A stretch of 60,056 bases of DNA, counting the filler, from Bipalium vagum (Eukaryota): NCBI GenBank assembly GCA_037834085.1. It is 3 parts of 3 records of this genome, joined end to end, with 100 filler letters (N's around TTAATTAATTAA, not from the genome) between each part and the next. Parts side by side here need not be neighbours in the genome. Positions count along the whole stretch, not along the records: positions 1 to 20,642 come from JBBMKC010248621.1; 2 more parts are not named here. The stretch is one strand, 5' to 3'. This document shows, piece by piece, positions 1 through 60,056 of the stretch (positions within the stretch are counted from its first letter, which is position 1; each line of letters opens with the position of its first letter). The position numbers and the translations under genes are program-made. Below the pieces are notes generated by a model. It had not been told where the DNA came from and ran no database searches. It worked only from the letters and a program-made list of their open reading frames with translations.

Positions 1-129
1 AATAATTGTTATATTAAAATATATAATTTTCGAAATGAATCTTGATAGCTTATCTACCGATATAAATGTAACTAACACAAATTATTAAATTTTTAAACAA
101 ATTATTGAAATTTTTAGACCAACAATTTT

Positions 130-620
130 TTTATATGAAAATATCGAGAAATATGATAAGTACAAATTATTGGTCCAAATATGGAGTTTGGTCCGATTAT
201 AAAAGTTCTGAAATCGTTCCAAAATAGAAGTTGCACTGTACATTTTCCTGGTTTTGAAAAGGTGTAGTGGATAATAATGCCACTGGACCACCAGACGGAT
301 ACCATGATTTTCTTTTGGTGCACGTTTGGCTTTGGACAGAGTATGGGCGCTTTATCTTTATCAAAGCACTGATATGATCACCTGCGATTAATGAATCTAA
401 TCCATTTTTCGTCACACATCACGATACTTTGAAAAAATGGTTCGCCTTTCTATCGTAACAAAGAAATACAAGCTTGAAGACCATTTGTTTTCTGATGTTC
501 GCATAATTCGTGTGGTACCATTTGGTCAAGCTTTTTAACCTTGTTAATTTGTTTCAATGGTCAAATATTATAAGGATGAAGAATTTGAATTTCAACGCTA
601 ACTGATGAGTACTTTGAGAT
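130..620 (-). mobile_element. Decayed mariner transposase fragment
   Basis: Minus-strand IVMCDEKWI and KPNVHQKKIMVSVWWSSGIIIHY motifs, frameshifted. Confidence 0.75.
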
Positions 621-1242
621 GGATAACATATCCTTTTTAATATTTTATAAACAAAAATTAAATGTTTTATTTAATCTAGTAAATTATATCATAACAAATT
701 AGACTGCAATGTTGAAAAAGTGCTAAATAATTATTAACCAATAAAGGCGGAGTATTATACTATCAAAATGTGGAATATTAGCAATTTGTCAAATAAATGT
801 ATTTTAATTAAATAAATTTATGATTTAACACTTTCATATTTATAATTTTTTATATTCTATACTAGACGTATTGACATAATGTGAATAAAATCAAATTCCT
901 TTCGTTCTTGAAAGTTAATATTTATAAAGACATGTTTTAGTGAAGTCAAATTTTACTGCTATCATACTGCTCTTAAATCGAGTGTTTAATTTTATCCAGG
1001 TGTTTGCTAGATATTTATCAATGTCAAAATAAATTGACAATGCCGAGGTCAAATAAAATTTTCTAATACACTTGAATAAAGGTCAAATAGAAAATCAAAA
1101 TCATAGAAAATTTAATAAAACTTAGATTATTCATCTTGGATGATAATGACATAACTGTCATTCATTATTAAAATAATGCAAATTTTTAAGTTATAATTTT
1201 AAAAAAATTGTTAATGATTCTTGATACCTACTCTATATATAT

Positions 1243-1850
1243 ACAGTCAACATGTTATAAGGCAGTCGTCCGTAAACTCGAAAAAATGCCCTTATAATGG
1301 GGTGCTATATTATGCAACACTAGGATGAGTACAAACTAGATACTATTCAAGCCAACACCAAAACATACACAGAATAAAAATATGTTTTAATAAACAAATT
1401 ATAAAGGCGAAATATAAACATAAAAATTTTATTTAAAGAAACCCAGTGTGGTAGTTTGCTTGACTTCTGTTTGGGAATTTAAGATAATACTGTCTTCTAA
1501 ATCTGTTAAAAGATAAAAATTTTTTCATCATTTTTTTTCCAGCCAAACAAATAAATCGTTTGATAACTTGAAGAGAATGGAGTACTTTTGTAATACAGTT
1601 GGATAAGATGATATCATTCGGACTATGTGTATTATCTTCATCGGAAGAAACTCCACCTATATTATTAGGAGTGATTATCATATCAACAATATCCTCCGTT
1701 TGTAGTTCTTGCCACGCAGAGATGTTTTCTTCTATGGTGTTGTATTCAGATGTCATCATCAGATCTTCACTTTTGTTTTGATCTATAAGACATTTGAAAT
1801 CCTCGACAACAAAATTTTCATTCTCTGGTAACAGAAAATCTTGACTGGTT
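1243..1850 (-). mobile_element. pogo/Tigger-like element 3' end
   Basis: TA-CAGTCAAC terminus near 1243; ORF 1433-1759 resembles the acidic C-terminus of Tigger-type transposases. Confidence 0.45.
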
Positions 1851-1899
1851 AAACATGAATGATTCCAATAATTTAGAATTATTCATTTGTTTGATTTTT

Positions 1900-2185
1900 T
1901 TACTTCATTTGAACCAACATTGATTATTTTAATCAGTTGATTATTAATTATTATTTTTTTTAGTATAACATTATTTGATTCTGTGGTGATATAATTGATT
2001 TTATTGACAATTGATTAACATTTTAGTGATTGTTTGGAATATTTTATATTATTGTTTAAGCAATAAAGTGTTGTATATAGTTGTTTGATTCATTCAATTG
2101 CGTACACCTTTAGGAACAAGTGAAGGGGTCAGTAACGTTCGAGCTAAGGTTATGACAGGGTTTATAGTGAAATAATATCGTAACA
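1900..2185 (+). repeat. Partial solo LTR (3' portion), same family as 33604-34496
   Basis: GCAATAAAGTGTTG..AAGTGAAGGGGTCAGTA..CGAGCTAAG..ATAGTGAAATAATATCGTAACA matches 34369-34496 and ~22235-22315. Confidence 0.6.
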
Positions 2186-2779
2186 CAAATGTGACTGCTA
2201 ATATTATTAATTATACAAATATTAGGAAAAATAAAAGTACTATTGAAAAATGTTTTTGTGGGGATCATCAACCAAGAAGAGGAAGGAATGAGGAGCTGTT
2301 GAGAAGGCTTATCGAACATTGTTATAACTATTATTAGTGAACATTTTATTTACAATTTATTTGCTCTTTGTTACTCTAATTACAAATTTGTGTTAATAAA
2401 TTTTATTAAAATTTTTTTTAAAAATAAAACAATAATAAAGAACAAAGTAATTTAATAAATTATTTTAATAATAAAGAAAATAATAATAAAATAAAGTAAA
2501 AAAAAGAATCTGACCTAGGAGCATATCCACATGGCCGTGCAGCAGGATAAGGTTGGCGGCGGGGTTGGAGCGTCGAGAGAGGTCTGAAATTTATGTTATA
2601 TTATTTAAAATTATATTTCAATTAATGTAGTTGTTCTTTATTTAAATATATTATGTAAATTTTATGTAAAATAATTATTAAAATAACTCGAGCCCGACCC
2701 GAAAACAGTAAGCTTAACCCGAGATCCGTAAAATCCTTCTATATCCCGTTGGGTCCCATCCCAGGTTATAATATAAATA

Positions 2780-3790
2780 CAATTCAAATAGAAAATCAAT
2801 TTGTTTTATGCCAATGGCTTTGCAGCAATGAAATTAATTTTGTGCTAATATCTAGAAAATCTTCACTTATCCATGCCAGGCAGGTAAGGATCGCAAAATT
2901 CACTGTCACGAGTGCTCTTAAAAATATAAGGAGACTCTTTCTGAGGAAAAAAAAGAAAGGAAGTGGCCAAAAAAGGATACATGTAAACACAAAAGACAAA
3001 AGCAGTTTTTGCATCCTTTAAACGTAATTCAAGACTTAAGGTGAGGGATGTTGCCAAAAAGTGGATATGTCTTCATCCTATGTACAAAAAGTCCGTAAAC
3101 AAGCTGGGCCGCATTCATATAAAGTTCATCTTGACCAAATTGCGCAGAAAAGCGCGTAAATTATACGGTAAAGTTATTCAAAAATGCAACTGTGTGATTC
3201 TGGATGATGAGACCTGTGTAAAGGCAGAATTTAAGCAGATACCAGGAAAACAATTTTACACGACCAATAAACTGGAAAAGTTTCCGATAAATTAAAAGAA
3301 TGCAACTTCGAAAAATATCCAAAGAAATTTGTAATTTTGCAGTCAATTTGTACATGCGGAAGAAATTTGGATCTTTCATTTCTTGAACAAAAGCTAATCA
3401 AAAATTGTATGTGGAAGATTGGTTATGGAAGTTATTTTTGCCTTTCCTTAAATTGCACAGCGGATCTGTACTGTTTTGGCCAGACCTGCCATCTTCACAC
3501 TATAGTAAATTAACTCTGAACTGATATCAACAAAATTGAGTCTCATATGTACTAAAATACATGAATCCACCAAACTAGCAGCAACTGAGGCCCATAGGAA
3601 AACATTTGGCAATAATGAAAAAAAACTCCTAAAACCAAAAGGTTATGTAAAAAGTGTAAGACTTGAGTCTCAAATGGAAAATGGTGGTAGATACTTTAAC
3701 GAAAGATGTGCAATAGTATTTTGGGGCATAAAGTCTAACATCCGAAATTTTGCAAATAATAAATAATATTTTCTATTGATGTCAAATAAT
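2780..3790 (+). mobile_element. Decayed Tc1/mariner element, maT/DD37D-like
   Basis: CVILDDETCVK and FWPDLPSSHY motifs with frameshifts; related to 11111-12360. Confidence 0.65.
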
Positions 3791-5272
3791 TTTTTAATAA
3801 TATACATTGCTGTTTTAATCAAAGAGCTTAATTTTTCATTTTACATTGTTGTCGACCAATGCATTTCGTACACATGCTTTAATAAACAATTTGAACTTTG
3901 AAAACTATTTATTAATATTAAAAAAAATTTAATCTAACTACGATTGCAAAATATTATATATTTGTGATATTCGAAAACAAACAATAATTGAAACTAGTTT
4001 GATAATTTATTATTTTAAGTTAAATAATTAATTTTTAAAAATAATTGTTAATAAAATTAAATATTTGTAAAGGAATTTTGATAATGTAAAAATATTTTTC
4101 TTGCTCAGTCTTTTCTTACGCTTATCAGTCAACTCCGACATGATTTCGTTCCATCAAGTGTCTCTCGCTTAATTGTGCCTATTTTCTTTTCTTTTTTTTT
4201 GTTTTTCGCTCTATTTTTCAATTCCGACTCGTGCATATGTGCCAAATAATTTATTTTTACAATACAAACCTAATTTATCACATTAAACCATATATAGGTA
4301 GGGAATCGTCAATATTATAAATCAGAGTTTTCGTTAGTAATAAACGACCATTATCGTTGTTAATATCAATCGGTTTATAGTCAGAACTACAAGTCATTTT
4401 TGAATAGATTTATTAGGTGATAAAACAAATAATATTTAAACAAATTTTAGGTTAGGATGTAAATCTCTGGTTGAACATATTTTATTAAGAATGATTCGCA
4501 AATCTTTGGTTCACCAATTTTATCAAAATTGGTCGTGATCACTCTAAATTCTTGATTATTAACTTTACTTTTTCGTCTAACGAAATTCATTTAATCGTGT
4601 AAGACTTTGTTAGTTCTGTTTAATCATGAATGCTCTCCAATATGTGTATTGCAGAAACATATCTTTTTTGTTTAATAACGAATGATTAGAAAAAACAGTT
4701 GTAGGACCTTGGGATCTCCATTTCAACAAAAAATGATATGAGTTGCAGAATTTCTATCATTTTGAGATTATTGTATCGCACACGTATTTAACAATATATA
4801 ATTCAGGAACGAGTCTGTTTTGATTTTAGTATTTATACTTACAAAATAATATCATATATGTATAAAATATTCTATTTTTCAAAAATAATTGATTACAATT
4901 TCTAAAATATATATATTGTGATTTTCATTATAATCAGAATTTTTATAGTAATTATCATTCAATATATCTTAAAGCATATTATATATTTTTTCATTTGAAA
5001 GTTTTTGAAATATTTAACCAAAAGCAAGGTTACTTTTTATTTGCTATTTATCTATCAATTATTTTGACATTTTTGATTTAGTCAGCAGTAAATTTAATCT
5101 TGATTTTTAAAATAAAATGTTGTTTTACTATTGTTTTTATTTGAAATTATTATTTTAAGGTTAATATATTTAAGGCTTTTTTATGAATATAACACAGTGT
5201 TATTAAAAAATATAAACTAGTTAAATCTTATAATTTATTTTTTGTTATATTTGCCAAATAAATAGTAAATTA

Positions 5273-8200
5273 ATGTCGAAAAAGCATAAGTGCAAATTAA
5301 AAAGCTTACCAAAACGTAATTGCAAAAATCAGAAAGTTAGTCTGACATTGCGTAGAAGTCGGCGAAACGTTAATTATGATGATAATAAATATGATGCTTT
5401 GGAATACTTAGATGAATCAGAAAATTTGAGTGAAACAATTGAAATCAGTAGTGAAGACAGTAAAGAAAAAAAAGATCTGGAAGAAAATCACATAGAAAAC
5501 ATAGAAAGTGGATGTAGTTCTGATGTTGTAATATTGGAAGGTACTAAGCCTTTGTTTGAATCTATAAGTATATATTTTAATAATAATTGTAATATTTTTG
5601 ACAACACAACAGACGAAACCGTTCTCAATGAAGATTCTGGGATGAGAATTGTTAAATCAAAATCTACAACTAATAATAGTTTAAGCAGTGCTGTAAGTTT
5701 TTCGAGCTCCGAAACAAGATCCAGTCGAAGTGCAAATCAAAACCGGAAGTCTAAAAGAATTAGGAAATCTACAGTAGTACCTGTTTCAGAAGAAATATTT
5801 TATGTTGAGAAGATTCTTGATATGAAGATTGAGAATGGAAAAAAGTTATTTTTTTTAAAGTGGGAGGGATTTTCTGATTCTGAAAACACATGGGAGCCTG
5901 AAGAAAATATACAATCCAATATAATGGTGCAGGTACTAAATTATATATTTAAAAATAATGCGATAATTATATAAATATATTTTGTAATCAATATTTTGAT
6001 ATTCGACATAACAGGTTTAGTAAATCTAAATTCTTTTCATTTTGTGATATAATTTTATAATTGAGTTTCTTTATAAATAATGAAATAATAATTTTTTATC
6101 TCACTTACAATTTAGTCTCAGTATAATTCGAAAATTTTTATTGATATTTTTAAATGATTACAAAATTAAATAAATGAATGGTTTAATATAAATATGTTAA
6201 ATGACAGTAAATACTAAATGAACATAAGGACCAAAAACTAAGATACCGGGAAATTCTAAAGACTTGTAATCACATTGACTAAAATTTCGTAATAAAGAAA
6301 TATGACGTAACTATTTTATTTATTGAATGAGATTTTAAAAGTTTATCCTGTGTAAAATAGGTTTTAAAATAAAATCAAACAAAAAAGTTGACAGTTAACA
6401 ATTTTTTATGCTTCTAAATACAATTTCTGTTTTTGGAATTTAAAATGATATCCGATGATTTTAAATTTATTTTTGGATCGATGACTTTGAACTATTGATA
6501 ATGAATTCATTACAAAAAACCAATATTAACTAATGGAAAAACAGAAAACAGTTCTGTACTTTTAAAATGCACAGATATTTTATTGTTCATTGAACAAATT
6601 CAATTTGTTTGGATCTTTATATATACGAGGGGTGTTCTTTTCTGTTTATTTTGTATTACAAAATACAATTTATCGACCGAAAATATTGATTTATAAGTTC
6701 TCGATGTATTTTTCTTCACACTTATTCTATTCATTAAAATCAATCTTTTAAGTTTTCTATTTCATCCTAAAATGTATTTCTCAGTTCATTGATTGATTTA
6801 AAACGTAAGCCTTGAAAAGTCTTGGAATTAACATGGAATCATTTTTACAAATAATTAATGTTTTAGTATTCAATTATTAAATATATTGAATTTCTGGGTG
6901 TTTATGATCTGTTCTTGAAAGGTTTTCGAAAATTTGAGGCAAAACGTTTTTTACTGAGCCTATGATATAAGGGATTAGTCTGTCTATCTCCTGCTAAAGT
7001 CGTTTTCATCTCGAATTCAAATATTAAAAAAGCTTATCAACTATTTGTATGAAAAATTCTGTTCATTGGTTCATAGCCACATCATTACCCGTCAATTATA
7101 TTAGAAAAAGAAAGTTTTTAGCTATGGATGTTTTAAGATTAAGATCTTGAATTATGCAATTATGAAAATTTTACAATGTTCAAATTCATTTTAAAGCAGT
7201 TTAAGGAACTTATACAAAGTAGTATTAGAAATGACGAGTGGAACAAGAACAGTCCCTGAATTTGTAAATTTTTGAAATATTCATTTGTGATATTGAACTG
7301 TAATCCATTTAATTTGAACGAAATGAAACTTTTGTTTTGACAAGTTTAATAGTCACACGAATCGGTAAAATTAAATTGATCTATAATTTTTGTGTAAAAA
7401 GATTGCTTTTTAAAAAATACAGTATTAAATGCAATTTTTATACTGTCAGAGTAGTCTTGATTTTATGTTATAAAAAACAATAATTCTAGATCAGAAATTT
7501 CTTTTTTTCCATCACATTCACAGATAGGTTCTTAACATTATTTCTCACAGACATTCACATTTCGAAGGTTTAGTTATAATGTTTCTCCAATGAATATTAC
7601 AGTTGTCAGTATTGGTTTCATTTGGTTTCCTAATCATACTTAATGGTTTAAGATTCCTTGCAAATCACATTAAAAAAAATCTTAAAATATAAATGAGCCT
7701 GACAAATTTTTAAGTAAAATAATTGTGTGTATAGGTTGAAATGAATTGAAGATTTTAAAGGAAAATAATTGTAGGAATTCCTTGAAAACTTGGACAAAAA
7801 CAGTCGAAAAGATGAAAAAACCGTAATTTCGGAAGTTGATAAAAAAGATTTTTCATTTACTACGGAAACTCAGGAAAAAATCAATGATTTGAAAAATGAA
7901 GATAATACAGACAAAGAGTGTGAAGACAGTTTTGTCCAAAATTCAGAATTGAAAAAGACTGAAAACTCAAATGAAATCATAATTAATGTAGGAGAAATAA
8001 TAACAAGTGTGGATTCGAAACACGAAGAATTAGAAGTAAAGAACGAAATTCAATTCAGTAACAGCAGTCAAAAAGAAATTGAAACAGTTTTAAAAAATAA
8101 CATTTTATGTGGTGAAGATGTCGATCAAGTGAATTTCGATAAAGGTTGCAATGAAGAATGCCTTATAGAATCACAGACCTGTGACAATTTTGTTAAAGAT

Positions 8201-11200
8201 GATGTTCAAATTTTCGAATCTTCTGCAGTGTGTGAAAATCAAGTTCCGGGCAATGTGATGATCTTGAACAGTGCAATCAAAATTGATGAAATAAAAGATC
8301 AAATTCAGAGTGAAACAATGGATTGTACACTTTCGAAAGATCAAATGACAAAAATTAACAAAGTTATTAAAAAAACCAAACGAAAGGGATCGAAAATTAT
8401 AACTAGAAAATATCATAAAAGTAATAGCATGGAGGAGAAAATTCAGGACAATTTAAAAAAGGAAATTGATCAGATAATATCGAATACTTGCGGAAAATCA
8501 AGTGAAATTAATATTGATGATGATGAAAACCCTGAATCCATATCAAATGAAAATTCACGTCCACCAGACTGTCAGATATTTCCATTGTCAGTCCATTCAT
8601 CGACTGATCTGGCACCAGAAAATAATGAACAAGGCTCGTGTACTCAGTCAGTATTATCATCTAAAAAAACCAAAGAGAAAAGTTCCAAGGATCCAAACTC
8701 TTATTTTCCAAACAATATGCCACAAACAGTTCAAGAGATCTTTATGGTAGAAAAAATACTCAATATGAAAATTGTAAATGGAGTAAGAAAATTTCTCTTA
8801 AAATGGGAAGGATTTCCCGATTCTGAGAACACCTGGGAACCTGAAGAAAATTTGGAATGTCCCGAACTAATTAAGGTATATCCTAGACGAAGTTTCAATG
8901 TTTACTGATTGTGATATCATTTTAGGAATTTATCAAAGATAGAAACCAAAATAAAAAAAAGAGAAAACGATTATCATCGGATGACTCGTTGTCTGTAGAA
9001 GAGTTACCAGATGAAGTACAAATTAAGGTATTTTTTGATATTCTTTGAAATAATTATTCTACTTATTATGGATTCGTAGGAGCCAGCAGTGAAAAAACGA
9101 GGATTTCCTCGTTCTCGAGAAGCAGATTGTATTTTGGCTGCTGGAATGATGAATGATCAGTTGATGTTTTTAATTAAGTGGTTAGTTGGAGTTCTTTGTA
9201 CTGATAAAATGTATACTGATACTTGTTCTGTATCGATTTCATAAAATGACTCTAATTGGTCAAATAATTGCTATTTTAAATATATTTATTAGGTTGTGCA
9301 GTATGAAATTTCCGTTTTAATAGTATATTTTTTGGAAACGTTTTAAATCATTTAACAATTAACTAAATTTAAATATATATATAATCTTAAGGCATAGAAT
9401 TTACTGTATAATACAAAATCATATAGATATCGATTTTATATTTAAATTTTAGAATTTGCGTATAACCTTACAAACCATGTTTTTCGTGTCATTTTTTAAT
9501 GAGTGGAAAAATGGGAAATAATGGTCAAGAAGCTGCTAGAAACATTAATCATTCATTTGAAAACCATAGGTCGTTGGTTTGTCAAATTTAAATCCGGTGA
9601 TCTAAGCATGACAAACTGACCGAGGAAGACATAAAATCATCATTTTTGATAATAAATTACCAGCAGCAGTAGAATTGAATTCGAGACAGTCCGTTCGCGG
9701 ACTTTCAAAACAATTTGAGGTTTGTACCATAACAGTCTCAGCTCATTTAAAACTCATTTGTAAAGTAAAGAAGTTGGAACAATGGATATCACATTTATTG
9801 AGAAATTCTCAAAAAAATAATCTTTTGAATATATGCAAATTATTAATACTTCGTCATGAAAAAGAACCATTTTTAACTGCATCATTACTTCTGACGAAAA
9901 GCTAGTTCTTTACCATAACTGTCGACGTTCGGCACAATGGTTAAATGTGGATGAAATTCCTTCTTTTTGTCTAAAACCCGATTTGCACCAAAAAAAAAAT
10001 AATATGATTACCGTTTGGTTGTCTATGTTTAGTGTAGTACATTATTTTTTTCTAGAACCAAGGGAAACTATCACAGCAGATAAATATTGTTCCGAACTTT
10101 TAATAATAAACTAAAAATTATGTTTGTCAACAGCCTTCTTTGGTCAATAGGAAAGGTATTCTTCTGCTGCATGATAATACCTGTTCACATGTTTCTAAGA
10201 AAATGCTACAAAAGTTATCTGAATTAAATATTGAAGTTTAGAAACATATTCCATATTCAACAGATCTTGTTTCCCAACGGATTTTCATCTCTTTATGCAT
10301 TTAGCTTATGTCTTATCTCAAAAAACTTGCAGACCATGAAGATGTAAAAAAGACCATCATGCACTTCATCAATTCCAGAGGTGAAGATTTTTATGCAAAT
10401 GGAATCCGGAACTTGTAATTCAGTAGAAGAAATATTTCACAGCCAATGGCGACTATTTTATTTAAATAAAAATTATTTATTGGTACATGTTTTCAATTTT
10501 AAAAGTTATTGTGTAATCAGATATTTCATACTGGACAACCTAATATTTATATATCAGTACAGAAAGGATAGTTTCATTTTAATAATTTTTAACTTTTGAT
10601 CTTAGTTTGTGAACGATATAAAATTCTGTTGTCACCAATCTTTACAAGCATGGTATCTATAGAATTCTAGGTAAAGTATTTTCTCTAGCTGAGGCCCAAC
10701 TAAACATGTTTCATTAAGCTTAAGTAATTTCTGGAATCACTTTTTAAAATCACGAAATCTGTTTTTGTAGAACTTATTAAATATTTTCGATTTTGTTTTT
10801 CTTTTTCCAAATTGTACTTAACAAAACTTAAAAACGCTTTCATCTTGAACTCGGTTTTTCCAAATTCAAGTCAATGAAATCTTTTTCGTATTTCTTGATA
10901 TGGGTCGTACAAATTTTTTGAACTCTTCGCGAGAACTGTGGCGATTATTTTCCTTAGAAAAGTAGTATATTCAAAGTTAAACTATGGATATGCAAACTTA
11001 CAATTTCGAACTTCTATCAGTTGAGCAAAACATCACAAACTTTCTTTATACAAGGCCTAAATAAAATTTCATTTTATGACAACATTCACAAAATTGATTA
11101 AATGGATATAAAGACTGTCTATGATGAAAAGTGGTCGATTACAAACTGTGATAACTTTGTAATATGTTCAATTATACCATTATGTTTATAAATTAAATTC

Positions 11201-14200
11201 TTTTTGTCATATTATCTAAATAATTTATTGATTTTGTAGATCAATAAATATTAGCAACGAAAATGGGTAAAAAAATTGAAATGAGTTAAAAAATGTTGTT
11301 CAAATACAATCGAAATACAGTTGCTTCATATTCAACGATCACTAAGAATGTTGGAGTTGCAAAATCAGCCGTTCAAAAAGTTTTTTCAAACTACAAGGAG
11401 ACTTACTATTGAATGAAAGTCAGGTTCAGGTAAGAAAGCAGGTCAAGTTGATTTCAACTTAGCAAACGATATCATTAATGCGTTTAAGAAAAATCCGACG
11501 CTTTCAGTACGTGATGTTGCAAAAAATGTAAACATCTAAATCATACATCCACAAAAGGAAACAGAATAGAGTATTAAAGTCCGACAAAGTAACTGTTGCT
11601 TCTGATTGTGATGAACAAAAGAATAAAATTGTTAAGACCAGTTCGAAAAAGGTTTATGAAAATTTCCTTACCAAGGATGATTGAGTTATTATGGACTATA
11701 AGACTTACATTAAAGGAAATTTCAACCTATTACAAGGTCAGAAATATTGTTGCAGAAGCTAAAGACGCAGTTTCTGAAAGATTTAGGATGAAAAAGATCT
11801 CAAAATTCCCAAAGAAATACTCCATTTGTACATGTGGAAAAAAGTTTCATCAAAACTGGAACAATGAATCAAGAAATTTACATCAATGGTTGCCTTCAAA
11901 AATGATTACTGTCTTATTAATAAGCATGATTGCCTTACTTTGTTTTGACCCGATCTCTCATGCTCTCATTATGCTAAAGATACATTAGGAAAACAAATAA
12001 TTTGAAATTTATTCCTCGACAAGCCAACCCTCTTAACTGATCAGAACTCAGACCATTAGAAAAATATTGGGCAATTATAAAACAAAACTTGAATAAAACC
12101 TAGGACGCTGCTAAGAATGAAGCAGACTTTAAAAGAAGGTGGAAGAAATCAATGGACAAGGTAACTAAAATGACTGGCAGAAGTTGATGTTATGAGTAAA
12201 ATGAGGGGTTCGCGAATTTTATCCGGTTTAAGATATTTTGATAAATATCAATAGAATTTTTTTCTGTATATAATCTGTTTAAAATAAATAGTTTTATTAA
12301 AATAATTTTTGTGTTTTTATATTACTTTTATAACGACCACTTTTCATCGTGGACACTCTTTAATAAATCTTGTTAAAATACACTCCAACTTATTTCGTAT
12401 GAGATCAACTAAAATATTTTTTAAATTAAATAATGATTTTAAAAATTATTTTATTATAAATCAAATCAAAATTTTCGGTTTATATCAATTATTTATGTTT
12501 TCTAAAACAATTTTATTTATTTTATCAAGTAATTCATAAATTAGAAAAACATGACTAATTTTTTTTAATATTGCTAGGAAAAATATTGATATGGCGAATT
12601 TGGTGTCAGCTCGCAGAGCAAATATCGAATGTCCCCAAGTTGTCATTCGATATTATGAGCAACATCTAAACTGGAAAAACAACGATGATACTGTGACATC
12701 AATGCCAAAAGAAAATCTCAATGAATGTGAAAATTCCAACGCACAGAAAAATCGATTTTCCAATTATTCTACCAGTATTAAGGATTCCATTGATTATCTT
12801 GTGTCACAAATTAATGTGAAATATGGCGAAGTTAAGAAAAATACTCCAATAATTAGTAAGCCAAAGATAAAGCCAAAACCTATTGCTGTTCCTATGTCAG
12901 AAGTAGTTGGTGGAAAATCAAAGAAGAAAACCCCAAAAGCTAATAAGAGCTTTCAAGAACCAAATTCTGGTAATACTAACAATAACAGTAATCAGTCGAA
13001 ACCGCTTGTCTGTAGCAGTAGTCAAAGTATGATGAATCTCATCAGGAGCTTTAAAGATCGAAAGTCAGCAGACGTTTCCATTAAACCTCCGCAAAATAAC
13101 GTTCCAGTCAAGATCTTACAGTCACCGATACTTGACAACTGTTCCGTCAACCAAAAAGGGTATGAATCCAGAGACATTCCCACCAATGTTACGCCTCAGA
13201 AAATTGAGCTTCCGAAATTGAATACTATGTCGGTATTGAGATCAATCAATAGTTTCAAGGGAGATTTGAGTTCTAGGAAATTTGCAATGACAACCCGACC
13301 ATATTTAAGAACATCCCAGTCTTTTAACCAGCCCAGTGGTAGTACAATATCCACGTCCAATCTTAGTGTAGTATCGCAATTTAGTTCACCACATACCATC
13401 GGGAACGCACAAGCTAGTAATCTTCAGTCTATGACAACCAATGTAAATAATCTCAATTTTACAACCGCTCCTCAAAATGTTAATATTTTATCAATAAATC
13501 CATCATCGACAAATCAGCAGTTGCCCGGTTTCAACACGATTTCTTTGAACAATTTCAACGGTCATGCATTTGTAAACCAACCGAACGTCATCGCCACGTT
13601 TAATGGTCAACAGCAAATCCCATTCAATCAATACTTGCAATTGGCTCCAGATGGTGTAACTGATCAGTCTTTGCTGTCCCAGTGTTATCAGGTCGTTTCT
13701 GATCACCATACATCAGATGTCAACAATTCAATATCAACAGCTATCTTTATGTCCGCCCCTCCTCCTTCGATTCCTAGTCTTCCTGGTATTGCACAAGTGG
13801 CTCTGGGTAAATTTCCACCAGATAGTCACTTCACCGACAAAAGGTTCAAGAGTTCTATCCTTAAAAGTCGGAGCTTTACTACTACCAACCCGGGTCACCC
13901 CAACAGCGTCCGACTACCGCTCAACCAGTCTGATCCTCCTGTTGCCATTAATAGTTCTAACAATGTTATTGCCATTCAAGGTTACAACGATACACGCATG
14001 CAGCTGGCCGTCGCCCTCCAGTCTAGGTATCAACAGAATTCTCTGCTTGTTAAGCGTCCCAATACTATCGTTCCTTCGACGACAGCAACATCCGCTGCGG
14101 CTGTACACAACTCAGGGGTGATTTATCAAGGTGAAGTTCAACACCCGATCTCTCCGTATCAGTTTATTAGTCAACCGAATTTCATTTCCGGTCCAGTAAT

Positions 14201-14396
14201 TCAGCAGCAATTTCAGACCCAGCAACAACAAAAGTTTTACAATCCCCAGGATTTAATATCCCCATCATCGTCGTCCATAGGTGCAAACAATACCACACTA
14301 ATTTTGCCAAAGCTGAACAGCTTTCTCGTGTCGGGGGATGTTGGCCAACATTTACTGCAACAACAAAAACTGTCCCATCTCAATAACAACATCTGA
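5273..14396 (+). CDS. HP1/CBX-family protein with two chromodomains, a chromoshadow domain and a long low-complexity C-terminal tail (5 exons, ~1260 aa)
   Basis: Phase-compatible GT-AG exons at 5273-5932, 7775-8875, 8926-9027, 9080-9180 and 12578-14396 (3783 nt). CD1 = [31 protein letters not shown]; CD2 = [36 protein letters not shown]|EF. Hinge contains KKKRKR. Chromoshadow = KRGFPRSREADCILAAGMMNDQLMFLIKW|KNIDMANLVSARRANIECPQVVIRYYEQHLNW. Confidence 0.88.
6625..7450 (-). mobile_element. Highly decayed mariner-like remnant in intron 1 of the HP1-like gene
   Basis: TA-CGAGGGGTGTTC mariner-type terminus at ~6625; faint minus-strand LTGND.W trace. Confidence 0.4.
9289..10543 (+). mobile_element. 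Full-length decayed mariner element in intron 4 of the HP1-like gene
   Basis: 21-bp TIRs TTAGGTTGT(G/C)CAGTATGAAAT, TA on both sides, 1255 bp; ITSDEK, LLHDN and PYSTDL motifs broken by stops. Confidence 0.9.
11111..12360 (+). mobile_element. Full-length decayed maT/DD37D-like Tc1/mariner element in intron 4
   Basis: ~28-bp imperfect TIRs (AAGACTGTCTATGATGAAAAGTGGTCG vs reverse complement AAGAGTGTCCACGATGAAAAGTGGTCG), TA flanks, 1250 bp; PDLSCSHYAK and ELRPLEKYWA motifs. Confidence 0.85.
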
Positions 14397-14949
14397 AGAA
14401 AAGGGGTTTTTGTCCACTTTGGGCTTTACAGAATTTCTTTTGACACTAGAGCATTTTTGTAATTAACCTTCAAATGCGTCAATATTTCTGTGTAATATCT
14501 CTCTAAGTTTGCATGTTGGTGGCCACTCAGATTTAATTTGTGTATAAATGTCTTGAATTCTTCAACTTTTTTGTATTATGGCAGTCTTCCATTTTATTTA
14601 CCGTAAAATTCATTTAATTATTCCAGTATTTTTGCAAACAAACTTAAGTTTGATTAGGTTGAGTTCTGCTCATAATTAATGCATAGAAGACCAATTGTCA
14701 ATTTATTAAAATCATATATTATTTATAAAAATGATTAAGCCTTACAATCATGTACTTGGTGGGTTCAAATAATTTGAACTGTTGACTAAATGGCAAGAAT
14801 TTAATAAAAATTAAATTTTTAAGGTGCATCATTTTATTATTCAAGTAATTTCTTAAAATCTATAATTTTGAAAATTGATTCGTCACATTCAATTTTACAA
14901 TCAATGAGAACCCAAAAAACAGCTCTTATAAGCATTTCAGAAATCTTAC

Positions 14950-17300
14950 ATTTCATGATAAGAAATTTAACAGAAGGTACAACTTAAACATTACAATTAA
15001 ATAATATTTCAAATAAACCTATTTATTTATTACTTTTAGAGAATCTGAATTTGAGTAAATAATGCTTATCCCAAAAATCCGATATAATTTGAGAAATGAA
15101 AAAATAATTGAACTTATGTAAATATTTAATAAATGATCCTCAACTAAGTTTATTATAAGCATTTATTATTAGAATTGCAAAATTTATATTTAAAAGATCA
15201 ACCAGAAAATTTATGTTTAAATAGTGTAATAGTAACTTTACATGTTAAAGATTCAGATTTTAAAGGTAAAATAAATGTTTTATAAATGGGACAATTTATG
15301 GAAATAAAATTAAAAGAAAGAAAAATGTATAATATTGAAACAAAAATTAGACAAAATCTCTAAAATATTTTTAAATTTTCTTTTAATAAATATATTGTTT
15401 TTAAATTTTTATAAATAAACTACTATTATTCTTAGCATGGAAATATAAAATACTCAATATCTAAATATTCATAAATATCTTGTAAACTTAATATTTGAAA
15501 ATTTTCTGTAAATAATTGATTTCTTTAAATATAAAATTTTATTTCATTAAAAATATTTTAAAGTAGATATTTAACTTAATTTTTTTATAAATGAAATATT
15601 TATTACTTGAGAAGTTTGACTAATATATTTTATGGAAAAAATATATATTCATGAGTCCCAGAAATAATTTTTAATTTCTAAACTCAACTTTAACATTTAT
15701 CACATTTAATTTGATGTCCATATGGAAAAGTATTTATTCCATTATTATCAATCAAACATTTATATTCAAAGGGACTTAGTGCAATTTTATCTTATTTTTA
15801 AAAAAATACATTTTATTAATTTGATAATTAGAAAAAAAAATTAATTAAAATTTTCCTGGACATAGTGGAAAGTATTTTGTCTTCTCTTTTACTTAAGATG
15901 GATATATACTGAATCAACTACATAAATATATCTATAAATTTTATTTTCTTCAATTAATTCATAAATTAAATTTACATATTCATACATTTCCCCTGTTGGT
16001 AAACGTTTTGTCATACAACTAGAATACTATTAGCATCATAATATTTTAAATATTTTTCTTTAAAGTAATAACTTAAGCCAAAGTTCTTATTCTTGTTAAA
16101 ATTCTTTATAGCTTCATTCCATTCATATTTAGACGACTCATAAGAATAATCAAAATCTTTATTTGTTAATTTATAGTTTAATTTAATATATCTATTTCCA
16201 TGTAAAGAAGAAATGCCACTTCTTATTCCTTTTTCTATTAAAAATAAATGATTATATGCATGTTCTTTCAAATATTTTAATTTTAAATCTTCAAATTTTA
16301 ATCCTATATTCTAACTTCAACCTGGAGCTGAATAACAATAACAAGGATCAATGCCACAGTATTTTAAACATGTTTCCCTAAAATTTTCAAAAAAATCTGA
16401 TAAAATTTAAACATCTAATTTCAAATAATAAAACATATAATCTTTAAAATTATTAAAATCCTTATATTCATTAATAAAATAATTATAATTTTATTTCAGT
16501 AACATAACCATTTATTTTATTATTAAATTCATTTTCTTAAAGTATATTTTATTTGATATCAATTTATTAACTTCATTATAATTAGAACCTTTAATATAAT
16601 CATAAGGATAACATGATTTCAGGTTTTAATTCATTTGATTTTTAAATTTAAATCTTATTAGAATTTAATAAAGTTTTTCTCATTGTTTTAACAGAAATAT
16701 AAATGAACACGTTCTTAAAGAATGTAAAAATCTTATATTCTTAAAACTAAAACTTATATATTCTTCATCTGTGTGGGAAATTATATTTTTTATATCATCT
16801 GAATATTTTGTCATTAATTCTTTAAAAAATAAATGAAAATCATTTCCAGATCCATTATGAAAATAAAATTGAATGAAATTTTTAAAAATTAACTTATCAT
16901 TTATATTACATCTATTGTGAGCGTTCCTCTATTTTTGAAATTTAGATGATCATGATCTCTAACTTTTTTCTGATTTTGATTAAATTATTGAAATTTTTGT
17001 ATTTTCAACTGCTTGCTGGATCAATTACTAGATGTAAAGCAATTACAGAATAAACAAAACATTTATTATCATTATCTTCAATATTTATTATATATCGTGA
17101 TTTGAATGGCATTTTTATATATGAGGATCCTACTAAACTTTGATATTTAAATAAATCTAATTTAATTTATGTTATTTTATCTAATTTCCATCCAGCTATT
17201 TTGTTCTTTATCTTCTATATACATTAACTCAAACAATTGTTCGGATTTTTTCTATTTTTGACTTTAAACCTTAATATCTCAGCTTTAGCAACTCCTATTA
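14950..17300. mobile_element. Polinton/Maverick relic: capsid-like fragment (+, ~14950-15350) and internally deleted protein-primed DNA polymerase B (-, ~15700-17300)
   Basis: Minus strand gives GSSYIKMP..IINIEDNDKCF, VRDHDHL, FHNGSGNDFH, FENFRETC..GIDPCYCYSAPG, GIRSGISS, YYDANS, FPLCP and TFPYGH. The plus-strand block recurs at ~32770 and ~36880. Confidence 0.8.
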
Positions 17301-17679
17301 ACCTAAAAGTTTTACACAATATAAATAATTCTTCCTTCTACTAAATATAAAAAAATTGAAGTAAAAGTGCAACACTAACTTTTTTTTAAATTGTGGAGCA
17401 TCCCAAAATAAACATTGAAACTTTTAATGATCGAATAAACATTTTATTGAACCTTTTATAAATCATGATTTTTATTCCATAATAAACATTTTATTGTTAT
17501 TTTATGTGAAAACATTTTATTCTTGGTTAATAAACATTATAATTTTATTTTTATGTAAAAATTTACAACTGATGATCAGAAAATCCCTTTTTTAATAATT
17601 ATTATTACTATTATTATTATCATTATTAGAAAATTTTCGTAAAAATATAAGAATTAGTAAAAAATTAAAATTGGTAATT

Positions 17680-20642
17680 GTAAAGTTACATTAAATAGAA
17701 AATGGTACAAAATAGTAATAATAAAGTTTATTTTAGGTAAACCAAATACATTAAATTATATTAAAAGTAACTTATAAATTGCTAAAAATAAAACAATAGA
17801 AAAAATATATAATATAAAAACACGTACCTGAAAACATAAGACACAAAAAAAATCGAAGAATCAAAAATAATCATCTCGGCAAGAACAAATAAGAACACGA
17901 GCGAGGTCATTATTCAAATTCCAAGACATAGACGGAATCAACTTACAAAAATCATTCCACAATCAATAGTATACAGAGAGACGTTTAATACCAGAAAAAC
18001 TCAGACCGAACTACGATCGTCATATAGGTGAATTTCATTAGCAAGCAGTGAACTTACTCCGACTATTAGGTGAATATTATAATTATATTGATATTATTAA
18101 TATTATAACTTTATTATATAAATATTCATACTCTGTTTGTACTGACGTATTGAATAATCGTTTAATAATTTTATTTATTACAATTTGAGCAATCTTAATC
18201 GATTGACGTAAATTCTTAAAATTAATATCTTCTAAATAAATACTCGGTGCTTCACCGTTGATTAAATAAATTTTACTGTTTTTCTTTTTCTTCTTTTTTT
18301 GTTCAAAGTTTGCACAGCCGCTAGCTGGCAAATTTCCTGAGGGCTTTAACACACTAGACTAAGTCTGTGTTTAAAGATTCTGAATCAATCAGCCTAAAAA
18401 TCTTATTGTTTACTTGTAATTTAAACTGTGTTAGAACCGATTTATCAATAAAAATTTTATTTAAAAATTTCGTTTATTTCATTGTGTCAGTGCGTTTTAT
18501 ATTAGTGCTTGAACGTTCATCCGTAAATCCTTCTGATATCACATACTTTGTTAAGTGACCTAAAAGCCCAAGTTAAGTCTTTTTAGTTTAAATCAACCAG
18601 GCTTTTAGGAACTTAAAATTTGGTGAGCCTGACGTGATCACGTTCGGAGCACTTTTCAAGTAAAATAATAAATAATAAAATCACGGCGAAAGAAGACAAG
18701 GATCAATAAATTAATTGAAACTCTTGATCTTGCAACACAGACAAATTCACCACTTTGTAAATCAAGGCAACATAAAATAGATCCTCAAACAGACAAAAAG
18801 GTTAAGCTTACACGTACACAGAATCGACAAAGAATCACAGAAACAATTGATAATTTAATAGAAAACGATATGGCAGCACGAGAGAATCAACCAAATGATG
18901 ATGAAAACCCAAGTCAAATTTATAATGGTTATATTAAAATAGATGTTTTCAGTGGGAACCCAGCAGAGTTACTCGACTTCTTAGCAAACTATTATATCAT
19001 AATGAAAGCATACGGATTCACTGAAAAAATCATGATGAACCGTTTGCCCATATATTTAAAAGGCGAAGCTCGGGATGATTATTTAGATCTAGTAGCAAAA
19101 GGTAAAAATGAAAGTTGGTTAAAAGTTAAAGAAGCATTAGGGGAAAAGATATTTACAGGCGATACAGGGCATCTCTTTAGGCAATTTGCTATTACAGTGC
19201 AACAGTCTAATGAAACTGTAGCAGATTATACTCATAAATTAAGGACCGTAGCCCAGAGAGCTATCGGCATACAAGACAATTAGGACGCAAATATACAGGC
19301 AATATTCAAAGACCACAGAAACGAAATTAATACAATGTTCGACGAAAATGATTTCAGATCCGAGGACAACACATCGGAGGTTCACGGGAGTGTAGAGCAC
19401 AGATATCCAAACGAGAAGGCTCCACTAGTTGGGGAGTTGGTGGGAGCCTTATATTAGACGTCAAGGCGAACGGTATGGATGGACAAATAGCTGAGAAGAT
19501 ATACAGGTTTGTGAAGAGGGATAGTTTCGTAGACAGGGAGCAGGTTGAAGACAAGAATATTCCGAATACACAGGTGGCCGAGATTTTATACGATCGAATG
19601 AAAGGCTGACACAGCACAATCGTGGAAATTCAAGGAATAAAATTCGATTGCTTGTTAGACACAGGGACAGTGGTAAGTGTAGTGATGGAAGTAGTGATCA
19701 ATTACGCTGTGCAAATGACACAAATATGACGACCTTAGGAAATATAAAGGTGATAATTAGGAACGAAGGAATGTACCGAGAAGTCGAATTTATTGTGGTG
19801 GACAACGTAGTACCAGGGATGATTGCAGGAATCGATTTTTAAAGGTTATTCGGATATAAAATACATTTTGAGGGAGAGAGTTCAGAATACAGCTATACAA
19901 CAGAAGCAATAAGAATCGGAGAAAATATGATAAAGACAATGGCGAGGACTTCAATGGAAATCTGTGTAACATTGAATCAAAGTTTGGAAGATTAATACAA
20001 ACGGACGAAAAAATCAGGAAAGCTTTGATCTCAGTGAGGAGAAGCTTAGATAAATTATTCAAAAATACGGAGATGCATTCATGGCTGATAAATGGGACAT
20101 TGGTCGAACACACGTCATAAAGCATGAAATCAAAAAGAAAGGAGAGCTAATCAATGTAAAGCCGTTTAGACAACCAATAAATTTAGAAGAAAATTTTGAG
20201 GAGGCCATATAAAACTTATTTGATAATAACATTATTAAGAAATGCAATTCTGCATGGAACACGCTTCTGATATGCGTGTGGAAGAATGATAAAAAGGATC
20301 TGCGACTTTGTTTGGACTTCAGACAATTGAATGCCATGACAGAAAAACAAGCTTTCCCGATGCCAAATGTTGAAGAAATGATGGATATGCTTGGAGAAGC
20401 AAATATCTTCAGTTAAATTGATCTGGGTAACGCATACTATCAGATAGAATTAGATGACGAATCAAAGGAAAAAACTTCTTTCTCTACGAAAGGTGGAAAA
20501 TCCTGTTTCAATCGAATGCCTTTTGGAATTGCAGCAGCCCCAGGAACTTTTGAGAAATTAATGCCGAAGGTCGTAGGGAAGATCAAAGGAGCATTAGTAT
20601 ATTTGGACGACATATTGATATTTTCAGGAAACAAGGAGGACC
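17680..20642 (+). mobile_element. Ty3/Gypsy LTR retrotransposon, 5' half (LTR, PBS, gag, protease, RT), degenerate and cut by the contig join
   Basis: Gag-like ORF 18870-19283; protease LLDTG at ~19651; RT motifs LRLCLDFRQLN, IDLGNAYYQI, MPFGI and LVYLDDILIFS; stops present. The LTR 5' boundary is uncertain. Confidence 0.88.
18621..18638 (+). promoter_or_regulatory. Primer-binding site, tRNA-Trp type
   Basis: TGGTGAGCCTGACGTGAT matches 16/18 to the complement of the conserved animal tRNA-Trp 3' end (ATCACGTCGGGGTCACCA); lies ~230 nt upstream of gag. Confidence 0.75.
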
Positions 20643-20742
20643 NNNNNNNNNNNNNNNNNNNNNNNNNNNNNNNNNNNNNNNNNNNNTTAATTAATTAANN
20701 NNNNNNNNNNNNNNNNNNNNNNNNNNNNNNNNNNNNNNNNNN
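20643..20742. other. Artificial contig-join spacer
   Basis: 44 N + TTAATTAATTAA (stops in all six frames) + 44 N = exactly 100 bp; an identical spacer occurs at 43920. Confidence 0.92.
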
Positions 20743-20971
20743 ATAAAAATAAAAAATAAAACACAAAAATAATCACAATTGTCAATAAATAAATGTTTAT
20801 TGTGGGATACTCCACACAACTTAACATTAATAATTTTTTTAATGAATTATAAAGCTGACATCAACATGTATATAAATTAAATTACTTCAAATCATAAAAC
20901 TTTTATTATAATAAGTAATCTACAATTATTTGTATTTTTACAAGGTGGCTCCAAACATATGGACGGCACTG
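20743..20971 (+). mobile_element. Right end of a Tc1-like element
   Basis: Ends in CCAAACATATGGACGGCACTG-TA, the reverse complement of a CAGTG.. Tc1-type TIR. Confidence 0.5.
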
Positions 20972-21029
20972 TAGTTTTGAAATCAAATTTGTAATGATGC
21001 AATTAAAAGAAGATTTCACTATAACAATT

Positions 21030-21560
21030 TACGTTTTTTTAAAACAGTTTTCCTTCAACCTGTATTAAAATATATAAAAAAATTTTGGATTATGGCTTAT
21101 CAAAAGAAAAAATTTATCAATAGTTTAAAAATGAATTTAACTATAGATTTGATGAGGAAACTATGAATACAAAGAAACACATAAAAATAACTTTATGTGA
21201 TAAAGCAAATGAAATTCAATCTTCAGAGAAATTGGATAAAATTGAAATAAATAAAATTATTTTTGATGATGTAATGAATAAAAGATTATATATATTATGG
21301 AAATCTATTTCATAAAAGTAAGGCATAATGAATGTTTTATAATTTATTTTCTCAATCATCTTTTGATTTAACTTTAAGAAGTATAAGAAATAATCAAATG
21401 TTTTAATTTTATTTAATCTTTTAAAATCTGATAGAGATCAAATTTATTTTAACATGTTAGCACATTTTATGGAAAAATATGAATTTGGTAATTTATACAA
21501 TCTTCAAATGAGATGGAAAGATCATGTCAACCGCATTTTCATGGTGTATGCCTGATTTTA
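21030..21560 (+). mobile_element. Polinton-type packaging ATPase (A32/FtsK-HerA-like) remnant
   Basis: KIIFDDVM (Walker B), YFIKVRHNECFIIY and SQSSF..SIRNN pattern, frameshifted. Confidence 0.6.
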
Positions 21561-21699
21561 CTTTATTTGAGCGAAGGTCTCACGAGATTACCACGAAATA
21601 AACATAAAAAGCATACCAACTGCATTCATTCATTGAATAATTTATTATTAATAATTTACTTATGACCTAAATATGTATAATTCCAACTGTTTTGTACAA

Positions 21700-22315
21700 A
21701 AGTAACAGTTTATTTTAATTCAATGTAAGCTTGTAAAAGTAAATTTTCATTCCCCACTGATAAAACTGGTTTACGATTGTTTGATCGTCTGAGCAGAAAA
21801 GTATTTAAGGAGTTTGAATCCGCAGTGGATTGTCATAAAATTCTCTAACAGAAAACTCCGAAATTTTGCGTAAGAAGAAATTTGTGTCAGAAGATATTCG
21901 AATTTTGTGCCATTTATATACTCAATTATTATGCGACAGGAGCTCACGATGGATCCTGTGCTGTTAGGACGTTTCTGACCGGATTGGACTTAGCAAACCA
22001 CTCTTTGGACCTGTCGTCGTAAAAAACTAGAGAGAATATCATCATTTTGTTTTCTTTGTTTTTTTATAATTTAATTGATATTTAATTCTGATATTTAATT
22101 ATTTGACTGATATTTATTTAATTCTTCAATTGATTATTATTATTATTATTGAATTTTTAGTGTGATCGATCATTGAACATTTGATTTTGTGATTGAAGAC
22201 ATTTCATTGATTATTTGAGACATTGAGTTTGTTATAGTATTGACAAAAGTGAAGGAGTCAATAAACTTTGCGAGCTAAGTGTTACGAAGGTGTTCATAGT
22301 GAAATAATATCATAA
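21700..22315 (+). repeat. Solo-LTR family copy (diverged)
   Basis: TAAGGAGTT.GAATCCGCAGTGGATTGTCA.AAAATTCT, GCGACAGGAGCTC, CTGTCGTC and the 3' block are shared with 33955-34496. Confidence 0.65.
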
Positions 22316-23075
22316 AAATATATCAGTCTTCATTTAAATTTTTGTAACACTTTCGGTGATACAAATATTATGGATTTAATTTTTTAATTAACTTAAATAT
22401 TTTTTAACAATCACAAACGTATTTGTGATTCTGTTTTAACAGTATCGGAAAACTTATTTTATTAGTACAAAATCATGTTCGAATTTTAATCAAAATTATA
22501 ATAACATGATTAATATAATTAATAATAATATTAATCCCATTTATATTGATAATAATAAAATAATTTTCAAAATAATAATAATAAATAAAAAATATAATTA
22601 ATGTAAATAATAGTGATAATAATAATTCTATTAATATTTAATAATACTCTAAAAGTTTAATAAATAAATATTAAAACCGAAATTAGATATTACTTGCATC
22701 GAACCTTGTATAATAAAAACCTTGTTATGATATTGATTTTAATATATAATGAAAATATGAAATTACACATTTTTCAGCCAATATGCACATTGTATTTGTC
22801 AAAATCGATCTGGTTACGGTTAGGTACCCGTTCAGAACAATTTATTTACTCCTCTTTCATTGTTGTTCGACAAGAAACGAATATCAAAAACAACCAAAGG
22901 AGACTCTAAAATCTGATTTTCACTAATACACGAAAATATTTATTAAAGTAAAAGTGGGCACACAGTCTAAGCTTGGTGAAGATAACAGTGACAACACAAA
23001 GTTAAATGTAAGGCAACTAAAATATTCATGATAATCCTTGATAATATAAAATATTAATGTTTGGGCTGTCCCCAT

Positions 23076-23811
23076 CTAAAGATATCTCGACCAGTGCCCC
23101 AATTCCTTGAATTTCGAAGAAAGGGAGCTGTCAACGTAGTTAGACAGGACGCAAATTTTCGTCAAGGTTTTGTTAGAAAAATAGAATGATTTGCAGTACG
23201 GAGAGTGGAGACATCTAAAAATAATTTCGAGACTTACTAAAAAATGCAAGATAAATTACCGACCTCACACCGCATTCTATTTTCGATTTGACAGTCAATT
23301 GCGTATAACAACCAGTTTCCCCTTGATTAAAAGAGACTTTTTTATCACTTATAAATTGTCTTGATTGCTTGGAGGTCAAAGTATGTTTAACACAAATCGT
23401 TTTAAAATTTCCTTCACATGATTTGTCGCTCAACAAACCATTAAGAACAGAACAATCTTCATCATTATTATTGTGCATATTCGGCTGTCCTTTTATCCAC
23501 ATTACAATGTCCTTAAATTCAGAACCGTCTCCTTGTAACCAACCTGTTTGGTTTCTCATTCTCTCATTGAGAAGATCATTGATACTAGTCCAGTAAATTT
23601 CCTTTTTAATAAGACTTGATTTTATAGCTTTGGTCTCGTTTCCCAAAAGCAATCTGCCACCTTCATCCGTACATTTCTTCCAGCCATCACAAAAAGTCAT
23701 TTTTGTTTTTTGCTCATTTAAACAAACGCCATGCTTCACTGAATAAGGCTTGGTGCACATGGAACGAACCTCATAAAGGTAGTGAAACATAAAGAGGACA
23801 GAAATTCTCAT
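23076..23811 (-). CDS. Secreted C-type lectin domain + PAN/apple-like domain protein, paralog 1 (2 exons, 228 aa)
   Basis: Exons 23811-23264 and 23214-23076, 49-nt phase-2 intron. Hydrophobic N-terminus; CTLD pattern C..C..CTDEGGRL..YWTSI..W..GQPN..EDC..LSDKSC..IC; followed by SKIECGVR|CLHSPYCKSFYF..CVLS (apple-like). Confidence 0.82.
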
Positions 23812-23880
23812 TTATCTCATCAGGTAAAATAATGAAAAGTTCAACTGCCATCACTTATAAATGGACACAAAATGACTCCC

Positions 23881-23903
23881 AACCAATCAAAAAGGTCCAA
23901 TGA
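23881..23903 (-). promoter_or_regulatory. Double CCAAT motif upstream of lectin paralog 1
   Basis: AACCAATCAAAAAGGTCCAATGA, 70-92 nt from the ATG; nearly the same motif at an equivalent position in paralog 2. Confidence 0.5.
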
Positions 23904-25396
23904 AAAAAGTCCACGAAGTTTAAAATCAATTTTATTCACTTTACTTGGTCCTTTTTTATGGGGGAAGAAAAATTAATTTTATTTTGTTTTACAGTCTTAG
24001 ACTTTTGATATTTAAAATTAATTTTATGTATAATTTTTTTTATTTATATTTTTATTATTGTATTAAAAATATTAAGTGAAATTAATTTTTACATGGTCAG
24101 AGTTACCGTGTTTTACATTGAATCTCAACTTCATTAAGTTAAACATGACAAGAACATCAGCAAGGCAATAAAATAGTCATTTATTTTGATATCATAAAGT
24201 GGTTGAACTTCGATATCACTGCAGCTCTTTTGTCAATGTCAATTTTGTTTACTTAATGTTACTTTAATATTTCTTATGTTATACAATTTTTTGGACTTAC
24301 AGAGTGATTTTTTAATTAGCGGAAGCTTTATGGAAGCGCAGCGGCCATTTTCATTAAATTTCATTAACATACTATATATAGTTTCAAAAGTAAAGCTAAA
24401 ATTAATATTCTTTGAGATTAAATTAGTCATTTTAAACAAAAATGACATACTGGAGCTATTTCGCATGAGATCTTAATATTTAAATCAAATGAAGTTGAAT
24501 TTTTTACGTTTGTTTTATTAATTAAGTTCATCAAGGACTCGTGAGACGAAATTTAGTTTTTAATTAATTAAGATTTATCTCATAGATGAAAAGTTTTAAA
24601 TAATATTTTAAATATTCACATTTTTATTATTTATTATTACTCCAACTAGTTTTTAAGAACAGAAATTGAAAAAGATTTGTATTGAAGAAAGAGTTTATGT
24701 GAAATTTTGTTTAATACCTTCGTGATATAAACGGCTTGTTCATGTTTGATATTTACATTATTTATTCTCATTTTTATATATATTCTTTTCAAATTCCTTT
24801 AATAATTTTATTATTATGTTTATTATTTACATAATTATTTTCCGAGTTTGGTAAGACAATAACGGCTTCTCATAAATAAATTCAAACCTAATAGATTTTC
24901 TGAACATATTTGTTTGAACGCGTTAATTTATAAACAGTATGTAAGCGCAGAAATAGTTTTACATTTCAATAGGTTTAATTCATGTCTTCTGTGAGTTTAT
25001 CGATTACAAAACCCTGTTATACACGTCATTGAAAAAAACTTATTTCGCGTTTACAGGAATGAGCTCCTTGACATGGATAAATATATACATAATATCTGCA
25101 GTAGACTGCAACAGGCTTTGATCTCTACATATGTCAAGTTTTTAAATTTAAATTGTTTGAAATAAGTTTTCGCGAATATGCTCAGTGATAACAATAAATT
25201 TTTTTTATAAATATATACTTCTTATTTTTAGAGATTTGTTTTAATAAAAATGTCGTCACAAATAAATCGAGCAGAATGATAGTAAGGCTTTCAGCTTTTT
25301 TTTATTGATAAAATGTAATAATAATAATGATAATATTAAAAAGGCAATAATACTAACACTATATTTGTAAAGGAAAAAAAATTCAGATTCCACTTA

Positions 25397-25920
25397 CCGT
25401 AGATACTCGAATATAAGTCGAGGTTCTTTTCTATAAAATTTGATGAAAAATTGGGGTCGACTTATATAAGAGTCATAGCAAAAAACGGACATTTTTGCTG
25501 GGCCGAGCGACGAATTTTAGCCAGGCTGGTGGACCGTTCGCCCGTGATACTGATCGAGAGATGATGGGAGATAATTCGGTTAGTTAAGCAGTTTTAACCA
25601 ATGTAATGGCTGTATTTATACAATGTATCACGTTGTGTTCATAATTGAATCAGACTGGGATTCCGAATTTTGTGGTTTTGAATAAATGTTACCCATGGTG
25701 CCATGTTTGTAAATAAAAATATATAAATATTATCACGAATATTTTGCAATAAAGTATCAAAAGATTGACATTTTTTCCTTGTTATTTTATGTTATTTTCC
25801 AAATGTACGAAAGAGGAAATTACCCAGACATATATTTTTACCTAGACTTATATAAGAGTTATACGGTTTTTCAAGGAATTTCTCATTTTTCCCCTTCGAA
25901 TTATATTCGAGTATCTACGG
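25397..25920. mobile_element. Non-autonomous Tc2/pogo-type MITE (524 bp)
   Basis: Perfect 20-bp TIR CCGTAGATACTCGAATATAA, TA on both sides, subterminal GACTTATATAAGAGT repeats. Confidence 0.88.
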
Positions 25921-26410
25921 TAACAATCATATCAATCACAAATTGTCAATTAAGTGTTGGAATAACAAATATCCCAATTAAAAAATCGCCCCTAAGTACA
26001 AGTAAAAAAGTAAATAAAGAAGTAATAATAACAATAATAGTAAAGAGAATAATAATAATATCAACCTCCAAAATGTTAATAAACAAGAAATGATCACGTC
26101 TTAGGAATTAGTCAATATCAAACTAACAATAATATCACAGCAAATAAAAGAAGAACTAAAATAAAATATTTTATTAAATACTTAAAATAAAAAGTGGAAT
26201 AGAAAAAAACCAACCCTTTTCACATACCTTCTAAAATAGCATGGCTCCTTTGGTTTAGTCAGAGATAGCCCTGTGATAAAAATACTCCATTATTCTTGAA
26301 GCAACTTTATAAAGACTATTTGGCGACAAATCCTGCCGTGATAGAAATGTTATAGAAAAGACTGTACAGATGTTTGATATCTACGCTTCAAGTTACACAT
26401 GGTACATATA

Positions 26411-27683
26411 TTGGGTTTGAGAATGACTAATCGGAATTTTTTGAAGAAATAATTAAAAAGAAGAAACTAAAATTAATAATATTTATTAAAGTAATTAAAC
26501 ACACATTGTTTGCCAGACGTATTGTCCTTCAATTGCCACTACTTGCTCCCGTCTTTTAGATTGGCTACGGACTCCATTTTGAAAAAATTCCTGATTGTTT
26601 GAGGAAATCCAAGAATCGAGCTATTTCATGGTGTCATGATAAGAAAAAAAACTGTTGGTCACCCTGACTATGCAACGTGGAACGGAACAGGTGGTAATCA
26701 GAAGGAGCAATATCTGGAGAATACAGTGGGTGGGGTAAGATTTCCCAACCAAGGGTTCCTATTTATTTAATAACTAGTTTCGAAACATGCGGAGACCATT
26801 ATTGTGTAACAAAATACTTGTATCATGCCTCTCGACATAATATGGCCGTTTATCCTTTATTGCTTGGCTTAAATGCATTAATTGAAGTTGATGGCCATCT
26901 CCTTTGATTGTTTCATTTGGTTAAAATAGTATTCCTAACTGATTCCACAAAATGGATAGCATGATCTTTTGACCATGAATGTTTCGCTTGGCCGTCGATG
27001 TAGAAGTATGGCCGGGCTCTCCTCATCATATTTATTGGCTTAGAATTACTGTAAATATCCATTTTTCATCACCCGTTAGAAAGCGATGCAAGAAAGCTTT
27101 TCGTCTTTGACCTTGAAGCAACTGTTCAACATCTCTCGGTCTCAAATCGTATGGCACACATCTATCTAGTTTCTGAATCATTCCCATTGCTCCTAAACGT
27201 TTGGCCATGGTAGAACGATCGATCCCTAATGATATTGACATTTTGTCTGGCGTTTGACATGAATCTTAGTTAAGCAAAGCTTCAAAGTTTCATCATCAAA
27301 TTTTGTCGGCGACCAAATCGATCATCGTCCTTGATGTTGACATCATTATTTTTAAATTGATGGAACCATTCAAAACATTGTTTTTGACAAAGCATCTTTC
27401 GCATATGTTCCCTCTAAAAAACGGTGACTCTCAGCTACAGTATTTTTTGAGAAAAAGTACCCTAACAAAACTTCCCGAAAATGCTGATTTTTTCTCCAAT
27501 TTTCAAAATGTTGTATCCTTGATTAACTAAAGTAGAATATATAAACAAATCATTCTTACATTTAAATTTCATTGATAGATACTGATGTTTTAAATAATTT
27601 ATGCATTATTTTTGTATTACTGTCAAGCATTTTGAAACTGTGGAAGGTTTTGTCGGTTTCCAGTTACTTATTCACACACCTAA
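26411..27683 (-). mobile_element. Full-length decayed mariner element
   Basis: Imperfect TIRs with TA flanks, 1273 bp; FLHRFLTGDEKWI and LPHPLYSPDIAPSDYHLFRS on the minus strand. Confidence 0.88.
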
Positions 27684-28099
27684 TATTTATATCTTGGTTG
27701 TAAAAAGCATTTAGACTTGTGTAACCAATTCTCTTCCAGATTGGTTTCAAAACGTTACATGTTATGATGTTCCATTACCTAAAATGGTTCCAAGAGTCTT
27801 GTCGTTTCTTTTTAGAAATCTCATAAAGCCGTGGGAAAACATCCCTCGACATTAATTGAGTTAATTAATTGTGATTAATCAATAAAAGATATTATTTTGA
27901 CGAATTTATTTGTTTTATAATGTGCCAATTTTCCTTTGTTCTTTTCACAAAGTCACTTCATTGATTATTTTCAGCTATATGGAATGATATCCAATAAAAT
28001 TTTTAAAAAGCCAATCAATAAAAGACATGTAATCAATTAATTAATTATAAAATTGAATTTCAATTAACATCAAATTTTGACATAATAAACTTTTCAATC

Positions 28100-28420
28100 C
28101 TAAAAAACTCATAAAATGAATAAGTAATATCATTTCATTAGCTAATTACTTAAATAATGAAGATAGTTGTTGAAGGTTATGACACAACTCCAACAGTGAT
28201 AACGTTGAAGAATCAAAGGCTGATTGTCATACAACAGTTTACTTACCACAGGTGATGTTTAAAAATAGAGAACAATCAAAATCGACAGTTATTCTTCATC
28301 ATGACAACGACAGGTCTCATGTTATTGATTTAGCATTTACTAAAAATAAAGAAATAATGAAATATAATCCCTATTCACCTGGCTTATTACCCTGTAACTG
28401 CTTTTTGTTACGATGATATG
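28100..28420 (+). mobile_element. Short mariner transposase remnant
   Basis: VILHHDND.SH and PYSPGLLPCNCFL motifs. Confidence 0.5.
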
Positions 28421-28619
28421 TAAATGTGTTGACTTTAAAGGCGATTTTTTTCAGAAAAAATATTTCTGGTTTGGTTTCTTATTCAGGTATCAGATTCCAC
28501 GATCTATTAATAAAAAAATTATTTTTAATAAAACATAATATTCATAATAATATATTTAATTTCCCATTCTTTTGGGTTTTCTTAAGAAATAGTTAAAACC
28601 ATTTTATTATTATTTTAGC

Positions 28620-29700
28620 AAACGCTTGTTATAATGTCCATTTTTGGGAGGTTATAGCTGGATGGAATACAAAATAAATACTTTTCCTTATTTTCCATAC
28701 GTCCTCTGAAGATATATTGAAAGAAGAAACATTTGTGCTTCACAATTAGTCCAGTAGAGCCCATAAAAGGGTAATTATACCAAAAGCGACTGTAACAATG
28801 GGACCAGATCCGAATAGAGCACAGTTATATTAAAACCGAGGACGATGTCAGAGAGACTTTGAGGTAATTTATTTTAAGATTTTTTCTCATAATTCTCTCA
28901 GTCATCTCTAAGTCAGTCGGCTTATTCCTATNNNNNNNNNNNNNNNNNNNNNNNNNNNNNNNNNNNNNNNNNNNNNNNNNNNNNNNNNNNNNNNNNNNNN
29001 NNNNNNNNNNNNNNNNNNNNNNNNNNNNNNNNNNNNNNNNNNNNNNNNNNNNNNNNNNNNNNNNNNNNNNNNNNNNNNNNNNNGAGGCCTAGAATTATAT
29101 TGGAGTTGAATAACACTGACAAGGGTCGAAATCATTGAATTTAAATGTATTCTGAGAGGTTGACTGAGAAATCAAATTATATTAAGCCATATATGTTCAT
29201 TAAATGGAAAATATTTTCGTTAATCAAAAAATATAAATAAAAATTGAAATAGAGAAATAAAAATATCTTCTTCGATGAAATGCTTTTAGAGCGAAGAATG
29301 TGGATTATTCCGGAAAACGAAAAGAGAACATCACCTAATGCTTCTCCTTTAATTGGAAATAGAGTGCTTCCTCTTACCAGTTTGGCCTTTTCCTTCGTCC
29401 CATATGTAGCACTAATAAATATCCCTGTCAAGGCGAGGTTTGAAAGCAAAATGCACCACCTTCTCTTTGTCCTCCTTCCCAATGTTCACTGAGAACTGAT
29501 ATAGTGACCGAAGAGAGCTCTGCATTTACTGTTTTTGTGGAATATGGATTTTCATATGGGTTTTCATTAATACCACATTGCCCCTGCGATTATTGCAAGA
29601 ATTTTCTCATAACCAAGGGTATCATATTATATCTGGTAAGGATGCCTTGCCCTAATGCATAAAATATTAAAATCGGTTTGACTTTTTTACAAGGGTGATA
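28620..29700 (-). pseudogene. Possible disrupted multi-pass membrane protein (MFS-like) remnant
   Basis: GC-richer blocks give hydrophobic peptides (PILIFYALGQGIL, *TLGRRTKRRWCILLSNLALTGIFI, CALFGSGPIVTVAFGIITLLWAL) with stops; interrupted by an N gap. Confidence 0.25.
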
Positions 29701-29839
29701 CAGAGGCCATATTTTATACACTTTAGAAATGGAATCTATAAATATCATGGAATAATTTTAATAATAATATTATTATTAAATGGTATTTATGGTTAATATT
29801 TTTTTCCTGAACTGTAACTTTAATTTAATCATTATTAAT

Positions 29840-30210
29840 ACAATTTAAAAAGTGAAACTTCTTCGGACTGTGGATGAGAGAAATTTTGAGTCATTACGTA
29901 AAATGTTTCATTTATGGGACTTTATCTTCCAAATTTATTGAAATGGTCGTAAAATAATGTCCGATTTTCATCAAAAAGAGCTTTCTAAATGAAATAAAAA
30001 ATATTTTGAATAATCGTATATCAAATGATTTTGTTTAAATAAAGTAAAACATTTGTTTAAATATTACGACTTTCATCGTGCAAAATTCGAAAATAAATAA
30101 AATACATCGATAAGAGATTTATGATTTGCACCCGAACTATTAGTGGTGCATTGGGATAGGAAACAGTCAATGCAGACAAAAAACGTTGTGGACGTCATGT
30201 TTCAGTGGAC
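29840..30210 (+). mobile_element. DDE transposase remnant (VVHWDxK motif, possibly hATm-like)
   Basis: ELLVVHWDRK at ~30135-30165; no intact ORF. Confidence 0.35.
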
Positions 30211-30259
30211 AATGAAATATTGAATGTGTTGTGTACTATCTTCAATCAATCTATTTTCC

Positions 30260-33100
30260 ACCATAACCTCAAAATATGGTATGGAAAAATTATCATGAAA
30301 AAATAACAGGAGAAATACATGCAAAATTCTTAAGCCCTTTTTATAAAACAAATGCCGAAACAGGAAAAAATATTATACACATTTAGAAAACTATAATGTA
30401 ATAGTAGAGAATCAAAATAATTCTCCAAATCGCATTCCATTCCAATATATGGAATTGATCAAGCTGCAATGAAACATAATGCAAAACATGAAAACAAATT
30501 TACAAGATCGTCATGATGCTAATGTTGAAATGATACATGAAATGAACACTATTCAATAAATTCAATACCATACCAAGAGAAAAACTTGAAAGAATGATAA
30601 TAAAATTAATTATGAAAAGGAAAAGTAGCTTTAGGATCAGATCTTCTAAGAGTAAAGAGCAAGTAAAAATATTGCAAATGAAAAAATATTTGAAGATAAA
30701 GAAGGATTAAAATCATAAAATAAAAAAAATTAGAAAAGAAACTTACTAAAGAATTCAAAAAACCAAAGTAGTATCTAAAATTTAAGGTTTTTAATAAAGA
30801 AAACTTGTAATGTGGTGAAAGAAACTAAAATAATATTAACAATTATTGATTTATACACAAGATAAACTTTCGCTGTTCAGTTAAAAAAGTAAACTGGAAA
30901 ATATATAACAGATGCATTTGATGAAATATTTTGAGATTATCAAAGGTAACCTAAAAAACTTTGAGCTGATAAAGGTACTGAATTTTACAATAAACATCCG
31001 AAGATTTTTGTGATGATCATGAAATAAAAAGTTTTTCCACAAAGAATGAAGGTAAAGCTGTAGTCCTTGAAAGATTGATTAAAAATTTGAAAAATAAGGT
31101 TTTTAAAAAGATACAGAATAAAGTGAGAGAAAATGGTTAAAAATACGTATTACCAAATTTATTAAATATTTATAATAATAGACCAAGTCTTATGTCTTCG
31201 ATTGATAAAATTCATACTTCATTTTGAATGTCGTTTTACGTTTTAGTTTTTAAAGTAAAATGCAAGAGAAATTAAAGGTTGAAAAAATGAGAAGCTGAGA
31301 AAAACTGTGAAAAGATTCTTGGAAGATTTTATGAGATTGAGTTACAAAAAAGTAGCTTTTAAACCTTTTAATAATTATTTTCTTATGAATATTTGTGTTT
31401 GATAGAGAAGACGTGTAGCTTTCATTTGATATATTGTTTGCTAAGCTCGGACGAATAGTTCTTTTTTAATAAAAATCTTAACATGACATTAAAATTGTAA
31501 TAATATAGAAAATATGTTTCTGGTTTTTATATATGACTACTTTTCATAAATGATTTGGAAAAGTTGGATTATTATTTTTAATTAATTTTTTATTTTTAAT
31601 TACTCATTAATTGTTGTATAATTACACAATTATCAGAATTTCCAATAGGTACAAAATGTATAAAATGCTCCACAGTAATACCTTTCCATCAAGGCATTAT
31701 ATGTGGAAATCAGATGGACAGATCAAAAGAAATAAATATTTTAAATTCGTATTGGGAAAATGGCTAATTACGATCAACATTTACGCCCATCGGCTTTGGT
31801 ATTTTCGATGTCGAAAACCAAATATCGAATAAAAGTAATTTTCTTTTATTTACGCAGTCTTGACATACACTGAAAGCAGTTGTAATCTCCTTTCAACAAA
31901 ATACATCTGAAACAAGTTTGATTTAAAAACACTAAAAATATTTATAAAAAATGGAGTTTTATTTTGATGATTTCTTAAATAAAAATTGTGTAAATTTAAA
32001 CTTATTCAATTCTACCATAAAGTTTTGGAATGTTAATTATAATTTTTTTGGATCTGAAAAACCAATGATGTTATATAATATGTTATTAAAAAAGGATTAT
32101 ATTGATTACAAAAAATTTATTTATTAATAAATTTATTTTTTATTAAGTAATAAATGAAAACAAATCGATTATAGTTATACAATTTTCATATGAGAAAAAA
32201 TATAAATATTCTTTATTAATTTAGAACATGAAGAGGTTCTTACCTCAGAATTAGACTAAGAACAGAGCTATGCTGTTCAATCCTTCAGATTGATAAATTA
32301 ATTTTCAAATTTCTTCAATTTCTATAATTTTTGACAGTTGTACGTTTTGTAATTTTTTCAATGTTTGTAATCTTTCCTATTGTATCTGATCAAAACTGTG
32401 TGTCTTTTGTAATTGGTAGAACATATTCAAGAGGTTCAAAAATAAGAACAATTCATGATCCAGGTCTTGGAAGGGATCATGAACATGTTCTTTATGTAAA
32501 GAATTAGAAAAATGTATTGGTCATTACGGTAAATTTAAAACAGTTTTATTACCAAATATTCTCTTTTTTATCAAAAAATTAAAACGATTATTAATATTTT
32601 TTTGTATATATTGTGAAATTTTTTAAAAATGAAATTTTGATTCTTTTGATAAATAAGCAAACAAAAAAGAAATAAAAAATTCAACTAGTTCTAATAATCG
32701 TTTTAAACATGAATGTAATAAAGAATTTTAGAAATTAATTGTTTTCATTTTTTAATTTTTTATTGCTTTTAGATAATCTGAAATGGATTTTACAAAAATA
32801 ACAGTTGACTTATAAAAAAGAAAATAAAATCATTAAGAGTTCAAGTCAATAACCCTTATTATTCTTTGAATCCTATCAAATTTGAAAAAGGAAAAAATCA
32901 TTTAACTTATTTTAATTATAAAAAAGTTTGTGAATATTTTTAGTCATCTTTGGAATTTCAAAATTTATATTTTATATTTTGTTTTGATTTAAATGATCAA
33001 CCAGAAAATTTATTTATAAGAAAATTTTATGGAAATAAGTATTAAAAGAGGAGAAATGTTTAATATAGAAACACAGGTATATAAAAGTTTGATAAATTAA
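30260..33100 (+). mobile_element. Polinton/Maverick relic: PLA2-like, rve integrase and capsid-like fragments
   Basis: IDQAAMKHN..DRHDANVEM at ~30450-30540; TIIDLYTR, L*ADKGTEFYNK and GKAVVLERLIKNLK at ~30835-31100; capsid-like block at ~32770-33090. Confidence 0.72.
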
Positions 33101-33603
33101 TCTTTTTAATTTTGTAATTTGTAAGTTTTTCTTAATTTTTTCTTAATTTTTAGTTTTTTATTTTTTCTTAATTTTTTTATTTTAGTCCTTTCTTAAGACA
33201 ACACAATCTTGTGTAGTCTTATCTATTAAGGATTTAATTAATACAGTCTTATATAGTTCTGTCTTAAATACGTCTGTAAAAGATTACGTAAGACAGAAAA
33301 ATTTTATATAAGATAAGATGAGACTAAAAACAGTCTTCTAAAAACGTTTTAGTAAAGCCTCATCTTAAGACTAAGACTATAATCATTAAAAAACTTATTT
33401 TTGTTTTATTAAAATGATAAAGTAAAATTCGTTTAATAAAATATTAGAAAATTTTTTTAAAAAATTATTCAGTTTAACACAAGATTCCGTTATTGGCATT
33501 CCCGAAATTTTAAATCTTTTTAATGAAGAAAATAATGAAGATAAAATTTCAAAAGTGTTTGGTTAGCCAAGGACACATCCCTGTAAACCCTTGTAAAAGC
33601 ATA

Positions 33604-33683
33604 TGTTAGAGATCGCAATAGGGTTTAGATTAGTGATCATTATTATAAATTAATTATTAACACCACAAAAAGGTGAGAATTAA

Positions 33684-33758
<75 letters not shown>

Positions 33759-34496
33759 TAAAAAGCACATTAAAACAAAGAAGAGCAATTAATTATTATT
33801 TTTAAGGGATCTAATCTTGACAATGGCGAAACTAAATTGCCAAGATTAGATCAGGATCCACAAGAAGGGACTGATTTAGAATTATCGATCTAAAAGTGAA
33901 TCGACAATCCACATTAATCAAACTGATCTACGACTGATTAGTCGTCTTATCAGAATTGTATATAAGGAGTTGGAATCCGCAGTGGATTGTCACAAAATTC
34001 TACGAGACGTCTGAAGAAACAGAACTCTACGAGACGAGACAAATTCTACAAGACTTTGGAAGTAACCAAATTTACGAGATGTTGGAAGCCTTTAGCAGTA
34101 ACCATTCTTTATGCCCTCTCTGCGACAGGAGCTCCGCCCTTTGAATCTGTCGTCACAAGTGGTGAGAAAATCTTGATTTTGTTTATTTTTTTTCTTTATA
34201 AATTAATTGATATTTAATCCTTACTGACATTTAATTGATATTGGTATTTTATTATTTGATTTTAATTTAATTGATTATTATTCTTGACGTTGATTTTCAG
34301 TGTGATTGATTGCAGATATTTTATTGATTATTTGAAACACTTGGTTATTGTTTGTTATTGTTATTTTAGCAATAAAGTGTTGTTCGTCGTTGTTTGATTC
34401 ATTCTTTTGTGTACATGTATTGACAAAAGTGAAGGGGTCAGTATACTTTGCGAGCTAAGTGTTTCAACAGTGTTCATAGTAAATAATAGCATAACA
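33604..34496 (+). repeat. Solo LTR (~893 bp including an AAT microsatellite)
   Basis: TGTTA...TAACA termini; TATA box at ~33960 followed by CAGT; AATAAA at 34371; internal CTACGAGAC-like repeats; two further copies in the window. Confidence 0.68.
33684..33758. repeat. (AAT)n microsatellite
   Basis: About 25 perfect AAT units. Confidence 0.95.
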
Positions 34497-34899
34497 AAAG
34501 CATTGTTTTCTATTTATTAAAATGTTATAAAATCATGTGTAGTTTAAATAGAAAAAGAAAGTGATTAATTCAAAAAATATGTTTTTCTTTTTAATATAAA
34601 AAACCAATTCCCGTTGAAGAACGTATTAATAAATTTAAGTTTAACATTGAAGAATTATTAATTATAAAAAAACATCTTAATTTAGATTTTCAAATTGAAG
34701 GTGATATAAATTGAGAATCAATAGAATTAGGTAAAGAAAGACGAGCTGAATGCTCTTACACCAAAATTGTGATAAAGTTAAATGAAAAAGTAATAAAAAC
34801 AGAAAAAGAATTTAAACAATATAAAGAGTTGATTAATTATTATTAAATTTGATTATAAAATTTATCAATTTAATTTTAAAGTCTTCTAATTCCTTTCAT

Positions 34900-37270
34900 T
34901 TATTTCATATTTTCGTTCACCTTTAATTTTTAGTTTTTCGGTTTCTTTTCTTAGCCGAAATTTGTTTTGTTTAATAAGCATATGATTTAGATTTTAATTG
35001 TACAAATTCTATTATTATTTATCATTTTATTTTACATGCAAACTTTTCTAATACTTTTTTTTGTATAATCATCTTTTTCTAATTTTAATGATGGAGGAAA
35101 TTCATTTTTTGTATATAAAGAAAAATCCATCCAATCTTTATGATCATTTAAATCTTTATAAAGATTATGTTTTTATATTAATTAAAAATGAATCAGTATC
35201 TTTATAAATTAATTCAATATCATATTTATATCTTGATTTTAATACAACGTATTAAAATTCAAACATCATAATTTCAGATAATTCAAGAATACAAAATTCT
35301 AAGTAAATTGGTTTATTAATTTTTGTTTCATATTTTCTTAATGAATGGCCATTAGATTATTTGAAAATATTTCTCTTTTTTCAAATGTTGGTTTAGATTT
35401 TTGTATATTTTCTTCTTCTTCACATGTTACCAATTTTATATTTATTCTTTTTCTAATATTTTCTATTGTTTATACAAAGACAGAGTTATTCATTAATTTA
35501 TAATTATCTTTTTCAAAATCAGTATTTGGTTTTTTTCTCAATTATGTATTTTGTTTTACATATTTTTTTAACCATGGTTTTTGTTTAAAAGATATTTCTT
35601 GATGAGATTTTGTAAATTTCATACATCTATGATAAAATGTTAAAATTTTTAATGAAATACATAATTCTTTTTGCTTTAAATCTAAAATTATTTTGAAACT
35701 TTTGTGTATGATTATTTGTTTTTATTAATAGTGGTATTCTCCAGAAGACATTTGAATTTCTGCTGTTGCTTTAAAAACAACTATTTAAATAAATCTTTTT
35801 TTAAAATACCCACCTCATTATTATTATTACTTAAAAAACATTTTTAATTTAAAGAATTTTATAATTTTAGAAATTTTAATTCAAAAATCACATTTATAAC
35901 ATTTTTATATTAAATTTTAAAATTTTTATTTTAAAGTTAAATATATGTTATTATAAATGAGGTCTCTATTTTAAAAAATTATTTGAAAACAATATTTCAA
36001 ACCACTCCTTATAGTAATAAGTCTGTTCTTATTATTTTTTTGAAATTTGTAAAATATTCATAAGAATAAATTCATTTTGTATCTAGTAAGTTGAAATTCA
36101 CGTTAGCAAATTCTTTTAAACATTTTTCACCTTTTTCATCTAATGTTTTTTCTGCCCTATCTAAAGAACATAAAAGAAATCTTAATGAATCTACAAATTT
36201 AGATGTTTTCATATAACTAAATGAAATATATTTTTCATCTCTTATAGGAAGTAAGAAAAGACATCATTTAATTTGAATTGTATTCATCTAATTGTATCGG
36301 GAGTGCATGCCCGATAATAAAATAAGTAATTTTTTATTTTTCAAATTTTTCTATTTAAAAATGTCAAATTTAATTTTATTATTATTAATAATTAATATAT
36401 ATTATTGTTATATTTTCTAGAATTTTATTATTACTATTATTATTATTATCAGAAATAATAATAGAAAAATATTTGGTTGAATAAAGTTAAAAAATGAAAA
36501 TTAAAGATAGTACAAAAGATAAAAAAGAAAAATTTGTATTCAAATAATAAATTTATAGGTGGTTTTCCTTTAAAAATTGATCGTTGTGTTTTAAAAATGT
36601 TTCGATAGAGTTATTTAAATATGCAAGAAAACTTTAACATTTACTTGAAAAATAGATATTAACAAAGAAATATTTTATGAACCCAGAGGAGGCACGAAAT
36701 TAAAATTAATAGATTTAAAACTATTTATTCCAATATTACAACTTAACTTATAAAGAGAACTAAAATTACTTCCAAGATGATGGAAAATCTTTAAATATAA
36801 AAAATTTATCAAGACATTGTGAAGAAAGAAATCTTATAAAGGTACCACACAAACTTTACAATTTTTAAATTTGCCAAATAAACCAGTTTCTATTTTTATA
36901 CTTTTTAGAGAATCTAAAATGGATTTCACAAAAATAATATTTTATTTGTAAAAGGTAAAATAAAGTCACTGAGAACACAGATACATAATTTTTTTATCCT
37001 TTAAATCCTATTCAAATTATGTAAAAGCATGTAAATATTTTAATAATAACCCTCAACTAAGTTTATTAAAATTTCAACAATTATATTCCATATTTTGTTT
37101 TGATTTAAAAGATAAACTAGAACATTTATGTTTAAATGATGCAGTTGTTACTTAACATATTTTAAAAGATAAAACTATTTCATGAAATATAAATGTTTCC
37201 TCATTACAAGAACAATTTATGTTAATAAAATTAAATGAATATTGAAACAAAAGTTAGATATAACCTCTAG
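34900..37270. mobile_element. Polinton/Maverick relic: pPolB (-, ~34900-36270) and capsid-like fragment (+, ~36860-37270)
   Basis: Minus strand gives EKYISFSY, FVDSLRFL, KPWLKKYV, FEKDNYKLMNNSVF (motif B), KPIYL and LIYKDTDSF (motif C). Plus strand gives KPVSIFILF..QLYSIFCFDLK. Confidence 0.8.
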
Positions 37271-37966
37271 AACAAAGCTCAAGCGACCTGTTATACAAAA
37301 TGAAGTTGAAGTTGGGGAAATCAAAGTCAAAATTCGTAAAGTTAACTTGTAATAAATAAATATCTAAAATATTTTTTTATAAATATTTTTAGTTTTATAA
37401 TTTATTTTTCTTGTATAAAAAAATATTTTTTGTGTTAAAAATTATAATTAAAATAATTATTATTTAACGTCATTCAAAAAACTATCACGTTTTGGAACTG
37501 GAATTTTCTTTTATGAACGTCTGTCAAGTGATAATAGTTTAAACTTGGACACTTACTCAGCATAAGAGAAAAGATTACATCAAGTTATGAGAACAAAATA
37601 TATTTCTTTTATAAAACTATATAAATTTTTTTTATAATTTTTCTTTTATCTTTCTTTTTTATCTTTCATAATAAAAATCATCTTATTTCAAGAAAATCAA
37701 AAAGAACTATCCAAATCCACTTTAATTTCATCTTTGATTTTCCTTTGTTTCGCCTAATTTTTAAATAGAACGATACTTCAAAAATGAAGAAGCCCTTTTC
37801 CAGGGACTGACGAAGATTTGAACTTGATCTGTCAACCAAGACATTATTGTCTTTATTTATAATTAGTTTACATTATTTGGTATTAAATTGGAAGTCAGTT
37901 AATACGGCATGTCTTAATAAGAATTTCTGGATATTACAATATAATTAATCGGACCCTTTTTAATAT

Positions 37967-39045
37967 AAGAGGGTGGGGTGAAAACTTCTCGGTCTGATAA
38001 AGAAAAAACATCAATTTAATAGAATCTATCTTATTTTTGATAACTAAAATCATCTAGGTAATTGTATTATGATTTTCATATCATTTTTTAAAATAACTCT
38101 GTTGCAGCACTTGTTTGAATTCGCCTATAATTGCAGTTTTCAAAAAATGGATAAAATGGAGCATCGCGTTGTGATAAAATATTTCGTATTGAAAGGCTTA
38201 AGTTCAATTGAAATCAAAAATGAAATCAATTCAACTTTTGGTGAGTTTGCTCCTTCATTCTCTACAATAAAAAAATTGGTAACTAAATTTAAACGTGGTC
38301 GCACATCAATTGAAGATGATGACCGTTCTGGAAGGCCATGCATAGCAACATCTGATGGAATTATTGGAAAGATTCACAATGCAGTTCTGGATGATCGTCG
38401 TATAAAGATTCATGAACTTGCTGATATTGTGAAGATTTCAGAGGAACGCGTTCGATACATTATACATCATCATTTAAAAAACTATCTCCAAGATGGGTGC
38501 CACGTTTGCTAACCATTGATCAAAACCATCAAAGAATGAATCTGTCAATTCAATGGTTACAGATGTTTCAGTCGAATCCAAATGAATTTCTACCGCGATT
38601 CGTTACTGTTGATGAAACATGGGTACACCATCATACCCCAGAAACAAAACAGCATTCAAAGCAATGGGTAGAAGCAGATTCTAGTGCACCAAAGAAAGTA
38701 AAAGTTGTTCATTCAGCAGAAAAAGGCATGGCAACCGTGTTTTGGGATGCAAAAGGCATAATATTGATTGATTATCTAGAAAAAGGAAAACCATTACAAG
38801 AGTTTTATTATGCTTCATTATTGAGCAAGTTGAATGACGAGATCAAGAATAAACGTCCTAATTTAGCAAGAAAAAAGGTTATTTTTCATCATGACAACGC
38901 ACCAGCTCATTCTTCAACAGTTGCACAAGATAAACTCCATGAACTTCGATATGAATGGCTTCCTCATCTGGCGTACTCTCCAGATTTGGCTCCCAGTGAT
39001 TTTTTCTTTGTTTCCAAACTTGAAGAAATCGGCAAAATATTTTAA
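37967..39045 (+). mobile_element. Mariner element, irritans/Himar1-like, frameshifted and 3'-truncated
   Basis: MDKMEHRVVIKYFVLKG..EDDDRSGRP (from 38147), FVTVDETWVHH, FHHDNAPAH and YSPDLAPSDF; left TIR near 37967. Confidence 0.92.
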
Positions 39046-39066
39046 GTCCCTTAATATCATTTTTGG

Positions 39067-39100
<34 letters not shown>

Positions 39101-39110
39101 TAATAATAAA
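39067..39110. repeat. (AAT)n microsatellite
   Basis: Imperfect AAT run. Confidence 0.85.
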
Positions 39111-40863
39111 TGAAATTATGAAAGAAAGACGAAAGGAGTTGAAAAAGTTTTTGAAAAATTTTTTTGGTATACACAGATACCTTCTCTGTAGGCTAACGTA
39201 AGCTAAGTATCACACGGGAAAGGAAGTCCTACCGAAGTTAATGTTTTATCTATTAGGGGAAAGCATCTTTGCTTAGCCCGATACTCTAGGTGATGAGAAA
39301 ATGCTTGGAAAATTCGCAGGGACAATGAGGCATTGATGAAACCGAAATGGAGATCCATATTCAACATTAACAGAAAATGGCAGAGCTCCTTAAATGACTT
39401 TTCCTTCAGCCACAATCTCCAGTTTTACCTTATGACATGGATACCCCTTCGGCTTATATATGTGAAGATGAAAAGGGTCAAATTGGTAAGAAGTAGCATT
39501 TAGTGATGTTCTTCCTTACATTTCCGCAATACTCAATATTCTTCTTTTTGAAAGCATTTCCATTAAAAAAAGATATTTTTATTTCTCCATTTAAATTCCT
39601 ATTTATATTTCTTCATTTGTATCAAAGAAATGCTGTCCTCCTCAAACTATCTCGTTACAGTATTAGGCAACCAAAGGTGTTATGGGACCGGTTGATGGTA
39701 AACCATAAAAGAAACGCTAAGAATAGACATATAATCTCAACCCTTTTTCGTCAGTTAATGTGTATCGAGTAGTTTAATCTCTGTTTTAAGTTTTATTTTC
39801 CCAATATTTTTCTTTATAGTTTTTATCTTAACCTGACCATACCTTATGATTTAGTTATCAAGATTTTATTTTATTAATTGATATACACATATAATTTATT
39901 AGGTTAAACCAGGCTAGATTCAGTATCTTATTGTTACCACTGAGAGTAAGTGTTTACCAACCTCGCCTTCCGGTGAGGACTGTAGCCATCCATAATTGAA
40001 GATGTGCACGATGGAGCCAGATAATATTCATTAAATAATAATGTTAACCCTTTAGAGACATCTCCTAATTCACAGAAATCAGAATAAAGAACCTCCTGGA
40101 TATTTGTCTATTCTAACACGAAGATAAAATTATTTCAGGAATTTTTCAGACAACTTTTGTGTTTTTGCATTAGAAACCTTTGGTATAAGTAAACCATTTC
40201 CGTTTCGACATTGACGCCTCTTGTAGGACGCCAAAAATGCATTACACAATTCGTAGTACAACGGTGGTTTTATGATTCGTTTAATGTATTTGATGAACGA
40301 ATCTAATCGAGGCTTATATCTGCAAGAAATCTTTAGCCTTCAAAGTAAAAAAGGAACATTTCTTTTAAACAAAACTCACAAGACTTGTCTTGAATAATAA
40401 TGTTCAATTTATCATTATTCTTGTATAAATAAAGTTCAACACGATCCCAAAGACTCACCGATGAACAATTGCAAATCATTGTTTCATTGTTTCTCGGAAG
40501 GTAAATCATACAGGAAACGATTAAAACATTTATTTACTCTGAATATTAGATATTCTACGTTAACTTCTTCTCATTTTCCGGATAGGTCTCATGGCTAAAT
40601 CGTCATGTTATCATCAACTTTTTATTCCAGTAATCATTAAATCTAAGTTTTAATATTGTAGAAAGAAAAGTTTCATAAAACTTAAGAAATCATAATATAA
40701 ACATTGTGTAAAAAGATACAGACAAGGAGATAAGAATTCATTGATTATTATAATACACCGTGGAGTCACCATACGTTCAAAGAGAAAATATTGAATTAAA
40801 GTCAATCAAGACACGGATTTTGTGTTGGATGACGTGGCTTCTTGATGACATAATTGAATTTGC

Positions 40864-41173
40864 GGTACTATTTTACTTTAACAACCCTGTGTTATAAGCA
40901 GACCAATCATAACATAGGGTTATTTTTAGATTTCAATTTATATAGGTATTTATGTTGTTAAAGTAAAATAGAACCAAATAAACTATACTGTGCTCTCCAA
41001 CCCGTTATCATTTCAATGGAACCATCATTGCGTTTTATTGGAAAATTGATTTGTATGACATAATTATGCTATATTTTACTTTAACAACATAAATTACCTA
41101 TATAAAATCTAGAAATAACCCTGTGTTATGATTGGTCTGCTTTTAACACAGGGTTGAAAAGTAAAATATTACC
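40864..41173. mobile_element. Merlin-type fold-back MITE (310 bp) with 8-bp target-site duplication
   Basis: GAATTTGC at 40856-40863 and 41174-41181; GGTA...TACC termini; ~105-bp inverted arms. Confidence 0.8.
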
Positions 41174-42203
41174 GAATTTGCTATCAATTGGAAATACCCT
41201 TCATTACTTCAATGAATAAAACCAGACACAAAGTTTAACTCGTTGATCATAGTCATCTGGTCTCAGCTCATAAAGCAGCTGCGTTTTAATGGTTTTTCTT
41301 CTTTTCTTCTCAAAACTTGTTGAACTAAGGCTTGTGGATATTATTTTCCCATGATAAAACTTTTTGATAACAGTTTTACACCTACCATAATAATATTTAC
41401 AGTTTTCTCAAACTTCTTCCCCAGTTTAGATTATGCAGAACATGTACATGGATCTTTAATTAAATATCCATTGCGTTGGATTGCATAACAACAACTTTAG
41501 AAAATTTCCTTTGCCACAATAACATCGAATTAAATCTAGATTCATACCTAAATTTAATATTATTTTCATCACTTATTCATTTAAACAAAACATATTTTTA
41601 CGTAGTTTCTACAAACGGTTACATAAAATATATTTTCAAACAAAATTGACAGACGAGCACGTTTATTTCTTCGGTTTTGAAACCACCGTTAAAAATTATT
41701 TTCCTTAAAATTTTAGACCGTTTTTCTTTTTGTATTTCAACTTGTAAAAAAGACTTTCACAATTTCAATACAAACTAACTACATCGTAAAAGTAATAAAT
41801 AAAGACGGGATAAATTTGACGAATTACATGATGAAATGAAAAAAAAGTAATAACTAATTATCAATGTTGAAATATTGACAAATGATTCAGATAAACAAAT
41901 GCCTCCACCAATATCAATTACCAAATTGTTAATAAATCTGAAATTCCATATGAAAACTCATAACGGCCATTAGACTAATCCATGGGTTGTTATTATATGG
42001 ATTGTGGGAAATGTGCGAAGATAATCGACGAAGGTTGACCTTTCTACTCTTGATTTACAAAAATGCAAAACTTTCTATGAGTGTCAAAAGGTATTGATAT
42101 CGGGCTGATGCAAACTCAAATTACCTAGATCAACCCAACATAAAATGCCACAGAAGAGGGAACAGGGTGAGCGGAACCATTCTTTTCGAATTTTCCTCAA
42201 ATA

Positions 42204-42230
42204 TTTCATTGGACATTTTTTCATTGGTTT
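42204..42230 (+). promoter_or_regulatory. Double CCAAT (ATTGG) motif upstream of lectin paralog 2
   Basis: TTTCATTGGACATTTTTTCATTGGTTT, 61-87 nt upstream of the ATG. Confidence 0.5.
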
Positions 42231-42290
42231 AAAATTGTCTTTCGAGATAATTTTAAAGCGTTATCATTTCGGCTTTTTATCATTTTTGTC

Positions 42291-43039
42291 ATGAGATTTT
42301 CGAAGGCATTTGTTTTTGTTTTACTTCACTACACTGTTGAGATTCATTCACCATGCTCACCACCCTATTCAATGAAGAGCAACGTTTGTTATTTCGAGAA
42401 GGAGAAAGACATGGCTTTTTGTGATGGTTGGAAAACCTGTACAAGTGACCATGGTAGACTACTTCTGGGAAGCGAGGCTAAAGCTATAAAACGTAATCTT
42501 ATAATAAACAAAAATTACTGGACAAGCATCAACGATCTACTTAATGAAAGACTGGACAATAAAAGTGGCTGGATCGATGGCGATGGTTCCGAATTTACAG
42601 ATATAAAAATGTGGAGATCAAACCAACCGGATCTAAATTCTACGCAGGATTGTGTAATATTTTTAAAGGGAATGTTGTATGACCGATCTTGTAAAGACCG
42701 TAATAAAATCATTTGTGTTAAAGATCTATGGATTATAAGAGAATGGGGGCAATTTAAAAATGATAAAAAAGTTGATTTTAATAAAGGAGAAAGCGGTTGT
42801 TATACAGAAATGGACGCCAGGTCAAAAGTAGAATGTAGAATAAAGTTAATTAATGTCATATTACTGTCAAATTAATTTATTTGTTCAGGTGTTTAAACTC
42901 TGCATACTGCAAATCATTCTATTTTTCTCTACCAAGATCATTAAAGAATTGCATTTTGTCAAACTACGTTGACAGTTCACTTTCATCGAAATACGAAAAA
43001 GTAAGAGGTTGGTCAAGATATTCCTTTTCAGTAGACTAA
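42291..43039 (+). CDS. Secreted C-type lectin domain + PAN/apple-like domain protein, paralog 2 (2 exons, 234 aa)
   Basis: Exons 42291-42844 and 42889-43039, 44-nt phase-2 intron at the same position as in paralog 1. Shares FCDGWK.C, YWTSINDLLNER, YCKSFYFS and LSNYVDSSLSSK; carries a QPD motif. Confidence 0.82.
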
Positions 43040-43919
43040 GTGGATACCCCATTCATACGAGTCTTGAGCTACAGTCCAGGAACTTTGTTTGTTGTAAAAT
43101 TTACTGTAGAATTTAAATTGACATAGTCCTATTCATTTATTTATCAATGTTTATGAGTTCACTAAAGTCAAATAAATAATGTAAGAATGTCGTTTCAATG
43201 GATTCATTAATTACCTATTTACTTTTATCTCTAGTGGTTAATATCAGCGACCTGGAAATATAGGTGATCAATGCTCTATTATCTACTTTTCGAGATAGAG
43301 TATATATTTCTATTAGAGTGAAAATAGCTAGTGGAGATCTCCAAAAACCATAAATGGCTGGGAACGCTCTCCAGCAGCCATTCTCACTCTAGTACAAGAT
43401 TAGATCATTTTTGTCCATTAATCAATTTATTTTCTTAGAAATCGAATCAAAAATTATTTGGTTAATTTTTAAAAAATATATCATTACAATAATAATTCAT
43501 AATGAAAAAACTGTTGATTTCTCCATGTAAGATCTTTTTTTTGTCTTTCCTATTACATTTTCAAGAAAATCAATATTACCCTGGGTTTGATGTATGAAAA
43601 CACACAGGATTTCTGAGTGAGTTGTGTTTGATTCTCTTTAATACGAATGTGCGACTCTCTGTCATGGGTGTGTTGGGATATATAGTTTAGATTTCCTTGT
43701 GTTTCAGTCTCAAATTTTTCAAACGCACTGTCTTCGTTCTTGAAAATAATAAAAAAAAATGTGTCTCTAATATATGTTGGGTTTGAACACCGACAAACAT
43801 TTCTTATTTATTACTTACGGCTTAACTTAGGGCTCACCAACTCCCGTTTAAAGGAAGTGTATATAATAAGAGAACACTGAAATAACTAAGATAACGAATA
43901 ATGTTTCAAAAATATATTT

Positions 43920-44019
43920 NNNNNNNNNNNNNNNNNNNNNNNNNNNNNNNNNNNNNNNNNNNNTTAATTAATTAANNNNNNNNNNNNNNNNNNNNNNNNN
44001 NNNNNNNNNNNNNNNNNNN
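43920..44019. other. Artificial contig-join spacer
   Basis: 44 N + TTAATTAATTAA + 44 N. Confidence 0.92.
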
Positions 44020-45200
44020 AACAATTTTTGACTGAAATGTTCATATTAAATTCTGTTCATATTAAACAGGGTTCATATTGAACAGGGTTGACTGTATTTA
44101 TTACTAAAGTACAGTAGATGCAGCTTATTTTAATCACGGCTGATGTTATTATTTTAATGAAAGTCCCAAATCACTTGTATTAACTTACTTCATACAAAAT
44201 TCTTCTATTATTATCACGATTAATATTATCATTTGGATAATATGAAAATTTTATCAAACTTAAAATCATCTTTTTTAAAGCCTATAAAAATCCGTTAATT
44301 ATAATCACTTTAATTTATTTTGAGTTAATAATATTTTATAATTTTTTAAAATGTTTTATTCATAATTTAAGATCACAGCAAATATGAAGACAAGAAAAGA
44401 TTTATATTTTAAAGAAAAGCTGTCAAAATTGTCAAAAAGTGAGACAACACATTGAAGCTGAAATCTTGCAAATTTCACACCCACTACTGTGTAAGATTCT
44501 TTAAAAAATCCCATAAAAAAATAACAAAAATCGATGTGGTAAAGGTGGTAGGACGAGTAATCATTAAAACTTTGATTTACAGGTTTGGATAAAAAATATT
44601 AATGTTGATCCTTAAAAAAAACCAGAAAGATGAAGAACTTGCAAAACTTATGGGTAGAGAAAATTTTGTTGCAATAGACCGCTGATATAATCAATGGAAA
44701 AATAAGAACATTGTTCACAGATGTACTCATGTCGAAGAATGTAAAGCCGATGTATCAACTGTAGATCATTGGATTAAGGAGGAATGGCACAATTAAATCA
44801 TGATTAAAGCATAATTTCAACTGATAATATTTACAACGCTGATGAAATAGGGCTTTACTCTGGTGCATTAAACACATTTATGTTTAAAACTGAAACTCCA
44901 TATAGTTGCAAAGTTTCAAAGGACAGATTAACAAGCACGCGTTTTGTAATCATGTCTGGTAACAAAAAAGCTGTTGGTCATTGGAAAGTCAAAAATTCGC
45001 ATTGTTTCAAAAGCTTAAAAAACTACCAGCTGACTACTGTTAGAATTTAAAAGCTTGGATAACACATAAAATCTTCAATGAATGGTTTTTTAAATGGGAC
45101 TAAAACTTGAATTACAAAATTGTACTGCTCATGGGGTTAATGTTTCACTGAAACACATTAAAATGATTTTTACCAACTGACAGTACATACTTCATCCAAA
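44020..45200 (+). mobile_element. pogo/Tigger remnants: right TIR of one element (ends ~44094) and a decayed second element from ~44112
   Basis: GTTCATATT repeats then GTTGACTG-TA; TA-CAGTAGA start; NIYNADEIGL, KVSKDRLT and LLVIGKSK motifs. Confidence 0.75.
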
Positions 45201-45588
45201 TTAATTAATTTATATTTACTTAAAAATCTTTTAACATACTTTGGGCTTTTACTTTTTAAATTTAAATCTTTAAATAATTCATAAATTTTAAATTACATTT
45301 TTACAAATATCCTTACACAAAAATAAAAGCCAGTGATTTTCCTTGGTCAAACTTATTGATTGGTCCCAGAGGGTGTTTGCCAGAAAAATGATCCTTAGAA
45401 CGATTTTAGAGTAAACAATATTTAATTAGCATTCTAATTTTTCTAAAACTAAAATCGTTCTTATCCATTGGTCTGAGACTGGATTTTAATGTAATATTTT
45501 TATTTTAAATGGAATTTAATTAAAAAGTAAGTAAATTAAATCAATTTAATTAATAAATTTTTTTGATTTGATTGAGATATTTTTTCAG

Positions 45589-45804
45589 TTGGAGTTTTTT
45601 CGGAACCTCCCACCAATGCCACCAGAAAAGGGTAAAACAGTGAATAATTTTCGGCCCCAGTTCAGCATTTCAGATAGTAGAGATCATCTGGAGCGCGTTG
45701 TATTCAGATCTTACGGTAGTTATTCGAAAATTCTTGTCCGTGTTGACTTGATTCATGTATCGATAAGTATTTTATTTTGGAAAATCATTGAATTCAATTT
45801 GTAA
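45589..45804 (+). CDS. Terminal exon of a second alpha-carbonic anhydrase-family gene; upstream exons not in this contig
   Basis: After a tttttcag acceptor: LEFFRNLPPMPPEKGKTVNNFRPQFS..RDHLERVVFRS plus a hydrophobic tail. Colinear with the last exon of the minus-strand CA (LQQLRNFDFMKPETGKMVDNFRP..RQYLRRYVYIS) and at the same phase-0 boundary. Confidence 0.7.
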   Translation: MEFFRNLPPMPPEKGKTVNNFRPQFSISDSRDHLERVVFRSYGSYSKILVRVDLIHVSISILFWKIIEFNL

Positions 45805-47456
45805 ACATTTAATAATTGCTATTTAGATAAAAATTGTATTATTTGTTATTAGTTAGATAATTTTCTTTTAATTGTTAATATGAACTAGTTAATAAAGTTA
45901 TACTCATTCTTTGCTTATACATTTATCAATTCTATTTTATAGACCATTAAATATGATAGTTTTAATATTTTACCCGAATATGAAAACGTATTCGATCACA
46001 AAGAATAACGTAGTTTTGGTTTATTTATTTAAAAAAATAATTTTTTCCATTGGTTAGATTAGAAAGAAAATTGTTTTTCATATCTCAGTCATCTTATACA
46101 GAGTTGTTGAATTCACTACTTGATTTTTTGATATTAAAACAAACTTGATTTCTACCTGAAAATATTAATTACTGATTTTTTATAGTTTTAATTATTTAAT
46201 TAATTATTGTACTCTAATATTATTTAAAAAATCTTTTAACATTCTTAAGCTTTTACTTTTTAAATTATTGATTTAATTTGAGAGCATCATCCTAAGTTTA
46301 ACTCTATATATACATTATTTATATACATTAGTGTTAAAGTTCTTGGACACTGAATATTACAATGGTCTATTGGCAAGATCTAATTACAACTTTGAAGTAA
46401 GTGAAAACTAACATATGGAAACCATGTTGTTTCATACTGTTGTTTCTTCAAATGTACGAACCCAGTCGTATAGATTACAAAAGGTTAATAGTTATATAAT
46501 TAATTAAGTTTTAATTTAAAAAAGCACTATTAAAGAAAACTTGAAGGTAATTTATTATATTATATATATATTATTATCTTGCTGTCGAGATAACGATAAA
46601 GTTTAACTTAGTTAGTTATCCCCGTTGTCGGAATAATGATTTATTATACATATTATTATTATTATAGTAATTTTATTTGACCGTCTAGATTTTTTAAAAA
46701 TATTTGATTAATGGGGAGTAGAGGAAATACCCCTCTAAACGCAAAGATTAACAATCGTTGACAAAAATTCTAACTATAAAATCACCTCAAAATATTATAA
46801 AAACTTTTCTTAATAAGAAAATTGTTTACATTTATTTTTAAGTTTCTTAATCTTCTCGACAAAGATTATCCGAAGATTTTATTTTAACTGGTAAACATTG
46901 TTATAATGATCAATTTGCAACAGGATTTCACAAAAATATTTTAGAAGAGGAAATAGCTCTCTAAACGCAGAGCTTAGCAATTGCAGAGCGAGATTATAAC
47001 CAGAAAATCGCCAAAAAATATTACAGACTCAAAATGATATTTATTTATTTACAAAAATAATACTATTCTTCAAAATAAATTCCATCAGCTTCAATGACTT
47101 TACGCCACCGATCGACTAACATTTTTATTTGGCGAAATAGCATTATCTTTGTTTTCATTCAAAAAACTCTTTACAAGCCACCTCAATTTCAGCTCCAGAT
47201 TCAAATCGGCGCTCTCCGAGGAATTTTTGCATGGATCAAAACAAACCATAATCAGGTATAGTGATTATAAAAATAAAAAAAATAAGGTAAGGAAAAATAT
47301 TCCTTTTATTCGAAATGAATTTGTAAATAATTTTTAAAATGTCACTGGTGATGCAATGAAAGGAAATATGAATAATAAAAAAATATAGTTATTCCTTAAT
47401 ATAACTATTTTTATTCCCTCAAATAAATATTTTAAATCATTAGTATATGTAATGAG

Positions 47457-48105
47457 TAGGGAAATATTTTTTACCTTTCACCGTACCTTAATGCCTATTA
47501 AGGCAAAATATTTTTTAACTTAAAGAATTTTTTAAAAATTTATTATTTAAATTTTTAATCCTATTTTAACCTTAAAGTACACAACAAAAGTTGTTTATTG
47601 TATTAAAATAGTCCGTTATACGCGGCAATCGCATAATGGCGTACATTATGGGGATCAAAATTCAGATCTTTGCGAACGATATTTTTAACAATAGAAAAGC
47701 TTCTCTCCACAGAACATGATGTTGACTGACATGATTGAAGCAGAGCAAAAGTTGCAGGTGGTATGTCTTCTCTATTGCTCTTGATAATTTTACTAAGATC
47801 GTTGTTTGATAAGCGCTTTTTTCTTATATTCTTCTTATATATGTATATTCTTATATTACATGAATCATCCTGGAAAAAGAGTTTGGCTAGATCTTTTGCA
47901 GCTTCACGAATTGTATATTGAGTGCTCTTAGCTTTTACTATTAGTTTGCTTAAACTCTGGTACTTTGTTAGCTGAATAAGTTCTCCAGCCAAACTGCTGT
48001 TTGATACGGATTGATTTGCGCGAGAAATAAGTACTCAATTACATTCAAAACTTTCCACAATATGCCGAACAGTAGACAAATATTGAGCAAATATTTTCAC
48101 CCAAC
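47457..48105 (-). mobile_element. hAT transposase 3' fragment
   Basis: ORF 47603-47992 with TSCSVERSFS (hAT C-terminal dimerisation motif). Confidence 0.7.
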
Positions 48106-48124
48106 TAAAGAAAATAGAAAATGT

Positions 48125-49135
48125 TTTTTATTATGTAAAAATATGAATATCTTTTCTATGCAAAATTAAATAATTTTAAAAATTATGTTTTATTATTTTA
48201 AATTAGATGTTTTAGCAGATTATTTTGAAAAGTTTAGAGAAACATGTTAATTTTAATAGAAAGATACTTGTTATTTTTATTCAACCCCAGGTTTAAGTTG
48301 GAATATAAGATTAAAATTTACAAATATGAAATTAAAATATTTTAAAGAAGATACATATGATCATATATGATACATATGACAAAGGAATACAAGGTCAAAT
48401 TTCTTCTGTACATGGAAATAGATATATAAAATTAAACAATAAAATAAAACATTAGGATTTTAATTATTCTTATGAACCGTCTAAATATTAATTTAAAGAA
48501 GTTATTAAGGGGTATAACAACTCTTGTTTCTGTAATGACTCAACAAAGTTTTGATAGCATTAGGTGAACCTAAGTTCTTATTTTAAAGAAAGATATTAAA
48601 AATATTATGATGCTAATATTTTATATTCTAGCTGTGTGTTTATCAACAGAGGAAATGTAAAAAGATGAAAATTTAATTTTTGAAAGAGCTGAAAAAAATA
48701 AAAATGATAGATATATATTTATGTAGTTGATTTAGAATATCCATCTGAAATAAAAGAGAAAACAAAATACTTTCCCCTATGTCCAGAAAAATTTAAAGTT
48801 AAAAAAATATTTTTTATCTAATTATTAGAGACTTTGTCTCAACACAGGGAAAAACCCTGCTCAGAAAAATAATAAACCTTTAAATAAATTTAATGAGAAA
48901 TTAATTCTTACACAATTTGATAAAATAATTATATATAGTTGAAGGTAGTTTATTAGATTTTTTAGATCAAGGGATGATATTAAAAGTAGTACATAAAAAA
49001 TTAATATTGATAGCATCTAATTGGTTAAAACCATTTATTGAATTTTAAAAAGAAGCTAAGAGAGATGGAAATATGTTTGGGGATTTCTTTTTCAAATTAT
49101 TAAATAATGCATTTTATGAAAAAAATATTAAAATC
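48125..49135 (+). mobile_element. Polinton pPolB remnant
   Basis: LDVLADYFEKFRETC, YSTPGLSW, ISSVHGNRYIKLN, YYDANILY, YFPLCPEK and FFFKLLNNAFY; clearly related to 15700-17300. Confidence 0.8.
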
Positions 49136-49154
49136 TTCAACTTATCTAGAGTAC

Positions 49155-49560
49155 TTTAATTAAGTCTGTTCACTACCTCAATTTCATTGAAAATCGTATT
49201 CAAATAGAAATTTCATAAAAAATTTATCATATTTGAACATATCAACAATGTAAGTATAATTTGGAAATATATATATATTTTGTTGCACCTCACAGAGCTT
49301 TACAATGGCAGCCATTCTACATGACAATAACACATAGTTCGTGTATATTTCCTGTAGGAATATTGTACCATACATCTTGGATTTCCTTTCAATATTCCCC
49401 TACATTTGCAACAAAGACGTTTATTAATTTCAAAGTCATATATCCCCATAGATTTTCTATAATATTGGAATCCGGAAAATTTCTAGGCAAAATACATAAG
49501 GAGATATTTGTTGTATTGCAATATTATCATTTTTCCAGACATTGACAGTCAAATTCTATA
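49155..49560 (-). mobile_element. Tc1-like element 3' fragment
   Basis: Minus-strand FPDSNIIENLWG, EIQDVWYNIP and GATKY. Confidence 0.6.
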
Positions 49561-49615
49561 TGCTCTTTTAAGATACTTTTTGTTGAATATTTATTACAAT
49601 CATCACAAAAAATAT

Positions 49616-50665
49616 TTAGGTGTAGGCATAAGTTTTAAACCATTTTTTCATTGTTGTTTTAGTAATCTAAATATTATCAAATAACTGCCGCGAAATTTTA
49701 CATTGGTAATCAATATATTAAATTTTATAAATATATTAATTTTATACTTAAGTTATTTAATAAAAACCAAAACATCAGTCTTCAAAATGAGTGATGAAAA
49801 ATTGAACGTTCGGTGTTGCATAAGATATGAATTTGGTCGGCAAAAATGCAGCCTTGGCATTTAAATCAATATGTTCCGTTCTTGGTAATAATACCGTTTC
49901 CCACAATACATGTAAATACTGGTATCGTCGATTTTAAGAAAGGAATTTTGATGTTACCGAGCGACCACGTAGTGATGCTCCACAGATATTGGAATCAGCC
50001 AAATTGGAAGAGCTGCTGAATGAAAATATAGCCCAGCAAAACTCGCTAAACAACTTGCCATTGATCAAATAACTGTTACCAGACGACATGGAAAAAATTC
50101 AGAAAGCTGGAAAGTGGATTCCGAACGAACTTTCTCAAAGCAATATTTTATATCGATTAACAACATGTGCATCCCTTATTGCTAGACAAATAAAAAAAGA
50201 CTTATGGAAAATCATCACTGGAGATGAAAAATGGATTAATTACCATAATCCAGAATGCAAACATTCGTGGATGGACCCTTGAATGCCAGCTACTTCAGTT
50301 GTCAAAACAAATATTCACTATAAAAAGTACTCCTTTGAAACTGGTGAGATATGAAAGGACCCATTCATTATGACCTCCAAGCTGGTGAAACCATTAATGC
50401 GGAACGTTATAGAAAACAATTGCTGCATTTTGCTAAACAAATCGAGAAAAAAGACCTTTTTTCGAGCAAGGATCGCGTAAGATTGTCCTACTACATGACA
50501 ATGTCAGATCGCATGTAGCGAAACATACTCACGAAAAAATTTTACAGTTAGGTTGGGAAGTTCTTCCTCACGCGGCTTATTCTCCAGACCTTGCTCTTAC
50601 TGATTTTTATTTGTTCCGCTCAATGCAAAATGAATTAGCTGGATGTCGTTTAAAAATTGTTGACC
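49616..50665 (+). mobile_element. Decayed mariner element, 3'-truncated
   Basis: TTAGGTGTAGGCATAAGTT TIR; [24 protein letters not shown] and [16 protein letters not shown]. Confidence 0.88.
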
Positions 50666-50870
50666 AGATAAATTTGATCGTTTCTATTCCCAGATCAAAA
50701 TTATAAATACAGTTAAGAAAAAGAATTCAATTTCAGAAATTTTAAGTAAAATATACATGAAATGAAGGATAAATGATTTTTATTAATCTAAAATATAAAC
50801 AAAATTTCACACAAAAATATTATCAACAAATAATTCAAACAAAACCATAGTAAATATTAACAAATATAAT

Positions 50871-53800
50871 CTATAAATAAATTCCCAGAAATGAGATAAT
50901 CATAAAAAAATCTATTATTTTCGACACCTTTATTGATTCTGAGAATGAAATGTAAACATATCTTCTCAGATATTGTCTAGAGTGGTTTGCTTCAATCAGA
51001 GGTCTAAAGTTGTCTACCATCTTTCCAGTCTCCGGTTTCATAAAATCAAAATTTCGTAATTGCTGCAGCTACATTGTAAAAAATTTAAGGTATTTTAAAA
51101 ATTATATTACTAAATTCAGGTTTAAATTTCTGTTCTATATTTAATATTTTATGTTATTATTTTATATTATTACTATTGAGTGTTCTAGTTATTATATCAA
51201 CTTTAGACCTTTTAAAAGGCGAACGTAATTAAGGAATTTTAATTTGCTTAAAAACATTATTTTTCGTTATTTCTACTGTTGGCATTAAATATCAATCGAA
51301 ATTAGGTACCACGAAATTGAGTGAAGAGGTTTGTTTGGGTATTTTCCATAGTATGAATTTCGACGGCCGACAAAAAAATCTGGTAAAAGTGAGAGTTTTA
51401 TCAGTTGAAAACTACAATATATCTTGAATGAAAGTCAGGATAGTCTGAAATAACAAAAAAGTGTTCGATTCTTAAAATCTATAGAAAAGAAAAACATCAT
51501 TCGTCTGTGATTATCAGTATTGTTCACTTGTTATATATATAATAAATAAAAATATTTTTCTTAATATCATTCACATATCTTTACTAATCTAAACGCTTTT
51601 TATCCATATCACTTAGGTCACAAAGCTTTCTGAAACTGGCAGAACAGTCTACATTTGCACCGTGCATACTTCTAGGATGAAATCTGAACATTTCTGAGGA
51701 AGATCATCATTCAAAATAAAAAAATGAACTTAATTTCTGAATCCAAGTATGTGATTAGCCATAGGAGTACCTTAATGAACCAAAAAAGTCACTGGAAAAC
51801 CTTTTTTTCAACGTGTCTCTCTTGAGAAACGAAAATAATTTCAAACTTCTAAATTAGAACAAAATCATCACAATAGCACAAGTAACATTATTCAATTAAT
51901 GAAAATAAGCAAAGAATTCAAAGATATAGTCAAGAAAAAGGAAGAGTATACATCTTTAAAATCTGTAGATTTCATATAACTAATACAATTGTTAAAAATA
52001 TTTCTTATTTATTCGTTTCAACTGTTTAACTAAAGTGAAAAGGAAACTATTTAAATTATATACTTTCGAGGCATAGTCGAAAACTTTCGGGAATTGAGAA
52101 TATGGAAAGGTTTAGTAAAATAATAAAAAATTTAATTATTTGGTATTGGTAAAATGGGAACAAAACAAACACTTTCGGAATTCACAAGATTGCAAATTAA
52201 TTTGTTGTTGGAAGAAACAATCATGACTCAACGTGAGATAGCGATGAAATTTAATTTGTCACATTCTGCTATCAAAAACGTGAAGAAAAAGATTAAAAAT
52301 GGACAGAACTAAAGTCTCAGTATCAAGGACCAGCTAGAAAAACAACTGCTAGAGACGATAGAACAATAATAAGCAAAACGTAGCGACTACGAAGGAAACC
52401 CATAAAAAAATACAATTTGAAATTGTAGTTTCAGGCGTAAATGTTTCGGTGAGGACTGTGCGTCGACGGCTGAGAGAGGCAAAAATTATTGCTAATCATC
52501 CAACCATAAAGTATAAATTAACACCAGAAATGATAAAGAAGAGAAATACAATGTCCGTCGTTGATCAAATGAAAGTTACTTATCTGAATATGTAAGCCAA
52601 AGGGTTAAGCATCCGATCCAAGTAATGATATGGTCCATTATATCTGCGAAAGGGGTTAGAAAACTTTATTTTGTAGATGAAAAAATGAATTTTCTGCAGT
52701 ACCTACAAGCGCTCCAGAATGAATTACGGCCTCAATTATGATTTTGGTTTTCTAGTCGTGAACAATTTCATGCATGACGGAGCACCTTGCCATAGAGCTA
52801 AGTTAATTCAAAAATATCTCAATGCAGAAAAATACCACTTTTGAACTGGCCATGTGATTTTTCTGACATGAATCCGATAGAGAAAGTTTGGAAAAATCAG
52901 CTCGCATGGAATCCTGATTGTTGTTTTCTCTCTTCATACAAATTTAAAGTTTTTGAAATAAACAAAAGTCGCAGTTGCCAAATCCAGTGAATGCAGGAAT
53001 GATAAAATATTTTATTTTCTGGTCAAAATATTCACTCTTCCTAGGCCTAAAGAATAATCCTTTTGAAATAGAAGAAAACTTATAGGGGTATCTTGATTCG
53101 ATTCATTTAAAAGTAAATCTCTTTCATTCTAAACTATCTTAAGAAATTCATTCCTGGGTTTAAACGCTCAGTGGTTCATATTGAAAGCAGTACTAATCAT
53201 CGAAATTAAAATTCTTCTAATGAATTTTTTATCTTAATCAGCTATTTTTATTCTTCATTGGATGTTCTAGTTAATTTTGATCAAATCTCGTTATTTTCTG
53301 ATAAAAATTTGCCTTGGAAACTGTGAGATAAATTGAAAATTATTCGGGGGATGTAGCTAAGCAGTCACAGCAGTTCATACGTATGTATAAGGTTAATTTA
53401 TCGATCAACAACGCCAATTTTCAAGGCTGAAATATCAATTGCCGTTTGGTATTTCATCCACCGCGCACGATCTTATTCTATTCAAATTAATGCTCGTCAC
53501 GGTCCAGTATTCAGACGATGCAGAAGATGCAATAAATCAGAGAAGATGCTGTCTCATGTTCTCGTTGATTGTCTTCCTTCTAGAATATTTGCAAATTATC
53601 GCCACAATTCAATTCAAGATCACTTGGCAGCGCAAATCAGACAGAACACAAAGGCCAAAGTCAATTCAGAAACCCAGTACTATAATTTCACCAAACGTAT
53701 AGATCTTAAAATTGAATTTACGCAGCAAAAAGTGTTATTCCACATCGACGTCGAATGGCCTAATGATACAGAAAATAATAAGATATTCTGGAATCATGGG

Positions 53801-56800
53801 AAAAATATGAGGCATTAAGAGGATCAAACGAAGAAAGCTCTGCCAGAATGAACCATCAATTTGGACACTTTCATGGTCAGATGTCTTGTTTCATGCATGA
53901 ATCGCAACGAAAGAATACTTAAAAGCCTCTAACTCTTAAAACGGAAGATAATAGAAATCGGCAAATTCTCGATTTCTTCAAGTGGACTGCAGCTCAATGG
54001 AAATTTTATCGGGATTTTGGGAAGACATCTATGAATTTCTGTGAAAATGAAAGACTATACTAATGAATTCAATCCTAGCTACCCAATATCCGACAACTTA
54101 GACGAAGAAATTGATCTGGATAAATATATTCAATGAACTAATATAACAAATATTTTTAAAAAAAATTGTGATATAATTTATTGAAATTTTATTTGTGTTT
54201 TATTTTATTGTCATACTATGCTCACAGCAATCTGCTGATGATTTATGTTCATCTATGTAAACATTTTTTGTAAAAAATACAATTTTGTTCGTTCGACACA
54301 GAGTATCTCCGAATAATTTTTAACTAGCAAGGCAACCACACCAGGACACCAATAGCGGATGAGGCGGAAAAGTAAAGGAAAGGAAATGAAAAAGGAAGTG
54401 AAGATATGCACATCAAACTTCTGATTTCCAGAAAAAATTTTGCACAGTTTGAAAAGAAAACAAACTATCCCTGAATGATCTTTTCAATCCAAAAATATGG
54501 AATTACACTTAAACAATATATTGTAACTTAGTGCATCTTCCCCAAATTAAAACAACACTTAATATTTGCTTGTTGGTTCTCAAAATTCTTGTAAGAACTA
54601 AAATAAAAACCGCCATTAAAATATCCATAAAGATCAAAGAAAGTACATTAGTCCATTAAGATTTTATTAATTTCTATGACAGACAGATACTACTATTAAC
54701 ACAATAAAATTACTTTCTTAGAGATGCGTTTATCATTGTTTTATATTTAACATCATTCACTTTTCCTATGGAATGCATCGTATATATATCCAATAATCAA
54801 TGATAAATACCTGCTCTTGGCTAATACGTACTGGTTCTAAGAATATATTCCATATAACAGGTTCTTCACAAGGTGGTACTGTTAAAGAACCTTCATATCT
54901 TAAATAATAAGTTAAGTCGTTCGGTAGAAAATCTTTTGGGTTCTTTTCATTCAGCCAAACGGCTTTCCCTGCATTTACTTCTTTAAATGATTTTAAAAGT
55001 TCTCCAATTTCTTTATTACTAGATCCAATCTGAAATAAAATTAATTACTTAAGCGATTTTGTTCTGAAATTAAAAGTAACAAATACTTGATATATCAAGT
55101 AAAGAAAAACTTTTGTTACTTACTATGAGGAGACTAATCAGACCTGGGGATTTTTTTAATTATTTATTTTAAATATTTTAATTATTTTAAAATATTTAAA
55201 AAGTAGGAATGAAATTTTAAAAAATAAAATTATTTTTTAAATTTAATAAAAAAAGAAATTTCCAGGTCTGAGAAAATTTGTTTAAATATTTTTTTTTATA
55301 TCACTTAATAAAATATATTAAAAAATGTCTTCTATTTCTGATTACAAACCAATTGATATTAACACTTATACATTTGCTACACCTAATCTATACCTCTTGT
55401 TTTAGTTTTTCAACTTAAGGTCATCTGTTGCTTACAAAAATATTATTTCGAAAAATTATTATTATTTTATTTTTGATAAATTTTAAATTCCAAAACTTTG
55501 AAAATTAATTTGACGCAAAGTACCCTGATTACCAAATAATGACTAAATTTAATCCGGAGTTCTTAATGTAACAAAATCATGAAATGCTCTGACTGCTTTA
55601 TCTCGGCTGTAATTTTATCTCCGCCAAAGATTTTGCTCAAATGTTGACTTAAAAATTTTATAATAATTGACTTTCTAAAAAAAATTTTCATCACCGAATG
55701 TGGTTCACTATAAAAAATAGAAATTTCATGAAATAAAATGTCAATGTAAACGCGGTTATGTCTAGAAATGGGATCTTTAAATGTATACATACAGGATGTC
55801 CCATAAGTCTCCGCAGAAAGTAAACTTAAATATCTTTCATTAAATTCAATCGATTGAAATTTCTATTTATATAATATTAAAGTATGTAAGTCTAAGTTTT
55901 GATTTAATATTTAAAAATTAAATTTAGCAAATGCCGCTTGATTTGAAGTTAAGAATCAAAATTGTACTTTTAATGGCCAAGTTAAACTCAATTTGTGTTG
56001 TTAAACGGAAATTAAATTAAATTAATTAAAACAAGTGAAAGTGCTATAAGAGAGACTTTTCATCGTTTTTGTGAGATTAACTCGGTAGAAGATCGGGAAC
56101 GTTCTGGAAGACCAAGGCTGATCACTAAAAATGAAGTTCAGATAATGAGTGAAGTTCGATCTGTTGCAACCACCTGCTCCATTTCGCGAACAACAACCCA
56201 TCGAATTATGAGAGAACAGTTATCATTGCAACCCTTTAAGGTCCATTTCACACAGGAATTACATGAAGAGGATTTGCAAGACAGAGTTGAGATGTGCAAA
56301 ACCATGGTCCTAATGTTAGAAAATGTTAGAAAAAATTAACATTTCCATTAGACACCAAAATCGTTTTTATCTGGTTTCAAAGACATGATCTGGCTACATT
56401 CAGAGACTCTAAAATTTTGTAATTCATTTTTTCCGGTAACTAATGCAACAATGACTTCCTTTTCATGTCTTGTGTGAGATTAAAATATATTTTCCATTTC
56501 TAAGCGAAAAAACGTTAATTAAACATTTTAATATTAAATATTGTGATTGATTTTTCTGCCACTTGGATATATAATATATTAAAACAAATTATTGTTCTCA
56601 AACTGCTTAAGTATCCTGTACTTATACAATACCGCTCAAAAGTATAAAGAAAGTACTACAAATTTCTAATATAAAATAAATAGATCATATTCATAAGGAT
56701 TTACTTTTTCAAAAAAGCTTATTCAAAAAGATTATGTAAATACTATATTTAAGTTAGTTTGTAAATCTCAAATGATATTTTTAATATAATATAAGTTAAT

Positions 56801-58611
56801 GATTTCAGAAACTAAAAGTTACGTGAGTATCGAAATTTGAAATAAAATTTAATTTTTGCATTTGTATTAAATTTGTTTGGTGCCTGCAGTGAAATTTGGA
56901 GGTGGTTCTGTTAGTGTCTTTGGGTGCTTGGAGGACAAAATATAGAGTTGTACAAAAAGAGAAAATCATGACAAAAGAGGTTAAGGCTATTTTGGAAAGA
57001 TGGCTAGAAATATATATATTTGCATGACAATGATCTCAAACACACGAGCAAGATATGGAAAGCCTACTTGGAGGACTTAGAACAACAGAATATTCTCAAA
57101 GTAATAGAATGGTTTCCTCAATTTCCAGATCTTAATCCTATTGAATTACTGTGGGATGAATTACACAAAAAAATTGACAATAAACATCTTTAACAAAGAA
57201 TTTTTGGGAGACAATACAATTAAAATGGTTTTCAATAACACTAGAAATTCTACGGAAATTGCTCAGTCTTATGTTGTGGATTTGTGTCTGTTATTAAAAA
57301 TCAGAGAGACTATTTTGATTAATGTTATATATGATATATAATAAATATTTTTCTTCTTAATTCAAATAAATATGAAAATGATGTTTAACTTTATAAATAA
57401 ATCAACAGTAAATCAATTGTTATAAACAATCTGTTTTATTTATGTTATATTTTAAAATGCGAGTACCTGCTTAATACTTTTCATCGGTAGTACATATATA
57501 TATATGATTCATTGGGACGACCAATTTATAATTTTCACTTCAAAGATATTTTTAAAATTGTTACATACCTCATACATAATGGCTAATACGTGGACACCTC
57601 TTACGTTTTTCTTGGCTATTTCCAATGTTTTATATTTTGCACAATTGTAAGCTACAATCTGTCCCTAAATAAAAATTGAGACATTAAATTTCAAACTCAG
57701 TGGAGCAAATTGACCTCCATTGGGAAAACTTTACCACCTATCATGTGTTCTGATCCTAATTCATCAGTGGAACCCCAATGCCAATGAATTTCTACAGGCC
57801 TTAAGCAACCTTTATTTCCAAATTTCAAATGCCACCTCTCAGTAAAGTTCAGTTGAACTAGATAAAAAGAAGTATTTTATTTAATATTTTAAAGTTTTAA
57901 ATAACTTTAATATAAATAATAATTTTAACAATTTTTTTAAGACACGTAATTCAAAACAGTCTACTTGTATGTGGAACTTTGGTAAGTATCATTTTTCTTT
58001 TGGGAGCGTTGGTATCAACAAAAGTAAAAGGTAGAAGTCTTTCATTACCTGGTCGAGTCTCGTTAATCCATATACTGATAGGTGACTGATTATAGCCTTG
58101 ACAATATCTATATGTAAAAATGTTATATAAATAAAATTTTAATGTTGCATATTTATAATAATCAAATAACTATTTGATATTTATTATATTTCACCGAAGG
58201 ATTAGTAAATAAAATTAGAAGCTTAGTAAAAGACAATTTTGTAATTCATTAAATTAATTCTAATTTTATATATAATTTAAGTGATTAGAATTATTTTTCA
58301 AATATCAAAGTTTATAATAATAAAGTTAATTAAAACTATTTAATATTCAGTGGCTTTTTATCGATTAATATAAAAAATATTTTACAAGTCAAAATAAATA
58401 AAATAAAATTCAGTTAAAGAAATTACGTCATTTTTAAATTACTCCAATTACTAGGACCTGGAATTTTAATGTCTCCCTTTTTGTATACCCAATTTCCTAT
58501 TAATAAAATAAGTGAAATGATATAATTAAAGAAGACCTAACCATTATAAACATGTATTAATGATAATAAAGATGTCAAAAAGAAAATTCCATCCTTATAA
58601 GACGTAATCAT
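50871..58611 (-). CDS. Alpha-carbonic anhydrase family protein (signal peptide, hydrophobic C-terminal tail, His119-equivalent is Gln)
   Basis: Exons 58611-58542 (signal peptide), 58496-~58443 (WVY..GPSNW), 58107-57965 (CQGYNQSPI..PHT), 57857-57715 (EIHWHWG..GSEH..FPME), 57664-57569 (GQIVAYN..GVHVLA), 55029-54811 (YLRYEGSLTVPPCEEPVIW) and 51068-50871 (MVDNFRP..). The exon 2/3 junction phase is unresolved. Confidence 0.85.
52060..52900 (+). mobile_element. Decayed Tc1-like element in the last intron of the CA gene
   Basis: VSVRTVRRRL, VKHPIQVMIW, FMHDGAPCHRAK and SDMNPIEKVW. Confidence 0.8.
53340..54130 (+). mobile_element. 3' end of an RLE-type non-LTR retrotransposon (NeSL/R2-like), 5'-truncated
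   Basis: WYFIHRAR..CRRCNKSEKMLSHVLVDC (CCHC knuckle)..RHNSIQDHL..RIDL..IDV, matching a restriction-like endonuclease pattern. Confidence 0.72.
55791..56340 (+). mobile_element. Tc1/mariner-superfamily 5' fragment (rosa/DD41D-like)
   Basis: TA-CAGGATGTCCCATAAG terminus; SVEDRERSGRP and FKVHFTQELHEEDLQDRVEMC. Confidence 0.65.
56627..57490 (+). mobile_element. Internally deleted Tc1 element
   Basis: Imperfect ~30-bp TIRs (TACCG.T.AAAAGTAT.AAG.A.GTACT), TA flanks; VKFGGGSV, HDNDLKHTSK and PDLNPIELLWDEL. Confidence 0.78.
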
Positions 58612-59972
58612 TTTAATTAATTGATTTATGAAAGTCTGATTCAAATTCAAATTTCGAAATAATATTTTATATTATGCATTATCTGAAATGAAAATTTAGT
58701 TTGTAATATTTAATTCAGTTAAAATATATTTGTTAATAATAAAAATAAATAATAAAATCAATAATATAAATAAAACATCAAATACTGAATATGAATTAAA
58801 ATGAGAAAGCATAAACATTCTTTCTTTTTCAAATTATCGGATATCAAGAGGTTTCAAGTCTATAATATTATGTTTTAAAAACACTTATTGGTATTTTTCA
58901 AATAATTTAAATTAGCGTGTCATTGTATGTTCAATTCTTTTTTCTTAAATTTATTAAGTTAATTTAATTATAATTAAATAATAATAATAATCGAAATTAT
59001 AATTAGTTATTTTAAAAATTACTTTTCCTTTTCTATTTCCATGAACACTAGGTATTCTTCCCCTTATTCCTTGTTTTATTAATTATAAATAATCATATAC
59101 TGATCGTCATAACCTTTTAAACATGACATAATTTAGTAATATACAAGTATTATGTTTAACTTTTTACAAATTGTACCTGCATGATAGAAGTGGTTTTGAA
59201 AGCTGTAAATATCATGTTTAAAATTCAATATTTGTTATGTACTGTAAATAAAATGAAAAAGACAAAAATGTCAATGTACCTCATTCCACTTCTTTTCATG
59301 TGCATTTAAAAAATCGGTAAAGAAATATTCAAATCATATTCAATTTTTAATTTATTTGGATTTACATTCTATTCCTATTTTTCAACTTGCCTATTACTCT
59401 TTTCATAATCAACTTTTCTGGTTTAATTATTGTAAACTTTATAAACGTTTCTTACAGATATCTTTCTTTGCATATCTGCATAAACTGATTAGAGTTTCTT
59501 GTTATTTTCTTAATTTTCCTTATTTGAGCGTAACTTGATCCATCTTTCTTTAAAACTAATGCTTTAGTTTTTTCCGCCAAACTTTTCATTTAATAGCTAA
59601 AATTAAAAAGAAATATTATACACAAATAACAAATAATTACATAACGTTTAATAAAATATTAGGAAATGCTTAATAAGTAATTGTTTGAAATATTATGCTT
59701 TAATTTAAAATGTAGACCTTGACAATTCTTATTTATATTATTTAAACAATTGATATTTCTAATATTATAAAAGATATATTACTTTGAAGTAATGTACAAT
59801 AACTGAATTTACTACAGTTAAATGAAAATATTTTAAACAAAATACATTTAATCACTTGTTATTAATAGAAAAAGGAATAAGAGGAGGAATTTCATCATAC
59901 ATGGTAACAGGCGAGTAAAATTAAATAATAAAAATAAACAAAATGAGGGTAAGACCCTTTTAATTACAACAG

Positions 59973-60056
59973 CAAACTGCAACAGGCAGTCACCTCAATC
60001 AAACTGCAACAATCGGCAGTCACACAAAAGAAAACAAACAAACTGCACAGGCAGTC
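59973..60056. repeat. Three spaced copies of an 18-24 bp self-complementary repeat, cut by the window end
   Basis: CAAACTGCAACAGGCAGTCAC, CAAACTGCAACAATCGGCAGTCAC and CAAACTGCACAGGCAGTC. Confidence 0.7.

Follow-up and report, generated by a model that had tools for sequence, protein, structure and literature searches.

A predicted long HP1-family gene with a candidate second chromodomain in the flatworm Bipalium vagum

Gene organization at the locus

The window analysed here is a 60,056-nt stretch of the B. vagum assembly GCA_037834085.1, made of three parts joined end to end, and the locus of interest occupies positions 5273-14396. The predicted gene comprises five exons with GT..AG at all four introns and compatible phases, summing to 3783 nt (1260 codons plus a stop), in agreement with the five phase-compatible exons and ~1260 residues of a first-pass annotation. 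Every analysis was run exon by exon, with domain scans on separate ORFs, the shadow domain being split between exons 4 and 5. The features are as follows.

5273-5932, plus strand: exon 1, encoding the N-terminal arm and first chromodomain (CD1), recognized by BLASTP to the Dugesia japonica protein P0001 and by Pfam Chromo
5273-5782, plus strand: N-terminal arm, about 170 aa, in exon 1
5786-5932, plus strand: CD1, ending ...EENIQSNIMVQ at a CAG/GT donor, phase 0
5933-7774, plus strand: intron 1, GT..AG, 1842 nt, at the conserved HP1 intron position within the C-terminal helix of the chromodomain
7775-8875, plus strand: exon 2, 1101 nt, 367 codons, phase 0 at both ends
7775-8719, plus strand: linker including the EFLENL start, about 315 aa, in exon 2
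about 8345-8464, plus strand: basic patch in the linker, KKxKRK-type, in exon 2
8729-8875, plus strand: second chromodomain (CD2), at the 3' end of exon 2, abutting the GT donor
8926-9027, plus strand: exon 3, hinge EFIKDRNQNKKKRKRLSSDDSLSVEELPDEVQIK, with a basic NLS-like patch
9080-9180, plus strand: exon 4, N-terminal half of the chromoshadow domain, ...GFPRSREADCILAAGMMNDQLMFLIKW, phase 2 end
9181-12577, plus strand: intron 4, GT..AG, 3.4 kb
12578-14396, plus strand: exon 5, C-terminal half of the chromoshadow domain, tail and stop
12578-12680, plus strand: C-terminal half of the chromoshadow domain, KNIDMANLVSARRANIECPQVVIRYYEQHLNW, in exon 5
12681-14393, plus strand: tail, about 570 aa, S/N/Q/P-rich
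14394-14396, plus strand: stop codon, end of exon 5

Stops are dense in all three frames of intron 1 (47-54 per ~613 codons; longest ORF <=53 aa), and GC content reaches 0.42-0.43 in exon 5 against about 0.25 in the flanks. Exons 3, 4 and 5 align to consecutive residues of P0001: the basic hinge of exon 3 (EFIKDRNQNKKKRKRLSS...) matches that of D. japonica (residues 224-259) at 61% identity, exon 4 shows 85% identity to residues 260-292, and exon 5 aligns from residue 294 onward with 39% identity across 263 aa. This collinearity gives homology support to the junctions 8875/8926, 9027/9080 and 9180/12578, all three of which had been proposed at first pass. The order then suggested (arm, CD1, linker, CD2, KKKRKR hinge, chromoshadow domain, tail) is likewise upheld.

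Transposable elements lie within and beyond the gene. Within intron 4, at about 9675-9902, lies what remains of a decayed mariner-type transposase; the ORF at these positions is 35% identical to a mariner transposase ORF in an intron of a paralogue, itself a match to Pfam Transposase_1. From 18870 onward, 4.5 kb downstream of the gene, there is an LTR element that forms a unit of its own.

Domain content and family assignment

The predicted product belongs to the HP1 family, since HP1-class chromodomains, a basic hinge and a chromoshadow domain are all present. Pfam Chromo matched in the ORF at 5273-5974 (CD1; residues 178-216, 51 bits, 1.1e-13) and in the ORF at 7790-8908 (CD2; residues 318-364, 57 bits, 1.4e-15), and positions 27-52 of the 52 in Chromo_shadow, its C-terminal half, matched at the start of the ORF at 12591-14396 (34.3 bits). 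These matches exceed the Pfam cut-offs of 25.1 bits for Chromo and 22.4 bits for Chromo_shadow, in keeping with the domains first proposed; a scan against NCBIfam returned no matches. Among solved structures, the closest to CD1 were CBX3, CBX1 and CBX5, and the closest to CD2 were CBX5 and CBX3. Both chromodomains matched CBX3, CBX5, CBX1 and Drosophila HP1 ahead of the Polycomb-class CBX2, 4, 7 and 8, with HP1-class structures outscoring Pc-class ones by 10 to 30 bits. Alignment to CBX3 revealed the F..W..F aromatic cage positions in CD1 and CD2 alike, as the first-pass annotation had stated. CD1 departs from the canonical form at the start of its last helix, where LxCPELI is replaced by IQSNIMVQ; the PDB alignments end at this point, and the fold or binding of CD1 may therefore be altered.

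The I, Y and W of the chromoshadow motif ...VVIxxYExxLxW are residues of the dimerisation interface and PxVxL groove, known from HP1 beta and alpha. They are retained in the window in CPQVVIRYYEQHLNW, bearing out the earlier reading of the I, Y and terminal W, and are conserved in D. japonica and in a second copy of the gene in the same genome (paralogue B). A Polycomb-class CBX identity (CBX2/4/6/7/8, Pc) is ruled out by the chromoshadow domain together with the HP1-class chromodomain scores. An integrase chromodomain of a chromovirus (Ty3/gypsy) was also considered and rejected, the gene being devoid of rve, RT and gag in Pfam. A genuine chromovirus-type example, carrying rve and Chromo, occurs elsewhere in the genome (C231493). 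The canonical HP1 architecture (one chromodomain, one chromoshadow domain, about 200 aa) does not describe the locus, which, if exon 2 is included, has two Chromo matches and 1260 codons.

The orthologue in D. japonica, deposited as 'Polycomb group heterochromatin-associated protein HP1-like protein' (QEP99640.1, P0001; 808 aa), matches exon 1 over its residues 1-223 (BLASTP, 3e-43) and carries a complete Pfam Chromo_shadow (1-52 of 52) at residues 274-325; the 'Polycomb group' of its name finds no support in these predicted domains. It and the predicted product have in common the arm (MPKKRKC..., TIEISSEDS, VVIL), an HP1-class chromodomain, a hinge with KKRKR and the chromoshadow domain, and their tails correspond over the first ~250 aa. 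The two differ in that P0001 has one chromodomain and no counterpart of exon 2, that is, of the linker and CD2, and proceeds directly from the part resembling exon 1 to the part resembling exon 3. The first half of its chromodomain resembles CD1; the end, LECPELIK, resembles CD2. This single chromodomain may be ancestral, may have arisen by secondary collapse or may reflect an isoform.

The tail is real coding sequence, with blocks shared between the window, D. japonica and the paralogue (PKEN, KIKPKP, SSSxSMMNLIxSF, YESRDI and L..IN), and is probably disordered, bearing these conserved short motifs. AlphaFold2 models of the products of exons 2 and 5, each from an alignment of three sequences, had mean pLDDT values of 41 and 34, with CD2 also unfolded. 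These models are too poor for use, and their low confidence over the linker and tail is compatible with disorder and is no proof of it.

Predicted joining of exon 1 to exon 2

Whether the product carries two chromodomains depends on the splice 5932/7775. In four sequences (the window, paralogue B and the orthologous exon-1 ORFs P0015 and P0016), the exon 1 frame stops 4-24 codons past a common GT donor, and the read-through residues beyond it are not conserved; P0015, P0016 and the paralogue on C169546 place this donor at the same point as the window. A same-strand long ORF, which we take to be exon 2, begins about 360 nt after exon 1 on the P0015 contig and about 75 nt after it on the P0016 contig. 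In the window, exon 2 opens right at its AG acceptor, with an in-frame TAG upstream and the first ATG about 166 codons in. Its opening residues, EFLENL, are the helix residues that normally follow the chromodomain at the conserved HP1 intron, and they complete the CD1 helix; the EFL..L start is invariant in three sequences, and the equivalent site after CD2 reads ELIK/EFIKDR. Exon 2 is clearly coding sequence: its frame contains 0 stops against 32 expected (other frames, 16-46), and none of 20000 shuffles stayed open (0/20000). Exon 2 is likewise open in paralogue B and in L001, a sequence from another flatworm, though identity is just 34-40%, and the EFL..L start, the basic patch and CD2 are conserved in all three. 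The splice is thus likely, given the EFLENL start, the open frame and the conservation in the paralogue and the other flatworm; no orthologous protein spans the junction. A search for sequencing runs that contain this sequence found one DNA-like run and no RNA run; over 5000-9400 the DNA-like run, uninformative on splicing and expression, gave short genomic contigs with no joints and no differences.

Within exon 2, the earlier description of a ~320-aa acidic linker holds for the length, at about 315 aa, and fails in part for the composition: the linker is of low complexity, with acidity confined to the first ~190 residues and a conserved basic patch lying mid-linker. CD2 and the D. japonica chromodomain share 79% identity; CD1 and CD2 are identical at 31/48 residues and 99/144 nt. 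A comparison of the N-terminal arm with the exon 2 linker, made for signs of a larger tandem duplication, detected no similarity (best E 3.3).

We therefore favour, at a probability of roughly 0.68, a single gene encoding a lineage-specific, very long HP1 in which an extra in-frame exon adds a second chromodomain, orthologous to D. japonica QEP99640. The strongest competitor, which we still consider unlikely, treats exon 2 as a cassette exon skipped in the main mRNA, so that the major product would have about 893 aa and one chromodomain and the two-chromodomain form would be minor or tissue-specific. Since both ends of exon 2 lie in phase 0, skipping would preserve the frame, a splice from exon 1 to exon 3 being equally in phase. 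The D. japonica protein has exactly this skipped architecture, with the CD1-like part joined to the hinge exon, and as it is the sole characterised orthologue, an exon-2-skipping isoform is possible. However, an exon that in three diverged sequences stays open and retains the basic patch, CD2 and the EFL..L start is translated at least some of the time, and the D. japonica chromodomain, ending in LECPELIK like CD2 and unlike the I..N.MVQ type of CD1, is not simply the CD1-only isoform of the same gene structure.

Far less probable is a pair of separate genes, in which exon 1 would encode a short protein with a chromodomain only and exons 2-5 an HP1 starting from an internal exon 2 ATG. The 1.8 kb intron, the internal ATGs of exon 2 and the lack of a transcript linking the two exons would suit such an arrangement; yet exon 1 alone would run past a conserved GT into residues that are not conserved and would lack the last chromodomain helix, and exon 2 stays open through the 166 codons ahead of its first ATG, with EFL..L invariant at the acceptor. 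The short distance (about 75 nt) between exon 1 and the next long ORF on the P0016 contig, and the occurrence of matching arm, hinge, shadow domain and tail within a single D. japonica protein, also speak against it. Least probable of all is that exon 2 belongs to no mRNA, being either the non-functional remnant of an internal duplication or an artefact of assembly, a notion encouraged by its partial duplication of chromodomain sequence and by an assembly fragmented into 272,664 contigs. An assembly duplication is contradicted by the limited identity of CD1 and CD2, each of which has its own orthologues, and 367 open codons at about 30% GC would hardly arise by chance (0/20000 shuffles) and recur in three lineages.

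Relatives, proposed function and comparison with known HP1 systems

The two-chromodomain architecture recurs in the same-genome paralogue and in other flatworm assemblies. Paralogue B, split over two contigs, has the same exon 4 and a counterpart of exon 2, and L001 has the same exons 3 and 4 together with an exon 2 orthologue. Introns after ...ELIK and ...IKW are common to the predicted gene, L001, paralogue B and the genome's two canonical HP1 genes (C203097 and C166608), each of which has an intron after ...CPELIK, at the position of intron 1. The retention of these intron positions suggests that the gene descends from a canonical HP1. A chromodomain tree recovered a CD1 clade (100/100) and a CD2 clade (92/87) from 48 usable columns, with 13 of 20 inner branches unresolved; in this poorly resolved tree, the D. 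japonica chromodomain was placed with CD1 on a near-zero branch (80/0). The top matches of a large profile-free search with exon 2 were unrelated multi-chromodomain proteins, P0002 being the sole orthologue. Of two metagenome scans, one gave no match and the other two generic chromodomain matches, and literature queries on the run, assembly and protein accessions found nothing.

Taken together, the locus is most likely an unusual variant of the well-known HP1 family. H3K9 methylation is read mainly by HP1 proteins, and the number of readers per molecule is central to current models of heterochromatin bridging and condensation. Because CD1 and CD2 are both HP1-class with an intact aromatic cage, we infer that both would read methylated H3K9. 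The shadow domain would dimerise and dock partner peptides, the basic patches could mediate nuclear import and nucleic-acid contact, and the tail may recruit partners, such that a dimer would act as a multivalent chromatin adaptor. Histone binding, dimerisation and any biological role are here predicted from sequence, and the four-reader dimer bridging nucleosomes suggested in the first-pass annotation is likewise a prediction; a role in transposon or piRNA control is speculation. If the favoured model is true, a naturally occurring HP1 chain that carries two HP1-class chromodomains, separated by ~315 residues, as well as a dimerising shadow domain would offer a ready-made test of those models.

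A bolder proposal, which we regard as doubtful, is that flatworms, at least triclads, possess a small and so far undescribed clade of giant HP1 paralogues, with two copies in this genome. In this clade an internal duplication would have given rise to a second functional H3K9me reader, carried on a flexible linker of 315 aa, and dimers would be four-reader chromatin cross-linkers with a long, disordered, motif-bearing tail, specialised in the silencing or compaction of the very repeat-rich planarian genome, possibly in neoblasts or the germ line. Planarians are a leading model of stem cells and regeneration, and a giant HP1 lineage with paralogues would bring unstudied chromatin factors to this system, its two-chromodomain product depending on the predicted splice. 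Only two small HP1 genes, Smed-HP1-1 and HP1-2, have been studied in planarians, and a 2013 study counted no others (PMC3639387).

Canonical HP1, CBX1, CBX3 and CBX5 resemble the predicted product in their HP1-class caged chromodomain, their basic hinge and their chromoshadow domain, which carries the residues of the dimer interface and the peptide groove; the intron positions are also the same. They comprise about 200 aa with one chromodomain. In the predicted product, ~1260 aa long, the arm accounts for 170 aa, the linker that precedes the second chromodomain for 315 aa and the tail for 570 aa. Schistosoma SmCBX is counted among the canonical HP1s (PMC6023120). Two chromodomains and a chromoshadow domain have been described in Tetrahymena Tcd1 (PMC4437310), which resembles the predicted product in the order CD1, CD2, CSD within a long protein (723 aa). 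Tcd1-type proteins differ in belonging to a ciliate and acting in programmed DNA elimination, and the comparison, made by description, gives no sign of a shared duplication.

Among animals, two chromodomains and a shadow domain occur in predicted proteins of the tapeworm Anoplocephala perfoliata (KAM7542277, 377 aa) and the planthopper Nilaparvata lugens ('chromobox protein homolog 3-like', 219 aa), and four chromodomains and a shadow domain in one of Notodromas monacha (CAG0918692, 624 aa). All three, unlike the predicted product, have short linkers, no arm and no long tail, and since their chromodomains group with neither CD1 nor CD2 in the poorly resolved tree, the duplications are probably independent. 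Tcd1 and the tapeworm and planthopper proteins mean that the two-chromodomain plus shadow architecture is not undescribed as such. A long HP1-like protein with arm and tail is, moreover, already in GenBank for D. japonica, and the first-pass annotation's case for an undescribed factor is overstated on both counts.

Like this gene, Drosophila Rhino (HP1D) is an HP1 paralogue remodelled in a lineage-specific way, with its non-domain region expanded; it differs in that its hinge is long and its chromodomain single. Any connection of the present gene to piRNA clusters by analogy with Rhino would be pure speculation. The Rhino structure 4u68 was matched at 2e-8 by CD1 and 6e-11 by CD2, more weakly than CBX1, CBX3 and CBX5.

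Gene model and HP1-class identity

The piece at 1–20642 (source contig C248621, in a fragmented 440-Mb assembly) is AT-rich, with GC of 0.18–0.30 outside exons. Five exons sum to 3783 nt, or 1260 codons plus TGA, in compatible phases, and this sum, the Pfam matches and the border sequences bear out the exon coordinates and phases of the first-pass annotation. Searches, alignments and folding were all run exon by exon. The gene feature itself is real, and its interpretation is supported in part.

Exons, proposed intron borders and Pfam matches of the window gene
5273–5932 (+), exon 1; Pfam Chromo at aa 178–216 of ORF 5273–5974 (chromodomain CD1)
5932/7775 (+), intron border CAG/gtacta...tgtag/GAATTC
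7775–8875 (+), exon 2; Pfam Chromo at aa 318–364 of ORF 7790–8908 (chromodomain CD2)
8875/8926 (+), intron border AAG/gtatat...tttag/GAATTT
8926–9027 (+), exon 3
9027/9080 (+), intron border AAG/gtattt...cgtag/GAGCCA
9080–9180 (+), exon 4
9180/12578 (+), intron border GTG/gttagt...gctag/GAAAAA
12578–14396 (+), exon 5; the C-terminal half of Pfam Chromo_shadow opens ORF 12591–14396

The Pfam scan thus returned two Chromo matches and half of a Chromo_shadow domain, in line with the chromodomains and shadow domain claimed earlier. CD1 and CD2 both belong to the HP1 class: among solved structures they match human CBX3, CBX5 and CBX1 and Drosophila HP1 best (best E 9.5e-15 for CD1 and 1.7e-18 for CD2), with Polycomb-class CBX proteins, MPP8, CDYL and Rhino ranked behind for both domains. 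Because HP1-class structures outrank Polycomb-class CBX and a shadow domain is present, a Polycomb-class identity was rejected; a chromovirus integrase chromodomain was likewise rejected for these domains. A chromodomain of the transposon kind does occur in this genome, at the C-terminus of a chromovirus-type rve integrase (C231493:828–1643, (-), L019), and contrasts with CD1 and CD2.

Each domain has an F, a W and an F that line up with those of CBX3, as first proposed; in HP1 chromodomains these residues form the aromatic cage. CD1 and CD2 are identical at 31 of 48 residues and 99 of 144 bases. In CD1 the canonical L(D/E)CPELI is replaced by I(Q/E/D).N.MVQ, a change kept whole in three of the four CD1 sequences and in part in the remaining one; judged from these sequences, it looks constrained rather than decayed, and it could alter fold or specificity. 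The I, Y and W first named for the shadow domain are likewise present, in CPQVVIRYYEQHLNW; mammalian HP1 uses these residues to dimerise and dock peptides. The linker had been called acidic, which holds for its first ~190 residues (46 D+E versus 20 K+R) and fails for the basic stretch behind them (14 K+R in 40 residues). The tail is rich in S, N, Q and P and matched nothing in Pfam or NCBIfam, while PKEN, KIKPKP, SSSxSMMNLIxSF, YESRDI and a C-terminal L[IV]LP are conserved in Dugesia japonica and/or a paralogue. Folding the products of exon 2 and exon 5 with AlphaFold gave models of unusable quality. At the sequence level the gene agrees with the HP1 family on every count, the sole departure being from the canonical architecture of one chromodomain in about 200 aa. 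The tail exon (12578–14396) differs in composition, with G+C of 0.42–0.43 versus about 0.25–0.30 in the rest of the gene and flanks, and a negative GC skew.

Flatworm relatives and the wider family

Database relatives of the exon 5 product within its length range come down to one, D. japonica QEP99640.1 (P0001, 808 aa), deposited as ‘Polycomb group heterochromatin-associated protein HP1-like protein’. This match places the window in a flatworm, probably a planarian. Exon 1 aligns with residues 1–223 of P0001 (E 3e-43), a stretch that takes in the arm motifs MxKKxKC, TIEISSEDS and VVIL, and residues 172–223 are 79% identical to CD2. Since the following exons are collinear with this orthologous protein, junctions 8875/8926, 9027/9080 and 9180/12578 are confirmed.

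Correspondence of the last three exons with P0001
Exon 3: residues 224–259
Exon 4: residues 260–292, 85% identity
Exon 5: residues 294 onward, 39% identity over 263 aa

P0001 carries one Chromo (181–227) and one complete Chromo_shadow (274–325) and, unlike the window gene, has no counterpart of exon 2 (7775–8875). A flatworm HP1-like lineage shares the arm, the hinge, the shadow domain and the long tail, which are not specific to the window, and a long arm-and-tail HP1-like protein is already known from this deposit. Its chromodomain begins like CD1 (FYVEKIL.MK..NGKRLFF) and ends like CD2 (PDSEN...LECPELIK), flanked by the exon 1 arm on one side and the exon 3 hinge on the other. This hybrid-looking form has three possible sources: the gene may be ancestral and never have gained a second chromodomain, two repeats may have collapsed secondarily by recombination, or the collapse may stem from cloning or assembly. 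A tree built on 48 columns groups CD1 (100/100) and CD2 (92/87) and sets the D. japonica chromodomain beside CD1 on a near-zero branch; it does not separate the three origins.

The genome encodes two canonical HP1 genes (C203097 and C166608), each with one chromodomain exon and two shadow-domain exons, matching the two studied in S. mediterranea (PMC3639387). The giant lineage is additional to this pair and has two members, the window gene and paralogue B, whose parts on two contigs we infer to be one gene.

Parts of paralogue B (loci L017, L016 and L015)
C169546:1989–2627 (-), exon 1-like arm and CD1, 45–48% identity
C104919:15009–16073 (-), exon 2-like EFLGKL...linker...CD2, 355 codons, open
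C104919 about 12104 (-), exon 4-like piece
C104919:535–2286 (-), shadow half and tail ORF, 584 aa

Because paralogue B shares the two-chromodomain structure, that structure is older than the gene duplication. In its introns, paralogue B carries a reverse-transcriptase ORF and a mariner transposase that is nearly intact. A further exon at C239150:1027–1137 (+) (L020) encodes a C-terminal chromoshadow half (...VKCPQLVISFYEKNFSF); it lies outside both canonical and both giant genes and may represent a fifth HP1-family gene.

The order of two chromodomains and one shadow domain is shared with Tetrahymena Tcd1 (PMC4437310). It also occurs in predicted proteins of the tapeworm Anoplocephala perfoliata (KAM7542277, P0040, 377 aa) and the planthopper Nilaparvata lugens (P0004, 219 aa), while one of the ostracod Notodromas monacha (CAG0918692, P0019, 624 aa) has four chromodomains before one shadow domain. 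Multi-reader HP1 variants seem to have arisen repeatedly, with little discussion. The earlier description of an undescribed factor accordingly falls for the domain order and for the arm-and-tail protein; the novelty appears to lie in three traits together, a giant HP1 lineage in flatworms, a second chromodomain carried on a ~315-aa linker, and the presence of two paralogues, a combination for which our literature search found no paper.

Exon 2 and its probable splicing to exon 1

The exon 2 frame has no stop in 367 codons, compared with 16–46 in the other five frames, a mean of 32 in shuffles (0 of 20000 open) and 47–54 per frame in intron 1. Exon 2 begins right at an AG acceptor, the TAG of which is a stop in the same frame, and its first ATG lies ~166 codons in. 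Its initial residues, EFLENL, are the usual continuation of a chromodomain at an intron of this position: CD2 continues into exon 3 as ELIK/EFIKDR (ELIKEFLKEQ in D. japonica), and both canonical HP1 genes also split after CPELIK. As exon 1 breaks at the equivalent point (...EENIQSNIMVQ/gt), exon 2 would complete the last CD1 helix. The same arrangement recurs in genomic DNA of another species (contig L001, Logan SRR33002330), with AG/EFLRNLEEKEK..., linker, CD2 ending ...ELIK/gt, then exons 3 and 4, and in paralogue B, with AG/EFLGKLEKD..., linker and CD2 ending ...DLIK/gt. All three versions are open at 34–40% overall identity; EFL..L, CD2 and a basic patch in mid-linker (K[IV].KK.K.K) are common to them.

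Past the same GT donor, the exon 1 frame enters unrelated residues and stops within 4–24 codons in the window, on C169546 and in the orthologous exon 1 ORFs P0015 (ENA) and P0016 (Logan); judged by sequence, exon 1 cannot stand alone. A long same-strand ORF follows exon 1 (~360 nt on the P0015 contig, ~75 nt on that of P0016) and is assumed to be exon 2. The open frame, the acceptor, EFLENL, the conservation and the dependence of exon 1 speak for a genuine coding exon 2 that follows exon 1. Two separate genes and a dead exon 2 both have little probability. Predominant skipping of exon 2 is the less probable reading, at about a third of the weight of inclusion. Exon 2 begins and ends in phase 0, so joining exon 1 directly to exon 3 would also keep the frame, and the product would have the D. 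japonica architecture. The sequencing-run search found no RNA run with the locus; the single matching run is DNA-like and shows no splice joints. Inclusion of exon 2 behind exon 1 in a considerable fraction of transcripts is the probable arrangement (roughly 0.68).

Predicted mechanism and neighbouring transposon remnants

The protein would most likely act as a nuclear adaptor reading H3K9 methylation, with one methylated H3 tail bound by CD1 and another by CD2. The shadow domain would dimerise and present a peptide groove, while basic patches of linker and hinge could serve nuclear import and nucleic-acid contacts and tail motifs could recruit partners. A dimer of the form that includes exon 2 would offer four readers, two on long tethers, which would favour binding across nucleosomes. 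Any part in transposon or piRNA control is speculative, and the transposon remnants beside the gene lend it no weight.

Transposon-related features in the window
114–320 (-), decayed mariner-type transposase remnant, matching Pfam Transposase_1
2500–3800, block of raised G+C (0.31–0.35), possibly transposon-derived
9675–9902 (+), decayed mariner-type remnant inside intron 4, 35% identical to the mariner ORF found in an intron of the paralogue
18870–20642 (+), LTR-retrotransposon-like unit

Several ORFs of 60–90 aa lie on both strands of the 2500–3800 block, one carrying ...VILDDETCVKAEF...; they gave no Pfam match, and the block may be a decayed transposon. The LTR-like unit, 4.5 kb downstream of the gene, comprises Retrotrans_gag (18870–19280) and, from 20516 onward, the first part of a reverse transcriptase; it is cut by the piece edge.
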